Shown piece after piece: positions 1 through 64,000 of a stretch of DNA of 64,000 bases. The position numbers and the translations under genes were made by a program. The stretch covers positions 5,393-69,392 of the forward strand of contig CALLOB010000037.1 of NCBI GenBank assembly GCA_938005315.1. Reading direction: 5' to 3'. The notes below the pieces were generated by a model. That model did not search any database and was not told the origin of the DNA. It saw nothing but the letters and a program-made list of their open reading frames with translations. Numbering within the stretch: position 1 is the first letter of the stretch; every line of letters starts with the position of its first letter. Source of the DNA: an uncultured Phycisphaerae bacterium (GTDB lineage: Bacteria > Planctomycetota > Phycisphaerae > UBA1845 > PWPN01).

Positions 1-1
1 G

Positions 2-790
2 ATCACGATTCTCTACTGGTGGTTCATCATCGGAACCTTCGAGCTGCCCAGCTGGTTCATGATCGTCCTGAAGATGATCGTATGGGACAACATCCTGGCT
101 CCCTCCTGGGTCCACGACGGCGGAAGCAACGTGGCCTTCGACGCTCACCTGGCCGGCTATGCCTTCGGCTTCGTGGTCGTGGCGGTGCTGCTGGCCCTGC
201 GTTGCCTGCCGCGCGGCCAGTTCGATGTCGTGGCCCTGTGGCACCGCTGGTTGCGGCGCCGTGGGCTGGTGGTGCTGCCGACGGGAGGCATGTCGGGTGC
301 CGAGGGGGTCCCGGACGGTCCTGGCGAGCCGGACTCTGCCGGTCCACGCGTGATCCGCGATCCGCGGGTGGAGCGGATCAGCGCCCTGCGGTTGCGGATC
401 GCCGAGGCTCTGGGGCAATCGGACCGCGACGCGGCCGCCCGGCTCTACGAGGAACTCATCGAGATCGATCCCCGCCAGATCCTGGCCCGCGGTCAGCAGC
501 TGGAGGTGGCCAACCGGTTGTGCGCCCTGAACCGCCTGCCGCAGGCGGTGCTGGCCTACGAGGCGTTCCTGGCCCATTACGGTCCCTCGCCCGAGGCCGA
601 ACACGTCGAACTGCTGCTGGGCATCATCTACGCCCGCGATCTGCAGCAGCACGAGATCGCCGAGCATCACCTGCGCCGCGCGGCCGGCCGGATCGTCGAC
701 GAGAAACGGGCCGAGCAATGCCAGTACTGGCTGGAGGTCTGCCGGCAGGCCAGGCAGCGCCGCCGTGGCGCGAGGGATGAACAACCATGA
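2..790 (+). CDS. Rhomboid-family intramembrane serine protease with C-terminal TPR-like domain (5' partial)
   Basis: Frame open from the window start (ITILYWWFIIGTFELPSWFMIV...). Has the NVAFDAHLAGY catalytic-His motif typical of rhomboids, TM segments, and a helical-repeat C-terminus. Confidence 0.75.
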   Translation: MTILYWWFIIGTFELPSWFMIVLKMIVWDNILAPSWVHDGGSNVAFDAHLAGYAFGFVVVAVLLALRCLPRGQFDVVALWHRWLRRRGLVVLPTGGMSGAEGVPDGPGEPDSAGPRVIRDPRVERISALRLRIAEALGQSDRDAAARLYEELIEIDPRQILARGQQLEVANRLCALNRLPQAVLAYEAFLAHYGPSPEAEHVELLLGIIYARDLQQHEIAEHHLRRAAGRIVDEKRAEQCQYWLEVCRQARQRRRGARDEQP

Positions 791-1902
791 GCGGTGACGG
801 CGGGCGACGGATCGTCCGGGTGGAGACCCCCCCGAAACCCTACCCGGTGCTCATCGGGCCGGGGCTGCTGGAGGAGCTCGGTCCGCGTCTGCGGGAGGAG
901 GTCCGGGCTCCCAGGACACTGGTGGTCACCGATGCCAACGTCGGCCCGCTCTACGGCGAGCGGGCTCTGGCCTCCCTGGGCGCGGCGGGTTTCGATTGCT
1001 CGATGGTGACGCTGCCCGCCGGCGACGCCACCAAGTCGCTGGACTCGGCCGCGCGGCTCTACGACGCCCTGGCCGAGGCCCGGATCGACCGGGCGTCGCC
1101 GGTGGTGTCCCTCGGCGGGGGCGTGGTCGGAGATCTGGCCGGCTTCGTGGCCGCCACCTGGCTGCGCGGCGTGCCGTTCGTGCAGTGCTCCACGACGGTG
1201 GAGGCCGACGTGGACGCCGCCGTCGGCGGCAAGACGGCGGTCAACCACGCATCCGGCAAGAACATGATCGGTGCGTTCTACCAGCCGCGGTTCGTGCTGA
1301 TCGACACGGACACGCTTTCGACGCTCAGCGCGCGGGACTATCTGGCGGGGCTGGCCGAGAGCATCAAGCACGCCGTCATCCGGGATGCGGCGTTCTTCGA
1401 GTGGCACGAGGCCCGGATCGCCGACCTGCGGGCCCGCCGGCTGGACTGCATGCCCGAGCTGATCGAACGCAACGTGCGGATCAAGGCCGAAATCGTCGCG
1501 ATGGATGAGCGCGAAACCACCGGCCTGCGTGCCTTGCTGAACTTCGGCCACACCGTGGGACATGCCATCGAATCGGCCATGGCCCGCGGGGGGGATCCCT
1601 GGCGTCACGGCGAGGCGGTGGCCGCCGGCATGGTCGCGGCCTGCGAGATCAGCGTGGCCGCCGGCCGGCTGAGCCGGGTCGAGGCCGAGCGCATCGCGGC
1701 CCTCGTCGAGGCCGCCGGTCTGCCGGTGACGGCTCCGCTTTCGCATGCCCGAAGCCGGATCCTTGCGTTGATGAACGCCGACAAGAAAGTCGCCGCCGGC
1801 CGGCTGCGCTTCGTGCTGGCGGACCGCATTGGACAGGCGACGCTGTGCGGAGAGGTCCGGCCGGAGTGGATCGAGGCCGGGCTCGATCGCGTGTTGCGGT
1901 GA
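787..1902 (+). CDS. aroB: 3-dehydroquinate synthase
   Basis: GGGVVGDLAGFVAATWLRG, GGKTAVN, KNMIGAFYQP and LNFGHTVGHAIE motifs. ATGA overlap with the upstream gene. Confidence 0.96.
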   Translation: MSGDGGRRIVRVETPPKPYPVLIGPGLLEELGPRLREEVRAPRTLVVTDANVGPLYGERALASLGAAGFDCSMVTLPAGDATKSLDSAARLYDALAEARIDRASPVVSLGGGVVGDLAGFVAATWLRGVPFVQCSTTVEADVDAAVGGKTAVNHASGKNMIGAFYQPRFVLIDTDTLSTLSARDYLAGLAESIKHAVIRDAAFFEWHEARIADLRARRLDCMPELIERNVRIKAEIVAMDERETTGLRALLNFGHTVGHAIESAMARGGDPWRHGEAVAAGMVAACEISVAAGRLSRVEAERIAALVEAAGLPVTAPLSHARSRILALMNADKKVAAGRLRFVLADRIGQATLCGEVRPEWIEAGLDRVLR

Positions 1903-1932
1903 ACCATTCCCGGGCTGCGGCGCCGACGGGGC

Positions 1933-2790
1933 TCAGGCCGTTGCGATCAGTCCCCACACCACGCGGACGTAGTCGTTTACCGTGATGATCCCCACCAGCC
2001 GGCGATTGGCTTCGACGACCGGCAGCGCGTCGAACTTGTGGTGCAGCAGAACCTCGGCGGTCTCGGCCATGCCGTCCTGCGGGGCCGCGGTCAACGGATC
2101 AGGGGTCATGATGTCCGCCGCGGTCAGGCATTCGTGCTCCGGACGCAGTCTGGGCTCGGCCCGCTGGTCGCCGTGAGCGGTGATCCCCAGCCAGACGCGC
2201 AGGTCGCGGTCGGACACGATGCCGGTCAGCACGTGACCGCGCACCACCGGCAGGTGGTGGGCGTTGATCCCGCGCATGCGCTCGAGGATCAGGCGGGCGT
2301 GGTCCTCCGGGTCGACGGTCACCACCTCGCGGCGCATGTGGTCGGCTACCCTGGCGGCCGCCGCCGGGTCACCGGGGTGGTCCGCGCAGAAATCCGTATA
2401 CCAGCGCAGCAGGTTGGACTTGGTGATCACCCCCAGCAGGCCGCAGTCGTCCACGATCGGAAGCGACGAGACGTTGTGATCCACCATGATCCTGATCGCC
2501 TCGGGCAGCGGGGTCTCGTCCTGGACGAATCGGGCCGGAGCCGACATCACGTCGGCCACCCGCGCGGCACCGGCCGGCCCGGCGTCGGCGCGGTGGGGCA
2601 GGGCGGAGCCGGCGCCTCCGGGGTGGGCCATCAGGATGTCGCGGTCGCTGACCACCCCGACCACGCGCCCGCCGCTGATGACCGGCAGGTGCCGTATCCG
2701 GCAGTACTCCATGGTCAGCCGGGCCTCGTCGAGCGAGGTCTCCGGCTCGACCACCATCGGCAGCTCGGTGAGAAGATCGGATACCTTCAT
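1933..2790 (-). CDS. CBS domain protein (four CBS repeats)
   Basis: Repeated HLPV...GVVSDRD, SLPIV...GVIT and ALPVV...GIITVND CBS motifs. Start placed at MKVSDLL. Confidence 0.85.
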   Translation of the reverse strand: MKVSDLLTELPMVVEPETSLDEARLTMEYCRIRHLPVISGGRVVGVVSDRDILMAHPGGAGSALPHRADAGPAGAARVADVMSAPARFVQDETPLPEAIRIMVDHNVSSLPIVDDCGLLGVITKSNLLRWYTDFCADHPGDPAAAARVADHMRREVVTVDPEDHARLILERMRGINAHHLPVVRGHVLTGIVSDRDLRVWLGITAHGDQRAEPRLRPEHECLTAADIMTPDPLTAAPQDGMAETAEVLLHHKFDALPVVEANRRLVGIITVNDYVRVVWGLIATA

Positions 2791-3021
2791 GTCGCGACGG
2801 ACCGCTGACGAAGAGAGTGCGTGCATGCCGCGTCCAGCCTCAGTATCGGCCAACGTGGACACATGGATCGAGGAAAGATCGTTCCGGCCGGATCGGTTGG
2901 ACGGGCCTGGACCGGTCCTAGCCGCGGACCGGCTCTCGCCGGACGGCACGCCCGCCTGCATGGCATGAACCGGTGGCCGGCACCCGGGGTCCGGGCGGAC
3001 GGCCCCCAACAGCGACCGGAC

Positions 3022-3213
3022 CTACTCCGGCAGCGCCCCGGCGATGGCCATGTAAACGCTCTGGAAGTCCCGCCCGATGGTGCCGATGATCGTGATCGAG
3101 CCGGCGACGATCAATGCCAGCATGATGGCGTATTCGCTCGCCGAGACGGCACGTTCATCCGCAAGCAGCGCGCGGGCCGGAGCGGTCAGTAGTGTCTTGA
3201 GTTTCCCAGTCAC
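3022..3213 (-). CDS. Flp family type IVb pilin
   Basis: 63 aa. Leader ...LLADERA, then VSASEYAIMLALIVAG (Flp EY motif) and a hydrophobic helix. Confidence 0.8.
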   Translation of the reverse strand: MTGKLKTLLTAPARALLADERAVSASEYAIMLALIVAGSITIIGTIGRDFQSVYMAIAGALPE

Positions 3214-3359
3214 GGGCTTCCCCCATGTCCCAACTATAAGCTACGATTGGAATTCAAGATGGGCAAAGTCGTACCCGGCCGATTGGAGGCGGACCGATAA
3301 TCGCGGGGGCGGCGGCGTGACAAGAGGGGGTTGACCCGCCGGCGAACCATCCCGCCCGC

Positions 3360-3378
3360 AAAACGCCCCGGTCGGGCG
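3360..3378 (-). terminator. Weak putative intrinsic terminator after the sigma-4 gene
   Basis: Minus strand reads CGCCC-GACCG-GGGCG followed by TTTT. Confidence 0.3.
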
Positions 3379-3404
3379 GACGGACGATCCGCCGTCAGGG
3401 GGGA

Positions 3405-3671
3405 TCAGGCGACCAGCACCCGCTCAACGGCGGGCACGAACTGGTTGCGGACCCGGGCCACGATGCGGGCGTGCATCGCCTCCACCGAGTCCGGGGCCAG
3501 GTCCAGAATCCCGGCAATCTCCTGGAACGTGAGATCCTCACCGTAGTGAAGCATGACCACCAACCGTTCCTCGCGGCTCAGCCGGCGACAGACGAAATCG
3601 TTCAGCAGGGCGCGGGCCAGTTTCGTGCGGGGAGTTTGGATTCGCGGGGCTAGTGTGACGGCGGATGCCAC
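3405..3671 (-). CDS. Stand-alone sigma-70 region 4 (FliA-like) HTH protein
   Basis: AGGAGG RBS before GTG at 3671. LSREERLVVMLHYGEDLTFQEIAGILDL...MHARIVARVR resembles the FliA/WhiG C-terminus. Regions 2 and 3 are absent. Confidence 0.75.
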   Translation of the reverse strand: MASAVTLAPRIQTPRTKLARALLNDFVCRRLSREERLVVMLHYGEDLTFQEIAGILDLAPDSVEAMHARIVARVRNQFVPAVERVLVA

Positions 3672-4088
3672 GGCTTTCCTCCTGTCATACTCAGGTGCAA
3701 CGTCGGGAGGCGGTGGGGCCGGATTTGTTGCCCCACATGCGCCACCGTGTCGCCCAGGCTTCAGGACGGCGGCGGGTCCGACGGATCTGCGGCCGGGCTT
3801 CGGCGGACCCATCCGCCGTTCGCCCGGATGTGGGCCGAATCGACCCGCTCGGCAGCCTCCATCCTGTTAGTTCTATCGGCCAAGCCGGGATGTTCCGCTA
3901 CAAATGACGCGATCCAGCCAGAGTGCCCGGCTGGACGGCTGAGGTTACCGGAATCCCCCGGCAGCAGGTCACGCGGTGCATCGGCGCGGATCCAGCCGGA
4001 GCCGAAACAGATATATCTATCTGCAGTATCGAATACTATGAAAACGGTAACCGCTGTGCGTTGTCTCCGGGACGCGTGCAGCCGGTCC

Positions 4089-5378
4089 TCATCGACCCCA
4101 TGCCCGGGCTAGGAGTTCACCGTACAGTCGCACGCCGGCGTGTTGAAAATCCATGGCCAGCGTGATCGACAGCACCAGGAAATGAAATGTCACCAGCCAG
4201 GCCAGCAACCAGCCGGCAGGCCCTCCAGCCAGGCCGGTGCTTCGCAGCAGGGCGTAGAACCTCCCTCCCCGCGTCCGCCTGAATTTCCAGTGATCCACCC
4301 AGAGCCGGCGGGTCGCCAGGGCGGCACCTTGCAGGAGCCCCCAGACCACGAAGCAGGCTCGCGGGCCGTGCCACAGGCCGCAGAATCCGAAGGTCAGAAT
4401 GAAGCTGAGCGCGGCCGGCCAGCGGCTGCGGACCATGGGCATGAACATGTAGTCGCGAAGCCACTGGCTCAGCGTGATGTGCCAGCGCTGCCAGAAATCG
4501 GCGATGTTGCTCGCTTTCCACGGGTAGTTGAAGTTGTCGGGCACCGCCAGGCCCGTTACCCGCCCGACGGCGACGCAGAGATCGACGTAGCCGCTCATCC
4601 ACAGGAAGAACATGATCGGGCCGAGATAGACCGCCGCCAGCAGGTGCAGAGTACCGAATGATCCGGGGTCGGCGTAGACCTCCTCCAGCCGCAGTCGACT
4701 CAGAACCACGGCCATGATGCCCAGTCGGAGCATGGCGGTGGCCAGTCGCACCCCGGCGCCGGGAAGATCCCGGTGGTGCCGCGGGCCGTTTTCCATCTGA
4801 CGGTGGAACTCCTGGTATCGGTAGATCGGGCCCATGCGAAGGGTGGGCGCCAGGAGCATGAAGGCCCAGAAATCCGCTGTTTTCACGTCGACCAGCCTTC
4901 CGCTCGCCGTGTCGGCCAGCACCTGGTAAGCCCTGATGAACAGGTAAGCCAGTCCGGCCCAGTGGGCGTAGAAGAAGACCGGCTCGGCCGGCGGTAGCGG
5001 CGGCAGCCAGGGAAGATCCGGTCTTCCCAGCACCACGGCCAGACCCGCGGCCAGCACGGCCGTGCCGAGCCATCGTCGCTGGGGGGTGCCGGTGGCGCGG
5101 ATGACGGCCAGGGCCCCGGCGGTCATCACCGCGAGGGTGATCGCGTAGGCCGGCCCGAGGGTCAGGGCCGCCAGCAGCAGACTGCTGGCCGCAAGATAGA
5201 CGGCGCGGTGGCGGGCGGGCATGAACCAGTATCCCGGCGCCAGGATCAGGTAAAGCGCCACGCCCAGCGGGCCGCGCACCACGTCGCGCCCGTTGATCAG
5301 CAGGTGGATGCAGCCGTCGAGCATGCCGCCGTCGAAGGTCAGAATCGGGCCGGGCGGCGACATCGCGGAACAGAGCAC
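4089..5378 (-). CDS. MBOAT family O-acyltransferase (AlgI/DltB-like)
   Basis: NFNYPWKASNIADFWQRWHITLSQWLRDY and GLWHG motifs, multiple TM helices. Start uncertain (5324 possible). Confidence 0.88.
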   Translation of the reverse strand: MLCSAMSPPGPILTFDGGMLDGCIHLLINGRDVVRGPLGVALYLILAPGYWFMPARHRAVYLAASSLLLAALTLGPAYAITLAVMTAGALAVIRATGTPQRRWLGTAVLAAGLAVVLGRPDLPWLPPLPPAEPVFFYAHWAGLAYLFIRAYQVLADTASGRLVDVKTADFWAFMLLAPTLRMGPIYRYQEFHRQMENGPRHHRDLPGAGVRLATAMLRLGIMAVVLSRLRLEEVYADPGSFGTLHLLAAVYLGPIMFFLWMSGYVDLCVAVGRVTGLAVPDNFNYPWKASNIADFWQRWHITLSQWLRDYMFMPMVRSRWPAALSFILTFGFCGLWHGPRACFVVWGLLQGAALATRRLWVDHWKFRRTRGGRFYALLRSTGLAGGPAGWLLAWLVTFHFLVLSITLAMDFQHAGVRLYGELLARAWGR

Positions 5379-5478
5379 GTTGGATGACTCCAGGCGAGGG
5401 CGGTTCGGGCGTCGCGGCCGCAGCGGATCCCGCGGGCGTCCGACGCGCGGTGGGCCCGCGCCGTCGGGCCCGGACGCG

Positions 5479-5506
5479 TTGATCGCCCACAGGAGCCCGC
5501 TATAAT
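5479..5506 (+). promoter_or_regulatory. Putative sigma-70 promoter for the IDH-hemC operon
   Basis: TTGATC-N16-TATAAT. Confidence 0.5.
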
Positions 5507-5551
5507 CGCCGCAGGCTCGTGGAACGCAAGGCCGGCCCGCGAGAATGGGTC

Positions 5552-5636
5552 ACGGCCGGCGGGGGCGCCGGGCGCTTCGGTGCTTCGCGTTGCCGGGTAA
5601 CTTCCTGACAGCGACGGCCGGCGGGGGCGCCGGGCG
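5552..5636. repeat. Perfect 23-bp direct repeat pair flanking a 39-nt spacer
   Basis: ACGGCCGGCGGGGGCGCCGGGCG at 5552-5574 and 5614-5636. Confidence 0.8.
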
Positions 5637-5739
5637 ATACATGTGCAGGTAGTCTCCGGCGTGCGAAAGACCGGTCGCTGGAGCCGACGCACCGGGCGCA
5701 GGACTCGCCCCGGCTGCCGCACCGAGGAGGATTCGCCAG

Positions 5740-6750
5740 ATGACCCACACGGTTTGCCTGCTGCCCGGCGACGGCATCGGCCCGGAGGTCACCACCGCGG
5801 CCAAGCGGGTGATCGAGGCCTCGGGTGTAAGCATCGAGTGGGTGAACCTTCCGATCGGCGCGACCGCCCTGGAGTTCTGCGGAAGCGTGCTGCCCAACCG
5901 CACGCTGGCGGCCGTGGCCGGGCACGGCGTGGCCCTCAAGGGTCCGGTCACCACGCCCATCGGCCGGGGCCACGAGAGCGTCAACGTCCGGCTGCGCCGC
6001 GAGCTGAATCTCTTCGCCGCCGTCAGGCCGGTCCGCACGGTGCCGGGCATCCCGGCGCGCTTCGGCAACGTCGAGCTGGTCATCATCCGCGAGAACACCG
6101 AGGGCCTGTACTCGGGCATCGAGAACGAGATCGTGCCCGGCGTGATCCAGAGCCTCAAGATCGCCACCACCCGGGCCTGCAGCCGGATCGCGCGCTTCGC
6201 CTTCGACTACTGCGTGTCCCGCGGACGGCGCAAGGTCACGGTCTTCCACAAGGCCAACATCATGAAAAAGTCCGACGGGCTGTTCCTGGAGTGCTGTCGC
6301 CAGGCCCACCGGGAATACGCCGATCGGGTAGCCTACAACGAGATGATCATCGACAACGGCTGCATGCAGCTGGTGCGCGACCCGTCGCAGTTCGACGTGC
6401 TGCTGCTGGAGAACTTCTACGGCGACATCGTCAGCGACCTGGCCGCAGGGCTCGTCGGCGGGCTTGGCGTCGTGCCGGGAGCCAACATCGGGGAGACCTG
6501 CGCGGTCTTCGAGGCGGTCCACGGTTCGGCTCCGGACATCGCCCGCAAGGGGCTGGCCAACCCGCTGGCCTGCATCATGAGCGGCGTGATGATGCTCAAC
6601 CACCTTGGTGAAACCGACGCGGCGACGCGTATCCGCAACGCCTACGACGCCGTGCTGACCGCCGGCCGGCCCGAGCAGCTCACCCGCGACATCGGCGGCT
6701 CCGGCACCACCCACAGCTTCACGGAAGCCATCATACGGGCCATGCAGTGA
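5740..6750 (+). CDS. Isocitrate/isopropylmalate dehydrogenase family protein (likely NAD-dependent IDH)
   Basis: LPGDGIGPEV, SVNVRLR, RENTEGLY, HKANIMK and FEAVHGSAPDIA motifs. GAGGAGG RBS. Confidence 0.92.
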   Translation: MTHTVCLLPGDGIGPEVTTAAKRVIEASGVSIEWVNLPIGATALEFCGSVLPNRTLAAVAGHGVALKGPVTTPIGRGHESVNVRLRRELNLFAAVRPVRTVPGIPARFGNVELVIIRENTEGLYSGIENEIVPGVIQSLKIATTRACSRIARFAFDYCVSRGRRKVTVFHKANIMKKSDGLFLECCRQAHREYADRVAYNEMIIDNGCMQLVRDPSQFDVLLLENFYGDIVSDLAAGLVGGLGVVPGANIGETCAVFEAVHGSAPDIARKGLANPLACIMSGVMMLNHLGETDAATRIRNAYDAVLTAGRPEQLTRDIGGSGTTHSFTEAIIRAMQ

Positions 6751-7679
6751 CCGTCGAGGATCTCGACAGGCCGATCGTCGTCGGCACCCGGGGGTCGAAG
6801 CTGGCGACCGCCCAGACCCGCTGGTTCGTGGATCGCCTGCGGGAAACCCGGCCCGGCCTGCGGGTCGAGATCCGCACCATCACCACCCGCGGCGACCGGC
6901 TGCGCGGACGACCTCTGCCGGAGATCGGCGGCAAGGGGCTTTTTACGGAGGAACTCGACCGCTCGCTGCTGGACGGATCGATCGACCTGGCGGTCCATTC
7001 GGCCAAGGATCTGCCCACCGACACCGCAGCCGGCCTGGCGATCCTGGCGGTTCCGCCGCGGGAAGACCCCCGCGACGCCTGGGTCTCGCCGCACGGACCG
7101 TTCGAGTTCCTGCCGGCCGGCGCAGCCGTCGGTACCGGCAGCCTGCGACGGCAGGCTCAACTGCTCATGCGTCGGCCGGACCTGACATTTGTTCCCCTGC
7201 GCGGCAACGTCGATACGCGGATCGCCAAGATGCGGCGCGGCGAGTGCGCCGGCGCGGTCCTGGCCATGGCCGGACTCATCCGGCTGGGTCTTGCCGACCA
7301 GATCGTGCATCCCTTCGAGGCGGACGTTCTTCTGCCGGCTCCCGGTCAGGGTGCCCTGGCGATCGAGGGCCGGGCCGACGATCCGCGCGTCCGCGGGCTG
7401 GTCGAATCGGTCAATGACCCGGTCGCGGCCCTGGCCCTGAACGCTGAACGGAGCCTCCTGCACCGGCTGGACGCCGGCTGCCGCGCGCCGGTCGGCATCC
7501 TGGCCGAAATCGACGGCCCGACGCTGCGGATTCGCGCGCTGGTGTCCGATCCCGGCGGCAGGCGGATTGCCCGGGCCCAGGCCTGCGGTTCAGCGGAGAA
7601 CGCCGAGGCTGTCGCGGATGGGGTAATGGAACAACTCGTCCGCGGCGGGGCACGCGAGATCATCGCCGCCTGCCGTTGA
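6747..7679 (+). CDS. hemC: Hydroxymethylbilane synthase (porphobilinogen deaminase)
   Basis: GTRGSKLA, GKGLFTEEL, AVHSAKD, GTGSLRR, RGNVDTR and GC cofactor-Cys motifs. Confidence 0.97.
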   Translation: MTVEDLDRPIVVGTRGSKLATAQTRWFVDRLRETRPGLRVEIRTITTRGDRLRGRPLPEIGGKGLFTEELDRSLLDGSIDLAVHSAKDLPTDTAAGLAILAVPPREDPRDAWVSPHGPFEFLPAGAAVGTGSLRRQAQLLMRRPDLTFVPLRGNVDTRIAKMRRGECAGAVLAMAGLIRLGLADQIVHPFEADVLLPAPGQGALAIEGRADDPRVRGLVESVNDPVAALALNAERSLLHRLDAGCRAPVGILAEIDGPTLRIRALVSDPGGRRIARAQACGSAENAEAVADGVMEQLVRGGAREIIAACR

Positions 7680-7816
7680 TTGGGGCGGCAGCCGCCGGCT
7701 CCGCCGGACCGCTGTTTCAGAGGTCGCCGGGCGGTCGCTCCCGGTATGTTGGCTGTCATGATCGGATCGCATGGCCGAAGGAACCGCGCATCGGCTGGAG
7801 ATGGGAGGGCGCGGTG

Positions 7817-8095
7817 TCAGGCGGCGCTCTGGTTGAGTTGCGGGACGTGGAGATGGACGTCCCAGCCGGCCTGTTCGACGGCCGTGGCCGCCAGCATGGC
7901 CTGCCGGAAGCCCGGCGGGGCGGTGTCGCCCTCCGGAACGCACGCCGGGGAGAAGCAGGCGTTCAGGTAAGACTGAGTGAGCAGGTCTTCGCAGCGCCAT
8001 TTCAGGTCGTCGCCCAGCAGGGCGATGACCGTCCGCGGCCCCATGGTGAGGGTGAGTCTGGCTACCAAGCTGCACCTCGCGGCCGATGTCCGCAA
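7817..8095 (-). CDS. Small hypothetical protein
   Basis: Composition is protein-like (not R/P/G-rich) in an otherwise empty gap. A GCCGATA motif lies just upstream. Start uncertain. Confidence 0.4.
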   Translation of the reverse strand: MRTSAARCSLVARLTLTMGPRTVIALLGDDLKWRCEDLLTQSYLNACFSPACVPEGDTAPPGFRQAMLAATAVEQAGWDVHLHVPQLNQSAA

Positions 8096-8451
8096 TTGTC
8101 TGGGCTATCGGCCGAAAGGGGGCGTTTCCATGAGCCGATCGGTCCTGAATGCCGCGTTGCTCCGGGAAAAAAGGGAAATAAACCCGGAGAAACCATGCCC
8201 CCGCCGGGTTTTCCGCTCGGGGCCAACCCGTCGCGTATACCCGTCGGCGTTGTTTCCGGCGACCCGTCTTCCCAAGCCGCACAAAACACGGGCGCGCATC
8301 CCGTGCCGCCCCCTTCGCAGCGGGTCAGGGCCGCTGACGATCACGGCCGGGGCGATTCGCCTCCCGGAATGCTGCGGGATAGACTTTTTGCAGGACTTCA
8401 GCCCAGCCAGGTTGCTGTCTCGCCGTGCGGGGGTTCAGAGGGTCCGGGACG

Positions 8452-9915
8452 ATGTCCGTTCACGCGCTGGAGAGAGCCTTTGATCGCCGGGTGACCGCCG
8501 GTCGGCTGATCGCGCCGGGGGAGGCGGTGGTCGCGGCCGTGTCCGGTGGTGCCGATTCCATGGCCTTGCTGCATCTCCTGGACGCGTTCAACCGGAACAG
8601 GCGATGGGGGTGCCGGATCCTGGTGGCCCACCTCGACCACGGTCTGCGCGGGCTGGACGCCGCCGCCGATGCCGCCTTCGTCGCCCGGCAGGCCGAATCG
8701 CTGGGCTTGCAGTGTCTGGTCGAGTCAGCCGACGTGGCCGGGCAGGCCCGGGAGCGCAAATTGTCGCTGGAGACGGCCGGCCGGAAGGCCCGGCTGGAGT
8801 TTCTCGAGCGGGTATGCCGGGAGTCGGGCTCGACCGTGGTGGCGATGGGGCATCACGCCGACGACGACGTCGAGACGATCCTGCACCGGACGATCCGCGG
8901 TACGGGGCTCAAGGGGCTGGGGGGAATCCCGCTGCGCCGGCGGCTTCGTGCCGGATCCGACGTGCGAATCGTCCGGCCGCTTCTTCGATTCCGCCGCGAG
9001 GCCTTGCGGCAGTACCTGCTGGATCGTGGTCTTCCATGGCGGGAAGACGCAAGCAACCAGACCGAGGGTTTCACGCGCAACCGCCTGCGTCAGCAGCTCT
9101 TGCCGTTGCTGCGAAGTGAACACAACCCTCGGATCGATCAGGCCCTGCTGCGCCTGGCATCGCAGGCCCGCATGGCCGAGCGTTGCCTGACGGGGATGAC
9201 CGGAAAGCTGCTGAAAAGGGTCTTGACCACGGATGAAGCCGGTCAACCGACGCTGGTGTTGGGTGTTCTGGCTGATGCACCCGACGCGCTGCGATGGCGT
9301 CTGATCCGGGCGGCGGCGGTGCGTGCTGGAGTGACGGAGGGACGGCTCGGTTACGACCATCTGGCTGCGGCGGCGCGGTTGATCGACGGCGCTACGGGGC
9401 AGGAAACCCACCTGCCCGGTGGCTGGCGGCTGATCAGGGACCGCGACCGGCTGGTATTCCAACCGCCGGGGACGAGACCCCGGGGCGCTCCGGCCGAGGC
9501 CGTGGAGCCGGCCGTGCTGGCCGCGGAGGGCGTTACAAGCCTTCCGGCCTTCGGCATCGACGTGGTGGCCGAGCTGATCGAGCCCTCGCCGGACGGCCCG
9601 GTGCGTTCTGGTCGCGTGGGGACAGGCTGGCCGGCCGAGGAGTGGCTGGATGCCGACGCCATCGAAGGTCCACTGGTAGCGCGTGCCCGCCGGCCGGGCG
9701 ATCGCTTTCGCCCGTTGGGCATGCCGGGCTCCAAAAAACTCTCTGATTTCTTCATCGACGAGCGGATTCCCGCCCCCGAACGCGACATCGTATGCCTGCT
9801 TTGTGACCGGCGCGGGCCGGTGTGGGTTGTGCCGTGGCGGATCGACGACCGCGTGCGGGTGACCGCCTCGACCCGCCGGGTGCTTCGGCTGGTGTGTCGC
9901 CGGATCGGTGCCTGA
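8452..9915 (+). CDS. tilS: tRNA(Ile)-lysidine synthetase
   Basis: SGGADS PP-loop, HLDHGLRG, GHHADDDVET, RPLL, WREDASN, RNRLR motifs and a TilS C-terminal domain. Confidence 0.96.
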   Translation: MSVHALERAFDRRVTAGRLIAPGEAVVAAVSGGADSMALLHLLDAFNRNRRWGCRILVAHLDHGLRGLDAAADAAFVARQAESLGLQCLVESADVAGQARERKLSLETAGRKARLEFLERVCRESGSTVVAMGHHADDDVETILHRTIRGTGLKGLGGIPLRRRLRAGSDVRIVRPLLRFRREALRQYLLDRGLPWREDASNQTEGFTRNRLRQQLLPLLRSEHNPRIDQALLRLASQARMAERCLTGMTGKLLKRVLTTDEAGQPTLVLGVLADAPDALRWRLIRAAAVRAGVTEGRLGYDHLAAAARLIDGATGQETHLPGGWRLIRDRDRLVFQPPGTRPRGAPAEAVEPAVLAAEGVTSLPAFGIDVVAELIEPSPDGPVRSGRVGTGWPAEEWLDADAIEGPLVARARRPGDRFRPLGMPGSKKLSDFFIDERIPAPERDIVCLLCDRRGPVWVVPWRIDDRVRVTASTRRVLRLVCRRIGA

Positions 9916-10020
9916 ATCCGTCGTCGGCGGGGCTGCTTCGCGGAATCCCGGCGGCCGCCGAACCCAGCCCAGCCTGTCGCTTGTGGCCGCGGGGTGCTCC
10001 CTGTCGACGGCCCGGAAGGT

Positions 10021-11520
10021 TCAGGCGGTGGAAGGGGAGGCGGAATCCGAATGCTCGGAGCCGAGGCGGTGCTCGACGGCCGCCCGGGCGATGCCCTTCA
10101 GCATTCCTGCGAAGACGAACCGGTGGATGGGCCAGAGGGCATACCAGTAGACCAGCCCGGCCAGGCCCGCGGGGTCGAAGACCGCGGTCTGGACCAGGCG
10201 CGTGCCGCCGTCGCGGGGGTCGGCTTCGAACTGCAGCCAGGCTCGCCCTGGAACCCGCATTTCCGCGGCCAGCCGCAGGAGGCTGTCGGGCACGAACGCC
10301 TCGACGCGCCAGAAATCGATCGTATCGCCGACGGCCACGGTGTCGGGATCGCGCCGCCCGCGGCGCAGGCCTACGCCGCCGAGGATCTGGTCGATCAGCC
10401 CGCGGATCCGCCACAGCAGGTTGCCATAATACCAGCCGCGCGAGCCGCCGATGCCCCGGATCGGGGCAAAGGCTGCCGCGGGGGGCAGGGGAACCCAGGT
10501 TTCGCGGCGGTCCACCAGGCGTGAGCCGAATCGTGAGCCGCCGAAGCCCGCGATCCGGCCGGACGAGGAGCGGGCGTCCGACCAGCGGGTCAGGGCGCAT
10601 TCCTGATCCTCGCAGGCCAGCGCCCGGGCGATGGCTTCGGCCAGACTTCGCGGTCGGATGTTGAAAACCTCCAGAGCCCGCCGATCCTTGACCACGGTGT
10701 CGCAGACGATGCTGTCGATGAGCTTTCGCCCGACGGCGGCGTTCAGCGGCGTGACCAGCCGCAGCCACAGGCTCGACAGCCGCGGGGTGAGCACCGGCAC
10801 GGGGATTATCCAGCGCCGCAGCCCTCTCTGACGGGCATATTCCCTCATGATGTCGAGATAGCTGGCCTGGTCCGGTCCGCCGATCTCGAAGACGGCGCTG
10901 CCCTCGACGGGCACGTCGGCCGCCGCCAGCAGGTAGGCCAGAACATCCTCGATGGCGATCGGCTGGGCCCGTCGCCGGACCCATCGCGGCGTCACCATGA
11001 CCGGCAGCCGGTCCACGAGGGCCCGGATCATCTCGAATGAGAAACTGCCGGAGCCGATGATGATCGACGCCCGCAGCTCGATGGTCGGCACCCGGCCCTC
11101 GCGGAGAATCCGGCCGACTTCCTGGCGGCTGGCCAGGTGGGCAGACAGTTCCGCGCCCCGACCCAGCCCGCCGAGATAAACGATGCGTCGAAGCCCCGCG
11201 ACGGCCGCGGCCTCGGCGAAGTTGCGGGCGGCGGCGCGTTCCTGCTCGTCGAATCGGCCGCCGGCGGCCAGCGAGTGAACCAGGTACCAGGCTACTTCGA
11301 CGCCCTTCATGGCCGCGGCGAGCGAATCCGGATCCAGCAGATCGCCGCGCACCGCTTCGGCGCCGGGCGGAAGACGCGGCCGCAGATGCTGAGGGTCGCG
11401 CGCCAGGCACCGGACGCGGTAGCCCGCGCCGCTCAACACGGGCAGGAGCCGTCCGCCGACGAACCCGGTGGCTCCCGTGAGGAGAACCAGTCGCCCCTGG
11501 TTGTTCGAGGCGTCATTCAT
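10021..11520 (-). CDS. SDR/NAD-dependent epimerase with C-terminal DUF2867-like domain (YbjT-like)
   Basis: TGATGFVGG Rossmann motif and YLVHS. C-terminal IGGSRGWYY...AEMRVPGRAWLQF...GLVYWY. Confidence 0.88.
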   Translation of the reverse strand: MNDASNNQGRLVLLTGATGFVGGRLLPVLSGAGYRVRCLARDPQHLRPRLPPGAEAVRGDLLDPDSLAAAMKGVEVAWYLVHSLAAGGRFDEQERAAARNFAEAAAVAGLRRIVYLGGLGRGAELSAHLASRQEVGRILREGRVPTIELRASIIIGSGSFSFEMIRALVDRLPVMVTPRWVRRRAQPIAIEDVLAYLLAAADVPVEGSAVFEIGGPDQASYLDIMREYARQRGLRRWIIPVPVLTPRLSSLWLRLVTPLNAAVGRKLIDSIVCDTVVKDRRALEVFNIRPRSLAEAIARALACEDQECALTRWSDARSSSGRIAGFGGSRFGSRLVDRRETWVPLPPAAAFAPIRGIGGSRGWYYGNLLWRIRGLIDQILGGVGLRRGRRDPDTVAVGDTIDFWRVEAFVPDSLLRLAAEMRVPGRAWLQFEADPRDGGTRLVQTAVFDPAGLAGLVYWYALWPIHRFVFAGMLKGIARAAVEHRLGSEHSDSASPSTA

Positions 11521-11605
11521 ATGCGCATTATAGGCCGGCCGCGGGGCGGATGCCCGGGACTGCGATTCTCGCGTAAACCGCCGGGCGGGGACCGTGCGAC
11601 GCGGC

Positions 11606-12838
11606 TCACTCGTAGCGCAGGGCCTCCACGGGGTCCAGGCTGGAAGCCTTGTAGGCCGGATAGATGCCGCTGACGATGCCGGTGAGCGTAGCCATGGCCA
11701 GGGCCCAGGCGACGGCCCTGGTGGTGGTGTAGGTTTCCAGTATCTGAGTGGCGTTTTCGAGCAGGTCGGCCATCAGACAGCCCATGCCGACGCCGAAGGC
11801 CCCGCCCAGCAGGCTGATGATGCTCGCCTCGATGAGGAACTGCCCGAGGATGTCGATGCGCTGGGCGCCGACCGCGATCCGCACGCCGATCTCCCGGGTG
11901 CGCTCCGTGACCGACACGAGCATGATGTTCATGATCCCAATGCCGCCGACCACCAGGCTGATCCCGGCGATGCTGTAGAGCACCACCTGGAAGATCTGCG
12001 AGACCTCCTGGAACTGCCGGCGCTGCTCCTCCTGGCTGGCGATCTGGAAATCATCCTTGCCGCCGGTGCGGATGCGGATGTCGTGCCGGCGGCGCAGCTC
12101 GCGCTTGATCTCGGCGATGGCGGCATCGACGCGCTCCGGCGAGACCGCCTGGACCGAGATGTTGTGCAGGAAGCGGATGCCCATCAGCCGCGACATCGCG
12201 GTGGTCACCGGCACGAAGACCTGGCGGTCCACGTTGAGGAAGCCGATGTTGCCGCGCTTCTCCATCACCCCGACGACGCGGAAGGGCACGCCCTTGATCT
12301 TGACCGCCTGTCCGACGGGGTTGGCCCCCCCGAAGAGGTTGCGGGCCACCCGGTGCCCGAGGACCACGACCTTGGCCTTGGCGTTGACGTCCTCGCGCTC
12401 CAGGAAGCGCCCCATCCCGGCCGCGACGCGGTAGGAGTACATGGCGGCGAAGGCCTCGCTGGTGCCCATGACCTCGACCTCGTCGTTGCGGCTGAAGTAC
12501 TTGATCGAGACGTTGCGCAGCGTCACCTGCGGCGCGGCCGCCTTGACATTGGGGCACAGCCGCGGGTCGGCCAGGGCTTCGGCGTCCTCCACGCTGAGCG
12601 TCTGGGCGATGCCCGTCACCCGCCCGCCGCTGCGGGCCAGCGCCGGGGTGATGATGATCGTGTCGCTGCCGAGACTCTCGAAACGCTCCACGATGTCGCG
12701 CTGCGAGCCCTCCAGGATGCTCATCGCCGAGATGACCGCGGCCACGCCGATGATCACGCCCAGCGTGGCCAGCAGCGAGCGCAGCAGGTTGGCCCGCAGC
12801 CCCCGAAGTGCCATCCAGATGACCTGGAGAACGAACAT
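11606..12838 (-). CDS. MacB/FtsX-like ABC transporter permease
   Basis: RSLLATLGVIIGVAAVI, GGIGIMNIMLVSVTERTREIG and DPVEALRYE motifs. Confidence 0.93.
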   Translation of the reverse strand: MFVLQVIWMALRGLRANLLRSLLATLGVIIGVAAVISAMSILEGSQRDIVERFESLGSDTIIITPALARSGGRVTGIAQTLSVEDAEALADPRLCPNVKAAAPQVTLRNVSIKYFSRNDEVEVMGTSEAFAAMYSYRVAAGMGRFLEREDVNAKAKVVVLGHRVARNLFGGANPVGQAVKIKGVPFRVVGVMEKRGNIGFLNVDRQVFVPVTTAMSRLMGIRFLHNISVQAVSPERVDAAIAEIKRELRRRHDIRIRTGGKDDFQIASQEEQRRQFQEVSQIFQVVLYSIAGISLVVGGIGIMNIMLVSVTERTREIGVRIAVGAQRIDILGQFLIEASIISLLGGAFGVGMGCLMADLLENATQILETYTTTRAVAWALAMATLTGIVSGIYPAYKASSLDPVEALRYE

Positions 12839-12866
12839 CGCATCTCCCCGCGCCGGACGCGGAAGG

Positions 12867-13616
12867 TCAGCCCCGCCCGGGCCGGAGCTTCTCGGCGCCC
12901 GTCCGCTCGGACAGCAGCTGGGCGCGGAGTTCTTCGTCTACCGGGCGGTCCTCGAGAATCCTGCCGTCGCGCATCCGCACCACCCGATCGGCCTGGGCGG
13001 CCACCGCCATCTCGTGCGTGACCAGGCAGATTGTCACCCCGGCGGCATGCAGCTCGTGGAACAGCTCCAGGATCTGCTCGCCGGTCCGCGAATCCAGGTT
13101 GCCGGTCGGTTCGTCGGCCAGCAGCAGCGGGGGGTTGTTGACCAGCGCCCGGGCGATGGCCACGCGCTGCCGCTCCCCGCCCGACAGTTCGCTGGGCCGG
13201 TGATGGGCCCGGTGTTCCAGACCCACGCGGCGCAGGGCCTGCATGGCCCGGGCGCGGGTGCCCCGGGCACGGGCGTAGATCAGCGGTACGGCCACATTGT
13301 CCACCGCGGTCGTACGGTTGATCAGGTTGAAGGTCTGGAACACGAAGCCGATCGACCGGTTGCGGACCCGGGCCAGCTGCCGGTCGCTCATCCGGTCCAC
13401 CTGCTGGCCGGCCAGCACGTAGGAGCCGGCGGTGGGGCGGTCGAGGCAGCCGATCAGATGCATCAGCGTGCTCTTGCCGCTGCCAGAGGCGCCGGTGATG
13501 CTCACGAACTCGCCCCGGGCCACATTCAGGTCCACGCCGTCCAGCGCATGCACGACAGTATCGCCCATGCGATAGTGCTTGGTCATGCCGCGGATGCTGA
13601 TGATCGGATCGTTCAT
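12867..13616 (-). CDS. ABC transporter ATP-binding protein (MacB/LolD-like)
   Basis: GASGSGKST Walker A, LSGGERQR signature, LLADEPTGNLD. Confidence 0.95.
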   Translation of the reverse strand: MNDPIISIRGMTKHYRMGDTVVHALDGVDLNVARGEFVSITGASGSGKSTLMHLIGCLDRPTAGSYVLAGQQVDRMSDRQLARVRNRSIGFVFQTFNLINRTTAVDNVAVPLIYARARGTRARAMQALRRVGLEHRAHHRPSELSGGERQRVAIARALVNNPPLLLADEPTGNLDSRTGEQILELFHELHAAGVTICLVTHEMAVAAQADRVVRMRDGRILEDRPVDEELRAQLLSERTGAEKLRPGRG

Positions 13617-13646
13617 GCGGCTCTCGGGTCGGGGTCGCACGCGGGG

Positions 13647-15032
13647 TTAGTCGTCCTCCTCGGCCCGCTCCTCGGCCCGACGTTCCTTGTCGGTCTTGAC
13701 CGGCAGCACGGTGAAGACCTCTTCGCCCTCGGAGAGCCCATCCAGCACTTCCACGTCGATGCCGTTGTCGGCCCCAAACCTGCACGGCCTGAACTCCCAG
13801 CCTTCGCGCGACTGCCCGGGCCGCCTCACCGGCACGTAGACTCCGAAGCCCTCGCCGTTGGGGTTCTTGCGGAACGCGTCGTAGCTCACCAGCAGGGCGT
13901 TGGTCACGCTGCGGGCGGTGAAGTGGGCCTCGGCCTGCGTGTTCAACAGCCCGACGAGCTCGTGACGGTTCTCGCTGGTGATCCGGATCCAGACCTTGAA
14001 GGTCGCGATGGCCTGGTTGAGTTCCGACTGCGGGGCGATCCGCTCGATCACTCCGTGAAACCGGCTCTGCGGAAAGGACTCCACCTCCACCTGCACCAGC
14101 TGGTCGGGGTCGATGGACGCCTCCGGGACGAAGACCGCCTGGGTGGCCGTCGGACCCGGCACCGCCGACGGCGGGGCCAGCTGCCGGACCAGCCCGATGT
14201 CCGCCTCGTCCACGTTGACCACCGCGTAGACCGCCGACACGTCGGCCAGCTCCACCAGCACGTTCCCGCCGGTCAGCGACTTGGTACCGCTGAGGACCAC
14301 CTCTCCCACCTGCACCGGCCGCTCCAGCACCATGCCGTCGATCGGCGAGAAGATTCGCGTCTCCCGCAACCGCTGCTGGGCGTCTTCCAGCGCCTTGCGG
14401 GCGTTCTTGACGTTCTCTTCGGCCACGCGCACGTCCTGCACGGCGGCCTCGATGGCCAGCGCGGCCTGCTGCATCTCGGCCCGGGCCGAAGCCAGCAGGG
14501 CGTCGGCCTCGCGCCTGGCACACTCGGCGTACTCGAACTCCGCCGGACCGGCCTGCCCCTCCTCGCGGAGCCGTCTGACGCGCTCATACTCGAAATCGGC
14601 CCGCCTGGACCGGGCCTCGGCCTGGGCGACCTTGGCTTCGGCCAGCCGCACCCCGACCTCCCGGTGCTGCCGCTCGGCGATCCGGGCCTGTTCCAGCGTG
14701 ACCTCCGCCCGGGCTAGGTCCGCCGTCGCCCGGTCCACGTTCCGCTGCTCGTCGTCCTCGTTCAGCCGGATCAGCAGGTCGCCCCTGCGGACCATCATGC
14801 CGACGTCGAAGGGTATCTCCACGATCTCACCGCTGGCCTGGGCCTTGATGCGGGTCACGCTGGCCGGCTTGATGTGACCGTTGGCGGTGATCGGGACGAC
14901 CAGGTCGCCCCGGCGCACGGTGGTTTTCTTGCCCTCCAGGAAGGACAGCGACAGCTGAGTGTTGCGCCGCACCCAGTAGTAGCCGCCGACCAGCACGCCC
15001 GCCAAGGCCAGGATGACGAGAAGTTTCTTCAT
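13647..15032 (-). CDS. Efflux transporter periplasmic adaptor subunit (MacA/HlyD family)
   Basis: N-terminal TM, lipoyl half motifs (ASGEIVEI...G; SPIDGMV), long coiled coil. Operon with the ABC genes. Confidence 0.9.
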   Translation of the reverse strand: MKKLLVILALAGVLVGGYYWVRRNTQLSLSFLEGKKTTVRRGDLVVPITANGHIKPASVTRIKAQASGEIVEIPFDVGMMVRRGDLLIRLNEDDEQRNVDRATADLARAEVTLEQARIAERQHREVGVRLAEAKVAQAEARSRRADFEYERVRRLREEGQAGPAEFEYAECARREADALLASARAEMQQAALAIEAAVQDVRVAEENVKNARKALEDAQQRLRETRIFSPIDGMVLERPVQVGEVVLSGTKSLTGGNVLVELADVSAVYAVVNVDEADIGLVRQLAPPSAVPGPTATQAVFVPEASIDPDQLVQVEVESFPQSRFHGVIERIAPQSELNQAIATFKVWIRITSENRHELVGLLNTQAEAHFTARSVTNALLVSYDAFRKNPNGEGFGVYVPVRRPGQSREGWEFRPCRFGADNGIDVEVLDGLSEGEEVFTVLPVKTDKERRAEERAEEDD

Positions 15033-15201
15033 GTTCCGCCGACTTTCACCGGTGTGCCGCGGGCCCGCCCGGCCGGCCGCCGGTTCACGATGTCGTCACT
15101 TCACCGCCGCCCTCGCCGGGCGGCGCTGGACCGGTGCCCTGGCCTGACGGCGCTCCGGACGGTTGCCTTGCGCACCGCACCGGAGGACAATACTCCGCGC
15201 C

Positions 15202-15924
15202 ATGCAAAGCGGCGCTACTATAGCCTGCGCTTCAACCGCTCACAACGTGCCGTCGCCGCGCCGCGAGCCGGTCGTCTGGACCTGCACCCTCCTGGTCGCC
15301 GCAGGCTGCACCGGCCTGGTCGCCGCCGCAGGCTGCACCGGGCCCGCGGCCGCACCGCTGGAAGTCGCCACGTGGGAGCTTGCCCGGGTCGAACCACTGA
15401 AACCCGTTCCCCTGGGTCGGGCCCGCATCAGCTTCGATCTTCCGCTCCCGCAGAGGCTCATCGAGGAGCTATCCCCCGAGTTCACGCTGCTGGTCATCCG
15501 CCAGAGGGCTGACTGGGAATCGCTGCGGCGATCGATCGGGCTGACGGCCGGCCCCGAGCCGGACCTCTCGGTCGGCGCGATCGTCGGCCTGGTCGCCTGG
15601 GTCGGGGAGTCGGCGGAGGCCGGCTGGCCTGTTCGCCTCACCGGCGTCCGGGCTCTGGCGGGCACGGCCTGGATCGACGCCGAGTTCGTTCCCGGCCTTT
15701 ACTACCCCCTGCGCGCCCCCGGTTACCTCGATCTCTGTTACGTGCCCGGTGTGAGCTCGGTTGGCGTGGTTCGCATCAATCATCGCGTTTTCGTCATCCA
15801 TCCGACCGTCCCGGCCGAGCCGGTCATCAGGTCTCAAACCCGGTTGCCTGACCACATCGGAGACGGAAATCCGCTCCAACCTCGCTCGGAAGAGCCCGGC
15901 GGATTCCTGCGTCCTCAGTGTTGA
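15202..15924 (+). CDS. Hypothetical lipoprotein
   Basis: LVAAGC lipobox-like motif (duplicated) followed by a globular region. Start may instead be GTG 15247. Confidence 0.55.
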   Translation: MQSGATIACASTAHNVPSPRREPVVWTCTLLVAAGCTGLVAAAGCTGPAAAPLEVATWELARVEPLKPVPLGRARISFDLPLPQRLIEELSPEFTLLVIRQRADWESLRRSIGLTAGPEPDLSVGAIVGLVAWVGESAEAGWPVRLTGVRALAGTAWIDAEFVPGLYYPLRAPGYLDLCYVPGVSSVGVVRINHRVFVIHPTVPAEPVIRSQTRLPDHIGDGNPLQPRSEEPGGFLRPQC

Positions 15925-16207
15925 CCTGGAGCAACGGCCCGGCGAGACTGACGTTGTTCTGGATCAACAGATGGCCGCCCGGCATGCCGATATTAGGTCG
16001 GGGGATGGCCGCAGCCCATGGCGTCCGGGGGTCTCTGGAAGCGACAACCGCCGTGACTGGACTGGCGGGGTCTGCGGCCCGTGGCGTCTGAGGATCCTTG
16101 ATGACCGGAGGCATCATGAGACCCGGGCTCAGGCACCTCGACGCACAGGCGTCGACTCGGTCATAGGCGGCGCGGTCAGGGGTGGGCAGAGGCGGTTAGA
16201 GGCCGCG

Positions 16208-17385
16208 ATGAGTGATTCCTCCACGGAGCCAGGTGCGCCCACGACGCATCCGGGCACCCCGCTGGCCGAATCGATGGATCTCGGCCGGCGCGTGTTCGAG
16301 TGCCTGTCACTGGGGCTGGCGGTGTTCGACCGGCGGCTGCAGGTGGTTCGCCACAACCCGGCGGCGGCCTTCCTGATCGGCGCGCATCGCTCGATCGCCG
16401 AGGCCCTGGCCGACGCCACGGTGGACTCCCGTTACCAGGACTGGGCCCGGGAATTGAACGAGGTTCTCCAGGACCGCCGCCCGCGGCGTTTCGACCAGGT
16501 GATCTACCGGCAGGGGGGTCGCGAGGATCGTCTGCTGAACCTCGTCTGTGTCCCGATGCTGGATGCCGCCGGGCTGGAGTGCACGGGCGGGACGCTGGTC
16601 ATCGAGGATGTCACCGCTGCGACCAGCATGGCCCAGCGTCTGGCGGTCTCCGAGCGCATGGCCGCCGTCGGCAAGCTGGCCGCCCGGGTGGCCCACGAGC
16701 TGAACAATCCGCTGGACGGCATCCTGCGTTATCTGAATCTCTCCCTGCGAGCCCTCGATCTGGGGCGGACCGAGAGGCTTTCCGACTATCTGCAGCAGGC
16801 TCGCACCGGTCTGATGCGCATGGCCGAGATCGTCCGGGAGCTGGTCGAGTTCTCACGCAGCACGCACACCGCGTTCGAGGACGCGGGCATCAACAGCATC
16901 GTCGAGGAGGCGGTCAAGGTCATGGCCGAGCAGGCCGTGCGTGCGGGCGTTTCGATCGTCTGCACGCTGACCGAGAACATGCCGGCCATCCGGGGCACGA
17001 GTCTCTTCCAGGTGTTCTGCAATCTGATCAAGAACGCCCTGGACGCCATGCCCGACGGGGGGACGCTGATGATCTCGACCGAACGCACCGAAACGGATGT
17101 TCTGATCCGTATGGCGGACACGGGGATCGGGCTGCCGGCCGACGCCTCCCGGATCTTCGAGCCGTTCTTCACCACCAAGCCGCCGGGCAAGGGCACCGGT
17201 CTGGGCCTGGCGATCTGCCGGGAGATCGTGGAGAAGTACAACGGCCAGATCCTGGCCGAGCGTCGGCCAGAGGGCGGGAGCCTGTTCACCGTGCGGATTC
17301 CGCTGTCGGCCTGCGCCACGATCCGCCAGCCCGGCAGCGAACCCTTCCGGGACCGTCCGCCGGCCCGGGGCGAGGAGGCCCGATC

Positions 17386-17389
<4 letters not shown>
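16208..17389 (+). CDS. PAS-domain sensor histidine kinase (NtrB-like)
   Basis: H-box AHELNNPL, N-box [32 protein letters not shown] region at the N-terminus. Confidence 0.93.
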
Positions 17390-18786
<1,397 letters not shown>

Positions 18787-18978
18787 TCGGATACGACACC
18801 GGCCCGCCGGCGCCTCTGTCTGCTCTGCCTGCGGCCGTAAGCGGCCCAAGCCGCCGGCCGGGCTTGAAAAGCCCGGTTTGCCGGGGTATGAAAACGATCT
18901 GAGGCGGCACGGCCCCGACGCCGGGTAGGATTCCCGGTGCCGGACCGCCCGACGGCTCCGGCCGCGCGAGGAACCAGC

Positions 18979-19497
18979 ATGAAGCTGCCTTCCACCAGGG
19001 GCGGCGGGAGTCTCTGCGACCGCTGCGTGGCCCTGTGCTGCCGATACTTCGCCTTCGAGATCGATCGTCCCCGGACGCGCCGGGATTTCGACGACATCCG
19101 CTGGTTCCTGCTGCACGAGGACGCGGCCGTTTTCGTCGAGGACGGCAAGTGGTACCTGCAGGTGAACCGGCGGTGCAGGGCCCTGCTCCCGGACAACCGC
19201 TGCGGCATCTACGAGAGCCGGCCGGCCATCTGCCGGGCCTACACGCCCAGGGAGTGCGACTGGCACGGGGACGAGTACGACTACGACAAGCTCTTCGTCG
19301 ACCCTGAGCAGATCATGGCCTACGCCCGCGAGTACCTGGCCGCACGGCGCCGGCGCCAGGCCGCCCGCCGGGCGAGGGGCCGCAAGACCCCGGCGCGTCC
19401 CGGGCGGCGCGGTGCCCGCAAGCTGCCCCGGTCCAGCAGAGCCGTGGCGAAAGGCCGCCGGGCGCGGGCGACAGGCGGTGTGCTCAAGTCGGCATGA
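18979..19497 (+). CDS. YkgJ-family (CxxCxxxCC) cysteine-cluster protein
   Basis: CDRCVALCC...CRAL...CGIYESRPAICRAY. Very basic C-terminal tail. Confidence 0.85.
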   Translation: MKLPSTRGGGSLCDRCVALCCRYFAFEIDRPRTRRDFDDIRWFLLHEDAAVFVEDGKWYLQVNRRCRALLPDNRCGIYESRPAICRAYTPRECDWHGDEYDYDKLFVDPEQIMAYAREYLAARRRRQAARRARGRKTPARPGRRGARKLPRSSRAVAKGRRARATGGVLKSA

Positions 19498-19533
19498 GGC
19501 GACCGGGGCGTCCTCTCCCGGACGGGCAACGGC

Positions 19534-20838
19534 ATGAAGTTCCAGGCGGTCAAGGGCACGCGCGACTTTTACCCCGAGGACATGGCGATCCGCAACTGGA
19601 TCACCGAGGCCTGGCGGCGGGTGTCGCTGCGCAACGGCTTCGAGGAGTACGACGGGCCGATCCTGGAGCTGCTCGACCTGTACCGGGCCAAAAGCGGCGA
19701 AGGTATCGTCTCGGAGCTGTTTCACCTCACCGACCGGGGCGACCGGGAGCTGGCCATCCGTCCCGAGATGACCCCCACGCTGGCCCGGATGATCAACGCC
19801 CGGGCCGGCGCCCTGCCGCGGCCGATCAAGTGGTTCAGCATGCCCCGGCTGTGCCGGGCCGAACGCCCGCAGCGCGGCCGGCTCCGCGAGTTCTTCCAGT
19901 GGAACATCGACATCGTCGGCCTGGATGATGCGGTCACCGACGCCGAATGCATCTTCGTCGCCCTGGACTTCTTCCGTGAGATCGGCCTGACGCCCGCCGA
20001 CATGGTCATGAAGGTCAACTGCCGGGCCCTGCTGGCGGCGCTGCTGTCGGCCCGGGGATTCGCCCCCCCGAGACACGCGGCCATTTTTGCGGTGCTGGAC
20101 AAGCGCGACAAGCTGCCGCCGGAGGCCTTCGCCGAGGCGGTCGAGAAGGTCTGCGCTTCGGCCGGGGAGCGAGAGACGCTGATCTCGATCAGCCAGGCCC
20201 GCGGTACCGAGGGGCTCGAGATCGTCGCCCGAGCGGCGGCCGGAGACGCCCGGGCGGAATCGTCGCTGGCCCGTCTGCGCAGCGTGCTGGATCTCCTGCA
20301 CCGCATGGAGGTGGGGGAGTACTGCAGCTTCGACATGGGCGTGGTCCGCGGGCTGGCCTACTACACCGGTACGGTCTTCGAGGGCTTCGGGCGAGGCGGT
20401 TTCAGCCGCGCGATCTGCGGCGGCGGGCGCTACGATCAGCTTCTGGAAAGCCTCGGGGGCCCGCCGATGTCGGGCGTCGGCTTCGGGACCTCCGACGTGG
20501 TGATTCAGGAGCTGCTGGAGGAGTTGGGGCGGATTCCGTCCCAGGCCCGGACCACGAGGCGCACCGAGGTATTCCTGATCGACGCGGCTCCCGAGATGTT
20601 CGACGCGGTGCTCGTCCTGGCCGCCCGACTGCGGCGGCGGGGGGTCGGCGCGGAGTTCAGCTACCGTCGGCAGAGTCTGGGCAAACAGCTCAAGCAGGCC
20701 TCGGCCGCCGGGGCGCTCCGGGTCGTCATCGTGGGCGAGGAGTACAAGGCCCGCGGGCACCTGGTGGTCAAGGACATGGCCAGCGGTCGGCAACAGGAGA
20801 TCCCGGCCGATGCATTCTGCGAGAACCCTTGCATGTGA
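19534..20838 (+). CDS. hisS: Histidyl-tRNA synthetase
   Basis: KGTRDF, RPEMT, RAERPQRGRLREFFQ, RGLAYYTG, GGGRYD motifs and anticodon domain. Confidence 0.97.
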   Translation: MKFQAVKGTRDFYPEDMAIRNWITEAWRRVSLRNGFEEYDGPILELLDLYRAKSGEGIVSELFHLTDRGDRELAIRPEMTPTLARMINARAGALPRPIKWFSMPRLCRAERPQRGRLREFFQWNIDIVGLDDAVTDAECIFVALDFFREIGLTPADMVMKVNCRALLAALLSARGFAPPRHAAIFAVLDKRDKLPPEAFAEAVEKVCASAGERETLISISQARGTEGLEIVARAAAGDARAESSLARLRSVLDLLHRMEVGEYCSFDMGVVRGLAYYTGTVFEGFGRGGFSRAICGGGRYDQLLESLGGPPMSGVGFGTSDVVIQELLEELGRIPSQARTTRRTEVFLIDAAPEMFDAVLVLAARLRRRGVGAEFSYRRQSLGKQLKQASAAGALRVVIVGEEYKARGHLVVKDMASGRQQEIPADAFCENPCM

Positions 20839-20905
20839 GGAACCGGCGCTTTGCGGGACGTCGCCGGCCGGCGGGCATGCGGCCACGGCGGGACCTGCGA
20901 CCCGC

Positions 20906-21451
20906 GTGGATTACGAGGCCGCCTTCGCAACCTTCCTCTCCTCCCGGGGCGTGCCCTACGTGGACGCCAACGACCATCGGGCGGCATCATTCTGGGGCGC
21001 GGCGGTCAAGTCTTTCGACTTCCTGGTATACCCTCCTGGCGGCCCGGCCTGGCTGGTGGACGTCAAGGGCCGCCGGTTTCCGTATACCGCCGGCGGCGGG
21101 GCACCGCGCTACTGGGAGAACTGGGTGACGCTCGGCGACCTGGAAGGTCTGGCCTGCTGGGAACAGGCCTTCGGCCCCGGTTACGAGGCCCGCCTGGTTT
21201 TCGCCTACCTGCTGGAGGGTGCCGAGAGCCGGTGGCCCGCGGCAACCCGATTCGCCCGCGCCGGGCATCGCTTCGCCTTCCTGGCCGTCCGGCTCGATGC
21301 GTACCGACGACACTGCCGACGGCGGTCGCCCCGCTGGCAGACCTGCACCGTGCCGGCGGAGGTGTTCCGCGGTATCGCCCGCCCCGTCGAGGAGATCCTC
21401 GATCCCGCGACGACCGGCGGGCGTCGTCGAGCCGGAGAAGGCCCGCCGTGA
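20906..21451 (+). CDS. HYExAFE-like family protein (PD-(D/E)XK nuclease-like)
   Basis: DYEAAF..FL..RGVPYV, KSFDFLV, LVDVKGRRF and WENWVT motifs. Start uncertain (20810 or GTG 20906). Confidence 0.75.
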   Translation: MDYEAAFATFLSSRGVPYVDANDHRAASFWGAAVKSFDFLVYPPGGPAWLVDVKGRRFPYTAGGGAPRYWENWVTLGDLEGLACWEQAFGPGYEARLVFAYLLEGAESRWPAATRFARAGHRFAFLAVRLDAYRRHCRRRSPRWQTCTVPAEVFRGIARPVEEILDPATTGGRRRAGEGPP

Positions 21452-21475
21452 ACGGCAGGCGGGAGTTCCACGGCG

Positions 21476-21862
21476 TCAATCCCGACCGGCCGGAGGTTCG
21501 GTGAAGAACAGGTCGTCCTCGCCGATGTCGGGGATTCCGACCACCAGGACGCGGAGCCGCCCGGCGGCGCTGTGGACCACACCGGGAGGGATGTGCACGA
21601 GGGAGCCCTTGCGGATCGCATGCTCGACGCCGTCCAGGCGGACGGAGCCCTCGCCCTCCAGCACGTAATACAGCTCGGTGGCACGCCTGTGGAAATGCTC
21701 CCGGGAGCCGTCGATCTCGACCACGTGAGCCCAGGCCGCCACACCGGAGGCAGCGTCTTCGCGGCTGATCAGCCGCAGGCGCCGGCCGCAGGTGCTGGAC
21801 TCGGCCCGGGCGTCCTCCTCGTGGCGAACGATCACGGGGCGGATTTCGGCGGAACTCATCAT
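21476..21862 (-). CDS. Cupin domain protein
   Basis: EHFHRRATELYYVLEGEG...IPPGVVH cupin motifs. Confidence 0.9.
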   Translation of the reverse strand: MMSSAEIRPVIVRHEEDARAESSTCGRRLRLISREDAASGVAAWAHVVEIDGSREHFHRRATELYYVLEGEGSVRLDGVEHAIRKGSLVHIPPGVVHSAAGRLRVLVVGIPDIGEDDLFFTEPPAGRD

Positions 21863-22097
21863 CGTTCTCCCCGGTCTTCGGTTTCCCCCATTCCGACCGC
21901 CATTTCGCCGGCCACTTCCGAGCCCGCCACGTCGCGGGCAGTGACCGGGCGACCCGATGCCCGGGCCGCCGGTGCGGCAGAGGATCGCCTGAGACTACCC
22001 CGTTCGACGGCCGGGGCCAAGGACGGTTTGTGAGCCCCGGCGGCGGCGCGTATGATCCTCACCTGCGACCGCCGGCGGCGGGCATGGAGGGCTGTTC

Positions 22098-23129
22098 ATG
22101 GTGCAGCGCGAGAATACGGGGTATGTGCCGCTTCTGGATCTGCGCGAGACGGAGCGGGCCATCCGCGTGATCAAGGAGTTCTTTCAGACGAACCTGGGAC
22201 AGGCCCTGAACCTGCTGCGGGTCAGCGCGCCGTTGTTCGTCCCGGCGGATTCGGGAATCAACGACAACCTCAACGGCGTCGAGCGGCCGGTGTCGTTCCC
22301 GATCAAGGCGATGGCCGAACGCCGGGCCGAAATCGTGCAGTCACTGGCCAAGTGGAAGCGGATGGCGCTGGCGGATTACGGCTTTGCCCCCGGGGAGGGG
22401 CTGTACACCGATATGAACGCCATCCGGCCGGACGAGGTGCTGGACGAGACCCACAGCATCTACGTGGACCAGTGGGACTGGGAGCTGGTCATGCGGCCGG
22501 GCGAACGGAACCTGGGGTTCCTGCGGTCGGTCGTCGAACGGATCTACGGCGTGATCCGGCTCACCGAGCAGCACGTGGCCGGGAAGTACCCCGTCATCCG
22601 GCCGACGCTGCCCGAAACGATCACCTTCATCCACACCACGGAGCTCGAGCGCCGCTTCCCGGATCTGACGCCGCAGGAGCGCGAAAACCGTGTCGTCCGC
22701 GAGCACGGGGCGGTGTTCATCATCGGCATCGGAGCGCCGCTGGCCAACGGCCGCCCGCATGACGGGCGGGCGCCGGACTACGACGACTGGACCACCCCGA
22801 CGGAGCTGGGTCCGGGCCTCAACGGCGACATCTTCGTGTGGAATCCGGTGCTGGAGCGCGGTTTCGAGCTCAGCTCGATGGGCATTCGCGTGGACCCGCC
22901 GGCCCTGAGGCGGCAACTGGATCTTCGCGGCTGCCCGGAACGCCTGAATCTGCCCTTCCACCGGCGGCTGGCCGCCGGAGAGCTGCCGCAGACCATCGGC
23001 GGGGGCATCGGGCAGTCGCGGCTGTGCATGTTCTTCCTGCGCAAGGCCCATATCGGCGAGGTGCAGTCGAGCCTGTGGCCCGAGGAGATGCGGGCCGAAC
23101 TGAAGCGGCGAAACATCGTTCTGCTGTGA
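22098..23129 (+). CDS. asnA: Aspartate-ammonia ligase (asparagine synthetase A)
   Basis: NDNLNGVERPV, SLAKWKR, HSIYVDQWDWE, RAPDYDDW and TIGGGIGQSR motifs. Confidence 0.97.
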   Translation: MVQRENTGYVPLLDLRETERAIRVIKEFFQTNLGQALNLLRVSAPLFVPADSGINDNLNGVERPVSFPIKAMAERRAEIVQSLAKWKRMALADYGFAPGEGLYTDMNAIRPDEVLDETHSIYVDQWDWELVMRPGERNLGFLRSVVERIYGVIRLTEQHVAGKYPVIRPTLPETITFIHTTELERRFPDLTPQERENRVVREHGAVFIIGIGAPLANGRPHDGRAPDYDDWTTPTELGPGLNGDIFVWNPVLERGFELSSMGIRVDPPALRRQLDLRGCPERLNLPFHRRLAAGELPQTIGGGIGQSRLCMFFLRKAHIGEVQSSLWPEEMRAELKRRNIVLL

Positions 23130-23190
23130 ACCCCCAGGCGGCACAACGGGCGGAAGCGAGCCGGCCCGGAGTGCGGGAGGCGACGAATCA

Positions 23191-24699
23191 ATGACCGATC
23201 GCGTGCTGATTTCCGAGTTGAAGGACCACGTCGGACAGTCGGTCACGCTGGCCGGCTGGGTCTACAACACGCGGGTCTCCGCCAGGGTGGCCTTTCTGGT
23301 GGTCCGCGACGGCAGCGGGCTGTGTCAGTGCGTCGTGGGCAAGGCCGACGTGCCGGCGGAGGTGTTCGAGGTGGCATCGCACGCCGCGCAGGAATCCTCG
23401 CTGACCATCACCGGCACGGTACACGCCGACGAACGGGCTCCCGGCGGTCACGAATTGCACGTCAGCAGCCTGCAGATCGTGCATCGTGCGGTCGATTACC
23501 CGATCACCCCCAAGGAACACGGCATCGACTTTCTGTTCAGGCACCGTCACCTGTGGCTGCGCTCGCGCCGGCCGACGGCGATCATGAAGGTGCGGCACAC
23601 GGTCATCGATGCGATCCGCCGGTTCTTCAACGATCACGGCTTCCTGCTGGTGGACACGCCGATCTTCGCGCCGTCGGCGGGGGAGGGGGCCCAGACGCTG
23701 TTCGAGGTGGACTACTTCGGCGAGCCGATGTACCTCGCCCAGACCGGGCAGCTCTACCTCGAGGCCGCGGCCATGGCCTACGGCCGGGTGTACTGCTTCG
23801 GACCGACGTTCCGGGCGGAGAAGTCCAAGACCCGCCGCCACCTGACGGAGTTCTGGATGGTCGAGCCGGAGATCGCCTGGGCCCGGCTCGAGGACGTCAT
23901 GAATGTGGCCGAGGATTTCGTCTGCAGCATCGTGGCCCGTTGCCTGAGGGACTGCCGGGCCGAGCTGGAGTTCCTCGGACAGGACATTTCCCGGCTGGAG
24001 CGCATCGTCAGGCCCTTCCACCGCATCACTTACAGCCAGGCGGTGGACATCCTCCACGGCCCGGCGGCGCGGGAGCTGCTCGAACGCGACCTGGCGGAGA
24101 AACAGGCCCGCATCGAGGCCCTCAAGACGTCCATCCCCGCCAAGGAGGCCCAGCGCGACGCTGCCGGCGTCAAGCGGCACGTCCAGGAGAAGCTCGCCGC
24201 CGAGGTCATTGCCGAACGCGAGGAACTGGCCGAGCTGGAGGAGCAGGTCCGCAACATCCCGACGCACATGCAGCTGGCCGCGGACTTCGAGTGGGGCAAG
24301 GATCTCGGCGGCAGCGACGAGACGATCATCTCGCGGCTGCACGACCGGCCGGTGTTCGTCACCCACTACCCGCGCGGCTGCAAGGCCTTCTACATGAAGC
24401 GCGACGAGCAGGATCCGCGCGTGGTCCGCAACTTCGACCTTCTGGCCCCCGACGGCTACGGTGAGATCATCGGCGGCTCGCAGCGCGAGGACGACCTGCA
24501 GGTGCTGCTGGAGCGCATGGCCGAGGAACGGCTCGATCCTGCGCCCTACGAGTGGTACCTGGACCTGCGGCGTTACGGCAGCGTGCCCCACGGCGGCTTC
24601 GGGCTGGGTGTCGAGCGCACCGTCGCCTGGATCTGCGGCCTGCGGCACATCCGCGAAACGATCGCCTATCCGCGGATGATGGGGCGGGTGTACCCGTGA
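23191..24699 (+). CDS. asnS: Asparaginyl-tRNA synthetase (with coiled-coil insertion)
   Basis: OB-fold N-terminus, RHLWLRS, FRAEKSKTRRHLTEFWMVEPE, EIIGGSQRE and RYGSVPHGGFGLGVER motifs. Confidence 0.96.
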   Translation: MTDRVLISELKDHVGQSVTLAGWVYNTRVSARVAFLVVRDGSGLCQCVVGKADVPAEVFEVASHAAQESSLTITGTVHADERAPGGHELHVSSLQIVHRAVDYPITPKEHGIDFLFRHRHLWLRSRRPTAIMKVRHTVIDAIRRFFNDHGFLLVDTPIFAPSAGEGAQTLFEVDYFGEPMYLAQTGQLYLEAAAMAYGRVYCFGPTFRAEKSKTRRHLTEFWMVEPEIAWARLEDVMNVAEDFVCSIVARCLRDCRAELEFLGQDISRLERIVRPFHRITYSQAVDILHGPAARELLERDLAEKQARIEALKTSIPAKEAQRDAAGVKRHVQEKLAAEVIAEREELAELEEQVRNIPTHMQLAADFEWGKDLGGSDETIISRLHDRPVFVTHYPRGCKAFYMKRDEQDPRVVRNFDLLAPDGYGEIIGGSQREDDLQVLLERMAEERLDPAPYEWYLDLRRYGSVPHGGFGLGVERTVAWICGLRHIRETIAYPRMMGRVYP

Positions 24700-24855
24700 A
24701 GCTGGCGGTCGAGTTCCCTGCGCGGCAGCCGGGTGGGGTAGAATACCGCCGCGAGTGACCGCATGGCCCGCAAAGGCGCCTGTCGCTGCACGCATCACGT
24801 GGATCAGGCTGAGAACAGAATTCCATGGTCGCGGATGATCCCAGGGAGGATACAG

Positions 24856-27423
24856 ATGCCGGTGAGAGCCCGTTCGATCGTTGTGCTGTTGCTTCTGACC
24901 GCCTCGTCCGGAACCGCGGCCGAGGCGCTACCGGAGTACCGCAAGGACCTGCTGCCGGCGGCGCGGCTCGCGCTGCAGGGGTTCATGGTCCGCGCGGTCA
25001 ATCCCGTCCCGGAGCACCCCGAGCTGCGGCGGGCCCTGTTCATATGCATGTGCCTGCCGCACGTCCGACTGGACCACGCCCAGTGGGACTGGGGCGACTG
25101 CACCGGCCGGGCGGTCCTGTGCTGGCAGTATCTGCGGGAGATGACCGGTGACACGGCCACCGGGCGGGATGTCGAGCGCGGCCAGCTTGACGCCATGGAG
25201 TCCATCCTGGCTCCGGATACGGGCATGCCGTGCGTGCCGGAGCGGTCCAGGCCGGCCGAGGGGCTTTATCACTACCAGATGTGGGACCAGGGGCGCACGC
25301 TGCGGGCCCTGGTGGCGCTGTGGCAGGCGGCTGCCACAGCGGAGGAGAAGGCGGCCGCCCGGCAGCGCATCGACCGCATGATCGCCTCCCTGCGGGCCCT
25401 GGCGGTGCGCGGGCAGGATTCCCGCTACGGAACTTTCGCCGTCTATCCCTTCGATCATGCCACCGGCAAGGAGCGGGGCGACGACATCTGGGTTCCCCGG
25501 GCCGGCCAGCTCATCGAGCCGCTCGCGGTGTACTGGGACGCCGCGGAGCAGCCGGAGGTGGGGCAGTTCCTGGACGAGCTGGTCGCCGGCGTGCTGTCCG
25601 GCCGGGAGGGACATCGGCCTGAGGAGCCCGACAGCGGCCATTTCGTGTTCGGGCCGGACGGCTCATTCCGGGGCCACTTTCACGCCCACGTCTCGACGGC
25701 ACTGGGTGTGGCCCGCTATGGGCAGGCCCTCGTCCGGCGCGGGCAGCGCGAGCGGGGACTGAGCCTGCTGCGCTGGTCGCGAAAGGTCTACGACTGGACG
25801 CTGGCGCCCGAGAACGTGAACGCCGGTTCGTCCTGGGGATGGTTCCCGGAAAACACCGGTCACGACGGTCAGTCGGTCCGGGAGATGTCCGAGCTGTGCT
25901 GCGTCGCGGACATGGTCGAATTCGCAGCCTGCCTGGCCGGTTGCGCCCGACTCGATGCGGAGCTGGCCTCCTGGGATGCGCTGTGGGACCACGTGGAGCG
26001 CTACACCTTTAACAGCATCCTGCCGACCCAGTTCCGGCCGGACGAGGATTACCGCCGGGCGTTGCGCCAGGCTCAACGGCTCAAGCGGATCGTGCGAAAC
26101 GGCTACACTTCGCTGGAGACCGACGCCGCCGGCTGTTTCAACCACGAGACCGTCGGCCGTCAGACGCTGACCGGAGACGGCCCCGGGGGCGTATCCCAGT
26201 ACCTCTACGGCATCGAGTACAACGGCCGGCGGGCGTGGTTCGGCTATCAGTCGCTGCAGCCGGTCCGGCCGCATGGCCTGACAGTCCAGGAGCCGCCGGT
26301 TGGAGACCGTGGGGGGGTTCGAGGCGTGGTCGCCACCACCGACGGTGATGTGGCGATCGAACATCGGACCGCCTGCGGCGACGGCCCCTGGGTCGTGCGC
26401 ACGTTCACCGTCACCAACCGCGGCCGCAACGACCTGAGCGGAGTCCGGCTGTTTTTCTCGGCCAATCTGGAAACGGAAACGCCCTTGACGGAGCGAGGTG
26501 AGCTGGATCCGCGGACCTGCGCCGTCATGGCGGTCGGATCGACGTGCCGCGTCGGTCTGCGCGGCGAACCGCAGGCCGACTTCTGCTCGACCGGCGATGC
26601 GGTCGAACTGCTGGGCGATGCCTGCTTCGATTGGCATGCTCCGCAAGCGGCATTCGAAGGCAACGCCGGAGGGGTGATCGGCTGGCACCTGGGGCGCATC
26701 CGGCCGGGCGAATCCGCGACCGTACAGGCCACGCTGGCCCGCGGCGCCGACGAGGCGGAGCTGACCCGGGCACTGCAGCATGGCGAGTTTCCCGAGCGGC
26801 CGCTGCCGGCCGGGGAGGAGGCCGATTGGGCGGCTGCCCGGCGTCTGGAGGGGGCCTGGGTCGGAATGTTCACGCCCAACGAACTCTGCGGCCTGGACGA
26901 CGACGGCCTGCCGGTGACCTACAACGGCTGCTGCTGCAACTATTCCGGGCCCCGCGCGCTGCATGCCTGCTGGGAGGCGGCTGTCGATGACACCGACGGG
27001 GAGTTGCGGGTGCGTCTGCCTGTCGACCGGCTTTGTGCAGCGGCCGAACAGGCCGTGGTGGAAACCGCCGAAGTGGTTCGTCAGCGGATCTCGCTGAAGG
27101 CCGCGCGCCGGCTTGCCGTGCGGATACCTGATTGGGCCGACCTCGCGGCCGTCAACGTCGTCGATGAGTCCGATCGGCCGGTGCCATGCCGGACGGCGGG
27201 GCGTTGGCTGGATCTCGGCTCGCTCCCGGCGGGGGCCAGGCTGACCGTGACCTATCCCATGGTCGAGCGGAAGACGACCGAGCGCGTCGGCGGCAGCGGC
27301 GAAACCATGGGATACTCACCCGTCGAGAAGAAGCGGACGTTTACCGCAACCTGGCGCGGCAACCGGGTGATCTGCCTGGAGCCGGCGGGGCACTGGTGGC
27401 CCGTTTTCCCCCCATGCCGGTGA
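24856..27423 (+). CDS. Large secreted (alpha/alpha)-barrel protein, GH127/GH146-like
   Basis: Signal peptide. ELCCVADM and GCCCNYSG resemble the GH127 ETC and CCxxN Zn-Cys motifs. C-terminal VRIPDWA beta domain. Confidence 0.6.
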   Translation: MPVRARSIVVLLLLTASSGTAAEALPEYRKDLLPAARLALQGFMVRAVNPVPEHPELRRALFICMCLPHVRLDHAQWDWGDCTGRAVLCWQYLREMTGDTATGRDVERGQLDAMESILAPDTGMPCVPERSRPAEGLYHYQMWDQGRTLRALVALWQAAATAEEKAAARQRIDRMIASLRALAVRGQDSRYGTFAVYPFDHATGKERGDDIWVPRAGQLIEPLAVYWDAAEQPEVGQFLDELVAGVLSGREGHRPEEPDSGHFVFGPDGSFRGHFHAHVSTALGVARYGQALVRRGQRERGLSLLRWSRKVYDWTLAPENVNAGSSWGWFPENTGHDGQSVREMSELCCVADMVEFAACLAGCARLDAELASWDALWDHVERYTFNSILPTQFRPDEDYRRALRQAQRLKRIVRNGYTSLETDAAGCFNHETVGRQTLTGDGPGGVSQYLYGIEYNGRRAWFGYQSLQPVRPHGLTVQEPPVGDRGGVRGVVATTDGDVAIEHRTACGDGPWVVRTFTVTNRGRNDLSGVRLFFSANLETETPLTERGELDPRTCAVMAVGSTCRVGLRGEPQADFCSTGDAVELLGDACFDWHAPQAAFEGNAGGVIGWHLGRIRPGESATVQATLARGADEAELTRALQHGEFPERPLPAGEEADWAAARRLEGAWVGMFTPNELCGLDDDGLPVTYNGCCCNYSGPRALHACWEAAVDDTDGELRVRLPVDRLCAAAEQAVVETAEVVRQRISLKAARRLAVRIPDWADLAAVNVVDESDRPVPCRTAGRWLDLGSLPAGARLTVTYPMVERKTTERVGGSGETMGYSPVEKKRTFTATWRGNRVICLEPAGHWWPVFPPCR

Positions 27424-27470
27424 TCGCAGCGGCTGCCGCGCCACCGGCTTTGTCAGCGCCACCGGCTGGA

Positions 27471-29798
27471 TCAGCGGCGCCTGCCATGGCGGCGGCGCCT
27501 GCTCGATTGGCTGCGCCCGGCTCTCCGCGTGGTCGAGGCGGGAGGCGGCGTCGGCTCCTCCTCGCAGCGGATTGACGTTGCACGGCTTCGTCGCCCCCCG
27601 CGGTCCGCGCGTTCGCGGGTCGGCCGGGCGGCTCGAGGCTCGCTGTCGACCAGGGCCAGGTCGAGTTCGCGGGCCGACGGATCGACCGAGGCGATTCGCA
27701 CCCGGACGACATCGCCGATCCGGATCCGTCGTCCGGTGCGCTGTCCCTGGGCGGCGCCGGCGGCCGCGTCGATGTCCCACCAGTCGTCGGCCATGTCGGC
27801 GAAACGCACCAGTCCGTCCACCAGGCAGTCGCTCAGCTGCACGAACACGCCGACCTGGGCCACGCCGGTGACCACGCCCTCGGACACCTCACCCAGCCGC
27901 CCAGCCAGGAAACGCAGCACCTTGATCATGCGCAGCTCACGCTCGGCGGCCTCCGCGTGCCGCTCGGTGAAGCTGCAGTGACGGCCGAGCTCGACCAGCT
28001 GCTCCTCGGAGGGAATCGCCAGGCGGTCCTGGCGACTTCGCAAACGCCCTCGCAGGTGCAGGTCCACCAGCCGGTGCACCGTCAGATCGGGATAACGCCG
28101 GATGGGGGAGGTGAAATGAGCGTAGTGGCGACTGGCCAGCGCGAAGTGGCCGGTCAATGCCGGGGAGTATTCCGCTTGTGCCAGTGACCGCAGCACCGCA
28201 AGATTGGCGGCGAAGGACTCCGGGCGGCCGCGCACGGCGTCCAGGATGGCGATGAGTTCGCGGCGGCCGAGCTTCTCGGGCGGCTTGAGCCCCAGCGCCT
28301 GCAGGAAGCGGGCGAGCTTGGCCTGGGCGTCGGCGGGGGGGTCCGGGTGAACCCGCCGCAGGTGGGGGACCTTCAAAGCGGTGAGCGTCTCGGCCACGGC
28401 CTCGTTGGCCTCGACCATGAACATTTCGATGATCGTGTGGGTGAAGCTCCGGTCCGCGGGCCGCACCGCCACCACCTGGTCGTCGTCATCGAAAACCAGG
28501 TCCACCTCCGGCAGGTCCAGCACGATCGCCCCGGCGGCCAGTCGCCGCTGCCGGATCCGGCGGGCCAGGCGGTCCATGCGCCGCAGCAGGGCGGTCACGG
28601 CCGGCGCAGCGCTGTCATCCCGGCCGTCGATGATCGCCTGGGCACCGGTGTAGGTCAGCCGGCGCGCGGAACGGATCACCGTATTGGCCAGGCGGATCCT
28701 GCCCCGACGGCCCTGCCGGTCGTACTGGATGAACACGCTCTTGGTCAGGCGGGGCTCGTCCTCCTGCAGGCTGCACAGGCCGTTGCTCAGCACCTCCGGC
28801 AGCATCGGAATCACGAAGCGCGGCAGGTACACGCTGTTGCCGCGGCGGCGGGCCTCCTCGTCCAGCGGGCTGCCGGGGCGGACGAAATGCGATACATCGG
28901 CGATGTGCACGCCCAGCTCGAGGCTGTCGCCGGTGCCGCGAATGGAAATGGCGTCGTCGAAATCGCGGGCCTCGTCGGGGTCGATGGTGATCACCAGCTC
29001 GTCCCGCAAGTCCTCGCGGACGGCGAGCTCGGATTCCACGTCGTAAGCCGCGACCGCCCGGCGGGCATCCTCCAGCACTTCCGCCGGCATTTCGCGCGGC
29101 AGCTGATACTCATGGATGATGCTCAATGTGTCGATGCCCGGATCGCCCCGACGGCCCAGGACCTCGACGATGACGCCGCGGGCCTCGGCCGAGCGGCCGG
29201 GGTACTCCGTGATCTCGACGACCACCTGGTCGCCCGCCCGGGCCCGGCTGGCCCGGGCGTCGGGAATCCGGATGGGTACATGCAGCGTCCGGCCGTCCGC
29301 TCGCACCAGCCAGTCGCGGCCGACCCGCCGCAGCTCGCCCACGAACCGGCTCTGGCCCCGGGCGACGATTTCGACGATCCGTCCCTCCAGCCGGCCGCCC
29401 GCGAAACCGCGCTCGCCGGACTTGACGATCCGGGCAACGACGGTGTCGCCGGTCACGGCATCGAGGGTCTTGCCCGGCGGAATGAAGAGGTCGCCGCGCT
29501 CGCTGGGGGACTCCGGCACCACGAAGCCGAATCCGCGCTCGTGCCCTCGGAACCGGCCGACCACGCGATCGCCGCCATGGGGCGGCATCACGCAGTTTCC
29601 GCCGCCGAGGATCACGCGGCCGGACCGCATCAGCGACTTGACGGCCTCCCGGAAAGCCGGATACTCGCCCTCGTCGATGCCCATGGACCGGGCCAGCCGC
29701 CTGGGCCGCTGGGGGCGGTAGTCCCGGCCGTGTACATGCGCCAGGATGCGCCCGGATATGTCCCTGTCCTTCTCGCCGCTCGATCCGCGTCTGCCCAT
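27471..29798 (-). CDS. rnr: Ribonuclease R
   Basis: Cold-shock domains (GFGFV), TIDPDEARDFDDA, HIADVS, HFTSPIRRYPD, S1 domain and basic tail. Confidence 0.96.
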   Translation of the reverse strand: MGRRGSSGEKDRDISGRILAHVHGRDYRPQRPRRLARSMGIDEGEYPAFREAVKSLMRSGRVILGGGNCVMPPHGGDRVVGRFRGHERGFGFVVPESPSERGDLFIPPGKTLDAVTGDTVVARIVKSGERGFAGGRLEGRIVEIVARGQSRFVGELRRVGRDWLVRADGRTLHVPIRIPDARASRARAGDQVVVEITEYPGRSAEARGVIVEVLGRRGDPGIDTLSIIHEYQLPREMPAEVLEDARRAVAAYDVESELAVREDLRDELVITIDPDEARDFDDAISIRGTGDSLELGVHIADVSHFVRPGSPLDEEARRRGNSVYLPRFVIPMLPEVLSNGLCSLQEDEPRLTKSVFIQYDRQGRRGRIRLANTVIRSARRLTYTGAQAIIDGRDDSAAPAVTALLRRMDRLARRIRQRRLAAGAIVLDLPEVDLVFDDDDQVVAVRPADRSFTHTIIEMFMVEANEAVAETLTALKVPHLRRVHPDPPADAQAKLARFLQALGLKPPEKLGRRELIAILDAVRGRPESFAANLAVLRSLAQAEYSPALTGHFALASRHYAHFTSPIRRYPDLTVHRLVDLHLRGRLRSRQDRLAIPSEEQLVELGRHCSFTERHAEAAERELRMIKVLRFLAGRLGEVSEGVVTGVAQVGVFVQLSDCLVDGLVRFADMADDWWDIDAAAGAAQGQRTGRRIRIGDVVRVRIASVDPSARELDLALVDSEPRAARPTRERADRGGRRSRATSIRCEEEPTPPPASTTRRAGRSQSSRRRRHGRRR

Positions 29799-30262
29799 CA
29801 GGAATGCTCCATGTCCGCCGGCCCGGCCCTCGGGGATGGTGCGTCGTGAGAAGCCTCGACCACCTGCGGCGTGCATCCGGCGGCTGGTGAGCCGGCCTCC
29901 AGTCGCCGCTCCCGGCCGGACCGACAGCGTACACCATGCCCGGCCGTCCGCTCGGACCCTCCGGGTCGGCCTGAACGGCGATCTCCACCCCCGGTCAACC
30001 CAAGGGTACGCGGGATTTGCGCCGGCCGCAAAGTTGTCGCCGCGCATCAGTGGCAGGATTACCGGACCATCGCCCCGGCAGGGGGCTGTTGCCTTCCGCC
30101 CGACGGGCTCGAGGCCGCCCCTGGGGTTCGCTGCCTCCCGGGACGCCGGGGCTGTCCGGCGGATCCTCCGTGCCGGGTGGACGGACGGACGTGCCGATGA
30201 GGACCGCCTCTCCGGCAAGGCGCCGGCCTGCGAGGAAATCCGACAGCGGCCCGGAGGGCGCC

Positions 30263-30291
30263 TGTCAACATATTATAATATTATGTTAAAA
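30263..30291 (+). promoter_or_regulatory. AT-rich imperfect inverted repeat: second dif-like site, or operator/promoter of the wHTH gene
   Basis: TGTCAACATAT-TATAATA-TTATGTTAAAA. Right arm is 10/11 identical to the E. coli XerD arm TTATGTTAAAT, and the site contains TATAAT. Confidence 0.5.
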
Positions 30292-30374
30292 AGTAATAAC
30301 GTATTGGCGTATTTTTGATCCTGCTCGACCCTCGTGCGAGCGAGAGAAATCGTTTAACCGGTCAGGAGCTGCTC

Positions 30375-31028
30375 ATGCCACGAACGGAAGCCACAACCGA
30401 CCGGGTTGCAGCCCGCCGACGCAGCCGTCGGCCGGGCCGGCCCGGTGCAGTAAAGGAGGCCGATCTCGCCCGGACAGCCTCCCGTTGGCCCGGGGCCGTA
30501 CGCCACGACACGCCGGCCGTTCAACCTCGAAGCCGCAAAGCCGGCCGGACCGCAAAGGTGAACCGCCGGCCCGGCGTCTCCGGCCGCCGGGGCAAGGCCC
30601 GGCGGCGAGCCGTCGATCGCAGCCGCAACAGCCGCCGGGTCCGGATCGCCGTCCGGGTCGATATCCGTCTTTCCGGGACACCGCTTAACGACGCCGTAAC
30701 CGCGACCCTGGAAGGTTCGGGTCGTGGCTTGGAGGCCGCCGCCAAGGCCCTCGTCCGGCGGACGGCGCCCGAACGTCTGGCAACGCTGGTCGCCGGGATG
30801 GCCCACAAGGTCCGGGCAGCCATCCTCATGTACCTGCTGGGCGGGCCGGCCACACACAAGGCCCTGGTGGCTCGAACCGGCTTGGACGGCGGACCGCTTT
30901 ACCATCACCTGCGTGAGCTGAGATCCGCCGGCCTCATCGGCCCCAAGCAGCGGGATGTCTACGACCTGACGCGACAGGGACGCCGGGCCATCCTCACGGG
31001 CCTCGTCCTCGAGAGAACGGTCCGGTAG
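30375..31028 (+). CDS. Winged helix-turn-helix (ArsR-like) regulator with basic N-terminal tail
   Basis: LVAGMAHKVRAAILMYL...GGPLYHHLRELRSAGLI...YDLTRQG. Confidence 0.75.
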   Translation: MPRTEATTDRVAARRRSRRPGRPGAVKEADLARTASRWPGAVRHDTPAVQPRSRKAGRTAKVNRRPGVSGRRGKARRRAVDRSRNSRRVRIAVRVDIRLSGTPLNDAVTATLEGSGRGLEAAAKALVRRTAPERLATLVAGMAHKVRAAILMYLLGGPATHKALVARTGLDGGPLYHHLRELRSAGLIGPKQRDVYDLTRQGRRAILTGLVLERTVR

Positions 31029-31226
31029 GGGAGGCGTGCAGGCAGAAGCGCAGAACTGAGCCGGCCACGCAATTTGCGAGGAGCATTGAGGGGAGTGTGC
31101 TACGGGCCGCGAAATCCTCAGCGGCTTGCGGGCGATATGCCTGGAGGCAGGACGGCCGGACGGGACTCCGTCAGGCAATGGGTGTGGCAGCTGCATGGCG
31201 GCCTCATCTTCCAGGCCCCCCACTAT

Positions 31227-31254
31227 ACGTCCGATAATGCATGTTATGTTGCAT
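31227..31254 (+). other. Putative XerCD dif recombination site
   Basis: ACGTCCGATAA-TGCATG-TTATGTTGCAT: 11-6-11 layout with conserved ATAA and TTATGT inner arms. Intergenic between convergent genes. Confidence 0.7.
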
Positions 31255-31323
31255 TCGGCATCGCCTGTACGCCGGTGGCCCGCTGAAGCCTCTGAACCCC
31301 TGAATCCGCACGGCCGCACCGGA

Positions 31324-31713
31324 TCAGACCGCCTGCTTCCGGGAGCCGTCCCTCAACGCCGGTCGCTGCGACAACGTGAAGATCACCAGCTCTTCGCCGG
31401 TGACGGTGCTGATGTCGTGATGCAGGCTCACCATGCTGACGCCCGTGACGTCCTGAACCAGCTTCTCGAGCACCGGCCTGGCCGTCTCGATGAGCTGGAT
31501 TCGCACCTGTTTGAGCAGATCCCGGCCTCTTTCCGGCGAGAGAGACTTCACGAGTTGCTGCTCGGCGGCGGTCAGCACGCCCTGCAGACGGATAACCAGC
31601 AGATCGCCGATCAGGTGGGCGTGAATCCCGGTCGGTCCGCGACCCATGTACTCCTGTTCAAAACGGGTCATTCCTTCGCAAATGGCGGCCTCGATCTGTC
31701 CCTGGGTGTTCAT
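31324..31713 (-). CDS. DUF2294 (MpsC-like) protein
   Basis: FEQEYMGRGP, LQGVLTAAEQQL, GRDLLKQVR and SLHHDISTVTGEELVIFTL motifs. Confidence 0.88.
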   Translation of the reverse strand: MNTQGQIEAAICEGMTRFEQEYMGRGPTGIHAHLIGDLLVIRLQGVLTAAEQQLVKSLSPERGRDLLKQVRIQLIETARPVLEKLVQDVTGVSMVSLHHDISTVTGEELVIFTLSQRPALRDGSRKQAV

Positions 31714-31786
31714 GGCGTTTTCAGTCCTGCAGGCCCGGCCGGAGTCGCCCCGATCCGATGGTGCGTGCACGTCTCATCCGGCCGAT

Positions 31787-31815
31787 TTGCAGTCGGAGCG
31801 CGACGCGGCTATTAT
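31787..31815 (+). promoter_or_regulatory. Putative sigma-70 promoter of the structured leader
   Basis: TTGCAG-N17-TATTAT, with an overlapping TATAAT. Confidence 0.5.
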
Positions 31816-31821
31816 AATGCA

Positions 31822-31940
31822 CGCCGGACAACAGAGCCGAATGGCCAATGCCTGACGGTGGTGGTTGTTCCGGCGGTCGGATGACTAGCCGAAGGGCAAA
31901 CCCGGCATCGCCGGGTGGGCCCGTTGAATAGTATGCCGGC
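31822..31940 (+). ncRNA. Candidate cis-regulatory leader RNA (riboswitch/attenuator)
   Basis: Stem CGCCGGACAAC/GTTGTTCCGGCG, then CCGGCAT(31902-08)/ATGCCGG(31933-39) competing with CCCGGC-ATC-GCCGGG and with the terminator arm. Confidence 0.6.
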
Positions 31941-31981
31941 GCGGCTGAACACCCCAGGGTGCGCGGCCTCGTCGGTTTTTT
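31936..31981 (+). terminator. Intrinsic terminator (expression platform of the leader)
   Basis: CCGGCG.../...CGTCGG stem with inner CACC/GGTG pairing, followed by TTTTTT. Confidence 0.65.
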
Positions 31982-32172
31982 GTTGGCCTCAGAGGGTTCT
32001 CCGGTCGCCTTCCGGCAGCCGGGGCGAGGCCGCGGGTCGTTTACGGCAGCGCGCCGGACCCGTTCGAAATCAGAGGCGCCCGCTGGAGCCCTGCGGTGCG
32101 GCGTGCGGCCAATACTCGTCATTGAGGACCGGCCGCCGGTTTTCCAGAAGGCACGGCATTGGAGGAACGGAA

Positions 32173-32451
32173 ATGCTTACTGTCACACCGGGCGCCGGCG
32201 TGCGCCTGCTGCGCCGGCTGAGGCGCAAGGATGTCGCCGAGGACATGGCGATGAGGTTCACGCGAGGCGCGGCGGCCTGGAAGCTGCGACTGGATCACAT
32301 GCGCCCCTCCGACACCGTCATTGTTCACCAGGGAAGGACGGTCCTGCTTCTTGACGAGGCCGTCGCCCGGGAGATGACCAACATGACGCTGGGCGTCAGG
32401 AAGACCGAAGCCGGGCCTCGATTCGCGCTGGCCGGCGGGCATGTCGTCTGA
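32173..32451 (+). CDS. Small HesB/IscA-like fold protein lacking cysteines
   Basis: GGAGG RBS. MLTVT..A start and D.VIVHQGRTVLLLD....M..MTL pattern typical of HesB-like proteins. No Cys. Confidence 0.6.
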   Translation: MLTVTPGAGVRLLRRLRRKDVAEDMAMRFTRGAAAWKLRLDHMRPSDTVIVHQGRTVLLLDEAVAREMTNMTLGVRKTEAGPRFALAGGHVV

Positions 32452-32486
32452 AGGCGGGCCGACGAGACGCGAAACGGGGAGACTTG

Positions 32487-32801
32487 ATGGCACGCAGAAA
32501 CCGTCCGACACAGGTCAAGCGAGAGCGCGAGCAGCAGAAGCGCGACCGTCAGCGGAAGAAGGCCGAGAAGGCCGCAGCCAAACGCCAACGACGGGCGACC
32601 GCCCGCGGCACCGGTGCCGGGACCCTCGATGAGAATGCCCCGAGGTTTGCCGGCCTGCCGGAAGGTGAACCATCCGGGCTGCAGACGCTCCCTTCGGACA
32701 CTCGGACGCCCGAGCCGGGGCTCAGTCGCCGGGAACCCGGTGAGCCCGGCCGCGAGCATGGAGGCGCAACGCATGGAACTGCCCCGCCGCAGGCCGGATG
32801 A
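32487..32801 (+). CDS. Small basic (Arg/Lys-rich) hypothetical protein
   Basis: GGGGAG RBS. MARRNRPTQVKREREQQKRDRQRKKAEKAAAKRQRR charged helix. Confidence 0.55.
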   Translation: MARRNRPTQVKREREQQKRDRQRKKAEKAAAKRQRRATARGTGAGTLDENAPRFAGLPEGEPSGLQTLPSDTRTPEPGLSRREPGEPGREHGGATHGTAPPQAG

Positions 32802-34680
32802 CGCCTGCCTTCCCGACGGCTCGATGCGGGACGCGATCGCCCGCCTGCAGGGCAGCGGCCTGGTCCGCCACGTGCGCGTCGGCATCGTGTACGCCTTCGA
32901 CTTCCGCACCCGGATGCTGCCCTACTGGTACACCGACAAGCGCATGGCTCCCTGTTCGGTTCGTACCCTCGGCGATGTACTGGATGCCGCGGGTTTCAGG
33001 CACGTGCGGATCGTCCTGCAGCAGTGGAACCCGCGTTTCCGTCCCAGTGCCGCACGTCTGGACGGCAGGCCCCTGGACCTTCTGCTGGTGTCGGCGATGC
33101 AGGTCCACGCCGAGCCGGCCTACGACCTGATCCGCGACGCCCACCGCCTCGGCGATGCCCGGCCGCTCATCCTGGCGGGCGGCCCCAAGGCCGCCTATGA
33201 GCCCACGGATATGCTGGAGATCGGCCCGGAGCCCGGCGTCGGCGCCGACTGCGTCGTCACCGGCGAGGCCTTCGTCCTCCTGGATCTCCTGCTGGCAATG
33301 GTCCAGGTCCGAAAGCACGACGAACCCATCCGCCGGACCTTCGACCGCGCCGCACGCACGAACGCTCTGCACCGGATCCCCGGACTCGTCTATCTCGATC
33401 CTCATCGCCAGGCCGGACCGCCGCTGGCCGTTCACACCGGCGTTCAGCGGCTGCTGAGGGATCTGGACGAGTTGCCGGTGCCCGACGCCGGCTTCCGGAT
33501 GCTCGAGCCCCCCCACCGGGGTCCGGGTTTGCGGCCCCGGCCGCTGGATCCGCGCAAGGTGGCCTCGCACTCGCCCATGGCCTCGATCGTCTCCACCCAG
33601 GGCTGCCGGTTCAACTGCTCCTTCTGCGGCATCCCCGCCCTGAACCAGCGCACCTGGCGGCACAAGAGCGCCCGGCGGCTGACCGACGAGATCCGGCACC
33701 TGCACGAAACCTTCGGCATCAAGGTGTTTTTCGGCACCGACGACAACTTCTTCAACAACCGCGAAACGCTCCTGAGCATGATCACCACCCTGGCCGCGGA
33801 ACGCACCCGCGGCGTTCCCCTGGGCGAGGTCGTCCATATTTACACCGAAGCCACGCAATCGGACGTCTACCGACACCGCGATCTTCTGCCGCTGTGCCGC
33901 CGCGCCGGCCTGCGCGGCATCTGGTTCGGCATCGAGGACATCACCGCCGAGCTGGTCAACAAGGGACAGTGCGCCGGCAACACCGCCGAGCTGTTCGCGA
34001 TGCTGAGGAAGCTCGGCATCGAGCCGATGGCCATGCTGATCCACAGCGATCGCCAGCCGCTCCGCAGTAGGGGCGACGACCTGTCCGGGCTGCTGAATCA
34101 GGCCGACTATCTTTTCCGGCACGGCGCCGTCTCGTATCAGTGCACATACCTGGGCCCGGCCGTCGGCACGCGCGATTTCGAGCCGGCCGCCGAGTCGGGG
34201 GCGATCTTCCGTGCGGTCGGCGGCAGGCCGGTCCCCGAGGCCTTCTACGACGGCAACCACGTCAGTGCGTCGATGCATCCCGAGCCCTGGAAGCGGCAGC
34301 TGAATATCCTGCGGGCCTACGCCCGTTTCTACAACCCGTTGAACACCGTCCGGGCGATGTTCTGTTTCCGCAACGATGCCGTCTCGGCCAAGCGGCTGAT
34401 CTTCCAGATCGCCGGCCAGATCGGCCTGCTGATGACCCTGCCCAAGCTGATCGGCTGGGCCTGGCGCCTGAAGCGGGGACCGATCGAGCCCTGGAACGGT
34501 GTGCAGCCGGCGAGAATCCCGATCGTGGATGCCGCCAGCGGCGAGGAGATCCAGTGGGCCATCCGCCGGCCGCCGAGTCTGCATACCGTCTCACGGCCGC
34601 CGGCATCGGATCGCACCGGCAGCCGTCGGCATCCGCGGGGCGTCCCGGATGTCCGTTCAGCGACCGTCGGCGGTTTGTGA
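32758..34680 (+). CDS. B12-binding-domain radical SAM protein
   Basis: GCRFNCSFC cluster motif and DDNF. N-terminal ILAGGP...VVTGEA cobalamin-binding-like region. Confidence 0.88.
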   Translation: MEAQRMELPRRRPDDACLPDGSMRDAIARLQGSGLVRHVRVGIVYAFDFRTRMLPYWYTDKRMAPCSVRTLGDVLDAAGFRHVRIVLQQWNPRFRPSAARLDGRPLDLLLVSAMQVHAEPAYDLIRDAHRLGDARPLILAGGPKAAYEPTDMLEIGPEPGVGADCVVTGEAFVLLDLLLAMVQVRKHDEPIRRTFDRAARTNALHRIPGLVYLDPHRQAGPPLAVHTGVQRLLRDLDELPVPDAGFRMLEPPHRGPGLRPRPLDPRKVASHSPMASIVSTQGCRFNCSFCGIPALNQRTWRHKSARRLTDEIRHLHETFGIKVFFGTDDNFFNNRETLLSMITTLAAERTRGVPLGEVVHIYTEATQSDVYRHRDLLPLCRRAGLRGIWFGIEDITAELVNKGQCAGNTAELFAMLRKLGIEPMAMLIHSDRQPLRSRGDDLSGLLNQADYLFRHGAVSYQCTYLGPAVGTRDFEPAAESGAIFRAVGGRPVPEAFYDGNHVSASMHPEPWKRQLNILRAYARFYNPLNTVRAMFCFRNDAVSAKRLIFQIAGQIGLLMTLPKLIGWAWRLKRGPIEPWNGVQPARIPIVDAASGEEIQWAIRRPPSLHTVSRPPASDRTGSRRHPRGVPDVRSATVGGL

Positions 34681-35955
34681 GCCGCGGGCCGAACCGCCGG
34701 ACACCACCAGCACGGCGATGTGGCCGCCGAATCCCATGGAAATCTTGAGGACGGCGCCGGGCTCCAGTTCGACCTGATCCCGCGGCCAGTACAACGGCGG
34801 CAGCCGGGGATCGGGCTCCAGCAGTGTGCTCAGCCCGGGTTGCCGGCCTTGCGCGACCGACAGGCATGCAATCGCCGTTTCCACCGCCCCGGCCGCTCCC
34901 AGGAGATGCCCGATGGCCCCCTTGATCGACAGAACCGGGACTCGTGTGGTCTGAGACCCCAGCAGTGCGGCGATGGCCAGCGCCTCGTATGCGTCATTGG
35001 ACCGCGTGCCCGTGCCGTGGGCGTGAATCGCCCGAATATCGCACGGATCGACTGAGGCCCGTCGGCAGGCGGTCCGAAAGGCGTATTCCAGCGACGCGGC
35101 GTCGGCCGACGTGGCCGTGAGCCCGGCCGGATCCGTGGCACAGGCCCAGCCCGAAATCTCGGCCAGGATCGGTGCACCCCGGGCAGCGGCCCCCCGCCGC
35201 GTTTCCAGTACCAGAATCGCAGCCCCCTCGCCGGGAACGAAACCCTCCCGCGTCGCATCGAACGGTCGGCAGGCCCAGGCAGCCCCCAGCTCCGGATGAG
35301 GCCCGGCCAGAACGCCCATCCGATCGAAAGCCGCCAGCCAGAGCGGCGCCAGCGAGGCATCGCTGCCGCCGCACAGTACCCGGTCCGCGCGGCCCTCGAC
35401 GATGAGCTGCGCCCCGCGAATGATCGACGACGTGCCGGTCGCACATGCGGCCACATCGGCCAGGGCGCCGCCCTGCAGACCGTATCGCTCGGCCACCGCG
35501 CGGGCCGGCCCGTCCGGCGGAATGTCCGGCAGCAGGACAGCCAGGTCGGCCGGCAGACCTGGCCTCCGTGGACCGCTCCGTCGAGCCGAGGTCCGCCGCA
35601 TGGCCTGCAGCGCGGCCGAAAGCGTCAGGATGCCGCCCTTGCTCGTACCCACACAGGCCGCGACGCGATCGGGGGACAGATTCCCGACCGGATCGGTCCC
35701 CAGGCCCGCCTGCAACACCGCCTCCTCGGCGGCGGCGACGGCCAACCGGCAGACCCGATCCCGCCGGGTCATGCCCGTCGGAGGCCGGTGTTCCGGCACG
35801 ACCGCGCCGATCCAGCGATGCCGCCCCGGAGCGGCTTGCCGCTCCAGCGGCCCGACCGTCCGCACGCCGTCCAGCAGGGCTCTCCAGGACTGCATGGCCC
35901 CGACACCCGCGGGCGAGACGATTCCGACGCCGGTGACCACGACACCTTCGGACAT
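34657..35955 (-). CDS. Beta-ketoacyl-ACP synthase (FabF-like)
   Basis: VVVTGVG, AACATG (Cys), HAHGTGT, KGAIGHLLGA and GFGG motifs. Confidence 0.9.
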   Translation of the reverse strand: MSEGVVVTGVGIVSPAGVGAMQSWRALLDGVRTVGPLERQAAPGRHRWIGAVVPEHRPPTGMTRRDRVCRLAVAAAEEAVLQAGLGTDPVGNLSPDRVAACVGTSKGGILTLSAALQAMRRTSARRSGPRRPGLPADLAVLLPDIPPDGPARAVAERYGLQGGALADVAACATGTSSIIRGAQLIVEGRADRVLCGGSDASLAPLWLAAFDRMGVLAGPHPELGAAWACRPFDATREGFVPGEGAAILVLETRRGAAARGAPILAEISGWACATDPAGLTATSADAASLEYAFRTACRRASVDPCDIRAIHAHGTGTRSNDAYEALAIAALLGSQTTRVPVLSIKGAIGHLLGAAGAVETAIACLSVAQGRQPGLSTLLEPDPRLPPLYWPRDQVELEPGAVLKISMGFGGHIAVLVVSGGSARGSQTADGR

Positions 35956-35988
35956 GGATGATCGATTCGTGCAGGCTGCCGCCGAGCT

Positions 35989-37059
35989 TCAAGCGGGCAA
36001 ATTGTGACCGGGGCACGGACACGCCGGCGATGCGGCGGCGACCTGCAGGCGTTGACCCGCCTCGCACGACGATCCCACCGGCCGAGCCAGCGTCAGCCCC
36101 AGTTGCTGTACCATCCGGCGGTCCTCTTCCGGCGATCGCCCGAGTGTGGTGAGGTAGTTGCCGATCAGAAAGCTGTCGGCCCCCGCCAGAAAGATCCAGC
36201 TCTGCAGGTCCCCCAGGCACGCTTCCCGCCCCCCCGCCACCTTGATCTCCCGGTCCGGCAGGATCAGCCGCGCCAGGGCGATGATCCGCAGACATTCCAT
36301 CGCCGGCAGGCGCGGCCGGTGCTCCAGCGGCGTTCCGGCGATGGGTATCAGGAAATTCAGCGGCACAATGTCGGGCGCCAGATCGCGGAGTTCAAAGAGC
36401 AGGTCGAACCGGTCCGCCCACGTCTCGCCCATGCCGAACAGCGCCCCGCTGCAGACCATCATGCCGGCCTGCCGGACGTGCCGCAGCGTCGCCAGCCGGT
36501 CGTCGTAGCTGTGGGTGGTCACGATGCGCGGAAAGAATCGCCGCGAGGTCTGCAGGTTGTGGTTGTAGCAGGCAGTACCCCAGTCGGCCAGGCGTCGGGC
36601 CTGATCCGCGTCCAGGCAGCCCAGGGAGGCACAGGCCCGCATTGTGCCGCGATCGCGTATCGCCCGTATCACCGCCCCCCACCGGTCGATGTCCCCATCG
36701 TCCGGGGCGTATCCGCTGTTGACGACACCGAACGCCTCAGCCCCGTTGGCCGCTGCGGCCTGCGCGGCCTGGAGGACCTGCTCTGGCGGGAGTTCGGCGG
36801 GCTGGCAGACCGGTGTCCGGTAGTGCCCCGACTGGCTGCAGAACGCGCAGTCCTCCCCGCAAGCTCCGATCTTGGCGGCCACGATGCTGCAGCAACGGAC
36901 CACCCGGCCGCGGTGATGCTCCCGGATACGGCTGGCGGCCGCGAAGAGATCCGGCAGCAGATCGGCCGGAAGCTCCGCCAGGGACTCGGCCTCGCGGCGA
37001 TGCAGGGGGCGGCCCCGCAGGATCCGCTCGGCGCAGGCGTGTATATCGTCGCGATTCAT
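35989..37059 (-). CDS. bioB: Biotin synthase
   Basis: GACGEDCAFCSQS, CASLG, YNHNL, VCSG and PLNFL...GTPL motifs. Confidence 0.95.
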   Translation of the reverse strand: MNRDDIHACAERILRGRPLHRREAESLAELPADLLPDLFAAASRIREHHRGRVVRCCSIVAAKIGACGEDCAFCSQSGHYRTPVCQPAELPPEQVLQAAQAAAANGAEAFGVVNSGYAPDDGDIDRWGAVIRAIRDRGTMRACASLGCLDADQARRLADWGTACYNHNLQTSRRFFPRIVTTHSYDDRLATLRHVRQAGMMVCSGALFGMGETWADRFDLLFELRDLAPDIVPLNFLIPIAGTPLEHRPRLPAMECLRIIALARLILPDREIKVAGGREACLGDLQSWIFLAGADSFLIGNYLTTLGRSPEEDRRMVQQLGLTLARPVGSSCEAGQRLQVAAASPACPCPGHNLPA

Positions 37060-37085
37060 CAGTCCAGAGGTCCTGTCCGGCAGGT

Positions 37086-37403
37086 TTATTTCGAACGGCG
37101 GGGAGGTTCGCCGGGCATGCGCTGCAGCGGGGTCAGATCGATCTGCTGAATCAGCTCGACCTGGCCGACGGCGGTGTTGAACCCGTACACGTTCATGCGC
37201 TGCAGCGCCGCATCGACGACCACGACCAGCTCGGCCGCGGCGTTGAGGTTGCACGTCGTGACGATGAAATCGCCGGAGTTGGCGGTCTGCCCGGCAGCCA
37301 GTGCAGGCGCCGGCCCCATGGCCTGCAGAAGCACCACGCCGGTCAGCAGAATCGTGGCCGTGATGCTCAACGTCGCGATCGCCAGGTCCTTGCCCGTCAT
37401 CAT
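37086..37403 (-). CDS. Small membrane-anchored hypothetical protein
   Basis: N-terminal TM helix, then PALA...GDFIV...LVVVVD...QRMNVY. Paralog-like to the next gene. Confidence 0.65.
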   Translation of the reverse strand: MMTGKDLAIATLSITATILLTGVVLLQAMGPAPALAAGQTANSGDFIVTTCNLNAAAELVVVVDAALQRMNVYGFNTAVGQVELIQQIDLTPLQRMPGEPPRRSK

Positions 37404-37448
37404 CGGTCGTCCTCGCGGCCGGACGGCGCGGTCCGGCCCTCATCACGG

Positions 37449-37736
37449 TCAGCGACGGAAGTCCCGGGCCAGGTCGCGCGAACCGACCAGCCCGATGGCC
37501 GTAGGCTCGACCCCCGGCATCGTGGTGCGGAACGTGTGCATCTGCATGGTCCGCAGGTCCACAAGATACAAAGCGTCGTTGTTCATCTCCGCCTCGGCAG
37601 CCACCAGGATGAACTCTCCGCTGCGGCCGATGCCCTGGGCTATCGCGGCCGGCGGGGAGTACGCGCCCAGCACCAGAATGGCAGCCAGCGCCGCGTTCAG
37701 AACCAGCAGCAGGGTAATCACCGCGCCCTTGTTCAT
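37449..37736 (-). CDS. Small membrane-anchored hypothetical protein
   Basis: MNKGAVITLLLVLNAAL TM, then AIAQ...GEFIL...LYLVDLRTMQM...RDLARDF. Confidence 0.65.
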   Translation of the reverse strand: MNKGAVITLLLVLNAALAAILVLGAYSPPAAIAQGIGRSGEFILVAAEAEMNNDALYLVDLRTMQMHTFRTTMPGVEPTAIGLVGSRDLARDFRR

Positions 37737-37783
37737 CCCCGTGTTCCTCATGAGCCGGGCCGGCGGCGGAGGCACGCACCCGA

Positions 37784-37978
37784 TCACTGGAGGTTCGATC
37801 GCTTGCACGGCAGGAACGCCACCACCATGCACCCGATCACGAAGCCGGCCATGAACAGCCAGTCCATCGCCGAACCGCCGGCCTCGGTGGTCGACAGCTC
37901 CGGGGCCTCGTACTCCTGGGCGAACACCCCCGCCGCCCCTGCCACGACCGCAATCGCCTGAATCGCCAGCCGGCGCAT
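37784..37978 (-). CDS. Small signal-peptide + C-terminal TM protein
   Basis: MRRLAIQAIAVVAGAAGVFAQ signal, then a TM helix and CKRSNLQ tail. Confidence 0.55.
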   Translation of the reverse strand: MRRLAIQAIAVVAGAAGVFAQEYEAPELSTTEAGGSAMDWLFMAGFVIGCMVVAFLPCKRSNLQ

Positions 37979-38109
37979 CGCACACTCCATCTTCGCCCGA
38001 ACGCAGGCATTATAGCCGTGGCCGGACGGCGGTAAAGCCTGGTCGAACCGCGGAGATGCCCCCGCCCCTCGAACCCCCTGCAACCGTTGACGCGGCGCCT
38101 CACAGTCGG

Positions 38110-38498
38110 TCACGGACGCTCGGTCGCCGGCCCGGGGGGCAGCAGACCCCGACGACGCAGCCAGGCTTCGCATAAGCCGGGCCAGGCGTCCATGCCGTCC
38201 TGGGGCCGGCCCAGCCCGTAGCCGTGCCCCCCTTCTGGAACACGTGCAGTTCGGCCGGAGCCGCCGCCCGACGCAAGGCGGCGTAGAAGGCCAGACGGTT
38301 CTCGACCGGCACGCCGGTATCGTCGCTGCTGTGGACCAGAAAGGCCGGCGGGGTCCGCGGCGTGACCTGCTTCTCGCTGGACAAGGCCAGTGCCTCGGCA
38401 GGGTCCGCCGGCTCGCCCAGCAGGTTGTTCCGCGAACCACGGTGCAGCCAGGGCTCGGTCATGCTGATCACCGGGTAGACCGGGACCAGGAAGTCCAA
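38110..38498 (-). pseudogene. Alpha/beta-hydrolase (esterase) C-terminal remnant, frameshifted
   Basis: YPVIS...TPPAFLVHSSDD..VPVEN...ELHVFQKGG, then GHGYGL...W.R in another frame across a G6 run. N-terminal half including the nucleophile motif is absent. Confidence 0.75.
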
Positions 38499-38727
38499 AC
38501 GGCTGGACCGGAGCCAGTGTCAATTCCTGTGTAAATCGCCCGAGGGGCATCCCGCGTCCTTGCGATCACGCGACCCTTGCCCTGGTTCTCCTCCTCGAAC
38601 ACGACTCGCGCAGCGGCACCGTCAGGCACAGATAAGCCGACTTCAGCCGCCGCCGGCGTCGGCTGAGACGTTCCGGTACCCGGTGGATCAGCCGCACCCC
38701 CGTTGCGGGTCTTCTCGAACCGCCCGT

Positions 38728-39042
38728 GGCAGATTCAAGGACACCGGCAGATCTAACGGCAGATAAAAGGACGGCAGATAAAAGGACATCCATTGCCCTT
38801 GGCCCGGCGTCCGCACCGGCCGACGCACGCGAGCCACCGCTGCAGCCGGCGATCTTCACCTATTCCGCCAGCAAGACCGCCGTTTGTGGAGGCGATCACC
38901 GCGCTCGCGAGGCCGACGGCGGGCCTCTCCGGCCCGATGCTTGCCACCTCCGGCCAACCGTTCGCCACCTTCAGCCCGATGTTCGGCGATTCCAGCCTCC
39001 ACGTTATATGGGTGTCCTTCTCTGCCGGTGTCCTTTTCTGCC
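38728..39042. repeat. ~315-bp element bounded by inverted clusters of GGCAGA(T)-AAGGACAYC units
   Basis: Four tandem units at 38728-38791 and two reverse-complement units at 39011-39042. Confidence 0.7.
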
Positions 39043-39294
39043 CTCGACATGGAGCGGCGCGGCGAAATCGAAATCATCCTCTTCCCGGACTGCTACGGCT
39101 ATGGGCTGATTCGCCTTCTGCCCAGGCCCTGGAAATCCCGGGGCAAGCGGGTGTACCACTACGCCGGCCGGCCTGCTAAGGAATGCCGGAAATCGCCATG
39201 AGCGTGGCGCAGGCGTAGCGCAGAAAAACCTACGGCCTTCCAGCCGGCGCAGCAAAACGGACGCAAGTGTTTTACTTGCAGACGTTTATGCTAA

Positions 39295-39370
39295 TCGGGG
39301 CGACTGGATTTGAACCAGCGACCTCTTGACCCCCAGTCAAGCGCTCTAGGCCAGGCTGAGCTACGCCCCG
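39295..39370 (-). tRNA. tRNA-Pro(GGG)
   Basis: CGGGGCGTAGCTCAG...CTTGA-CTGGGGG-TCAAG...GGTTCAAATCC...CGCCCCGA. CCA not encoded. Confidence 0.96.
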
Positions 39371-39921
39371 CAGGCATACCGGGTCGCGGGAAGCAAGGCG
39401 ATCCGCCGCGGGGCCCGGCCGCCTAGTCAACGGGCCCGCCGGCGGGAGAGGCCGACGACTCGGTACACCGGCTTTGGAGGAATGATAACCGAAGCCCGGC
39501 CGTTGTCCAAACGTCGGCATGGTTGTCGATCCGCGCCGGGCCGGGGGAATGCAGGGCATGGGGGATCGCTCGAAAAGGCGTATGAGGAGGCCGGGCCGCC
39601 GGTCGTCCTGTTCGAGGGCCGAATGCCCGAACGGTTGCCGGGGGACTGCGGCACGGGCCTGTCGGACCGACCGGCATCAGGCTCGATCCGCGCCGCCGGC
39701 ATCAGGGCCGCCGTACGCCCGACAAGGGAGATCCTGGCCGCCATGCGGGCCACGGCGAGCGCCCGGGGGGACGGGCGCCGGGGGGAGGCTTGTCGGGAAA
39801 GGCTCGGGAACCCGTCATTCTAACTGTTCGAGCGGTGCCGTATGCCGCGTTCGGTGCCTGCGGGGCCCGCCCGGCCGCCACCGGATGAGCTTCGGCGTCT
39901 TTGCCGGGACGCCTGGTGCTG

Positions 39922-39950
39922 TTGACATCCGCGGCGCAGGGCCTTCTAAT
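39922..39950 (+). promoter_or_regulatory. Sigma-70 promoter of tRNA-Leu
   Basis: TTGACA-N17-TCTAAT. Confidence 0.65.
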
Positions 39951-39981
39951 AGCGGCAGCTCAGCCGGGCATCCGGCTCGGC

Positions 39982-40066
39982 GCGGATGTGGCGGAATTGG
40001 CAGACGCGCAAGGTTCAGGTCCTTGTGGCCCACAAGGCCGTGGAGGTTCGACTCCTCTCATCCGCA
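39982..40066 (+). tRNA. tRNA-Leu(CAG)
   Basis: GCGGATGTGGCGGAATTGGCAGACGCG, anticodon arm CAAGG-TTCAGGT-CCTTG, long variable arm, GGTTCGACTCC. Confidence 0.96.
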
Positions 40067-40258
40067 ATCGTTCGGCCCCCAGTCCGCACCGCGCCAGGCA
40101 CAACCGAACACAAGGTTATTTATGATGGGCAGTCAGGAACGTCCCTGGCTGCCTTTTCCGTTGCGCGTGGCGGTCTGCGGCCGCCGAAAGGCGATGCCCG
40201 GCCCGTCATGTCCATCCCCTCCGCCGGAGGCGGTGACCGCTGTGCCGTCGGTGCGGCG

Positions 40259-41518
40259 CTACCGCGTGCCGTTGAACTCCCGCACCGCGTCGATCATCGC
40301 GACGATGTTGGCCAACGGGGTTCGGGCCTGCACGTTGTGAATCGCGTTGAAGACGAAGCCGCCGCCGGGGGCGAAGACCTCGCACCGCCGCAACACCTGC
40401 TCTCGGACCTCCTCCGGCGTACCGAAAGGCAGCGTTTTCTGCGTGTCGACGCCGCCGCCCCAGAAGACGATCCGCTCGCCGTACCGTTTCTTGAGAAGCA
40501 CCGGATCCATACCCGCCGCGGAGCACTGCACCGGGTTGAGCACATCGAAGCCGGACTCGATGAACAGCGGGATGAACTTCTCCACCGCGCCGCACGAGTG
40601 CTTCATGCTCTTCCATCGCGTGTGGGCGTGGATCCAGCCGTTGATGCGCCTGTAGTACGGCATGTACAGCTCACGGAACGCGTCCGTCGAGCAGAACGAC
40701 GACGTCTGGGTGCCGAAATCCGTGCCGCAGACGAAAACGGCGTCGACGTTGTCGCCCACCGCCCGGTGGATCGCCTCCAGATTGGCCAGTCCGATCTCGC
40801 ACTGCCGCTGGAAGACGTGGTGAACGTAGTCGCGACGGCTGACCGTGGACATGTACCACTCGGCGATGTCGCGGATACCCCGGGGATGCTTCAGAAACGG
40901 CGCCGGCACCAGGGCGATGTCGCCGAAGGCCGTGCCGCCGAACGTGGCCGCCACGCCCAGTCCGGTGGCCGCGGCCCGGGCGGTTTCCCGGCGGAAATGC
41001 TCCAGCACGTCAGGGCCCAGCGGCTGAAACTCCTCGCAGTTGTCGGCCGGATCGAGCCGGTCCTCGTCGATCGGCTCCTGGCGCACGATGGCATCGAAAT
41101 AGAATCCACCTTTAGGCAGTCGGCCGCTGGGCGGCACGGAGGTGTCTCCCTGGGGGTGGATGTAGGTATTGCCCTCGGCGTCGACCGTGGTGTTGAAGTC
41201 GCCGCCGACCAGCACCTCCAGGCCGTCCGGAGTCCGCCAGGGCTTCCAGTTGTCGTTGAGCGTGCCGAACAGGGTTCGCGGGCCGGTCACGCCGATGACG
41301 TCCACGCCCATCGCCCTGATGAGGTCCTCCTCGATCAGCCCGAGCATCTGAAAAGGCTCGTGCATCTTCACCGGCCGCTTTTCCAGCCCGTAGTATTCGC
41401 GCAACGCGGCCACACAGGTGACATGCATGCCCGAGCACGGCGTGCCGCCGAAATCGACGGGCACGGCGTCGGGCTGTCGGTGGGCCAGTGATGTCTGCAG
41501 ACGTTCCCGGCTGGTCAT
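40259..41518 (-). CDS. Uroporphyrinogen decarboxylase-family / MtaA-like protein
   Basis: MTSRER...PDAVPVDFGG, DFGTQ, HSCG, LNPVQ, FWGGGVDTQ and GGFVFNAIHN motifs. Confidence 0.9.
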   Translation of the reverse strand: MTSRERLQTSLAHRQPDAVPVDFGGTPCSGMHVTCVAALREYYGLEKRPVKMHEPFQMLGLIEEDLIRAMGVDVIGVTGPRTLFGTLNDNWKPWRTPDGLEVLVGGDFNTTVDAEGNTYIHPQGDTSVPPSGRLPKGGFYFDAIVRQEPIDEDRLDPADNCEEFQPLGPDVLEHFRRETARAAATGLGVAATFGGTAFGDIALVPAPFLKHPRGIRDIAEWYMSTVSRRDYVHHVFQRQCEIGLANLEAIHRAVGDNVDAVFVCGTDFGTQTSSFCSTDAFRELYMPYYRRINGWIHAHTRWKSMKHSCGAVEKFIPLFIESGFDVLNPVQCSAAGMDPVLLKKRYGERIVFWGGGVDTQKTLPFGTPEEVREQVLRRCEVFAPGGGFVFNAIHNVQARTPLANIVAMIDAVREFNGTR

Positions 41519-42054
41519 GACACACCTCGCATTCCGGATGAGCTGCGGTCGCGCACATGGTATCCGACGGTTTTCTTCAAGGCCACCGTTCGCGGCGTCG
41601 GAAAGCCAGCGGGAAGCGATGCTGGATGTCCGCGGCGTTCCTTGCCTCCGTGCGCCGCCCCCGTGCCTACGGGGCGGCGGAGCCCGAGGACGGTTGCCCT
41701 TGTCGGAGATCACGCGGCCGGCTCCGCCGCGAGAATGCGATGGATCATGGCCGTAGCGGGGGGACCGGTCGAGGTGGGAGGCCGTCCGGTCGGCGGCAGG
41801 GCCGGTGTCGAGACCTCCCCTCGCTCCCGCCGGGAGCAGAAATGGCTCTGGCGGGCGCTCACGTCCTGGAGGGACGCGCAATGCGACGGGGCGAGCCCGG
41901 TAAGGCCCCGCTCTGTCGGGACCGTAGAACCGAACGCGACGGCACAGGCCGCTTTGGGGCCGAGGGGCTGATTACCAGCCGGCGATCTGCAACGGATTGA
42001 AAACCGGCCCAGCTGAAGCCGCCGTAAGTTTTTATAGTAATCAGTTACAATCAC

Positions 42055-42128
42055 AGGCGGCGATGGGATTCGAACCCATGAATAACGGATTTGCAATCCG
42101 TCCCCTTGGTCCACTTGGGTACGCCGCC
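42055..42128 (-). tRNA. tRNA-Cys(GCA)
   Basis: GGCGGCGTACCCAAGTGG...ACGGA-TTGCAAA-TCCGT...GGTTCGAATCC...CGCCGCCT. Confidence 0.96.
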
Positions 42129-42280
42129 GGGACCTGTCCGCCGGAGCCCGCCCGGTGGGGACAGACGGCATTATAAGCGATCTCCGGTCCTTTCCAAGCG
42201 CCTGGGGGCTGCGGCCGCGAGGGCGGGGTGCGCGACAGCCCGGGCGGGGTTGCCCGAGGCCCCGGCAGGGGGAACGTCTC

Positions 42281-42343
42281 GAAGGGATGCGCTCCGGCGT
42301 GTCCTTTTCGGGGTTCCCGGAGGGACGCGCTCCGTCGCGTCCC
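42281..42343. repeat. Two REP-like palindromes
   Basis: GGAGGGACGCG-CTCCGT-CGCGTCCC (42319-42343) and the degenerate copy GAAGGGATGCG-CTCCGG-CGTGTCC (42281-42304). Confidence 0.6.
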
Positions 42344-42406
42344 GCTGTTTCCGGGGGAAGGCCGGCACCTGGACTTCTGGCCTGCGGCCTTGCAGAACAT
42401 CCCTGC

Positions 42407-42763
42407 TCAGTGCGTGCACTCCCTGGCCGCGGCGGCGTAGACCTCCAGGTTGGCCCGGGGGGTTTCGAAGAAATGGTCGGAGGTCGAGAGGATGTAGTCG
42501 CCGTCGCGGCCGAAGCCCTCGAACGGCCGCCGCACCTCGACGCGGATCCGGTCGTGCGTTCCGTCGGTCAGGATGTTGAACTGGTCCATGCCGCCGATCA
42601 TGGCCAGCCGGCCGGTGAAGGCCCGGCGGACCTGCGCCGGATCGGCGATGTTGCCGCCCATGTGGTGCTGCAGATGGTAACCCTGCCACTGGTGCACTGT
42701 CACCGGCAGCCGGTCGGGCTTTTCGCGGTGCAGGGCCCGCATCATTCTCTCCCTGGAAGTCAT
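42407..42763 (-). pseudogene. Internally deleted UroD-family gene (N-terminus fused to C-terminus)
   Basis: 118 aa. MTSRERMMRALHREKPDRLPVT...MGG joined directly to ...MIGGMDQ...GDYILSTSDH. Central barrel missing. Confidence 0.75.
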
Positions 42764-42803
42764 GTCGCACTCCTTCGGGCTGGAGGGCGGGCCCTCACCG
42801 GCG

Positions 42804-43679
42804 TCAGTAGGTCCGGTTCTGACAGGTGATGAACGCGTTATACCAGCTGCGGAACGGGATCACGGTGTAGCCGGCGGTCACGTGCCGGGCCTTGCGGATC
42901 TCGGTGTAGGCCACGTGCCCGTCCATGAACGCGATGTTGTGCATCGAGGCATCGACGTCCATGCCGGGCCGGCGGCCGTGAAACTCCACGTGCACGGCCG
43001 AGGTGAAGTTCCAGCAGTCCTCCCAGCCGTAGTCGCCCATGAGCACGAGCTGCGACTCGTTGGAAATCATGCTGCGGGTCAGGTTCGCCAGGCTGTTGCG
43101 GACCTTCTCGATCTCCTCGCGGCAGGGATCCTCCCAGGCCGGCTCCGGCGGCCGGGGACCGATGAGGAAACGGTTGGTGCGGTAGCTGGTACCGAAGTAG
43201 TCGTAGTGCGTGCCGTCGTAGACGCCGGGCCAGTCGGTGATCGGCCCACGGTCACCGGGACACCTGAACACGGCCGTGGCGCTGTCGCTGTCGGTGGTCG
43301 GGGGGATGCCGAAATAGCGGTTCAGCGGGCGGCGCGGCAGCTCGGCCAGCTCGCCGGCGGCCGCCATCCGGCTGAACTTGATCCCGTTCTTGCCGCCGTA
43401 GGTGATGTTGCCGAAGAAGCCGACCGGAAAGGCCCCCGGCACGGAGTTCGGCCGGCTGGCGGCCCGGTCCGGATCGCGGGGGTAGCGCCCGCGGCTGGAG
43501 TCGAGATACTGGTGCCAGCACACCGCGATCTGGTGGAGGTTGGAGCGGCATGTGACCGACCGGGCCTGGCTTCGCACGGTGGCCAGGGCCGGCACCAGCA
43601 GCGCCGCCATCAGGGCGATGATGCCGATGACCACCAGCAGCTCGATCAGCGTGAAGCCCCGGCGGGATGGAGCGATCAT
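42804..43679 (-). CDS. Prepilin-type N-terminal cleavage/methylation protein (DUF1559/H-X9-DG type)
   Basis: RRGFTLIELLVVIGIIALMAALLVPAL...C.SNL.QI and C-terminal HNIAFMDGHV. Confidence 0.92.
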   Translation of the reverse strand: MIAPSRRGFTLIELLVVIGIIALMAALLVPALATVRSQARSVTCRSNLHQIAVCWHQYLDSSRGRYPRDPDRAASRPNSVPGAFPVGFFGNITYGGKNGIKFSRMAAAGELAELPRRPLNRYFGIPPTTDSDSATAVFRCPGDRGPITDWPGVYDGTHYDYFGTSYRTNRFLIGPRPPEPAWEDPCREEIEKVRNSLANLTRSMISNESQLVLMGDYGWEDCWNFTSAVHVEFHGRRPGMDVDASMHNIAFMDGHVAYTEIRKARHVTAGYTVIPFRSWYNAFITCQNRTY

Positions 43680-45805
43680 GGTGCCTTCGCCTCCTCTCCG
43701 GTCGCCTCTGGAGCCTGCGGGGCCGGGATGGCCGAGACCGGCGCGGGGCCGGCAGCTGCGGCTGAGGGGCCATTGGTCAGAACGGGCGGCTCCCTGAGCT
43801 CCATCTGACGCAGAATCTCCGCCCGCCGGAGTCGCTGCATGGGGTTCAGCCCGCCGTTGAGTCCCGCGGCCTGGGCGGCAAGTCGCAGCGCCGCCTCGCG
43901 GTCTCCCAGGGTCCATCGGGCCAGGGCTGCGACCCAGACGGCCATGGGTTCCGGCTGCGAAGTCGCCTGGAGCGCTCGCTCGGCCTCCTGCAGGGCCCGT
44001 GCCGGGTCGCGCAGCTCCGGCGGCACGACAGTCAGCAGGAGCCAGGCGTGCTCGATGATCATCTCGGGCCGGGCGGTGGGCAGGTGGGCCAGTTCATGCC
44101 GCAGGCGCAGGGCCTTTTCGGCACAGGCCTCGGCCAGCTCGGTGTTGCCCAGTTCATCGGCTACGGCTCCCAACCGCTGGCAGCCGAGGGCCATGAGATC
44201 GCGCCAGAGAGGATTCTGCGGGGACGTGGCCACCAGCCGCTCGGCCAGCCGGTGGGCCTGCCCGTAGTGCAAGTAGGCCGAATCCCTGTCGCCGACCATG
44301 GCCATGGCCAGTCCCGCCCGGAGGTGGCTCTCGGCGACCTTCGCCTGCCGCTGGAGGTTGGTCGGGTGCATGGCCGCGAGGTTCTGGTTCATGCCCAGGG
44401 CCCCCAGATAGTGCCCCAGGGCTTCGGTCAGATCGCCGCGGGCCAGGGCCTCGTCGCCCTGGCGGGTCATGACGCCCGAGAACCGCAGGCTGACCCGGAC
44501 GGTCTCGTCCTGGGAGGCCTGGGCGATGTCGCGCTCGTGCTGCAGGTTCTGGTACATGCCCCACAGCGTGATCGAGAAGACCGAGGTCAGGACCACGCTG
44601 ATGGAGGCCACCAGCACCGCCGCCCGGTAGCGGGCCAGCGACTTGCGCAGCACGTGGATTCCGGCCTCGCGCCGGGCCTCGATCGGCTGGCCGGCGAGGT
44701 AGCGGTTGATGTCGTCGTGCAGGGCGGCGACGTTCGGGTAGCGCCGTTCGGGATCCTTGGCCAGGGCCCGCAGGATGATGGTTTCGATCTCGTCGTCGAT
44801 CGGGCAGGCGCCGTGCCGGCCGCTTCTGGACCTCGAAGCGCCGACGCCGGCCCCGGCCGTCCAGGCTTTGGCGGGCGGGAGCGGCGGCGTGTAGACGATG
44901 TGGTTGAGCACGTCGGCGATCGGCCCGACGGTCGAGTACGGGTAGCGGCCGGTGAGGATCAGGTAGAGGATGACGCCGAGGGTATAGACGTCGGTGCGGA
45001 TGTCGATGGTTTCGTGCTCGCCGCGGGCCTGCTCGGGCGACATGTACGGGATGGTGCCCATGACCTGCCCGGTGGTCGACAGGAAGGTCCCGGTGGTCTC
45101 GGTGAGCTGCTTGGCCAGCCCGAAGTCGAGCACCTTGGGGACGCCCGCGGCATCCACCAGGATGTTGGAGGGCTTCAGGTCGCGGTGGATGACGCCGCGG
45201 CGGTGGGCGAAGTTGACCGCGTCGCAGACCGTGGCGAACAGCCGCAGCGTGTCCTCCAGGTCGAGGTTGCCGGCCCAGACGTAGCGGTGCAGGGGCAGGC
45301 CGCGGACGTAGTCCATGACGTAGTAGAGATGCCCGTCGGAGGAGGTCCCCGAGTCGAAGATCTCGATGATGTTGGGGTGCTTGAGGGCCCGCACCAGCTC
45401 GATCTCCCGCTCGAAGCGGCGGCGCATGTCGCCGGAGGCGTGACCACCCTCGCGGAGGAACTTGATCGCCACCGGACGTCCGGTGGACTCCTGGACGCCG
45501 TAGTAGACCACGCCCTGCGAGCCGCGGTGGATGGAATGCAGGATCTGGTAACCCGCCACGGTGGGAATGAAGGGCTCGCCGGGCGTCCGCGGCGGACTCT
45601 CGGCCAGCCTGACGGTGGCGTCACCGCCCGCGCTGAGGACCTGCCGCACGGTGTCTTCGAACCCGAGGTTCTGCTCCCACTCGGCCAGCAGCTTGCGGCA
45701 GGCAGGACAGTGGCTGACGTGGGCGCGCAGCGGAGCAGTCTCGGAGGCCAGGCTGACGCCGGACACCAGCAGCTCGAGCTGTTCGTCGGTCAGGCACTCG
45801 CCCAT
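43676..45805 (-). CDS. Ser/Thr protein kinase with N-terminal zf-HC2 anti-sigma-like motif, TM and TPR region
   Basis: HVSHCPAC, VAIK, HRDLKPSN, DFGLAK and GTIPYMSPEQ motifs, then a TM helix and helical repeats. Confidence 0.94.
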   Translation of the reverse strand: MGECLTDEQLELLVSGVSLASETAPLRAHVSHCPACRKLLAEWEQNLGFEDTVRQVLSAGGDATVRLAESPPRTPGEPFIPTVAGYQILHSIHRGSQGVVYYGVQESTGRPVAIKFLREGGHASGDMRRRFEREIELVRALKHPNIIEIFDSGTSSDGHLYYVMDYVRGLPLHRYVWAGNLDLEDTLRLFATVCDAVNFAHRRGVIHRDLKPSNILVDAAGVPKVLDFGLAKQLTETTGTFLSTTGQVMGTIPYMSPEQARGEHETIDIRTDVYTLGVILYLILTGRYPYSTVGPIADVLNHIVYTPPLPPAKAWTAGAGVGASRSRSGRHGACPIDDEIETIILRALAKDPERRYPNVAALHDDINRYLAGQPIEARREAGIHVLRKSLARYRAAVLVASISVVLTSVFSITLWGMYQNLQHERDIAQASQDETVRVSLRFSGVMTRQGDEALARGDLTEALGHYLGALGMNQNLAAMHPTNLQRQAKVAESHLRAGLAMAMVGDRDSAYLHYGQAHRLAERLVATSPQNPLWRDLMALGCQRLGAVADELGNTELAEACAEKALRLRHELAHLPTARPEMIIEHAWLLLTVVPPELRDPARALQEAERALQATSQPEPMAVWVAALARWTLGDREAALRLAAQAAGLNGGLNPMQRLRRAEILRQMELREPPVLTNGPSAAAAGPAPVSAIPAPQAPEATGEEAKAP

Positions 45806-45811
45806 GGTCGT

Positions 45812-46402
45812 CTACCAGTTCGCATCGACGTACCGATACGCCTCGCGCAGGCGGGTCAACACGCGGCGCTTGGCCTTGAACACCGCGTTCCGCGAAATAC
45901 CCAGTTCCGCGGCCACCTTATCGGCCGGCCACTCCCGCAGTACGAACAGCTCGAAGGCCTGCACGGTGGTGGTCTCCATGCACTTGCGAACCTTCTCCAT
46001 GCAGGTTTCCATGACCACCCGGTGCCACTCGGCCTCCCAGATCTCGCCCAGGGCGCGGTCGTCGGGCAGCCGGTCGATCGCGTCGTCGCCCCCGTCGGGA
46101 CCGGAGGCGGCCGCGATCCGCCGGTTGCGCCGCTGGATGTCGCGGATCTTGTGGGCGGCGATGCCGAACAGCCAGGTGCGCAAGCGCCCGCGGGAGCGGT
46201 CGTACTGCCCCTTGACATAGCCGTCGACGAAGGCCAGAAGCGTTTCCTGGGCAGCGTCCTGGGCATCCTCCTCCGACAGCCCCAGCCTCCGGGCCACCGC
46301 GATCAGCAGCGGGTGGTAGCGGGCGTAGAAGTCGGCCCAGACCTGCTCGTTCTGGAGCCCCTTCAAGCCGACCAGCAGCGTCGTGTGGGTGATGCTGCTC
46401 AT
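45812..46402 (-). CDS. ECF RNA polymerase sigma factor
   Basis: THTTLL...W.DF..RY, DAQDAAQE, RGRLRTWL and region-4 VAAELGISRNAVFKAKRR. Confidence 0.92.
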   Translation of the reverse strand: MSSITHTTLLVGLKGLQNEQVWADFYARYHPLLIAVARRLGLSEEDAQDAAQETLLAFVDGYVKGQYDRSRGRLRTWLFGIAAHKIRDIQRRNRRIAAASGPDGGDDAIDRLPDDRALGEIWEAEWHRVVMETCMEKVRKCMETTTVQAFELFVLREWPADKVAAELGISRNAVFKAKRRVLTRLREAYRYVDANW

Positions 46403-46847
46403 GGCGACCGAACCGGTTCCCCCGGAGCCCGGGGCCGCCGGCGGTCCCCGGACACACCCGACAGCACGCCGACGTGCCCGCCCGCCAGCGGCGCGGTCGA
46501 TAATCACCCCGCCGGCATGATCGGCCTCGCGCGGACGGGATGCGCCGGATGCCCGGCAAGACCCGCGAAGGTTACCGGCAACAGGCTATTGTAGCCCCGG
46601 TTGCAGCAGGACTGCAACCGCCCAGTCGTTCCGGCTGCAATCCCTGATCCCGGCCGCTTATGGCCGGAAACCCTGCGGAATGGCGTTTCGGGTGCAATGC
46701 GGCCGGTCAGCCGCCTCTGGCGCTGATTCAGGGGACAACCGAGCGGATCGGTCGTACCCGGACGTTTCGGAAGGGTTCACCCCGCGTTGTGCGCTGCCGC
46801 CACCCCATGGCCTGCGGCCGTTCGAGGGCGATTCGCCCTGTGAACGG

Positions 46848-47684
46848 CTAGGGATTGGGAACGACGTAGAGCGTGCAGGAACCGTCCGGGCGACTGGTTG
46901 CGCCGGGAAGGCGGAAATACTCGGCGGCATGGGGAGTGTTCAGCAGGATCGCCTTTCCGCCCCGTTTCAGCAGCGACGGTAGACGCTCGAGAAAAGCTTT
47001 CAACAGGGGCCCGGTGTCGCCGTCGTGGTAGAGGCACTCTTCAAGCCCGCCCGCCGGCTCGAGAAAAGGCATGTTCCAGAGCACGTAGTCGAAGTCGCGG
47101 AAGTCCTCCGGCAACTGAACCCTGGTGATGTCCCCCACCACGGCCCTGATCGGGAAACCGGCGATCCGGGCCGTGGTTCTGGCATTGACCACCGCCACGG
47201 GGTTCAACTCCACCACCCGGATCAGACTCTGCGATTTCAGCCAGGCGACCCAGGCGTCGGCCCCGGAGCCGGTGCCGACGACCAGCACCTTGTCGCCGGG
47301 CCTGATGTCGCTGGCCAGGATGGCGTTGTAGTAGGCCTTGTCATCCATCGTAGGCACGAAAACGGTGGGAAAGACCGGAATCAGGATCTCCTGAACGGAC
47401 GGATCCTGGCGATCGAGGCGCGCGTCGAGGTCGCGGTAGCTGCCGACCGGTCCGGTAGACCAGCCGTTGTCATCGACTCTCAGATAGTGCCAGCCGCTGT
47501 AGGCGAGATACTCCGGAGGCGACCAGTCCCCCGACGGGGGCGCGGCCGGCCTGGATTCGGGTTGGCCGACCTGCGGCGCGGCCGGCCGATCCATCGTCAG
47601 CCGGGCGACCGCAAGCCCTCCGAGCACCACCCCGAGAAGAAACGGACGCAGCGTGCCGACGCCGGCTGCCCATCGCCTCAGCAT
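46848..47684 (-). CDS. Class I SAM-dependent methyltransferase with N-terminal TM anchor
   Basis: VLVVGTGSG motif I, ELNPVAV and WNMPF (NPPF-like). Hydrophobic N-terminal segment. Confidence 0.8.
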   Translation of the reverse strand: MLRRWAAGVGTLRPFLLGVVLGGLAVARLTMDRPAAPQVGQPESRPAAPPSGDWSPPEYLAYSGWHYLRVDDNGWSTGPVGSYRDLDARLDRQDPSVQEILIPVFPTVFVPTMDDKAYYNAILASDIRPGDKVLVVGTGSGADAWVAWLKSQSLIRVVELNPVAVVNARTTARIAGFPIRAVVGDITRVQLPEDFRDFDYVLWNMPFLEPAGGLEECLYHDGDTGPLLKAFLERLPSLLKRGGKAILLNTPHAAEYFRLPGATSRPDGSCTLYVVPNP

Positions 47685-48130
47685 GCCCGTGCCGTCCCTT
47701 CTCTGCCGCGCGGTTCCGCTGGCATCGGCATTCCGTGAAGTCTCCCTTGGCCCCTGACTCCCGCCTGCGAACCGATCCGCGCCAGGCGGAGCCGGGTGCT
47801 GGTCGCCGACAAAGCCATGGCCGGCGGGCGGATGATCGGCGCCGCGCGAAGCTGCTGCGCTGAACGGGCGGCCGCTCCCCCGCGCGGCTGCCCGATCGGC
47901 CGATTGTAATTGCGATCGCAGCACGACCGCAACAGCCTGACAGATCGGCAATCGCCGAGCGGCGGTTCTGAGCCGCCACGGATCCCGGCGGCCGGTAGAG
48001 AGTCCGGGCGCTACGGCGCTTCGCGCCATCCTGATGACATTGTCCGCCATCGCGGCCGGCAGGTACGGCCGGGCGGTATGGTGCCGCGCCGGCGGGCTTG
48101 GCCGGTTCGCTCAGCCCGCCCTCCGGAGCC

Positions 48131-48463
48131 TTGTCGCAGTCGGCGCAGGCCACGCCGGCTCGGGCGTGCGTGCCCTGGTTCCAAATCTCGAACTCCTCGT
48201 GGCAGCGCACGCAGGAGATCGCCTCACTCCCCGGACGGGGTGGGCGGAACATGGCACTCGTTGCATACCGCCACGGCACGGTGGCTGGAACGCGTCCAGC
48301 CCTCGAAGTGATCGCGCATCACATGGCAGTTGGCACAGGCGGCCGGATCGTCGGTCAGGTACGAGGCGCCCTGTGCGCAGACGAACGTATAGACTCCGGC
48401 CCCGACCAGGGTTCCTGAGGAGGCTCACAGAATGGCAAGCCCGATCCTGCGGATTCCAGTCAT
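48131..48463 (-). pseudogene. Collapsed nrfH/nrfA (cytochrome c nitrite reductase) remnant
   Basis: In-frame TGA, then ASYLTDDPAACANCHVMR...W..SSH.AVAVCNECH (NrfH-like). After a frameshift, ISCVRCH is fused to EFEIWNQGTHARAGVACADC (NrfA-like). Confidence 0.8.
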
Positions 48464-48537
48464 GGCCCTTCCACCCGCCAGCCGCCCGCAGGCGGTCGCG
48501 TCCCGCCGCGCCCCCGGCCCCGCCCGGGACCCCGGCG

Positions 48538-49329
48538 CTAGCCGGAGCATTCCGCCCAGGTCTTGGGCGTCTCCCACACGCGGACCCTGGCCAGCGCCGC
48601 ACGACCGAACCGTCCCTCCAGCAGCCGCCAGATGACGGCGGCGATATTCTCCACCGACGGGTTGAGCGAGGCGAACTCGCCGCAGTCCTCGTTGAGATGC
48701 CGGTGGTCGAAGCGCTCGATGACCTGTTCCCGGACCACGCGATGGAGTTCGCCGGGCGGCAGCAGCACGCCGGTCGCGGCGTCCGGCTCGCCGCGCACGG
48801 CCACTTCCAGCTGATAGTTGTGGCCGTGGCCGCTGGGGTTGTTGCATTTCCCGAAGGTCCGGAGGTTCTCCTCATCGCTCAGCGCGGGGCAGTGCAGGCG
48901 GTGAGCGGCCGAGAACTCGAAGCACTCGCTGAGTTCAACCATCGACATGGACCGGATCTCCACCGAGCAGGCCAGGAAGGGCGTGGTCCGCAGACGCCAC
49001 CGGACCCAGCGGGCCCGAGACAGGGGCTGTGCCGCCAGAACGCTCGCCAGCGCCAGCGCCAGACGCTCCGGCGGACAGGGTCCCGCGCGCAGCAGCCGCG
49101 CGGCGGCCGGAATGGCGTGCCTTCGCACCAGATCGTCCAGCACCGAAATGCTTACCAGATAGCCGGTGCGCGAATCGGGCTCGCCGCCGACGACCACCTC
49201 CAGCGCCAGCCAGGGCCCGACGGTTTCCCCGGCCGGCCATCCCCCCCAGGAATTGCCCACCGGCCGATCGGCCGGCCCCAGCGGGCTGAACCGCACCTCG
49301 CGCATCACATGGATCATCCCGCGCATCAT
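48538..49329 (-). CDS. 6-carboxytetrahydropterin synthase / PTPS family, tandem T-fold
   Basis: C-terminal FSAAHRL...GKCNNPSGHGHNY...DHRHLN...SVENIA...VWET. N-terminal copy is degenerate (GEPDSRTGYL). Confidence 0.85.
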   Translation of the reverse strand: MMRGMIHVMREVRFSPLGPADRPVGNSWGGWPAGETVGPWLALEVVVGGEPDSRTGYLVSISVLDDLVRRHAIPAAARLLRAGPCPPERLALALASVLAAQPLSRARWVRWRLRTTPFLACSVEIRSMSMVELSECFEFSAAHRLHCPALSDEENLRTFGKCNNPSGHGHNYQLEVAVRGEPDAATGVLLPPGELHRVVREQVIERFDHRHLNEDCGEFASLNPSVENIAAVIWRLLEGRFGRAALARVRVWETPKTWAECSG

Positions 49330-49382
49330 AGCGATGCGGGCCGCACCCGGGCAACGTCCCGCACGCCGCCGGCGCGGACCAT

Positions 49383-51047
49383 TCAGGGCCGCCGGCCCGG
49401 TCCGTGAACCACACGCCCGGGAAAGGCGCCGGTATGTCGTCCGTCACGGATCACCACTCGGCCGTTGACCAGGACGTGGTGCACGCCGGTCGCATAGCGA
49501 TGCGGGGCGGCGAAGTCGGCATGATCGCGGATCCGCGCGGGGTCGAAGACCACCACATCGGCGAAGTACCCCGGCGCCAGTCGCCCGCGCCGCGCGATAC
49601 GCAGGTTCTCCGCCGGAAAGGAGGTCAGCCGCCGCACCGCCTCGGCCAGCGGTATCAGTCGTTCGTCCCGGACGTAGCGCCCCAGCAACCGGGCGAAGGC
49701 CCCGTAGGCCCGCGGGTGCGGGGTGAACCTCAGGAACCTTCCCTCGGCGGCCATGGCGGCGGCATCCGAGCAGAAGCTCACCCAGGGCAGGCGGATCGCC
49801 TTGCGCACGTTGTCCTCGGACATGCTGAAGAAGACCGCGCCCACGCGGCTGTCGTCCTCGATCACCAGGTCCATGGCCGTGTCCTCGGGGGACCGCCCCC
49901 GGGCAGCGGCCACCTCCGCCAGCGTCTTGCCGGCCAGCGGCCGCAACGCCGGATTCCTGAAGCCGGTCAGAAGGACGCGCGTACCCGCGCCGGCCCGGTC
50001 GGGCCCGACCGCCCCGGGCAGATCCATCTCCGCCCTGACCCGCTCGCGCACCGCAGGGTCCTTCAGCCGCTCGACCCATGCCTGGTGGCCGCCCTCACGC
50101 ACCCAGGCGGGCATGACCGAGTCCAGGCCCGTCGCGCTGGCATGGTAGGGGTACATGTCCGCAGTCACCGCGAGGCCCTCCGCCCGGGCGGACTCGATCC
50201 GGCGCACCATCTCGTCGAACTTCTCCCAGTTGCCCCAGCCGGCCTTGATGTGGTAGATCTCGCCGCGCACCTTCGCCCGGCGGACGATGGTCAGAAACTC
50301 CTCCACGGCCTCCAGCAGATGATCCCCCTCGCCGCGGATGTGCGAGATGTACATGCCGCCGTATTCAGCCGCAACTTCCGCCAGGGCGACCAGCTCCTCG
50401 GTGTCGGCGAATGCGCCCGGGGTGTAGATCAGCGCCGAGGAGACCCCCATCGCCCCCTCTTCCATGGCTTGGCGGACCAGGGCCCGCATGCGCTCGAGCT
50501 CCTCGGCCGTCGGCTTGCGGGCCTCGTGGCCCAGTTCGTGGCGCCGCACCGTCCCGGTACCCACGAACGAGGCGACATTGACCGAGACACCGCGTTTTTC
50601 GAGGTACTGCAGGTACTCCCCCAGCGTCGTCCACGCGATCTCGAAGCCGTCCTCACCCGGGTCGCGTTCCTCGGCCTTCATCCGGTCGTTCCACGGCCCC
50701 ATCGATACGCCTTCGCCCATGACCTCCAGCGTCACGCCCTGAAGCACGGCACTGAGCGCCCGGCCGTCGTGGATCAGCGACTCGTTCGACCAGCTGAGCA
50801 TGTTGATGAAGCCCGGAGCGACGGCCAGCCCGGCCGCGTCGATCTCGAGCCGGCCGGTCGCCTCCGGAAGGGACCCCACCGCGGCGATGTTATCGCCGTC
50901 GACCGCCACGGCGCCCGGAAACGGCTCGCCCCCCAGGCCGTCGTGGATGAGCCCGTTACGGATCAGGACGTCATACCGCTGGCCGGCCAGCAGCAGACCG
51001 GCAACCCCCAGAACCACACCGGAAGCGCATATCGTGGATCGGATCAT
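49383..51047 (-). CDS. N-acyl-D-amino-acid deacylase (amidohydrolase)
   Basis: APGFINMLSW, YISHIRGE, ADMYPY, HPRAYGAF and GYFADVVVFDP motifs. N-terminal signal. Confidence 0.9.
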   Translation of the reverse strand: MIRSTICASGVVLGVAGLLLAGQRYDVLIRNGLIHDGLGGEPFPGAVAVDGDNIAAVGSLPEATGRLEIDAAGLAVAPGFINMLSWSNESLIHDGRALSAVLQGVTLEVMGEGVSMGPWNDRMKAEERDPGEDGFEIAWTTLGEYLQYLEKRGVSVNVASFVGTGTVRRHELGHEARKPTAEELERMRALVRQAMEEGAMGVSSALIYTPGAFADTEELVALAEVAAEYGGMYISHIRGEGDHLLEAVEEFLTIVRRAKVRGEIYHIKAGWGNWEKFDEMVRRIESARAEGLAVTADMYPYHASATGLDSVMPAWVREGGHQAWVERLKDPAVRERVRAEMDLPGAVGPDRAGAGTRVLLTGFRNPALRPLAGKTLAEVAAARGRSPEDTAMDLVIEDDSRVGAVFFSMSEDNVRKAIRLPWVSFCSDAAAMAAEGRFLRFTPHPRAYGAFARLLGRYVRDERLIPLAEAVRRLTSFPAENLRIARRGRLAPGYFADVVVFDPARIRDHADFAAPHRYATGVHHVLVNGRVVIRDGRHTGAFPGRVVHGPGRRP

Positions 51048-51106
51048 GCTCTCATGATGAACCCAATCGGGCATGAACGCCAGATTGCCGGGTTTCTGAA
51101 CAGGCT

Positions 51107-51140
51107 ATATCGCGCGATGATGGGCCATGTCGCGCGATAT
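51107..51140. promoter_or_regulatory. 11-bp inverted repeat in a divergent promoter region (possible operator)
   Basis: ATATCGCGCGA-N12-TCGCGCGATAT. Each arm overlaps a TCGCGCGA palindrome. Confidence 0.45.
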
Positions 51141-51397
51141 GCCGGGTTGATCCCGCTTGGCCGCCTTTCCTGCGTCGGCTTAGCCGTTTTTTTACGTCCA
51201 AGAGCCAGCCGGGGCGGTTAGAATGGATATCAAGCGGTACGGTGCCCGGCACTCTTTGCCGCCCGGATGGCGTTTTTCCGAAGGCACGATGCAGGCGGCC
51301 TCGACGGCCCGTGCTGGCGTCCTTCAGCGTCCGGTGGGCGGGACGGGCGAAAACTCAAGCACATCCACGCAGACGGAACGTACAGGGAGCAGGATCC

Positions 51398-54300
51398 ATG
51401 ACTTCAAGAGTGGTCTTCAGACTGGCGGTGATCGGTCTGGCCGTCCTACTGCCGGCGGTAGCGATGGCCGATTTCGTGCAGGTGGCCTTCCGTCTCGACG
51501 GAGGGCTGTTCATCGTCGCCCGGGAGGTACCCTCCGGCCAGGCTTCAGCCCAGGCGGCGCTGGTGGCCCTGGCGGCCGGGCCGACGGCCGATGAGCGGGC
51601 CGCGGGCATCGATTCGGCGATTCCGCCCGGAACGCTGCTTCTGGCTTTTGAGGTGATCCCCGGCGGCGTGAAGGTCGATTTCTCCCTCGACATCGTGGCT
51701 GACGGCCTTGATGATCTGACACTGCAGGCCATTTACGAGCAGGTCGTCTGGACACTGACGCCGTTCGGCCTCGAGCGGAGCGTGATGTTGACCGCCGGGG
51801 GCACGCCGCTGTGGCAGTATCTTCCGCCGGCTCCCCGGATCCAGCCGCGCAAGGACATGGCCGAGCCGCCCCCGATCACGACTGCCGGCACCGCCCTGGC
51901 CGGTCGCAAGATCTCGCTGTCGCCCGGGCACGGGCGGGTCTGGACCGGCACCGGCTGGGGCTACGAGCGATCGGTCAACTGCCCGCCGCTGAGCCGCGAG
52001 GACCTGCACAACGTGGATCTGGTGATCTACCTGGACGCATTCCTCGTCCAGGACGGGGCGATCACGAAGAACTACCGCTGCATCAATCAGAGTTACGGCA
52101 ATTACCCGCTGACCGGCGATCCGTGGTGGTATATGAGCGCCTCGTACTGGCTCCAGCACATCGGATACCCCTGCTGGGTCTACGCCAGCTGGACCGGCGA
52201 CTGCGTGCTGGGCAGCGGGGCCCACGAAGGCAACGACAGCCTCCGCTCGCGGCCGCTGGCCAGCGATTACGACAACACCGACCTGTACATCTCGATGCAC
52301 ACCAACGCCTACGCGGGCGACTGTTACGGCACGAACTGCCCGAACGGAACATGCACCTATTACGACACCAGCACGGAGCACGCCCCCTGGGGCACGATCA
52401 GCCGCAACGCCGCCCGGGCCGTCAACAACGCCATCGTCAGCATCATCCGGAACCACTACACCGACGCGACGTGGTACGATCGCGGAGCCCTGGACGCCAA
52501 CGGCAGCTTCGCCGAGACGCGGATTCCCGACCGGGCCGCGATCCTGATCGAACTGGCCTTCCACGATTCGTGCGACCGCGACGCCGTCTACCTGCGGGAC
52601 AACTTCTTCCGTTCGGCCACCATGTGGGGCGCGTACAAGGGCGTCTGCGACTACTTCGGAACGACCCCGACGTACGGTTTTTACTCGTCCGAGGTCGTCG
52701 GCGACACCATTCCGACGACGATGCAGCCGGGCCAGAGCGTGCAGGTCACCGTGACGATGCGGAACCGCGGGGTGCTCTGGACCGATGCCCGCGGCTACCG
52801 GCTCGGGGCCGTCGGCGACAGCGACCCGTTCACGGCCTTCAACCGGGTCCCGGTGACCGGCGAAGTCGGCACCGGCCAGAGCCAGACCTTCACCTTCACG
52901 CTGACGGCGCCAACCACCCCCGGCACCTATCTCACCGACTGGCGGATGGTCCGCGACGGCTTCACCTGGTTCGGTCCGACGGTCAGCCGGAATATCCAGG
53001 TGGCATCCGCCAACCCGGACGCTCCGGCCATCACCGGTCAGCCGACGGCTCAGACCGTTCCGAACGGTGCATCGGCGACGTTCACCGTGACCGCCACCGG
53101 CGGACCGCCGCTGTCCTACCGCTGGCAGCGCAACGGCGTGGATCTCAGCGATGGAACGAAGCTGTTCGGGGCTGCCACGCCCGTCCTGGAGATCTCGGCC
53201 GCGGACGCATCCCTGCAGGGAAACTACCGCTGCGTGGTCACCAACGCCCATGGAACCGCGATTTCGGCCGAGGCCGCTCTGACCGTCGTGCCCAACATCT
53301 TCGTGGTCGAAAGTCGCGCCGGCGGCCAGAACCGGCACAAATACTCCGAAGCCGGCGTGCTGGCCGATTCGTCGGCCAAGAGCACCGCCGCCGGAACCAC
53401 GCCGGGCATCGGCTCGCGTTACGGCAGCACCTACCGGTCCGTGGCCGGCGAGAAGCACGGCATTTTCAGCGCGGACCTGCCGGCTTTCGGCGATTACGAG
53501 GTCTTCGCCACCTGGGGCGCCGGCAGCAACCGCCGCAGCCCGATCCTGCACCGCGTGACCCACGCCGGAGGCAGCGCCGACGTCAACGTCGACCAGGCGG
53601 CCACGGCCAACGTCTGGCAGCCGCTGGGCACCTACCGCTTCAGCGCCGGCACCGACGCCGGTCAGGTGGACGTGAGCAACCTGAACATCGACGTCAGCGG
53701 AAGCTTCTATGCCGATGCGGTCAAGTGGGAGTTCCGCTCCGGCCTTCAGCCGCCGACGATCAGCCAGCAGCCGGCCGCGACGACCGTCTGCGACGGTGCC
53801 GCCGCCCAGTTCACCGTCACCGCCTCCGGCGACGGCCCGCTGACGTATCGCTGGCAGAAGGACGGCGTTGCTCTGACCGACGGGGGGCGCGTCAGCGGCG
53901 CGACCGGCCCTACCCTGACGATCAGCGGCGTGCAGGCTTCCGACGTCGGCCTGTACCGCTGTGTGGTGCGCAACCCCGGCGGCAACACGTTCTCCGGCAC
54001 GGCGGCGCTGTCGCTGGGCGCTCTGGTCATCACCCAGCATCCCCAGTCGCGCAGTGCCGATCCGGGCGAGACCGTCGTCTTCACCGTGGCCGCAAGCGGC
54101 CTCGGCAGCCTCAGCTACCGCTGGCAGATGGACGGCGCCGACCTGGTCGACGGCGGCCCTTATTCCGGCTGCACGACCCCGACGCTCACGATCAGCAACG
54201 TCTCGGGCCCGCAGGCCGGGGCGTACCGCTGTGTCATCCAGGATGCCTGTTCCACGGCGGTGTCGGACCTCGCGATGCTCAGCGTGTCCGGCCCGCTGCC

Positions 54301-54517
54301 GGTGCCGGGCGACTTCGATGGCGACCGGGACGTCGACCAGGCGGACTTCGGCCGCTTCCAGGTCTGCATCACGGGCGCCACCGTGCCGCAGCTCGACCCG
54401 CAGTGCCAGGGCGCACGGCTGGACGAGGACCAGGACGTCGACGCCTCCGACCTGCAGATCATGCTGGGCTGCATGACGGCCCCCGGCGTCGAGGGCGACC
54501 CCTACTGCGCGAACTGA
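51398..54517 (+). CDS. Secreted multidomain N-acetylmuramoyl-L-alanine amidase (GerMN-like + Amidase_3 + Ig-like + dockerin-like)
   Basis: Signal peptide and GPTADE..AGIDSAIP GerMN-like motif. SPGHG / E / SMHTNA / LIELAFHD Zn ligands. ITxQP...YRC Ig repeats and GDFDGDRDVDQADF. Confidence 0.82.
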   Translation: MTSRVVFRLAVIGLAVLLPAVAMADFVQVAFRLDGGLFIVAREVPSGQASAQAALVALAAGPTADERAAGIDSAIPPGTLLLAFEVIPGGVKVDFSLDIVADGLDDLTLQAIYEQVVWTLTPFGLERSVMLTAGGTPLWQYLPPAPRIQPRKDMAEPPPITTAGTALAGRKISLSPGHGRVWTGTGWGYERSVNCPPLSREDLHNVDLVIYLDAFLVQDGAITKNYRCINQSYGNYPLTGDPWWYMSASYWLQHIGYPCWVYASWTGDCVLGSGAHEGNDSLRSRPLASDYDNTDLYISMHTNAYAGDCYGTNCPNGTCTYYDTSTEHAPWGTISRNAARAVNNAIVSIIRNHYTDATWYDRGALDANGSFAETRIPDRAAILIELAFHDSCDRDAVYLRDNFFRSATMWGAYKGVCDYFGTTPTYGFYSSEVVGDTIPTTMQPGQSVQVTVTMRNRGVLWTDARGYRLGAVGDSDPFTAFNRVPVTGEVGTGQSQTFTFTLTAPTTPGTYLTDWRMVRDGFTWFGPTVSRNIQVASANPDAPAITGQPTAQTVPNGASATFTVTATGGPPLSYRWQRNGVDLSDGTKLFGAATPVLEISAADASLQGNYRCVVTNAHGTAISAEAALTVVPNIFVVESRAGGQNRHKYSEAGVLADSSAKSTAAGTTPGIGSRYGSTYRSVAGEKHGIFSADLPAFGDYEVFATWGAGSNRRSPILHRVTHAGGSADVNVDQAATANVWQPLGTYRFSAGTDAGQVDVSNLNIDVSGSFYADAVKWEFRSGLQPPTISQQPAATTVCDGAAAQFTVTASGDGPLTYRWQKDGVALTDGGRVSGATGPTLTISGVQASDVGLYRCVVRNPGGNTFSGTAALSLGALVITQHPQSRSADPGETVVFTVAASGLGSLSYRWQMDGADLVDGGPYSGCTTPTLTISNVSGPQAGAYRCVIQDACSTAVSDLAMLSVSGPLPVPGDFDGDRDVDQADFGRFQVCITGATVPQLDPQCQGARLDEDQDVDASDLQIMLGCMTAPGVEGDPYCAN

Positions 54518-55199
54518 CCGGCGGTCGGGCCGAGGGGCACGTCGAGGCCAGAGGGCAGACTTCGCACCGTGGCCGGGCCGCCCGGCAAACCGCCCGCCCG
54601 TGGCGGATCAGCAGCACGTGGAAGGCATGCGCCAGACGCGGCGCACAGGCGGCCGCCAGCAGTTCGTGGGCCCGCTCGGGCGTGGTCCGAGCGGGGATCA
54701 GGCCCAGCCGCCGTGCCACGCGGTGCACGTGCGTGTCCACCGGCAGCGCCGGCCGGCCGAGGCAGAAAAGCAGCACGCAGGCGGCCGTCTTGGGGCCGAT
54801 GCCGGGCATGGCCAGCAGGTACTCGCGGGCCCGCTCGGTCGGCCACCGCGCCAGAAAGTCCAACGACAGCAACCCCCGTTCCGCATGAATACGCCGGAGA
54901 ATCCCGCGGATGATCCGGGTCTTGCGGCGGGCCAGACCGCCCCGGCGAATCGCATCCTCCACGGCGGCCGGCGGGGCGTCAAGGCAGGCTTGCCACGTCC
55001 GGAAGGTCCGGCGCAGGCTGCGATAAGCCGCGTCCGAGTTGATATCGCTGGTGTGCTGCGAGAGGACCGTGCGGATCAAACCGTCCAGGGGCCTCTGGCG
55101 GCGCGGCGGCCGGCACGGGCCGTACACCGCCTTCAGCCGGCGCACGATGCCCGCAATGCGCCGGGCCGGTTTCGCGGGCTCGCGGCCGGCGTTGTCCAT
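54459..55199 (-). CDS. Endonuclease III / HhH-GPD DNA glycosylase
   Basis: LSQHTSD, PGIGPKTA, PVDTHVHRV and C-x6-C-x2-C-x5-C Fe-S motifs. Confidence 0.92.
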   Translation of the reverse strand: MDNAGREPAKPARRIAGIVRRLKAVYGPCRPPRRQRPLDGLIRTVLSQHTSDINSDAAYRSLRRTFRTWQACLDAPPAAVEDAIRRGGLARRKTRIIRGILRRIHAERGLLSLDFLARWPTERAREYLLAMPGIGPKTAACVLLFCLGRPALPVDTHVHRVARRLGLIPARTTPERAHELLAAACAPRLAHAFHVLLIRHGRAVCRAARPRCEVCPLASTCPSARPPVSSRSRGRPRRRGPSCSPA

Positions 55200-55203
55200 C
55201 GCC

Positions 55204-56295
55204 TCACCCCGGCTGCGACTGCGGCACCTTCAGCGCGACCTCCAGCGGCTTGCCGGGCGCGGCCAGCATGTTGGTCGCGCGATACACCGGAGGGGAAGGT
55301 ATTTCGCCCTTTGGATCCGGCAGGCGAATCAGCGTGGAGGCGGCGGCCGGCAACCTGATCCTGGAAGGTCCCGCCCCGGAGACCTTCTCGAGCTCCAGGT
55401 CCAGTGCACAATGGTTGACCGCTTCGGCGATCATCTCGTCCCTGCCGCGGGCATGGGGAGCGCGGATCTCCACCGCCGCCTCGAACATGGCCATGAGGTT
55501 ATCCGGCCTGCCGAACAGACGGTTCTGGCTCCAGACCAGCGTGCGGCCGGCAAACAGCGCCTCCCGGATCCCCTCCTCGCTGCGTTCCCCGGCCAGCACC
55601 AGCGTCAGCGTGCGGTGCTCTGTGGCCGTCCAGGGACGGTCGCCGAAGGGCCCGTGTTCGTCAGAGGCGCCGATGAGCACCAGGTTCTTCTCCACCGCGT
55701 AACGGTGGCCGTCCTCATACCAGGCATCGCCGTTGCAGATCTCCACGCCGTGGAGCTGACCCTCGGCGTGGATACGATCGTGGTCGTCGGTCCACCGTCC
55801 GGCTTGCGGCCCCTTCCAGCCGGGGTGGTTCCAGAAAACAAACGCCTTCTGGGCCCCGGCCTGCCGGAATACCTCGAAGAAGTCCTTCACGTCCAGGGGA
55901 GCCACATCGCGAAGGAAGATGGCGTTGAAGTGGCCCGGGGGAGTTTCACGCGTGATCTCGGCCCCGCGGATCAGGATGATGTTGCGCTCGCGGGCCCGGG
56001 CCGCGGCCAGCTCGAACGGCCGGTTCTGGTCGGTGGAGACGTCGTCCCTGTGCGGCTTGTACTCGATGTGGTCGGTGATGGAGATGGCGTCCAGCCCGTG
56101 TCGCCAGGCCTCATCGACGCGAACCGTCGGCCAGACCAGACCGTCGGAAAACACCGTGTGCATGTGGAAATCGCACTTCAGCGTCCGGTAACCCCTGACG
56201 TCGGGGAACCGGATCTCCTGGCGAACCTGGGCGAATGCCACCGGCGCGATCCACAGCCACAACAGGCTACGAACCGCTGAACGTGTAAACCGCAT
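55204..56295 (-). CDS. Secreted PHP-domain phosphoesterase
   Basis: DFHMHTVFSDG, ITDH, GAEIT, GHFNA, NHPGW and SDEH motifs. Signal peptide. Confidence 0.88.
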   Translation of the reverse strand: MRFTRSAVRSLLWLWIAPVAFAQVRQEIRFPDVRGYRTLKCDFHMHTVFSDGLVWPTVRVDEAWRHGLDAISITDHIEYKPHRDDVSTDQNRPFELAAARARERNIILIRGAEITRETPPGHFNAIFLRDVAPLDVKDFFEVFRQAGAQKAFVFWNHPGWKGPQAGRWTDDHDRIHAEGQLHGVEICNGDAWYEDGHRYAVEKNLVLIGASDEHGPFGDRPWTATEHRTLTLVLAGERSEEGIREALFAGRTLVWSQNRLFGRPDNLMAMFEAAVEIRAPHARGRDEMIAEAVNHCALDLELEKVSGAGPSRIRLPAAASTLIRLPDPKGEIPSPPVYRATNMLAAPGKPLEVALKVPQSQPG

Positions 56296-56817
56296 TGGAC
56301 CCTCCTTCTTCGCGAGCGACGGCAAGCCGGAAGTCTGGGGCCGCCCGGATCCCCCGACGGCATGAACCCCCACGGGACGCCCGAGATTGTCCCCCTGAGG
56401 GGGGCAAGTTGCAATCCATAATGCGGCGGCTGAATCATGCGACATGAAACAGCGCGCGTTCACGAAGGCTTCGGCGGGCACGCCGGCCTGTTCGCGCGAC
56501 TTCCGCTCCACCCCGCATGACCCGCCGCGAACGCCGCGACTGCCCCTGGATTTTCGAGCGCGAGCTCCCTGATCTCCGCATTTATCCCGGCCCGGCGAGG
56601 CCTTGACCGTCGTCTGAATCGGCCCGATGCTCACCCGTGGCCGCGCCCCTCAAACGGGCGCCTGCGGCATTCGACCGGCCTGGTCGAACCGCCAACCGGG
56701 GGAGCCGGCCTGCCGGTCGCCGATTGACGCCGGCACGAAACCCTTCGAGAATGGCAGGGCGACGTGGCCCGGGCGGCCGAAGGCCGGGTTTCGCCGCGGA
56801 CGGCGGGCGGCAGGCGG

Positions 56818-57696
56818 ATGGACGCAGCAACCTGGACGAACACGGCGCTCGAGGAGCTTCTCGGCAGCCTGGCCGTCGACGGGAGCCTGCCGTACGAACG
56901 CGGCTGGTCTTCCGCCACCGAGCCCACGGCGCTGCTGGTCATGGCTCTGCTCGCCCACCGCGCCGCGGATCCGGCCGTCCAGTCGGCCTGCGCGTGGCTG
57001 GCCGCGAGGCAGAGGGCCGACGGTTTCTTCGCCGCCTCGGCGACCCACGGCGATCGCAGCTGGACCACCCCGCTGGCGGCGCTGGCTCTCCATCGGGCGG
57101 GCGCCGCCGGACCGTCGGTCCAGACCGCCGCCGAAGCGATGCTCGCGGCGCCGGTGCACACCTTCGTCAACACCACGCCCTGGCTCTATGCCACCGACAC
57201 GTCCATCCCCGGCTGGCCCTGGACGATGGCCGATGTCGGATTCGTCGAACCCACGGCGATGGCCATGATCTTCCTCAAAGCCATCGGCCGCGGCGGCGAG
57301 TCCCGCGTCCGACAGGGAGCCGCCCTGCTGCGCAACCGGGCGCTGCCCGGAGGAGGCTGGAACTACGGCGAGGCGGTGGTGCTCGGCGAGCCCATGTATC
57401 CGACGATCGTACCTACGGCCCTGGCCCTGCTGGCCCTGGCCGACGAACCCGACGGCACCACGCAGGCGGCCCTGGACTGGTTGCGGTCACAACGCGGCCG
57501 CGTCCGGTCGCCGGTCTCCCTGGGCTGGGCGGCCGTCGCCGCGACGATCTGCGGGCCGGACGGGGAAGACTGGACGACGGACGTGCAGGCAGCGTGGGAG
57601 GCGGTGCCGATGCACCGGTGCAGCGTGCTGGGCAGGGTCCTGTGCCTGCTGGGGATCGCTCCGCGCACCGGACACCCGCTGGCCGTCGCGGGATGA
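56818..57696 (+). CDS. Prenyltransferase/squalene-cyclase-like alpha/alpha repeat protein
   Basis: WLAARQRADG, GWPW...VEPTA and GGGWNYG repeats. Confidence 0.7.
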   Translation: MDAATWTNTALEELLGSLAVDGSLPYERGWSSATEPTALLVMALLAHRAADPAVQSACAWLAARQRADGFFAASATHGDRSWTTPLAALALHRAGAAGPSVQTAAEAMLAAPVHTFVNTTPWLYATDTSIPGWPWTMADVGFVEPTAMAMIFLKAIGRGGESRVRQGAALLRNRALPGGGWNYGEAVVLGEPMYPTIVPTALALLALADEPDGTTQAALDWLRSQRGRVRSPVSLGWAAVAATICGPDGEDWTTDVQAAWEAVPMHRCSVLGRVLCLLGIAPRTGHPLAVAG

Positions 57697-57708
57697 CTGG
57701 GAGCATCC

Positions 57709-58731
57709 ATGAACCGGACATTCATGGACCGGACACACGGACATCGCGATGCCCTGATCAGGAGGCGCGACTTCCTCAAGGCCGCCGCCGGCACCGCCGC
57801 GGCCGCCGCGATGCCCGGCTGCGCCGGGGTGCTCTACAGCGACGGCGGCTGGCGGTCCGAGGCCGCCATCCTGCGGGCCTCGTACGACGAATCCAGCCTC
57901 CTGGGCGCGATCGAGGCCGGTCTGGATCTCATCGAGCCTCCGGACGTGTCCGGCAAACGCGTGCTCCTCAAGGTCAACCTCGTGGACCTGCCGCGGGATA
58001 ATCGGCCGATCGTCACCGACCCGGCCGCGATCCTGGCCGCCGCGGAGGCTTTCCGGCGACGCGGCGCCGCGGAGGTCATCGTCGCCGACGGTCCGGCGCT
58101 GCAACGCGACGCTTGGGAGATCGTCGAGGCCGTGGGCCTGGCCCGGATGCTGGACGAGCAGAACCTGACCTTCGTGGATCTGAGCACCGCGGATCTGGCA
58201 GCTGTGCCCAACGCCGGCGGGCTGATGGGCGACCTGCGGACGCTGTACTACGCCCGGCCGGTGCTGGAGGCCGACGTCGTCGTCTCGATGCCCAAGATGA
58301 AGACCCACCACTGGGCGGGCGTCAGCCTCGCGATGAAGAACCACTTCGGCATGCTCTCGGGGCTGGCCCACGGCTGGCCGCGCAACCAGTTCCACGTCCG
58401 CAACCTGCACCACGCGGTCGTCGACTTCATGCACACCCTCCAGGCGGACTACGCGATCATCGACGGCGTGGTCGGTCTGGAGGGCGACGGGCCGGTGCGC
58501 GGCACGGGCATCGAGGCCGGGGTGCTGGTGATGGGATCGAACCTGCCGGCGGTGGACGCCACGGCGGCGCGGATCATGGGCGTCCGGCCGGAAGCGGTGG
58601 ACTACCTGCGGATGGCCGCGGGGGTCTTCGGCCCGATCGGCGAGGCGAATATCACACAGCTCGGCGAGCCGATCGCCGCCGTGCGCAAGCCTTTTCGCCT
58701 GATGCCCCACCAGTGGTCGCTGGCCGGCTGA
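57709..58731 (+). CDS. DUF362 domain protein with Tat signal
   Basis: RRDFLK twin-arginine signal with PGC. VLLKVNL, PKMKTHHWAGVSLAMKN and EGDGP motifs. Confidence 0.88.
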   Translation: MNRTFMDRTHGHRDALIRRRDFLKAAAGTAAAAAMPGCAGVLYSDGGWRSEAAILRASYDESSLLGAIEAGLDLIEPPDVSGKRVLLKVNLVDLPRDNRPIVTDPAAILAAAEAFRRRGAAEVIVADGPALQRDAWEIVEAVGLARMLDEQNLTFVDLSTADLAAVPNAGGLMGDLRTLYYARPVLEADVVVSMPKMKTHHWAGVSLAMKNHFGMLSGLAHGWPRNQFHVRNLHHAVVDFMHTLQADYAIIDGVVGLEGDGPVRGTGIEAGVLVMGSNLPAVDATAARIMGVRPEAVDYLRMAAGVFGPIGEANITQLGEPIAAVRKPFRLMPHQWSLAG

Positions 58732-58747
58732 CCGCCGGGCGCGGACA

Positions 58748-59890
58748 TCAGGAAGCCTGGGGAAGCGTCGCCGGCGCGGACGGAACGCTCCGGGGGCACG
58801 CCACCGCCTTCCGCGAAGACCGCAGAGGCATCTTCAGCAGAATCAACCACCCGATCCCCAGACAGACGAACACCCCGATGCTGATGCCCTGCGAAACCGT
58901 CAGGCCGAACGTGTCCTGCGGGTTGTCGACGCGGATCGCCTCCTCGACGAAGCGCTCGACGGCATAAAGCATGAAGCCCAGCACGAAAACCGTCCCGTGA
59001 CGCTTGCGGCGGTGCAGCCAGGCCGTGGTCAGGAACGACAGCAGGATCGGCCCGACGGCCGAGTAGAGCTGCGCGGGATGGACGGGGTGCGAGCGGAAAC
59101 GCGGCTCCCGGACCAGCTGCGCGAGCTCCGACGGACTGGTATTGAAAACCGCGTAGTGGAACAGCAGCGGGCGCAGGGCGTCGGCCACGGCGTCGCGACG
59201 GCGTTCGGCGGCCGCCACGCGATCGGGTCGACCGGAAGCCCGTGCCTTGCTCACCGCCTCCTCGGCCCGCTCGGCCGCCTTCTTGAGGTCCTCCAGGCTC
59301 AGGTCCAGCAGCTTGCGCGGGATCGGCGAGCCGCGCCCCACCGAGTCCACCAGGATCAGCCTGGCCGGCAGCGTGGCCTGGCGGTGCTCCCAAGCCTGAA
59401 GCTGCACCGGGCTGCTGTAAGGGAAGCGCACCGCCCAGGGCAGCTCCGCCGGGCACGGCCCGCCCCAGCAGCATCCGAAAAGCAGGCAGCCGATCCGCCC
59501 GATGCCCATCCCCAGCAACAGCGACGGAGCCAGGATGTCCGCGTACATCCGCCGCGACAGCCCCTTGATCCAGATGTACAGGTAGCAGGCGGCGAACGCG
59601 CCCAGGAAGCCGCCGTAGAACTCGAAACCGCCCCCGCGGAGGTCCAATATGTCACGGGGGTTGGCCTCGAACTGTTCCCAGTAATGGATGACGTAAAACG
59701 CCCGCGCGCCGACCGTGCTGAAGATCAGGATCAGAAAGCCCAGGTTCAGAATGACGTCCGGGTCCGCCCGGAGCTTCTTGGCCCGCTGGAAGGCCGTGAA
59801 AGTGGCGGCCAGGAAGGCGACCAACACCATGGCCCCAAAACTCGGAATGGTCAGCCCGATGCCCGGCACGGTGAAAAGGTCTGGATGCAT
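58748..59890 (-). CDS. lgt: Prolipoprotein diacylglyceryl transferase
   Basis: GARAFYV, FYGG, GIGRIGCLLFGCCWG and HPAQLY motifs. Large periplasmic insertion. Confidence 0.92.
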   Translation of the reverse strand: MHPDLFTVPGIGLTIPSFGAMVLVAFLAATFTAFQRAKKLRADPDVILNLGFLILIFSTVGARAFYVIHYWEQFEANPRDILDLRGGGFEFYGGFLGAFAACYLYIWIKGLSRRMYADILAPSLLLGMGIGRIGCLLFGCCWGGPCPAELPWAVRFPYSSPVQLQAWEHRQATLPARLILVDSVGRGSPIPRKLLDLSLEDLKKAAERAEEAVSKARASGRPDRVAAAERRRDAVADALRPLLFHYAVFNTSPSELAQLVREPRFRSHPVHPAQLYSAVGPILLSFLTTAWLHRRKRHGTVFVLGFMLYAVERFVEEAIRVDNPQDTFGLTVSQGISIGVFVCLGIGWLILLKMPLRSSRKAVACPRSVPSAPATLPQAS

Positions 59891-59965
59891 CGCGTCAACA
59901 ACCCGTTGAATCGTCGGACGCGTTCCGGCCGCCCGGACCGCACGCCGCCGTCGTTGATCCGCAGG

Positions 59966-60613
59966 TTAACGCTCCTGGCCGGCGGCGTCCACCGGGGCGG
60001 TACCCGGCCTGCAGGAAATCTGCTGATACGTCGTGGCATAGCGCTCGAGCCATCCTTCGGCCGGCTCGAAGATCTCGATCAGCCGGTCCATGCAGGGGGC
60101 TTTGGCCCGGCTGTGCCAGTAATCCACCGAGAGCTCGGCCATGGCCTGCTCGCGGGACTGCTTCAGCACGGTCATGCGGTACAAGGCGGCGGCGGCTCCG
60201 GTCCGGTCGGCCCCTCCTTGGCAATGAATGAGGATCGGCCGTTCGGCCTGCGCAAGGGTCTCGATGAGCTGCGCCAGAAGCTCGGGAGCCGGCAGCTGCT
60301 GCGAGTTGAACGCCAGATCGACCAGGGCAACACCCTTGTCGCGGCAGACCGCCGCCTCGTCGCGGTACCACTTCTGGTCGGGATTGGCCCCCCGCAGGTT
60401 GACGACCGTGCGAATGCCGTACCTGTCCACAACCCAGGCCAGTGCCTCTCCCGAGAGCTGCGGCGAACGATAGGCCCGCCCCTCCTCGATGGCGTGGAAG
60501 TTCAGCAGGATGGGTGGCGCCGGCTTGTCGCCCTCGGTGCAGGCCGGCAACAGCACAGCCAGCACGCAGGCACGGGCTGCAATAACGGGGCCTGGTTTCA
60601 GAGTTCCGCGCAT
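59966..60613 (-). CDS. Lipoprotein tyrosine/dual-specificity phosphatase
   Basis: LLPAC lipobox, YRSPQ, TVVNLRG and HCQGGADRTG P-loop. Confidence 0.88.
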   Translation of the reverse strand: MRGTLKPGPVIAARACVLAVLLPACTEGDKPAPPILLNFHAIEEGRAYRSPQLSGEALAWVVDRYGIRTVVNLRGANPDQKWYRDEAAVCRDKGVALVDLAFNSQQLPAPELLAQLIETLAQAERPILIHCQGGADRTGAAAALYRMTVLKQSREQAMAELSVDYWHSRAKAPCMDRLIEIFEPAEGWLERYATTYQQISCRPGTAPVDAAGQER

Positions 60614-61042
60614 GCCACGAGCTTAGCTGCCCGTGGAACAGCTGGCAAACACACCCCTGCACGGCCCCCCCTGACAGGGCGGTGCGCAAGGATACCCCCG
60701 GAACCCTCCGGCGGCGTTCCGCCACCTCGGCCGGGCGACAAGAGGCAATGGGAAAACCCGGATTCCTGAGCTTATCACACACCCTCTGGAGAGCAGTGTC
60801 CACGTCCTTTCCCCCGGGCACTGTGCTTTTGCCCCTCGGGCGGCTATCATGCGCCAGGCGCACGATTGGCGCGCGGCGTGCCTGCTGCAGAAAACGGCGC
60901 CGCTTGGGCCCCCTGGGCGTCAGGGGCGGCAAGTCCGGCGGCGTGCCACGGCGCGAACCGACGGCCGTGCCGGCACCCGTTGGCGGGCAGGGGGCTCACC
61001 GGCTCAGATCGCGGCGCGCGGCGGCAGACGTTGACCCTGCTC

Positions 61043-62806
61043 ATGCCCCTGCTTTCATCGCTTTCGAGTTTCCTGGCATCGACCTTCCTGGGCTGCCTTC
61101 TGCTCATGCTGCTGGCGGCCGCCATGGCCGCGGCGACGGTCTATGAGACCGTCGCCGGCAGTGAAGCGGCCATGACCGCCTTCTACGGCTCGCCCTGGTT
61201 CGCCGGCCTGCTGGCGCTGCTGGGCATCAACCTTGCCGCCGGCCTGGCGGGCCATCGGGCGAGCCCCGCACGCCGGACCGCCTTTCTGGTCACCCACGCC
61301 TCCGTGATCGTCGTGCTGCTCGGCGCGGTGATGACCTGGGGCTGGAGCATCCGCGGCCAGATCACACTGGCGGAGGGAACGAGCACCGATCGCCTGGTGG
61401 TGGACCAGGAGCTGCTGCGCGTCGAGTCGGAAACCGCGGTGATCGCCGAGGTTCCCCTGCCGGCCGGCGCGTCGCGCGCCCGAACCGTCGATCTCATCCC
61501 GAGCGGGCCACCCGACGGCTCCGGATCGCGGCTGTCGGTGGCGCGCCGTCTGGCCGACAGCCGTACCGTTGAGCGGGTACTCCAGGACCCGGCCTCCAGC
61601 CGGCCGGCGCTGGAAGTCACGCTCGAGCACCGGGAAGAATCCTCCTCGGTGTGGATCTTTGCCGACGAAGCGGACTCCTCCGGCGGCCTGCCCGTGGCTT
61701 ACCGCCGGATCGACGACCAACGCGAGATGGCCCGGCTGCTGGGCGAGGATACGACCGGGCCGACCTCCGCCGGCGTCCTGCGCGTTGAGTGCGACGAACA
61801 GACCGTCGAACGCGCGGTAGAAGAATACATGTCCGCAGCAATCCCGCTCGGCCGGTCAGGCCGGGCCGTCAAGGTGCTTCGCTACCTGCCGCACGCCGTC
61901 GTGGGCGAGGATCGCCAGGTCGCAGACGGCGGAGACGGGCCGGCGAACCCGGCCGTGGAGGTCGAAATCCTGGGACCCGACGGTCCGACACGCCGCTGGG
62001 TCTTCGCCCGTTTCCCCGAATTCGACGCCATGCACGGTCGCGAGGAGAGGCTCCCGGTGCGCCTCCGCTTCATCGCCTCGCCGACCACCGCTCCCTCCAC
62101 GCCCATCGAGATTCTGCAAGGCCCCGACAAACGCCTCTTCGCGCGGTTCACCACGGGCACGCGGGAGGTCCGCATCGAGCCGCTGGCCGAGGGCCGGATG
62201 GTGCCGACCCCCTGGCCGGAACTGCGCCTCGGCGTCACGCGCTCGGTCGAGCAGGCTCGCCTGGAAACGAGTATCGAGGAGGTGAGGCCGCCGCGCCCCG
62301 ATCCCGTACCCGCACTGCGGCTGTCCGTCACCACGCCCCAGGGCCCGCGCGAAATCACCGTCCGCAAATACGCACCCGAGCATCTCGACATCGGACCGCG
62401 GCACTATCGCCTCGTCTACACCGACCGCCAGGTACCGTTGGGCTTCAATGTGGCTCTGCGGCAGTTCCAGGTTCGCACCTACCCCGGCAGCAGCCGGCCG
62501 CGGGCCTTCGAAAGCCGCATCGCCATCGCCGATCCCATCCGCGGCGACCAGCCGGAGGTGGTTGTCAGCATGAACCACCCTGCGGAACACGGAGGTTACA
62601 GCTTCTTCCAGTCCGGCTACGGCGGCGGCCAGGACGGCCGGCCCTTCACCAGTACCCTGAGCGTGTCGTGGGACCCCGGACGACCCGTGGCCTTCGCCGG
62701 TTACCTGGGCATGATCGCCGGCATGCTCATCGGACTTCTGCGCCGTCAGACGCTCGGTTCGACGGCCTCGACGGAGGCGGCCTCTCCGGCCGATGGCCGC
62801 TCATGA
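61043..62806 (+). CDS. Cytochrome c biogenesis protein ResB/Ccs1-like
   Basis: N-terminal TMs with FYGSPWF and THAS. C-terminal SMNHP...GGYSFFQSGY...LSVSWDPG + TM. Confidence 0.85.
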   Translation: MPLLSSLSSFLASTFLGCLLLMLLAAAMAAATVYETVAGSEAAMTAFYGSPWFAGLLALLGINLAAGLAGHRASPARRTAFLVTHASVIVVLLGAVMTWGWSIRGQITLAEGTSTDRLVVDQELLRVESETAVIAEVPLPAGASRARTVDLIPSGPPDGSGSRLSVARRLADSRTVERVLQDPASSRPALEVTLEHREESSSVWIFADEADSSGGLPVAYRRIDDQREMARLLGEDTTGPTSAGVLRVECDEQTVERAVEEYMSAAIPLGRSGRAVKVLRYLPHAVVGEDRQVADGGDGPANPAVEVEILGPDGPTRRWVFARFPEFDAMHGREERLPVRLRFIASPTTAPSTPIEILQGPDKRLFARFTTGTREVRIEPLAEGRMVPTPWPELRLGVTRSVEQARLETSIEEVRPPRPDPVPALRLSVTTPQGPREITVRKYAPEHLDIGPRHYRLVYTDRQVPLGFNVALRQFQVRTYPGSSRPRAFESRIAIADPIRGDQPEVVVSMNHPAEHGGYSFFQSGYGGGQDGRPFTSTLSVSWDPGRPVAFAGYLGMIAGMLIGLLRRQTLGSTASTEAASPADGRS

Positions 62807-64000
62807 ACCGCCTGATCTGTGCCGTGGTCGTATCGCTGGCCTCCGGGCAGCCCGACGGGCCCGCCGCCAGTGAGCCGGTGCTGCTTCTGGACCGCTGCCC
62901 CGAGGCGTTGCGGGCCGTTGTCGTCCAGCATGACGGCCGATGGATGCCCCTGGACACGCTGGCCCGCGATGTGGTGCACGGCGTCACCGGCACGACCCGC
63001 TTCCAGGGCCGCGATCCGGTCCTGCTTCTGCTGGCCTGGACGCTGGAATCGGACCGGTGGCGTGCCGCGCCGCTGATCCGCATCGCCTCGGTTGAACTGC
63101 GGCGGGAGCTCGGGCTGCCCTCCGATCGCCTGGCCTTCTCGTTCGCCGAACTGGCAGGTCATCAGCCGCTCATGAAGCTCGCGGCGGAGATGGAACGCCG
63201 CCAGGGTCCCGTGCGACTGAATCCCCTGGAATCGAAGGTCAACGACATCATGGAGCGCCTCGAGACGCTCCATCGCGTCTTCGCCGGCGAGGTGATCAGG
63301 CCCCTCCCGGCCGGGCCCGATCCTCAGGCCCGCTGGTGGACCGTGGACCGCCCGGAGCAGGGACAGCCCCGGACACCCGAGGCGGTGACGCGAGCCTGGG
63401 ACCTTCTTGCCGCCGCGTTTCTGTCCCGCGACCAGGCGATCCTGGACACCGCGGCCGGCGAACTGAAAGCCGCGCTGGACGCCCTGCCTGCCCCCTTTCG
63501 GCCGTCGGAACGCCAGATGCGCATCGAACTGCTCTACAACCGCCTGCAGCCCTTCCGGACGGGCTGGATCGTGCTGGCGGTCGCGCTGCTGCTCTGGGTC
63601 GTCGCGGCGGCCCGGCCCGGCCGATCGGCCGATGCGGCCGCGATGGTGGCTTCGGTCGGCGGATTCGTGGTTCTGACCGCCGGGCTGGCCATACGCTGGC
63701 GGATCGCCGGCCGGATCCCCGCGGCCAATATGTATGAATCGTTGCTCTTTCTTGCATGGGGAGCCTCACTGTTTGTGGTTCTGGCCGCAGCCCTCCGACA
63801 GAACCGCTTCGTGTCCCTTACGGCCGCGCTGGTCGGGGCGGTGTCGCTGTTCCTGGCGGATGTGCTGCCGCTCGACCCGTTCGTGCGGCCCATCGCGCCG
63901 GTGTTGATGGATACCGTCTGGATGACCATCCACGTGCCCGGCATCATGGCCGCCTACGCGGTGCTGGCCCTGGCGATGCTGATCGCCCACGCCCAGATGG
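62803..64000 (+). CDS. ccsA: Cytochrome c biogenesis protein CcsA/ResC (3' partial)
   Basis: Frame from ATG 62803 stays open to the window end. QHDGRWMPLDTLAR, RWRIAGRIPAANMYESL and PVLMDTVWMTIHVP motifs. Confidence 0.85.
   Translation, partial: MNRLICAVVVSLASGQPDGPAASEPVLLLDRCPEALRAVVVQHDGRWMPLDTLARDVVHGVTGTTRFQGRDPVLLLLAWTLESDRWRAAPLIRIASVELRRELGLPSDRLAFSFAELAGHQPLMKLAAEMERRQGPVRLNPLESKVNDIMERLETLHRVFAGEVIRPLPAGPDPQARWWTVDRPEQGQPRTPEAVTRAWDLLAAAFLSRDQAILDTAAGELKAALDALPAPFRPSERQMRIELLYNRLQPFRTGWIVLAVALLLWVVAAARPGRSADAAAMVASVGGFVVLTAGLAIRWRIAGRIPAANMYESLLFLAWGASLFVVLAAALRQNRFVSLTAALVGAVSLFLADVLPLDPFVRPIAPVLMDTVWMTIHVPGIMAAYAVLALAMLIAHAQM

Follow-up and report, generated by a model that had tools for sequence, protein, structure and literature searches.

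A conserved leader RNA coupled to one subtype of MpsC (DUF2294) in the Phycisphaerae: a putative antitermination system ahead of probable stress genes

Background

In several bacterial systems the choice between termination and read-through lies in a leader RNA with two overlapping structures, a stronger terminator and a weak antiterminator that a protein holds in place. The BglG, SacY and LicT antiterminators, which act on RAT hairpins, and HutP are of this kind. The ANTAR response regulators (EutV, AmiR, NasT) are different in their targets, which are twin hexaloop hairpins. One of the genes described here also calls for comparison with the A-type Fe-S carriers, in which three cysteines are conserved.

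The sequence analysed, referred to here as the window, is a 64,000 nt stretch from an uncultured Phycisphaerae bacterium. In it, an mpsC gene (31324..31713, minus strand) is divergent from a 65 nt structured leader RNA, which is followed by genes for a cysteine-free protein of IscA fold, a basic peptide and a B12-type radical SAM enzyme, all on the plus strand. This gene layout, with an attenuated leader, had been claimed in a first-pass annotation and is borne out by ORF, domain and fold analyses. The absence of an MpsAB/DabAB transporter from the neighbourhood was also correctly noted, and indeed DabA/MpsB was not found anywhere in the 90%-complete source genome. That genome has a single detected copy of mpsC, and searches of it for an MpsC-B paralogue and for desaturase and ice-binding genes found none. 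A remnant of mpsC-B was looked for between the terminator and the hesB-like gene and was not found.

The leader RNA and its terminator

A sigma-70-like promoter candidate for the leader, TTTGCA-18-TATTAT (31786..31818, plus strand), scores 9/12, where 0.2 such matches are expected, and there is a perfect TATAAT at 31813-31818. The conserved antiterminator, an aptamer-like RNA recognised by models R1 and R2, is at 31876..31940 (plus strand) and consists of a single long stem interrupted by internal loops that are conserved and rich in purines. The terminator hairpin occupies 31935-31976 and is followed by TTTTTGTT, so that hairpin and U-tract together span 31935..31984 on the same strand. One strand serves both as the 3' side of the antiterminator and as the 5' arm of the terminator. 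A simple terminator scan of the window missed this overlapping hairpin and reported 0 terminators. The fold of the window leader has a z of -3.8, with no equally stable sequence among 200 shuffles. It has no family match in Rfam 15 at the gathering score or at E<=10, and none of four RNA loci covering both subtypes reaches a gathering score; an isrA match lies inside mpsC rather than in the leader and is due to chance. In the literature covered, which extended to open papers without their supplementary motif tables, no description of this leader RNA or of a regulatory MpsC was found.

With a model of the aptamer alone, 69 further copies were identified among 149 genomes of the class, 22 of which carry at least one. 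The terminator overlaps the aptamer in 65 of the 68 testable non-training copies found in this way; at random positions the figure is 17 of 300. In 68 distinct non-training copies, 15 of the 20 pairs show two-sided compensatory changes and 91% of cells are paired; a sequence-only alignment of the copies gives the same fold. Three-way complementarity is present in 59/69 copies, and a -10-like hexamer lies upstream of 34/69 (shuffled mean 16.4, maximum 26). The leader has what defines attenuators in general, a conserved antiterminator that is mutually exclusive with a U-tailed terminator, and it is likely to be one, the regulated termination itself being predicted from sequence. In the energy model the terminator form is favoured at 37 °C in all 67 copies assessed, by a median of 8.3 kcal/mol, which would suggest that a helper is needed.

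Association with MpsC

MpsC is encoded in 17 of the 22 RNA-positive genomes, always including the window's subtype, and in 10 of the 127 RNA-negative genomes. The 17 span 11 families, although kin genomes in these counts are not independent and the co-occurrence is inflated by joint transfer, since 47 of the 69 copies are within 5 kb of an mpsC. For sixteen copies the genome has mpsC, but none is listed on the contig that carries the RNA. That RNA and DUF2294 travel together as a portable unit irrespective of the downstream genes, as proposed earlier, is supported across genomes. The coupling is nevertheless incomplete, as family, single-protein and alignment searches detect no MpsC in 5 of the 22 RNA-positive genomes. 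In two of these the RNA copies are at contig ends, while the exception is genuine in G023 (99% complete), G077 and G121. The RNA is present in up to 10 copies in genomes with MpsC and in one copy in all five without it.

Model R1 has no match in the 10 genomes with MpsC only, and R2 gives no more than marginal matches in their loci. In a sample of the phylum, MpsC is present in 13/149 genomes and R2 matches in 3/149 (two strong with MpsC and one weak without). A weak RNA copy 5' of mpsC-B in G281 had been overlooked by the genome search.

Every one of the 51 members of the MpsC-A clade to which the window's protein belongs (tree support for this stress clade, 0.61) derives from an RNA-positive locus or genome, and all 17 members of the sister clade derive from RNA-negative ones; at least 5 of these 17 flank a related second form of the RNA. 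Genes for CO2 metabolism accompany that different RNA form and different MpsC subtype, while the window's subtype fronts cold and stress genes. Bicarbonate or Na+, which had been considered as the signal, is for this reason not supported for the subtype in the window.

The window's mpsC encodes 129 aa, with PF10057 (E 8e-35) the only Pfam family above cut-off; the B. subtilis MpsC/YbcI was matched as a control in the family search, and sequence-based searches gave no related solved structures. Across 39 subtype-A proteins, R25, K68, R71, R79, H98 and R121 are invariant and K2, R42, R64 and H99 nearly so. Tandem fusions exist, both A-A and B-B, and a receiver domain is paired with MpsC in 40 of 112 longer homologues.

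It is proposed that the 3' strand of the leader has two alternative partners, the leader's own 5' strand and the downstream terminator arm, the terminator presumably being the default state. The divergently encoded MpsC-A, a probable dimer with a basic surface, would act in trans, binding and stabilising the antiterminator form and so permitting read-through into the cassette. Candidate switches for MpsC-A itself are a ligand, the paralogue MpsC-B and, in proteins with a fused receiver, phosphorylation; the three window genes would be cargo from a mobile cassette. Such MpsC-dependent antitermination of a probable cold or general-stress cassette, with a radical SAM enzyme that is likely lipid-modifying, is the leading explanation on the sequence comparisons and slightly more likely than not.

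The near-invariant unpaired purines of the internal loops might instead belong to a riboswitch proper that responds to a small molecule or ion, perhaps a stress second messenger, with MpsC as a travelling companion or as the regulated output. The five genomes with the RNA and without MpsC would fit this, as would the 12/69 copies in which MpsC-B is the first gene downstream. In S. aureus, the mpsC deletion is without phenotype, with normal growth in air, and mpsAB by itself complements E. coli (PMC6689103), which is a poor fit with an obligatory antiterminator there. Even so, a riboswitch is unlikely. In at least 11/69 copies the MpsC-A gene points away from the RNA, indicating that MpsC-A is not the output of the RNA; the RNA subtype tracks the MpsC-A subtype; multiple copies are found only where MpsC-A is present; and fusion to receivers identifies MpsC as a regulatory output domain.

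The normal growth of the deletion strain and the survival of orphan RNA copies would also be expected if the part played by MpsC were negative or indirect, that is, if it favoured termination, or made, removed or bound a signal read by the RNA or by another factor. A weak match of the window's MpsC to the sensor domain PF22309 (E 0.02) is in keeping with this. It is quite improbable, however, given that the terminator wins unaided in the energy model and that subtype A conserves basic residues which are missing from subtype B.

Genes downstream of the RNA

The RNA is found in front of genes for ice-binding proteins, desaturases, catalase, KaiC and kinases. The first gene behind it encodes an ice-binding protein in 4 genomes, a desaturase in 2 and a squalene-hopene cyclase in 1, and PF11999 is present in 8/22 RNA-positive and 9/127 other genomes. 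Many of the downstream genes are of general-stress or signalling type (KatE, YeaQ/YmgE, KaiC/KaiB, kinases, CsrA). Of the 98 scanned, about 60 have no NCBIfam match at 1e-15. Elsewhere the cassette includes RRM RNA-binding proteins, a DEAD-box helicase, a second B12 radical SAM enzyme and fatty-acid desaturases. Cold induces desaturases, RbpA and the helicase CrhR in Synechocystis (PMC6789579).

Cargo of this cold type, together with the presence of RRM genes in 13/80 radical SAM loci, might suggest that the leader senses cold directly as an RNA thermometer, or that generic chaperones of the cold-shock or RRM type open it with no part for MpsC. This is very unlikely: at 10 °C the terminator form wins in 66/67 copies and by a larger margin than at 37 °C, in an energy model that leaves out non-canonical loops and kinetics, so that an equilibrium thermometer is not supported, and the coupling to MpsC would be left unexplained.

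The hesB-like gene (32173..32451, 92 aa) has no Pfam or NCBIfam match, and a protein atlas gave no named family for its product or for the basic peptide. Its predicted structure (pLDDT 90) resembles IscA, SufA, YneR and DsrR (best E 1e-5, TM 0.53-0.70). The protein is without cysteine and its 20 homologues are without a conserved cysteine column; it cannot be a conventional Fe-S carrier.

The third gene (32773..34680) encodes a 635 aa enzyme of an unnamed planctomycete family. PF04055 is above cut-off and CxxxCxxC is invariant at C278/C282/C285, as in a radical SAM core, while the cobalamin-binding PF02310 scores 26 bits (E 9e-6) against a cut-off of 32.1. The fold is nearest to TsrM, AprD4, OxsB and MgmA, and a sequence search gave no solved structures. 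The named NCBIfam families HpnR, HpnJ, BchE and ladderane do not match at cut-off, the best being BchE at 60 of 481 bits; the matches included no HpnP model.

This enzyme family is present in 55/151 genomes of the class, nearly always without the RNA, which heads 13 of the 80 loci of its relatives. A desaturase, from one of two families, follows the gene in 4/13 RNA-led loci and in 0/67 others. The RNA-led copies are not one clade (AU p 0.0007), and the tree position of the window's enzyme suggests independent recruitment to the RNA, although a topology that places it in the main RNA-led clade survives the AU test (p 0.096, 2000 replicates). Replacement of the enzyme by a desaturase in its slot, which L162 had seemed to show, is rejected, as a remnant of the enzyme's 3' end is present there ahead of the desaturase; what looked like a desaturase in L212 proved to be the same match. 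The occurrence of RNA copies in front of ice-binding, desaturase and other stress genes would suggest that the enzyme modifies membrane lipids rather than a peptide. From these gene neighbours, which are the basis for a lipid role, methylation or oxygen-independent desaturation of lipids has about an even chance of being its function. An archaeal B12 radical SAM lipid desaturase does exist (10.1101/2025.10.20.683597).

The basic protein (32487..32801, 104 aa; 40% K+R in the first 45 aa) has a conserved K/R/E coil of about 36 aa and a variable tail. There are 363 cluster representatives at E<=0.001, a count that low complexity may inflate. Its gene is often elsewhere within the cassette, and the order hesB-like, peptide, radical SAM is seen in only 1/80 genome and 3/56 metagenome loci, which does not agree with the dedicated three-gene enzymatic system proposed earlier. 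That the enzyme modifies the peptide, as the 29 nt overlap of the two genes in the window and in L001 and their direct succession in 3/80 genome loci might suggest, is hardly credible, since 77/80 loci are arranged otherwise, conservation is limited to the charged N-terminus with no conserved core and almost no cysteine, the constant pairing and conserved core peptide of RiPP systems are lacking, and RiPP families are matched at 38 and 28 bits where their cut-offs are 750 and 282. The peptide is likely to be a nucleic-acid-binding stress protein and is not plausible as a substrate, for which a lipid is the better guess.

Comparison with known systems

MpsC-dependent antitermination would provide a testable function for the orphan family MpsC/YbcI, found also in B. 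subtilis and S. aureus. It would also mean a further class of RNA and, for planctomycetes, a way in which cold and stress responses may be controlled at the RNA level. A widespread, unnamed family of B12 radical SAM enzymes stands out as a candidate for lipid modification. A more far-reaching interpretation is that MpsC forms a new class of RNA-binding antiterminators, the subtypes of which have co-diverged with their RNA targets into CO2 and cold/stress branches, with the cold branch controlling a B12 radical SAM enzyme that fluidises membranes without oxygen as a counterpart of the fatty-acid desaturases. As a whole this is speculative and unlikely to hold in every part.

The radical SAM core of the window's enzyme, with its putative B12 domain, is an architecture like that of HpnP/HpnR, the ladderane enzyme and the archaeal Ted and methylases (PMC13459092; 10.1101/2025.10.20.683597). 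Those enzymes modify lipids, and for the window's enzyme such a role is suggested by desaturase neighbours. It falls far below the cut-offs of the named families. The hesB-like protein shares its fold with IscA/SufA, YneR and DsrR, but where the A-type carriers have three cysteines it has none.

MpsABC/DabAB bicarbonate uptake (PMC6689103) has the PF10057 protein in common with this locus. The source genome is without DabA, however, and the CO2-linked MpsC is of the sister clade with its different RNA form. The ANTAR regulators are alike in having a receiver fused to a small output domain, as in the longer MpsC homologues, and a multi-copy regulon; MpsC differs in having no ANTAR domain, its RNA is one long stem, and the window's MpsC has no receiver. 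The overlap design is that of the BglG, SacY, LicT and HutP systems, with a nearby dedicated MpsC proposed here as the holder. MpsC has no CAT, PRD or HutP domain, and the window's RNA is distinguished from theirs by its 65 nt, its three internal loops and its stress cargo.

The RNA leader 5' of the radical SAM gene

The four ORFs recognised in the first-pass annotation, from mpsC (31324–31713, minus strand) through a cysteine-free hesB-like gene and a basic peptide gene to the B12-type radical SAM gene (32773–34680, plus strand), lie at the positions given there and are real, as family matches, conservation and codon bias agree. By title, relatives of the radical SAM protein are mostly from Phycisphaerae or other Planctomycetota. 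An ArsR-type winged-helix gene (30375–31028, plus strand) is convergent toward mpsC and is also present in the related locus L001. A FabF-like ketoacyl synthase gene (34657–35955, minus strand), preceded by bioB (biotin synthase), overlaps the radical SAM 3' end convergently; L001 has ORFs with the same starts as these two genes. ORFs of 886 aa (24763–27423, plus strand) and 1366 aa (16789–20886, minus strand) have no Pfam match at E 0.1 and 1e-12, respectively.

When the intergenic region was compared by BLASTN with 80 radical SAM loci, 10 matched, all over one stretch of ~110 nt. Alignment reveals a conserved 65-nt core (31876–31940, plus strand), followed by a hairpin of variable sequence and a U-tract. 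A model, R1, built on 15 cores with the terminator left out, finds 69 RNA copies in 22 of 149 other genomes of the class. In the non-training copies 91% of cells are paired, and changes on both sides are seen at 15 of 20 pairs; none of 500 shuffles was as good, slid controls gave 21–48%, and an alignment made from sequence only returned a near-identical fold. The AGUA strand opposite GAC in the core is presumably similar to a loop-E/S-turn motif.

A terminator starts within the last 8 nt of the core in 65 of the 68 copies with enough flank, versus 17 of 300 random positions, and mostly ends 41–47 nt further on. Between 10 and 50 °C the energy model prefers the terminator form in 66–67 of 67 copies. 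That the leader is an RNA switch is close to certain. This is a real attenuator, associated with an orphan protein family, that has no match in Rfam and is uncatalogued, though supplementary motif tables could bear on its novelty. At L133:4937–10521 (contig G088:C91), six RNA copies within 5.6 kb surround mpsC-A (the window's mpsC subtype), an ice-binding gene and a sigma-factor-like gene.

Genes behind the RNA

Behind each of the 69 copies up to three ORFs were called. Of 125 unlabelled ORFs, 98 were scanned against NCBIfam and subsets against Pfam; many ORFs have no family match in these scans. The paralogue mpsC-B is the first gene in 12 copies. An ice-binding gene is first in G019, G088 and G141, where it is the sole ice-binding gene of each genome, and a split one is first in G047; a desaturase is first in G023 and G118. 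Other first genes encode an ice-binding-like adhesin, squalene-hopene cyclase, YeaQ/YmgE-type proteins, KaiC, histidine kinases and a sigma-factor-like protein, with KatE and CsrA found deeper in RNA-led gene runs. Ice-binding genes are present in 8 of the 22 RNA-positive genomes, versus 9 of the 127 others.

KaiC follows the RNA at L131:7076–8587 and, with KaiB-like and PAS genes, at L136:3161–5594; L132, L135, L143 and L148 have ORFs with a matching pattern of sizes. Directly after an RNA copy, L127:4695–5726 encodes a protein above the cut-off for a CBASS phospholipase (NF041079).

Bicarbonate or Na+, put forward for testing in the first-pass annotation, is not supported as the signal for this MpsC subtype. 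Cold or general stress is more likely than bicarbonate, because of the ice-binding, desaturase and stress-gene cargo and because cold induces desaturases, RbpA and CrhR in Synechocystis (PMC6789579). Taken by itself, a cold or stress signal is somewhat probable.

A flexible cassette around the enzyme

The RNA is upstream of the enzyme in 13 of 80 genome loci, some of the remainder being truncated. Across these 80 loci there is a hesB-like gene in 16, a second radical SAM gene in 14, an RRM gene in 13, the basic peptide in 8, a DEAD helicase in 5 and an adjoining desaturase in 4, all four of which are RNA-led. In 56 metagenome loci, chosen by their hesB-like protein, the RNA is present in 21 (one of them cut) and the enzyme or a 5' remnant lies directly behind in 26. 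The window's three genes are therefore members of a flexible cassette with no fixed trio, and a dedicated three-gene system is not supported. Conservation of the basic peptide is limited to its charged N-terminus.

The second radical SAM gene (L006:8656–10602 and similar) belongs to another B12 family, and an unannotated 162-aa protein recurs in 6 of the 80 loci. In L165, L166, L168, L201 and L204 a short radical SAM 5' remnant has the hesB-like gene on one side and the RRM gene on the other.

The enzyme family is present in 55 of 151 genomes, the window's copy being the only RNA-led one within this sample. RNA-led copies fall into at least two clades, in a test taking in 47 of 92 sequences, which suggests that the enzyme may have been put under RNA control repeatedly. 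A second copy in the window's genome (G000:C85:7199–8947), with 47% identity and no RNA, clusters with the RNA-led L176 and L190.

In the structure model a flavodoxin-like domain at the N-terminus is followed by a radical SAM core and by long C-terminal helices (residues 505–568), which, judging from their sequence, would contact the membrane. A lipid is the best guess for the substrate, with the chances of a lipid role evenly balanced. Archaeal Ted, which performs a B12 radical SAM desaturation, is a precedent (10.1101/2025.10.20.683597); the wider family is covered in a review (PMC13459092).

Association of the RNA with MpsC

The first-pass annotation proposed that DUF2294 (MpsC) and the RNA form a control unit. 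Across 149 genomes both are present in 17 and absent from 117, with the RNA alone in 5 and MpsC alone in 10; 47 of the 69 RNA copies are within 5 kb of mpsC, and this physical linkage inflates the tally. The five RNA-bearing genomes without MpsC count against an MpsC-operated switch.

A tree built from 119 MpsC domains separates into three main groups. All 51 tips of the window's subtype, A (clade support 0.61), are from RNA-positive loci or genomes, as are 45 of the 47 tips of subtype B, whereas the 17 tips of the subtype sister to A are from RNA-negative genomes. Sister-subtype mpsC genes are followed by DUF4914, PEPCK or hexapeptide-repeat genes, and in at least five loci by a related RNA in which the order of stems and loops is shared and the letters are different. 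This second form, with a U-tailed hairpin, is downstream of mpsC at L112:3162–3210 (minus strand) and L115:5318–5367 (plus strand), both before DUF4914, at L118:2878–2925 (minus strand) before an MFS gene, and at L235:2850–2898 and L240:3467–3516 (both plus strand).

The usual module order is divergent mpsC-A, RNA, mpsC-B and cargo; mpsC-B is absent from the window. MpsC-A and MpsC-B are homologous (hhalign probability 98), with a set of basic residues kept in MpsC-A only. Among 112 longer homologues 40 have a receiver domain; tandem A-A and B-B fusions also occur and suggest that MpsC forms dimers. Besides tandem fusions, records P0024–P0028, P0032 and P0100 include fusions to an acyltransferase or a desaturase, each from a single record, which may be artefacts of read-through.

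The lack of a growth defect in S. aureus ΔmpsC (PMC6689103) weighs against an MpsC-operated RNA. By term search, none of ybcI, MpsC, terminator, riboswitch and leader is mentioned in a preprint from 2026 that deals with MpsAB of B. subtilis (10.64898/2026.09.08.750065). MpsC-A probably operates the switch directly. While it is a member of no named family tested, the RNA–MpsC attenuator would work in the same way as protein-dependent antitermination.

Follow-up and report, generated by a model that had tools for sequence, protein, structure and literature searches.

ANTAR response regulators (AmiR, NasR, EutV) read two small hairpins. Extracts of PMC5393181 describe RAT as a hairpin of 29–33 nt which overlaps the 5′ arm of a terminator by 6–10 nt, and extracts of PMC9337991 present the Na+-I riboswitch as an ON switch with stems P1 and P2 and a conserved loop, the last stem competing with a terminator. 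In planctomycetes, Rhodopirellula-1, a motif absent from Rfam, was proposed as a multi-copy hairpin with a possible cis-regulatory role, according to excerpts of Weinberg et al. (2010, PMC2864571).

MpsC of the staphylococcal mpsABC and YbcI of B. subtilis are of the same family (PF10057) as the MpsC protein encoded in the window analysed here, i.e. a 64,000-nt stretch of DNA from an uncultured Phycisphaerae bacterium. Genes for PF10057 proteins follow dabAB on a Staphylococcus plasmid and precede sbtA in Anoxybacillus. In the literature covered, with most subscription papers outside its scope, no regulatory or RNA-binding role was found for MpsC, and the leader RNA next to its gene was undescribed, although an unnamed listing in later motif surveys is possible. 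This RNA is almost certainly a terminator/antiterminator leader.

Genomic context of the leader

The mpsC gene is transcribed away from the leader, and plus-strand genes lie on the other side (Table 1). The MpsC gene is single-copy in the assembly of the window (G000), which carries one element and one mpsC. For the first downstream gene, an Atlas lead pointed to PF01521, assigned to 10% of one cluster (score 0.88), and homologues of this HesB-like ORF were present behind the element in five relatives. The main target of regulation is likely the radical SAM gene, which in G001, G006, G008, G021 and G047 comes after the HesB-like gene. The order mpsC-A, element, mpsC-B, HesB-like gene and radical SAM gene was found in G006, G008 and G047; G000, G001 and G021 had no intact mpsC-B, the window representing a reduced module.

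The predicted promoter was recovered as one sigma70-like match at 31786–31815, against 0.2 expected in shuffles; a similar pattern preceded 45 of the 109 homologues and was absent from all 69 control windows. We infer transcription from this promoter, as well as the termination, the binding and the signal discussed below.

On the other flank, an ArsR-type helix-turn-helix gene (30315–31028) converges on mpsC and is kept in the same-genus relative. Further neighbours (23191–24699, 27471–30218, 34657–37779, 39295–42128) are ordinary: an asparaginyl-tRNA-synthetase-like ORF (by eye), RNase R, ketoacyl synthase and a biotin-synthase-like ORF (by eye), together with three tRNAs.

Table 1. Features of the leader and adjoining genes (window positions), and receiver-MpsC fusion frames (positions within their own loci).
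Feature	Position	Strand	Evidence or remark
mpsC/DUF2294/ybcI gene, 129 aa, subfamily A (label of this analysis)	31324..31713	-	PF10057, E 8e-35
sigma70-like promoter, TTTGCA/TTGCAG then TATTAT overlapping TATAAT	31786..31818	+	putative function
5′ hairpin (domain 1)	31822..31875	+	predicted stable, z -2.97
conserved antiterminator hairpin P1–P4	31876..31940	+	best nascent fold and consensus of 112 homologues
intrinsic-terminator-like hairpin (31935–31976) and T6 (31976–81)	31935..31981	+	folding; overlap kept in homologues
first gene downstream, 92 aa, weakly HesB/IscA-like	32173..32451	+	Pfam: 0 families
small basic ORF, 104 aa	32487..32801	+	0 Pfam families; homologue only in same-genus relative
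B12-binding radical SAM gene	32773..34680	+	PF04055 and PF02310; probable start, from homologue (ORF opens at 32614)
receiver-MpsC fusion frames	L229:449-1198, L237:1087-1836, L398:1501-2253		

Alternative folds of the leader

The sequence strings named in the original prediction were all in place, i.e. the arms of domain 1 (31822–32 and 31864–75), Fold A (31901–15), the arms of Fold B (31902–08 and 31933–39), TTGAATAGT (31924–32) and the T6 run. The conserved part of the leader, 31876–31981, comprises one long, interrupted and unbranched hairpin and an overlapping terminator. In this hairpin, P1 (31876–80/31936–40) is followed by a 3x3 internal loop and the predicted P2 (31884–86/31930–32), above which are predicted an irregular middle part, P3 (approximately 31894–97/31918–21) and P4 at the tip. 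The 3′ strand of P1 is at the same time the 5′ arm of the terminator, an overlap of the RAT type (31935/36–31940) that was found in 107 of 110 homologues.

The predicted T6 terminator agrees with the folding, its hairpin reaching -29.1 kcal/mol (z -3.5); a simple terminator scan found none at the leader, probably because the stem is interrupted. Folding of 31876–31985 gave a z of -4.4 with 0 of 200 shuffles as good, which together with the conservation in other genomes places the leader far beyond chance.

With the transcript cut at 31945, the most stable fold was domain 1 followed by P1–P4, with a P1 probability of 0.9996. After the addition of 31964–76, the terminator was better by 4.4 kcal/mol in the full leader and the P1 probability was 0.001; the terminator wins by taking the 3′ strand of P1, and the default state is therefore predicted to be OFF. 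Among homologues, P1 was present in 109 of 110 nascent folds, and in 107 of 110 full folds the CC of P1 went to the terminator, with a median gap of 7.5 kcal/mol. According to these models, the switch would be turned ON by stabilising P1.

Mutually exclusive stems with ON logic had been predicted, and this stood for an antiterminator competing with a terminator, but not for the stems that had been named. Fold B, put forward as the antiterminator, lies 16.6 kcal/mol above the best fold with a pair probability of about 1e-10, and only 5 of 110 homologues could form a 7-pair helix from these arms. Fold A, supposed to be its alternative, is P4 and is present in both predicted states. Domain 1, rejected both as a conserved domain and as a part of the switch, likewise forms in both predicted states (pair probability >0.999 in all four transcript lengths) and turned out to be a variable 5′ hairpin: among 109 upstream regions it aligns only to that of the same-genus relative, and notably good folding was seen in only 28% of these regions.

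Conservation and covariation

In a DNA search of 60 relatives, strong matches started at query position 97 (window 31876) and stopped at the T run, and upstream of 31876 only the same-genus genome matched. The strong element was present in 21 of 61 genomes, and in a phylum-wide sample the element was present in 8 of 151 genomes, three of these being weak. The distribution is patchy, with seven copies within 19.5 kb in one genome. With model R1, the element of the window scored 69.2 bits and was the only strong match in G000.

A pattern scan of the genome collection returned at least 131 stretches; three short words were set by the pattern itself, which accounts for part of the invariance in the corresponding columns. 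In total, a script collected 143 candidates from all loci; after removal of 28 without the 3′ motif and 3 that were duplicated or truncated, 112 homologues, nearly all planctomycete, were aligned. Their consensus is a single unbranched hairpin of four stems, without junction or pseudoknot. In the 20-pair structure, 97.2% of the cells pair (25–48% in slid controls) and eight pairs change on both sides. Covariation was concentrated in the upper stems P3 and P4; P1 and P2 show almost no variation within type I, and consequently rest on energy and on the distant variants. The internal loops and G-U pairs are nearly invariant in type I.

Metagenome scanning with a loose pattern gave mostly chance matches, with true copies in 3 of 100 loci scanned (120 fetched), and no type I RNA copies were found on plasmids. 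Copies L100, L105, L114, L052 and L066 are from records titled Bacillota, Gammaproteobacteria, Alcaligenaceae, delta proteobacterium and Victivallales, and may be mis-binned contigs or transfers.

Comparison with known RNA elements

Three tRNAs were the only Rfam 15 matches in the window; no other family reached its gathering cut-off in the window, in 10 homologue loci or in 7 variant loci, where nothing relevant appeared, and around the leader there was nothing of note at E≤10. The leader is thus unannotated, as predicted, and belongs to no known Rfam family. Likenesses to the c-di-GMP, TPP, glnA, glycine and SAM riboswitches gained no Rfam support and were rejected. The loose resemblance to the DUF1646/Na+ riboswitch did not survive comparison: the Na+-I model RF03071 had no match at the locus at E≤10 (best 14 bits elsewhere in G000, cut-off 40.5) nor in 10 canonical homologues, and the short GUUGAA..AUGCC likeness noted earlier reads GUUGAC..AAGCC in the homologues. 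The Na+-I riboswitch is an ON switch with a final stem set against a terminator (extracts of PMC9337991), as is predicted for the leader, whereas the riboswitch as outlined there has two stems and a conserved loop, and the leader one long hairpin.

Rhodopirellula-1 and the leader are both multi-copy planctomycete hairpins. Identity of the two was rejected since the consensus differs: by eye, about 67 of 153 published rows (PMC2864571) have AAC..GUU around a long variable loop, and are without GGAUGAC, AGUAAGCC and the overlapping terminator.

By analogy, the leader would work like a RAT/BglG system without being a member, as its hairpin is longer and no CAT protein was found. Like RAT with BglG, SacY and LicT in the extracts of PMC5393181, it has a single hairpin with conserved internal loops and a 3′ end common to the terminator 5′ arm, a default OFF state (predicted here), and a regulator gene (a candidate one here) adjoining the target. 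It differs in length (47–65 nt, against 29–33 nt in RAT) and in loop sequence; the targets are stress or carbon genes instead of the sugar genes of RAT, and the candidate protein is MpsC, unrelated to BglG. The CAT domain had 0 matches in G000 (90% complete), with a positive control in 4 of 14. The receiver-MpsC fusions recall ANTAR proteins in having an output domain behind a receiver, near terminator leaders, but one unbranched hairpin stands here in place of the two small ones. The ANTAR-domain search gave 0 matches in G000, and its control also matched nowhere.

Association with MpsC and downstream genes

The proposed link with DUF2294 was borne out. Among 61 genomes, 18 had both the strong element and MpsC, 3 had the element without MpsC, 5 had MpsC without the element, and 35 had neither, so that MpsC was present in 18 of 21 relatives with the strong element and in 5 of 40 others; the Fisher p of 2e-8 is overstated, as kin are not independent, and the table becomes 18/5/5/33 when two weak matches are counted. 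An mpsC gene was within 1.5 kb in 25 of 54 loci chosen by the RNA pattern alone, against 0 of 18 chance-match loci. At 35 of 61 elements there was no mpsC within 450 nt, and these would need MpsC in trans. The mpsC-A gene lies upstream of or divergent from the element, and therefore is not under its control.

Profile searches found no MpsC in the element-bearing genomes G025 (90% complete), G117 (89%), G039 (99%; 44.9-bit element with a poor U tract) and G003 (99%; 35 bits), and G031 had only a C-terminal mpsC remnant beside the element. The mpsC loci L393, L386, L381, L216 and L218 were without a visible element. MpsC was not found in 251 genomes from each of two other phyla, and viral contigs contained no relative of it. 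The two might also be linked because they were transferred together in one island, or because a ligand-sensing RNA has mpsC among its targets.

Of 58 downstream ORFs hand-picked from an automatic list, mpsC-B was the commonest first gene (8/58). Others encoded CsbD, YflT, transglycosylase-associated proteins, DUF3309, DUF1328, DUF5670, Hsp20, GroEL, fasciclin, PRC-barrel and ice-binding proteins, glycosyltransferases, sigma factors, KaiC, CsrA and two-component proteins, which we take to be a general-stress set of the planctomycete elements. The genes share no single metabolite theme, and Pfam identified 0 Na+ transporters among the 58, MpsC carrying a Na+ label only through its Pfam name. Behind variant leaders, 5 of 11 ORFs were of PEP carboxykinase type.

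The alignment-based model of MpsC had a pLDDT of 95.7. Neither fold searches with the two MpsC models nor sequence searches of the PDB revealed a clear solved relative, the best fold match having Z 6.2 and rmsd 3.2 over 91 residues, and no known RNA-binding fold was clearly matched; the fold thus neither supports nor weakens RNA binding. Conservation reaches at least 90% in 91 MpsC sequences at R42, K68 and R71, all three of which are missing from MpsC-B, as are R25 and R64. All three long frames tested, in three genomes, were receiver-MpsC fusions with MpsC in the output position (Table 1), an arrangement that identifies MpsC as an output domain in signalling; MpsC had no ANTAR-domain match. 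In G053, an element was located about 1 kb from a receiver-MpsC fusion.

Variant hairpins in other lineages

Four of the five MpsC-only relatives carry subfamily A′, and the fifth (G054) a fragment at a contig edge. In three of these relatives (G022, G028, G036), a variant hairpin with an overlapping terminator follows directly after an mpsC of another subfamily, and a related hairpin with an overlapping terminator is also found after mpsC in G221, G246 and G287. In plasmid-collection records, the source of the Firmicutes evidence, the core and an overlapping terminator are located after DUF2294 in Anoxybacillus, before the bicarbonate transporter gene sbtA, and in Acetoanaerobium, before an MFS transporter gene; with R1, the Acetoanaerobium copy ranked best in its 12-kb locus, weakly (E 0.019). 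The shared-core descriptor was written after these cases and is hence not blind, its background in G000 being one chance locus.

Model R2, built on 6 variant copies, matched in 4 of 61 and 4 of 121 genomes, with 6 of the matches being training sequences. Of its two blind matches, both in MpsC genomes, one is directly after the 3′ end of mpsC and the other before PEP carboxykinase; no match was obtained in 38 and 111 MpsC-negative genomes. As distant variants were mis-registered by MAFFT, variant pairs were counted by anchored position. The hairpin is 65 nt long in the window and 47–55 nt in the variants, and only about nine basal bases are kept across the lineages. The RNA type changes with the MpsC subfamily, the second pair of P2 turning from C-G to U-A.

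Proposed mechanism and alternatives

The leader is probably a transcription attenuator held open by the MpsC encoded back to back with it, i.e. a case of protein-dependent antitermination. RNA transcribed as far as 31945 would fold into P1–P4, and the addition of 31964–76 would let the terminator take the 3′ strand of P1 and set the switch OFF. MpsC-A would bind the basal stem and the 3x3 internal loop (core GG-NNG-A with U-ANG-CC), and by stabilising P1 would allow the polymerase to read into the HesB-like and radical SAM genes. More tentatively, an upstream signal may set the activity of MpsC, possibly by phosphorylation in the receiver-MpsC fusions, and MpsC-B, which is without the conserved basic residues and itself stands behind the element, might provide feedback. 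CO2/bicarbonate as the signal for copies before PEP carboxykinase and SbtA is a guess. One RNA core before unrelated gene sets (stress and carbon) would fit a protein reader better than a single ligand. Against MpsC as the reader, the protein is not net basic (14 K+R, 15 D+E), and the high conservation of the type I hairpin extends over about 65 nt, twice as long as RAT, as would be expected of an aptamer.

In an orphan riboswitch, a small molecule or ion (bicarbonate, a monovalent cation or a signalling nucleotide) would stabilise P1, and mpsC would merely be regulated or co-inherited. The ON layout shared with the Na+-I riboswitch as outlined in PMC9337991, the near-invariant loops and G-U pairs of type I, and the frequency of mpsC-B as the first downstream gene all suit this explanation, which is nevertheless unlikely: so few basal bases persist across lineages, the consensus has no junction or pseudoknot, the RNA type follows the protein subfamily, mpsC-A is outside the control of the element, and no metabolite unites the downstream genes. 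Still less probable is that another protein, temperature or polymerase kinetics reads the attenuator, with mpsC as passenger of a mobile stress island. The patchy, clustered distribution and the few element-bearing genomes without MpsC would be expected of a passenger, but element and mpsC are repeatedly found together, in two phyla and among unrelated genes, and G000 had no detectable CAT domain of the BglG type.

Binding of CsrA to the GGA in the 5′ strand of P1, opening P1 and favouring termination, is very improbable. Most type I copies have GGA (170 of 185 descriptor matches, some of which are mis-registered duplicates), which in the antiterminator fold is paired in P1. A homologue of csrA is present in G000, and in several islands a csrA gene is found downstream of mpsC-B. 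In the variants, however, GGA is replaced by GGC or GGU and the switch is kept; moreover, the terminator is predicted to win without any protein, hence a repressor is unneeded, and the conserved 3′ strand and the mpsC link would be left unexplained. GC-rich DNA folds easily, but the conservation in 21 of 61 genomes, the covarying stems, the fixed terminator overlap and the upstream promoter reduce the probability of a chance fold or a plain constitutive terminator almost to nil.

With MpsC as the preferred reader, we lean slightly towards a wider reading, in which MpsC/DUF2294/YbcI would form an unrecognised RNA-binding antitermination family with a cognate hairpin, extending from planctomycetes as far as Firmicutes, in which hairpin variants changed along with the protein subfamilies. 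It would run a planctomycete general-stress regulon, and elsewhere inorganic-carbon genes (SbtA, PEP carboxykinase, perhaps DabAB/MpsAB), and would act on RNA as a two-component output. If so, the orphan DUF2294/MpsC/YbcI, found with bicarbonate pumps of staphylococci and bacilli, gains a function, the short list of RNA-binding antiterminators a new family, and a planctomycete general-stress regulon would be controlled at the level of termination. Should MpsC fail as the reader, the RNA is still a well-supported orphan riboswitch candidate.

Other leaders and gene arrangements near mpsC

Variant leaders often consist of two tandem hairpin-terminator units, downstream or upstream of mpsC (L219, L397, L212, L215, L387, L388; by eye). 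In L397:589-2424, a B-like MpsC is fused in frame to PEP carboxykinase. In L211 (G042:C46), upstream of mpsC and a DUF4914 gene, there is a different terminator-overlapping hairpin, which neither R1 nor R2 matched. In L218 (G048:C79), mpsC-A seems by eye to follow a tmRNA-like sequence, the tmRNA gene being a common insertion site.

Upstream of the Anoxybacillus DUF2294 gene (L401:7800-8000) there is a second long structured leader with a terminator and no Rfam match. On a Staphylococcus pettenkoferi plasmid (L402:3180-8354), dabB-dabA-hypothetical-DUF2294 is located between two IS6 copies, with a terminator just before dabB; in this dabAB leader, the hairpin upstream of the terminator is by eye of other sequence. 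In Bacillus badius and Priestia megaterium records (L407:3400-3995 and L408:3580-3960), a distant DUF2294 subfamily precedes fdhD. The opposite strand there has, by eye, a terminator-overlapping hairpin of another sequence, in Priestia upstream of formate dehydrogenase.
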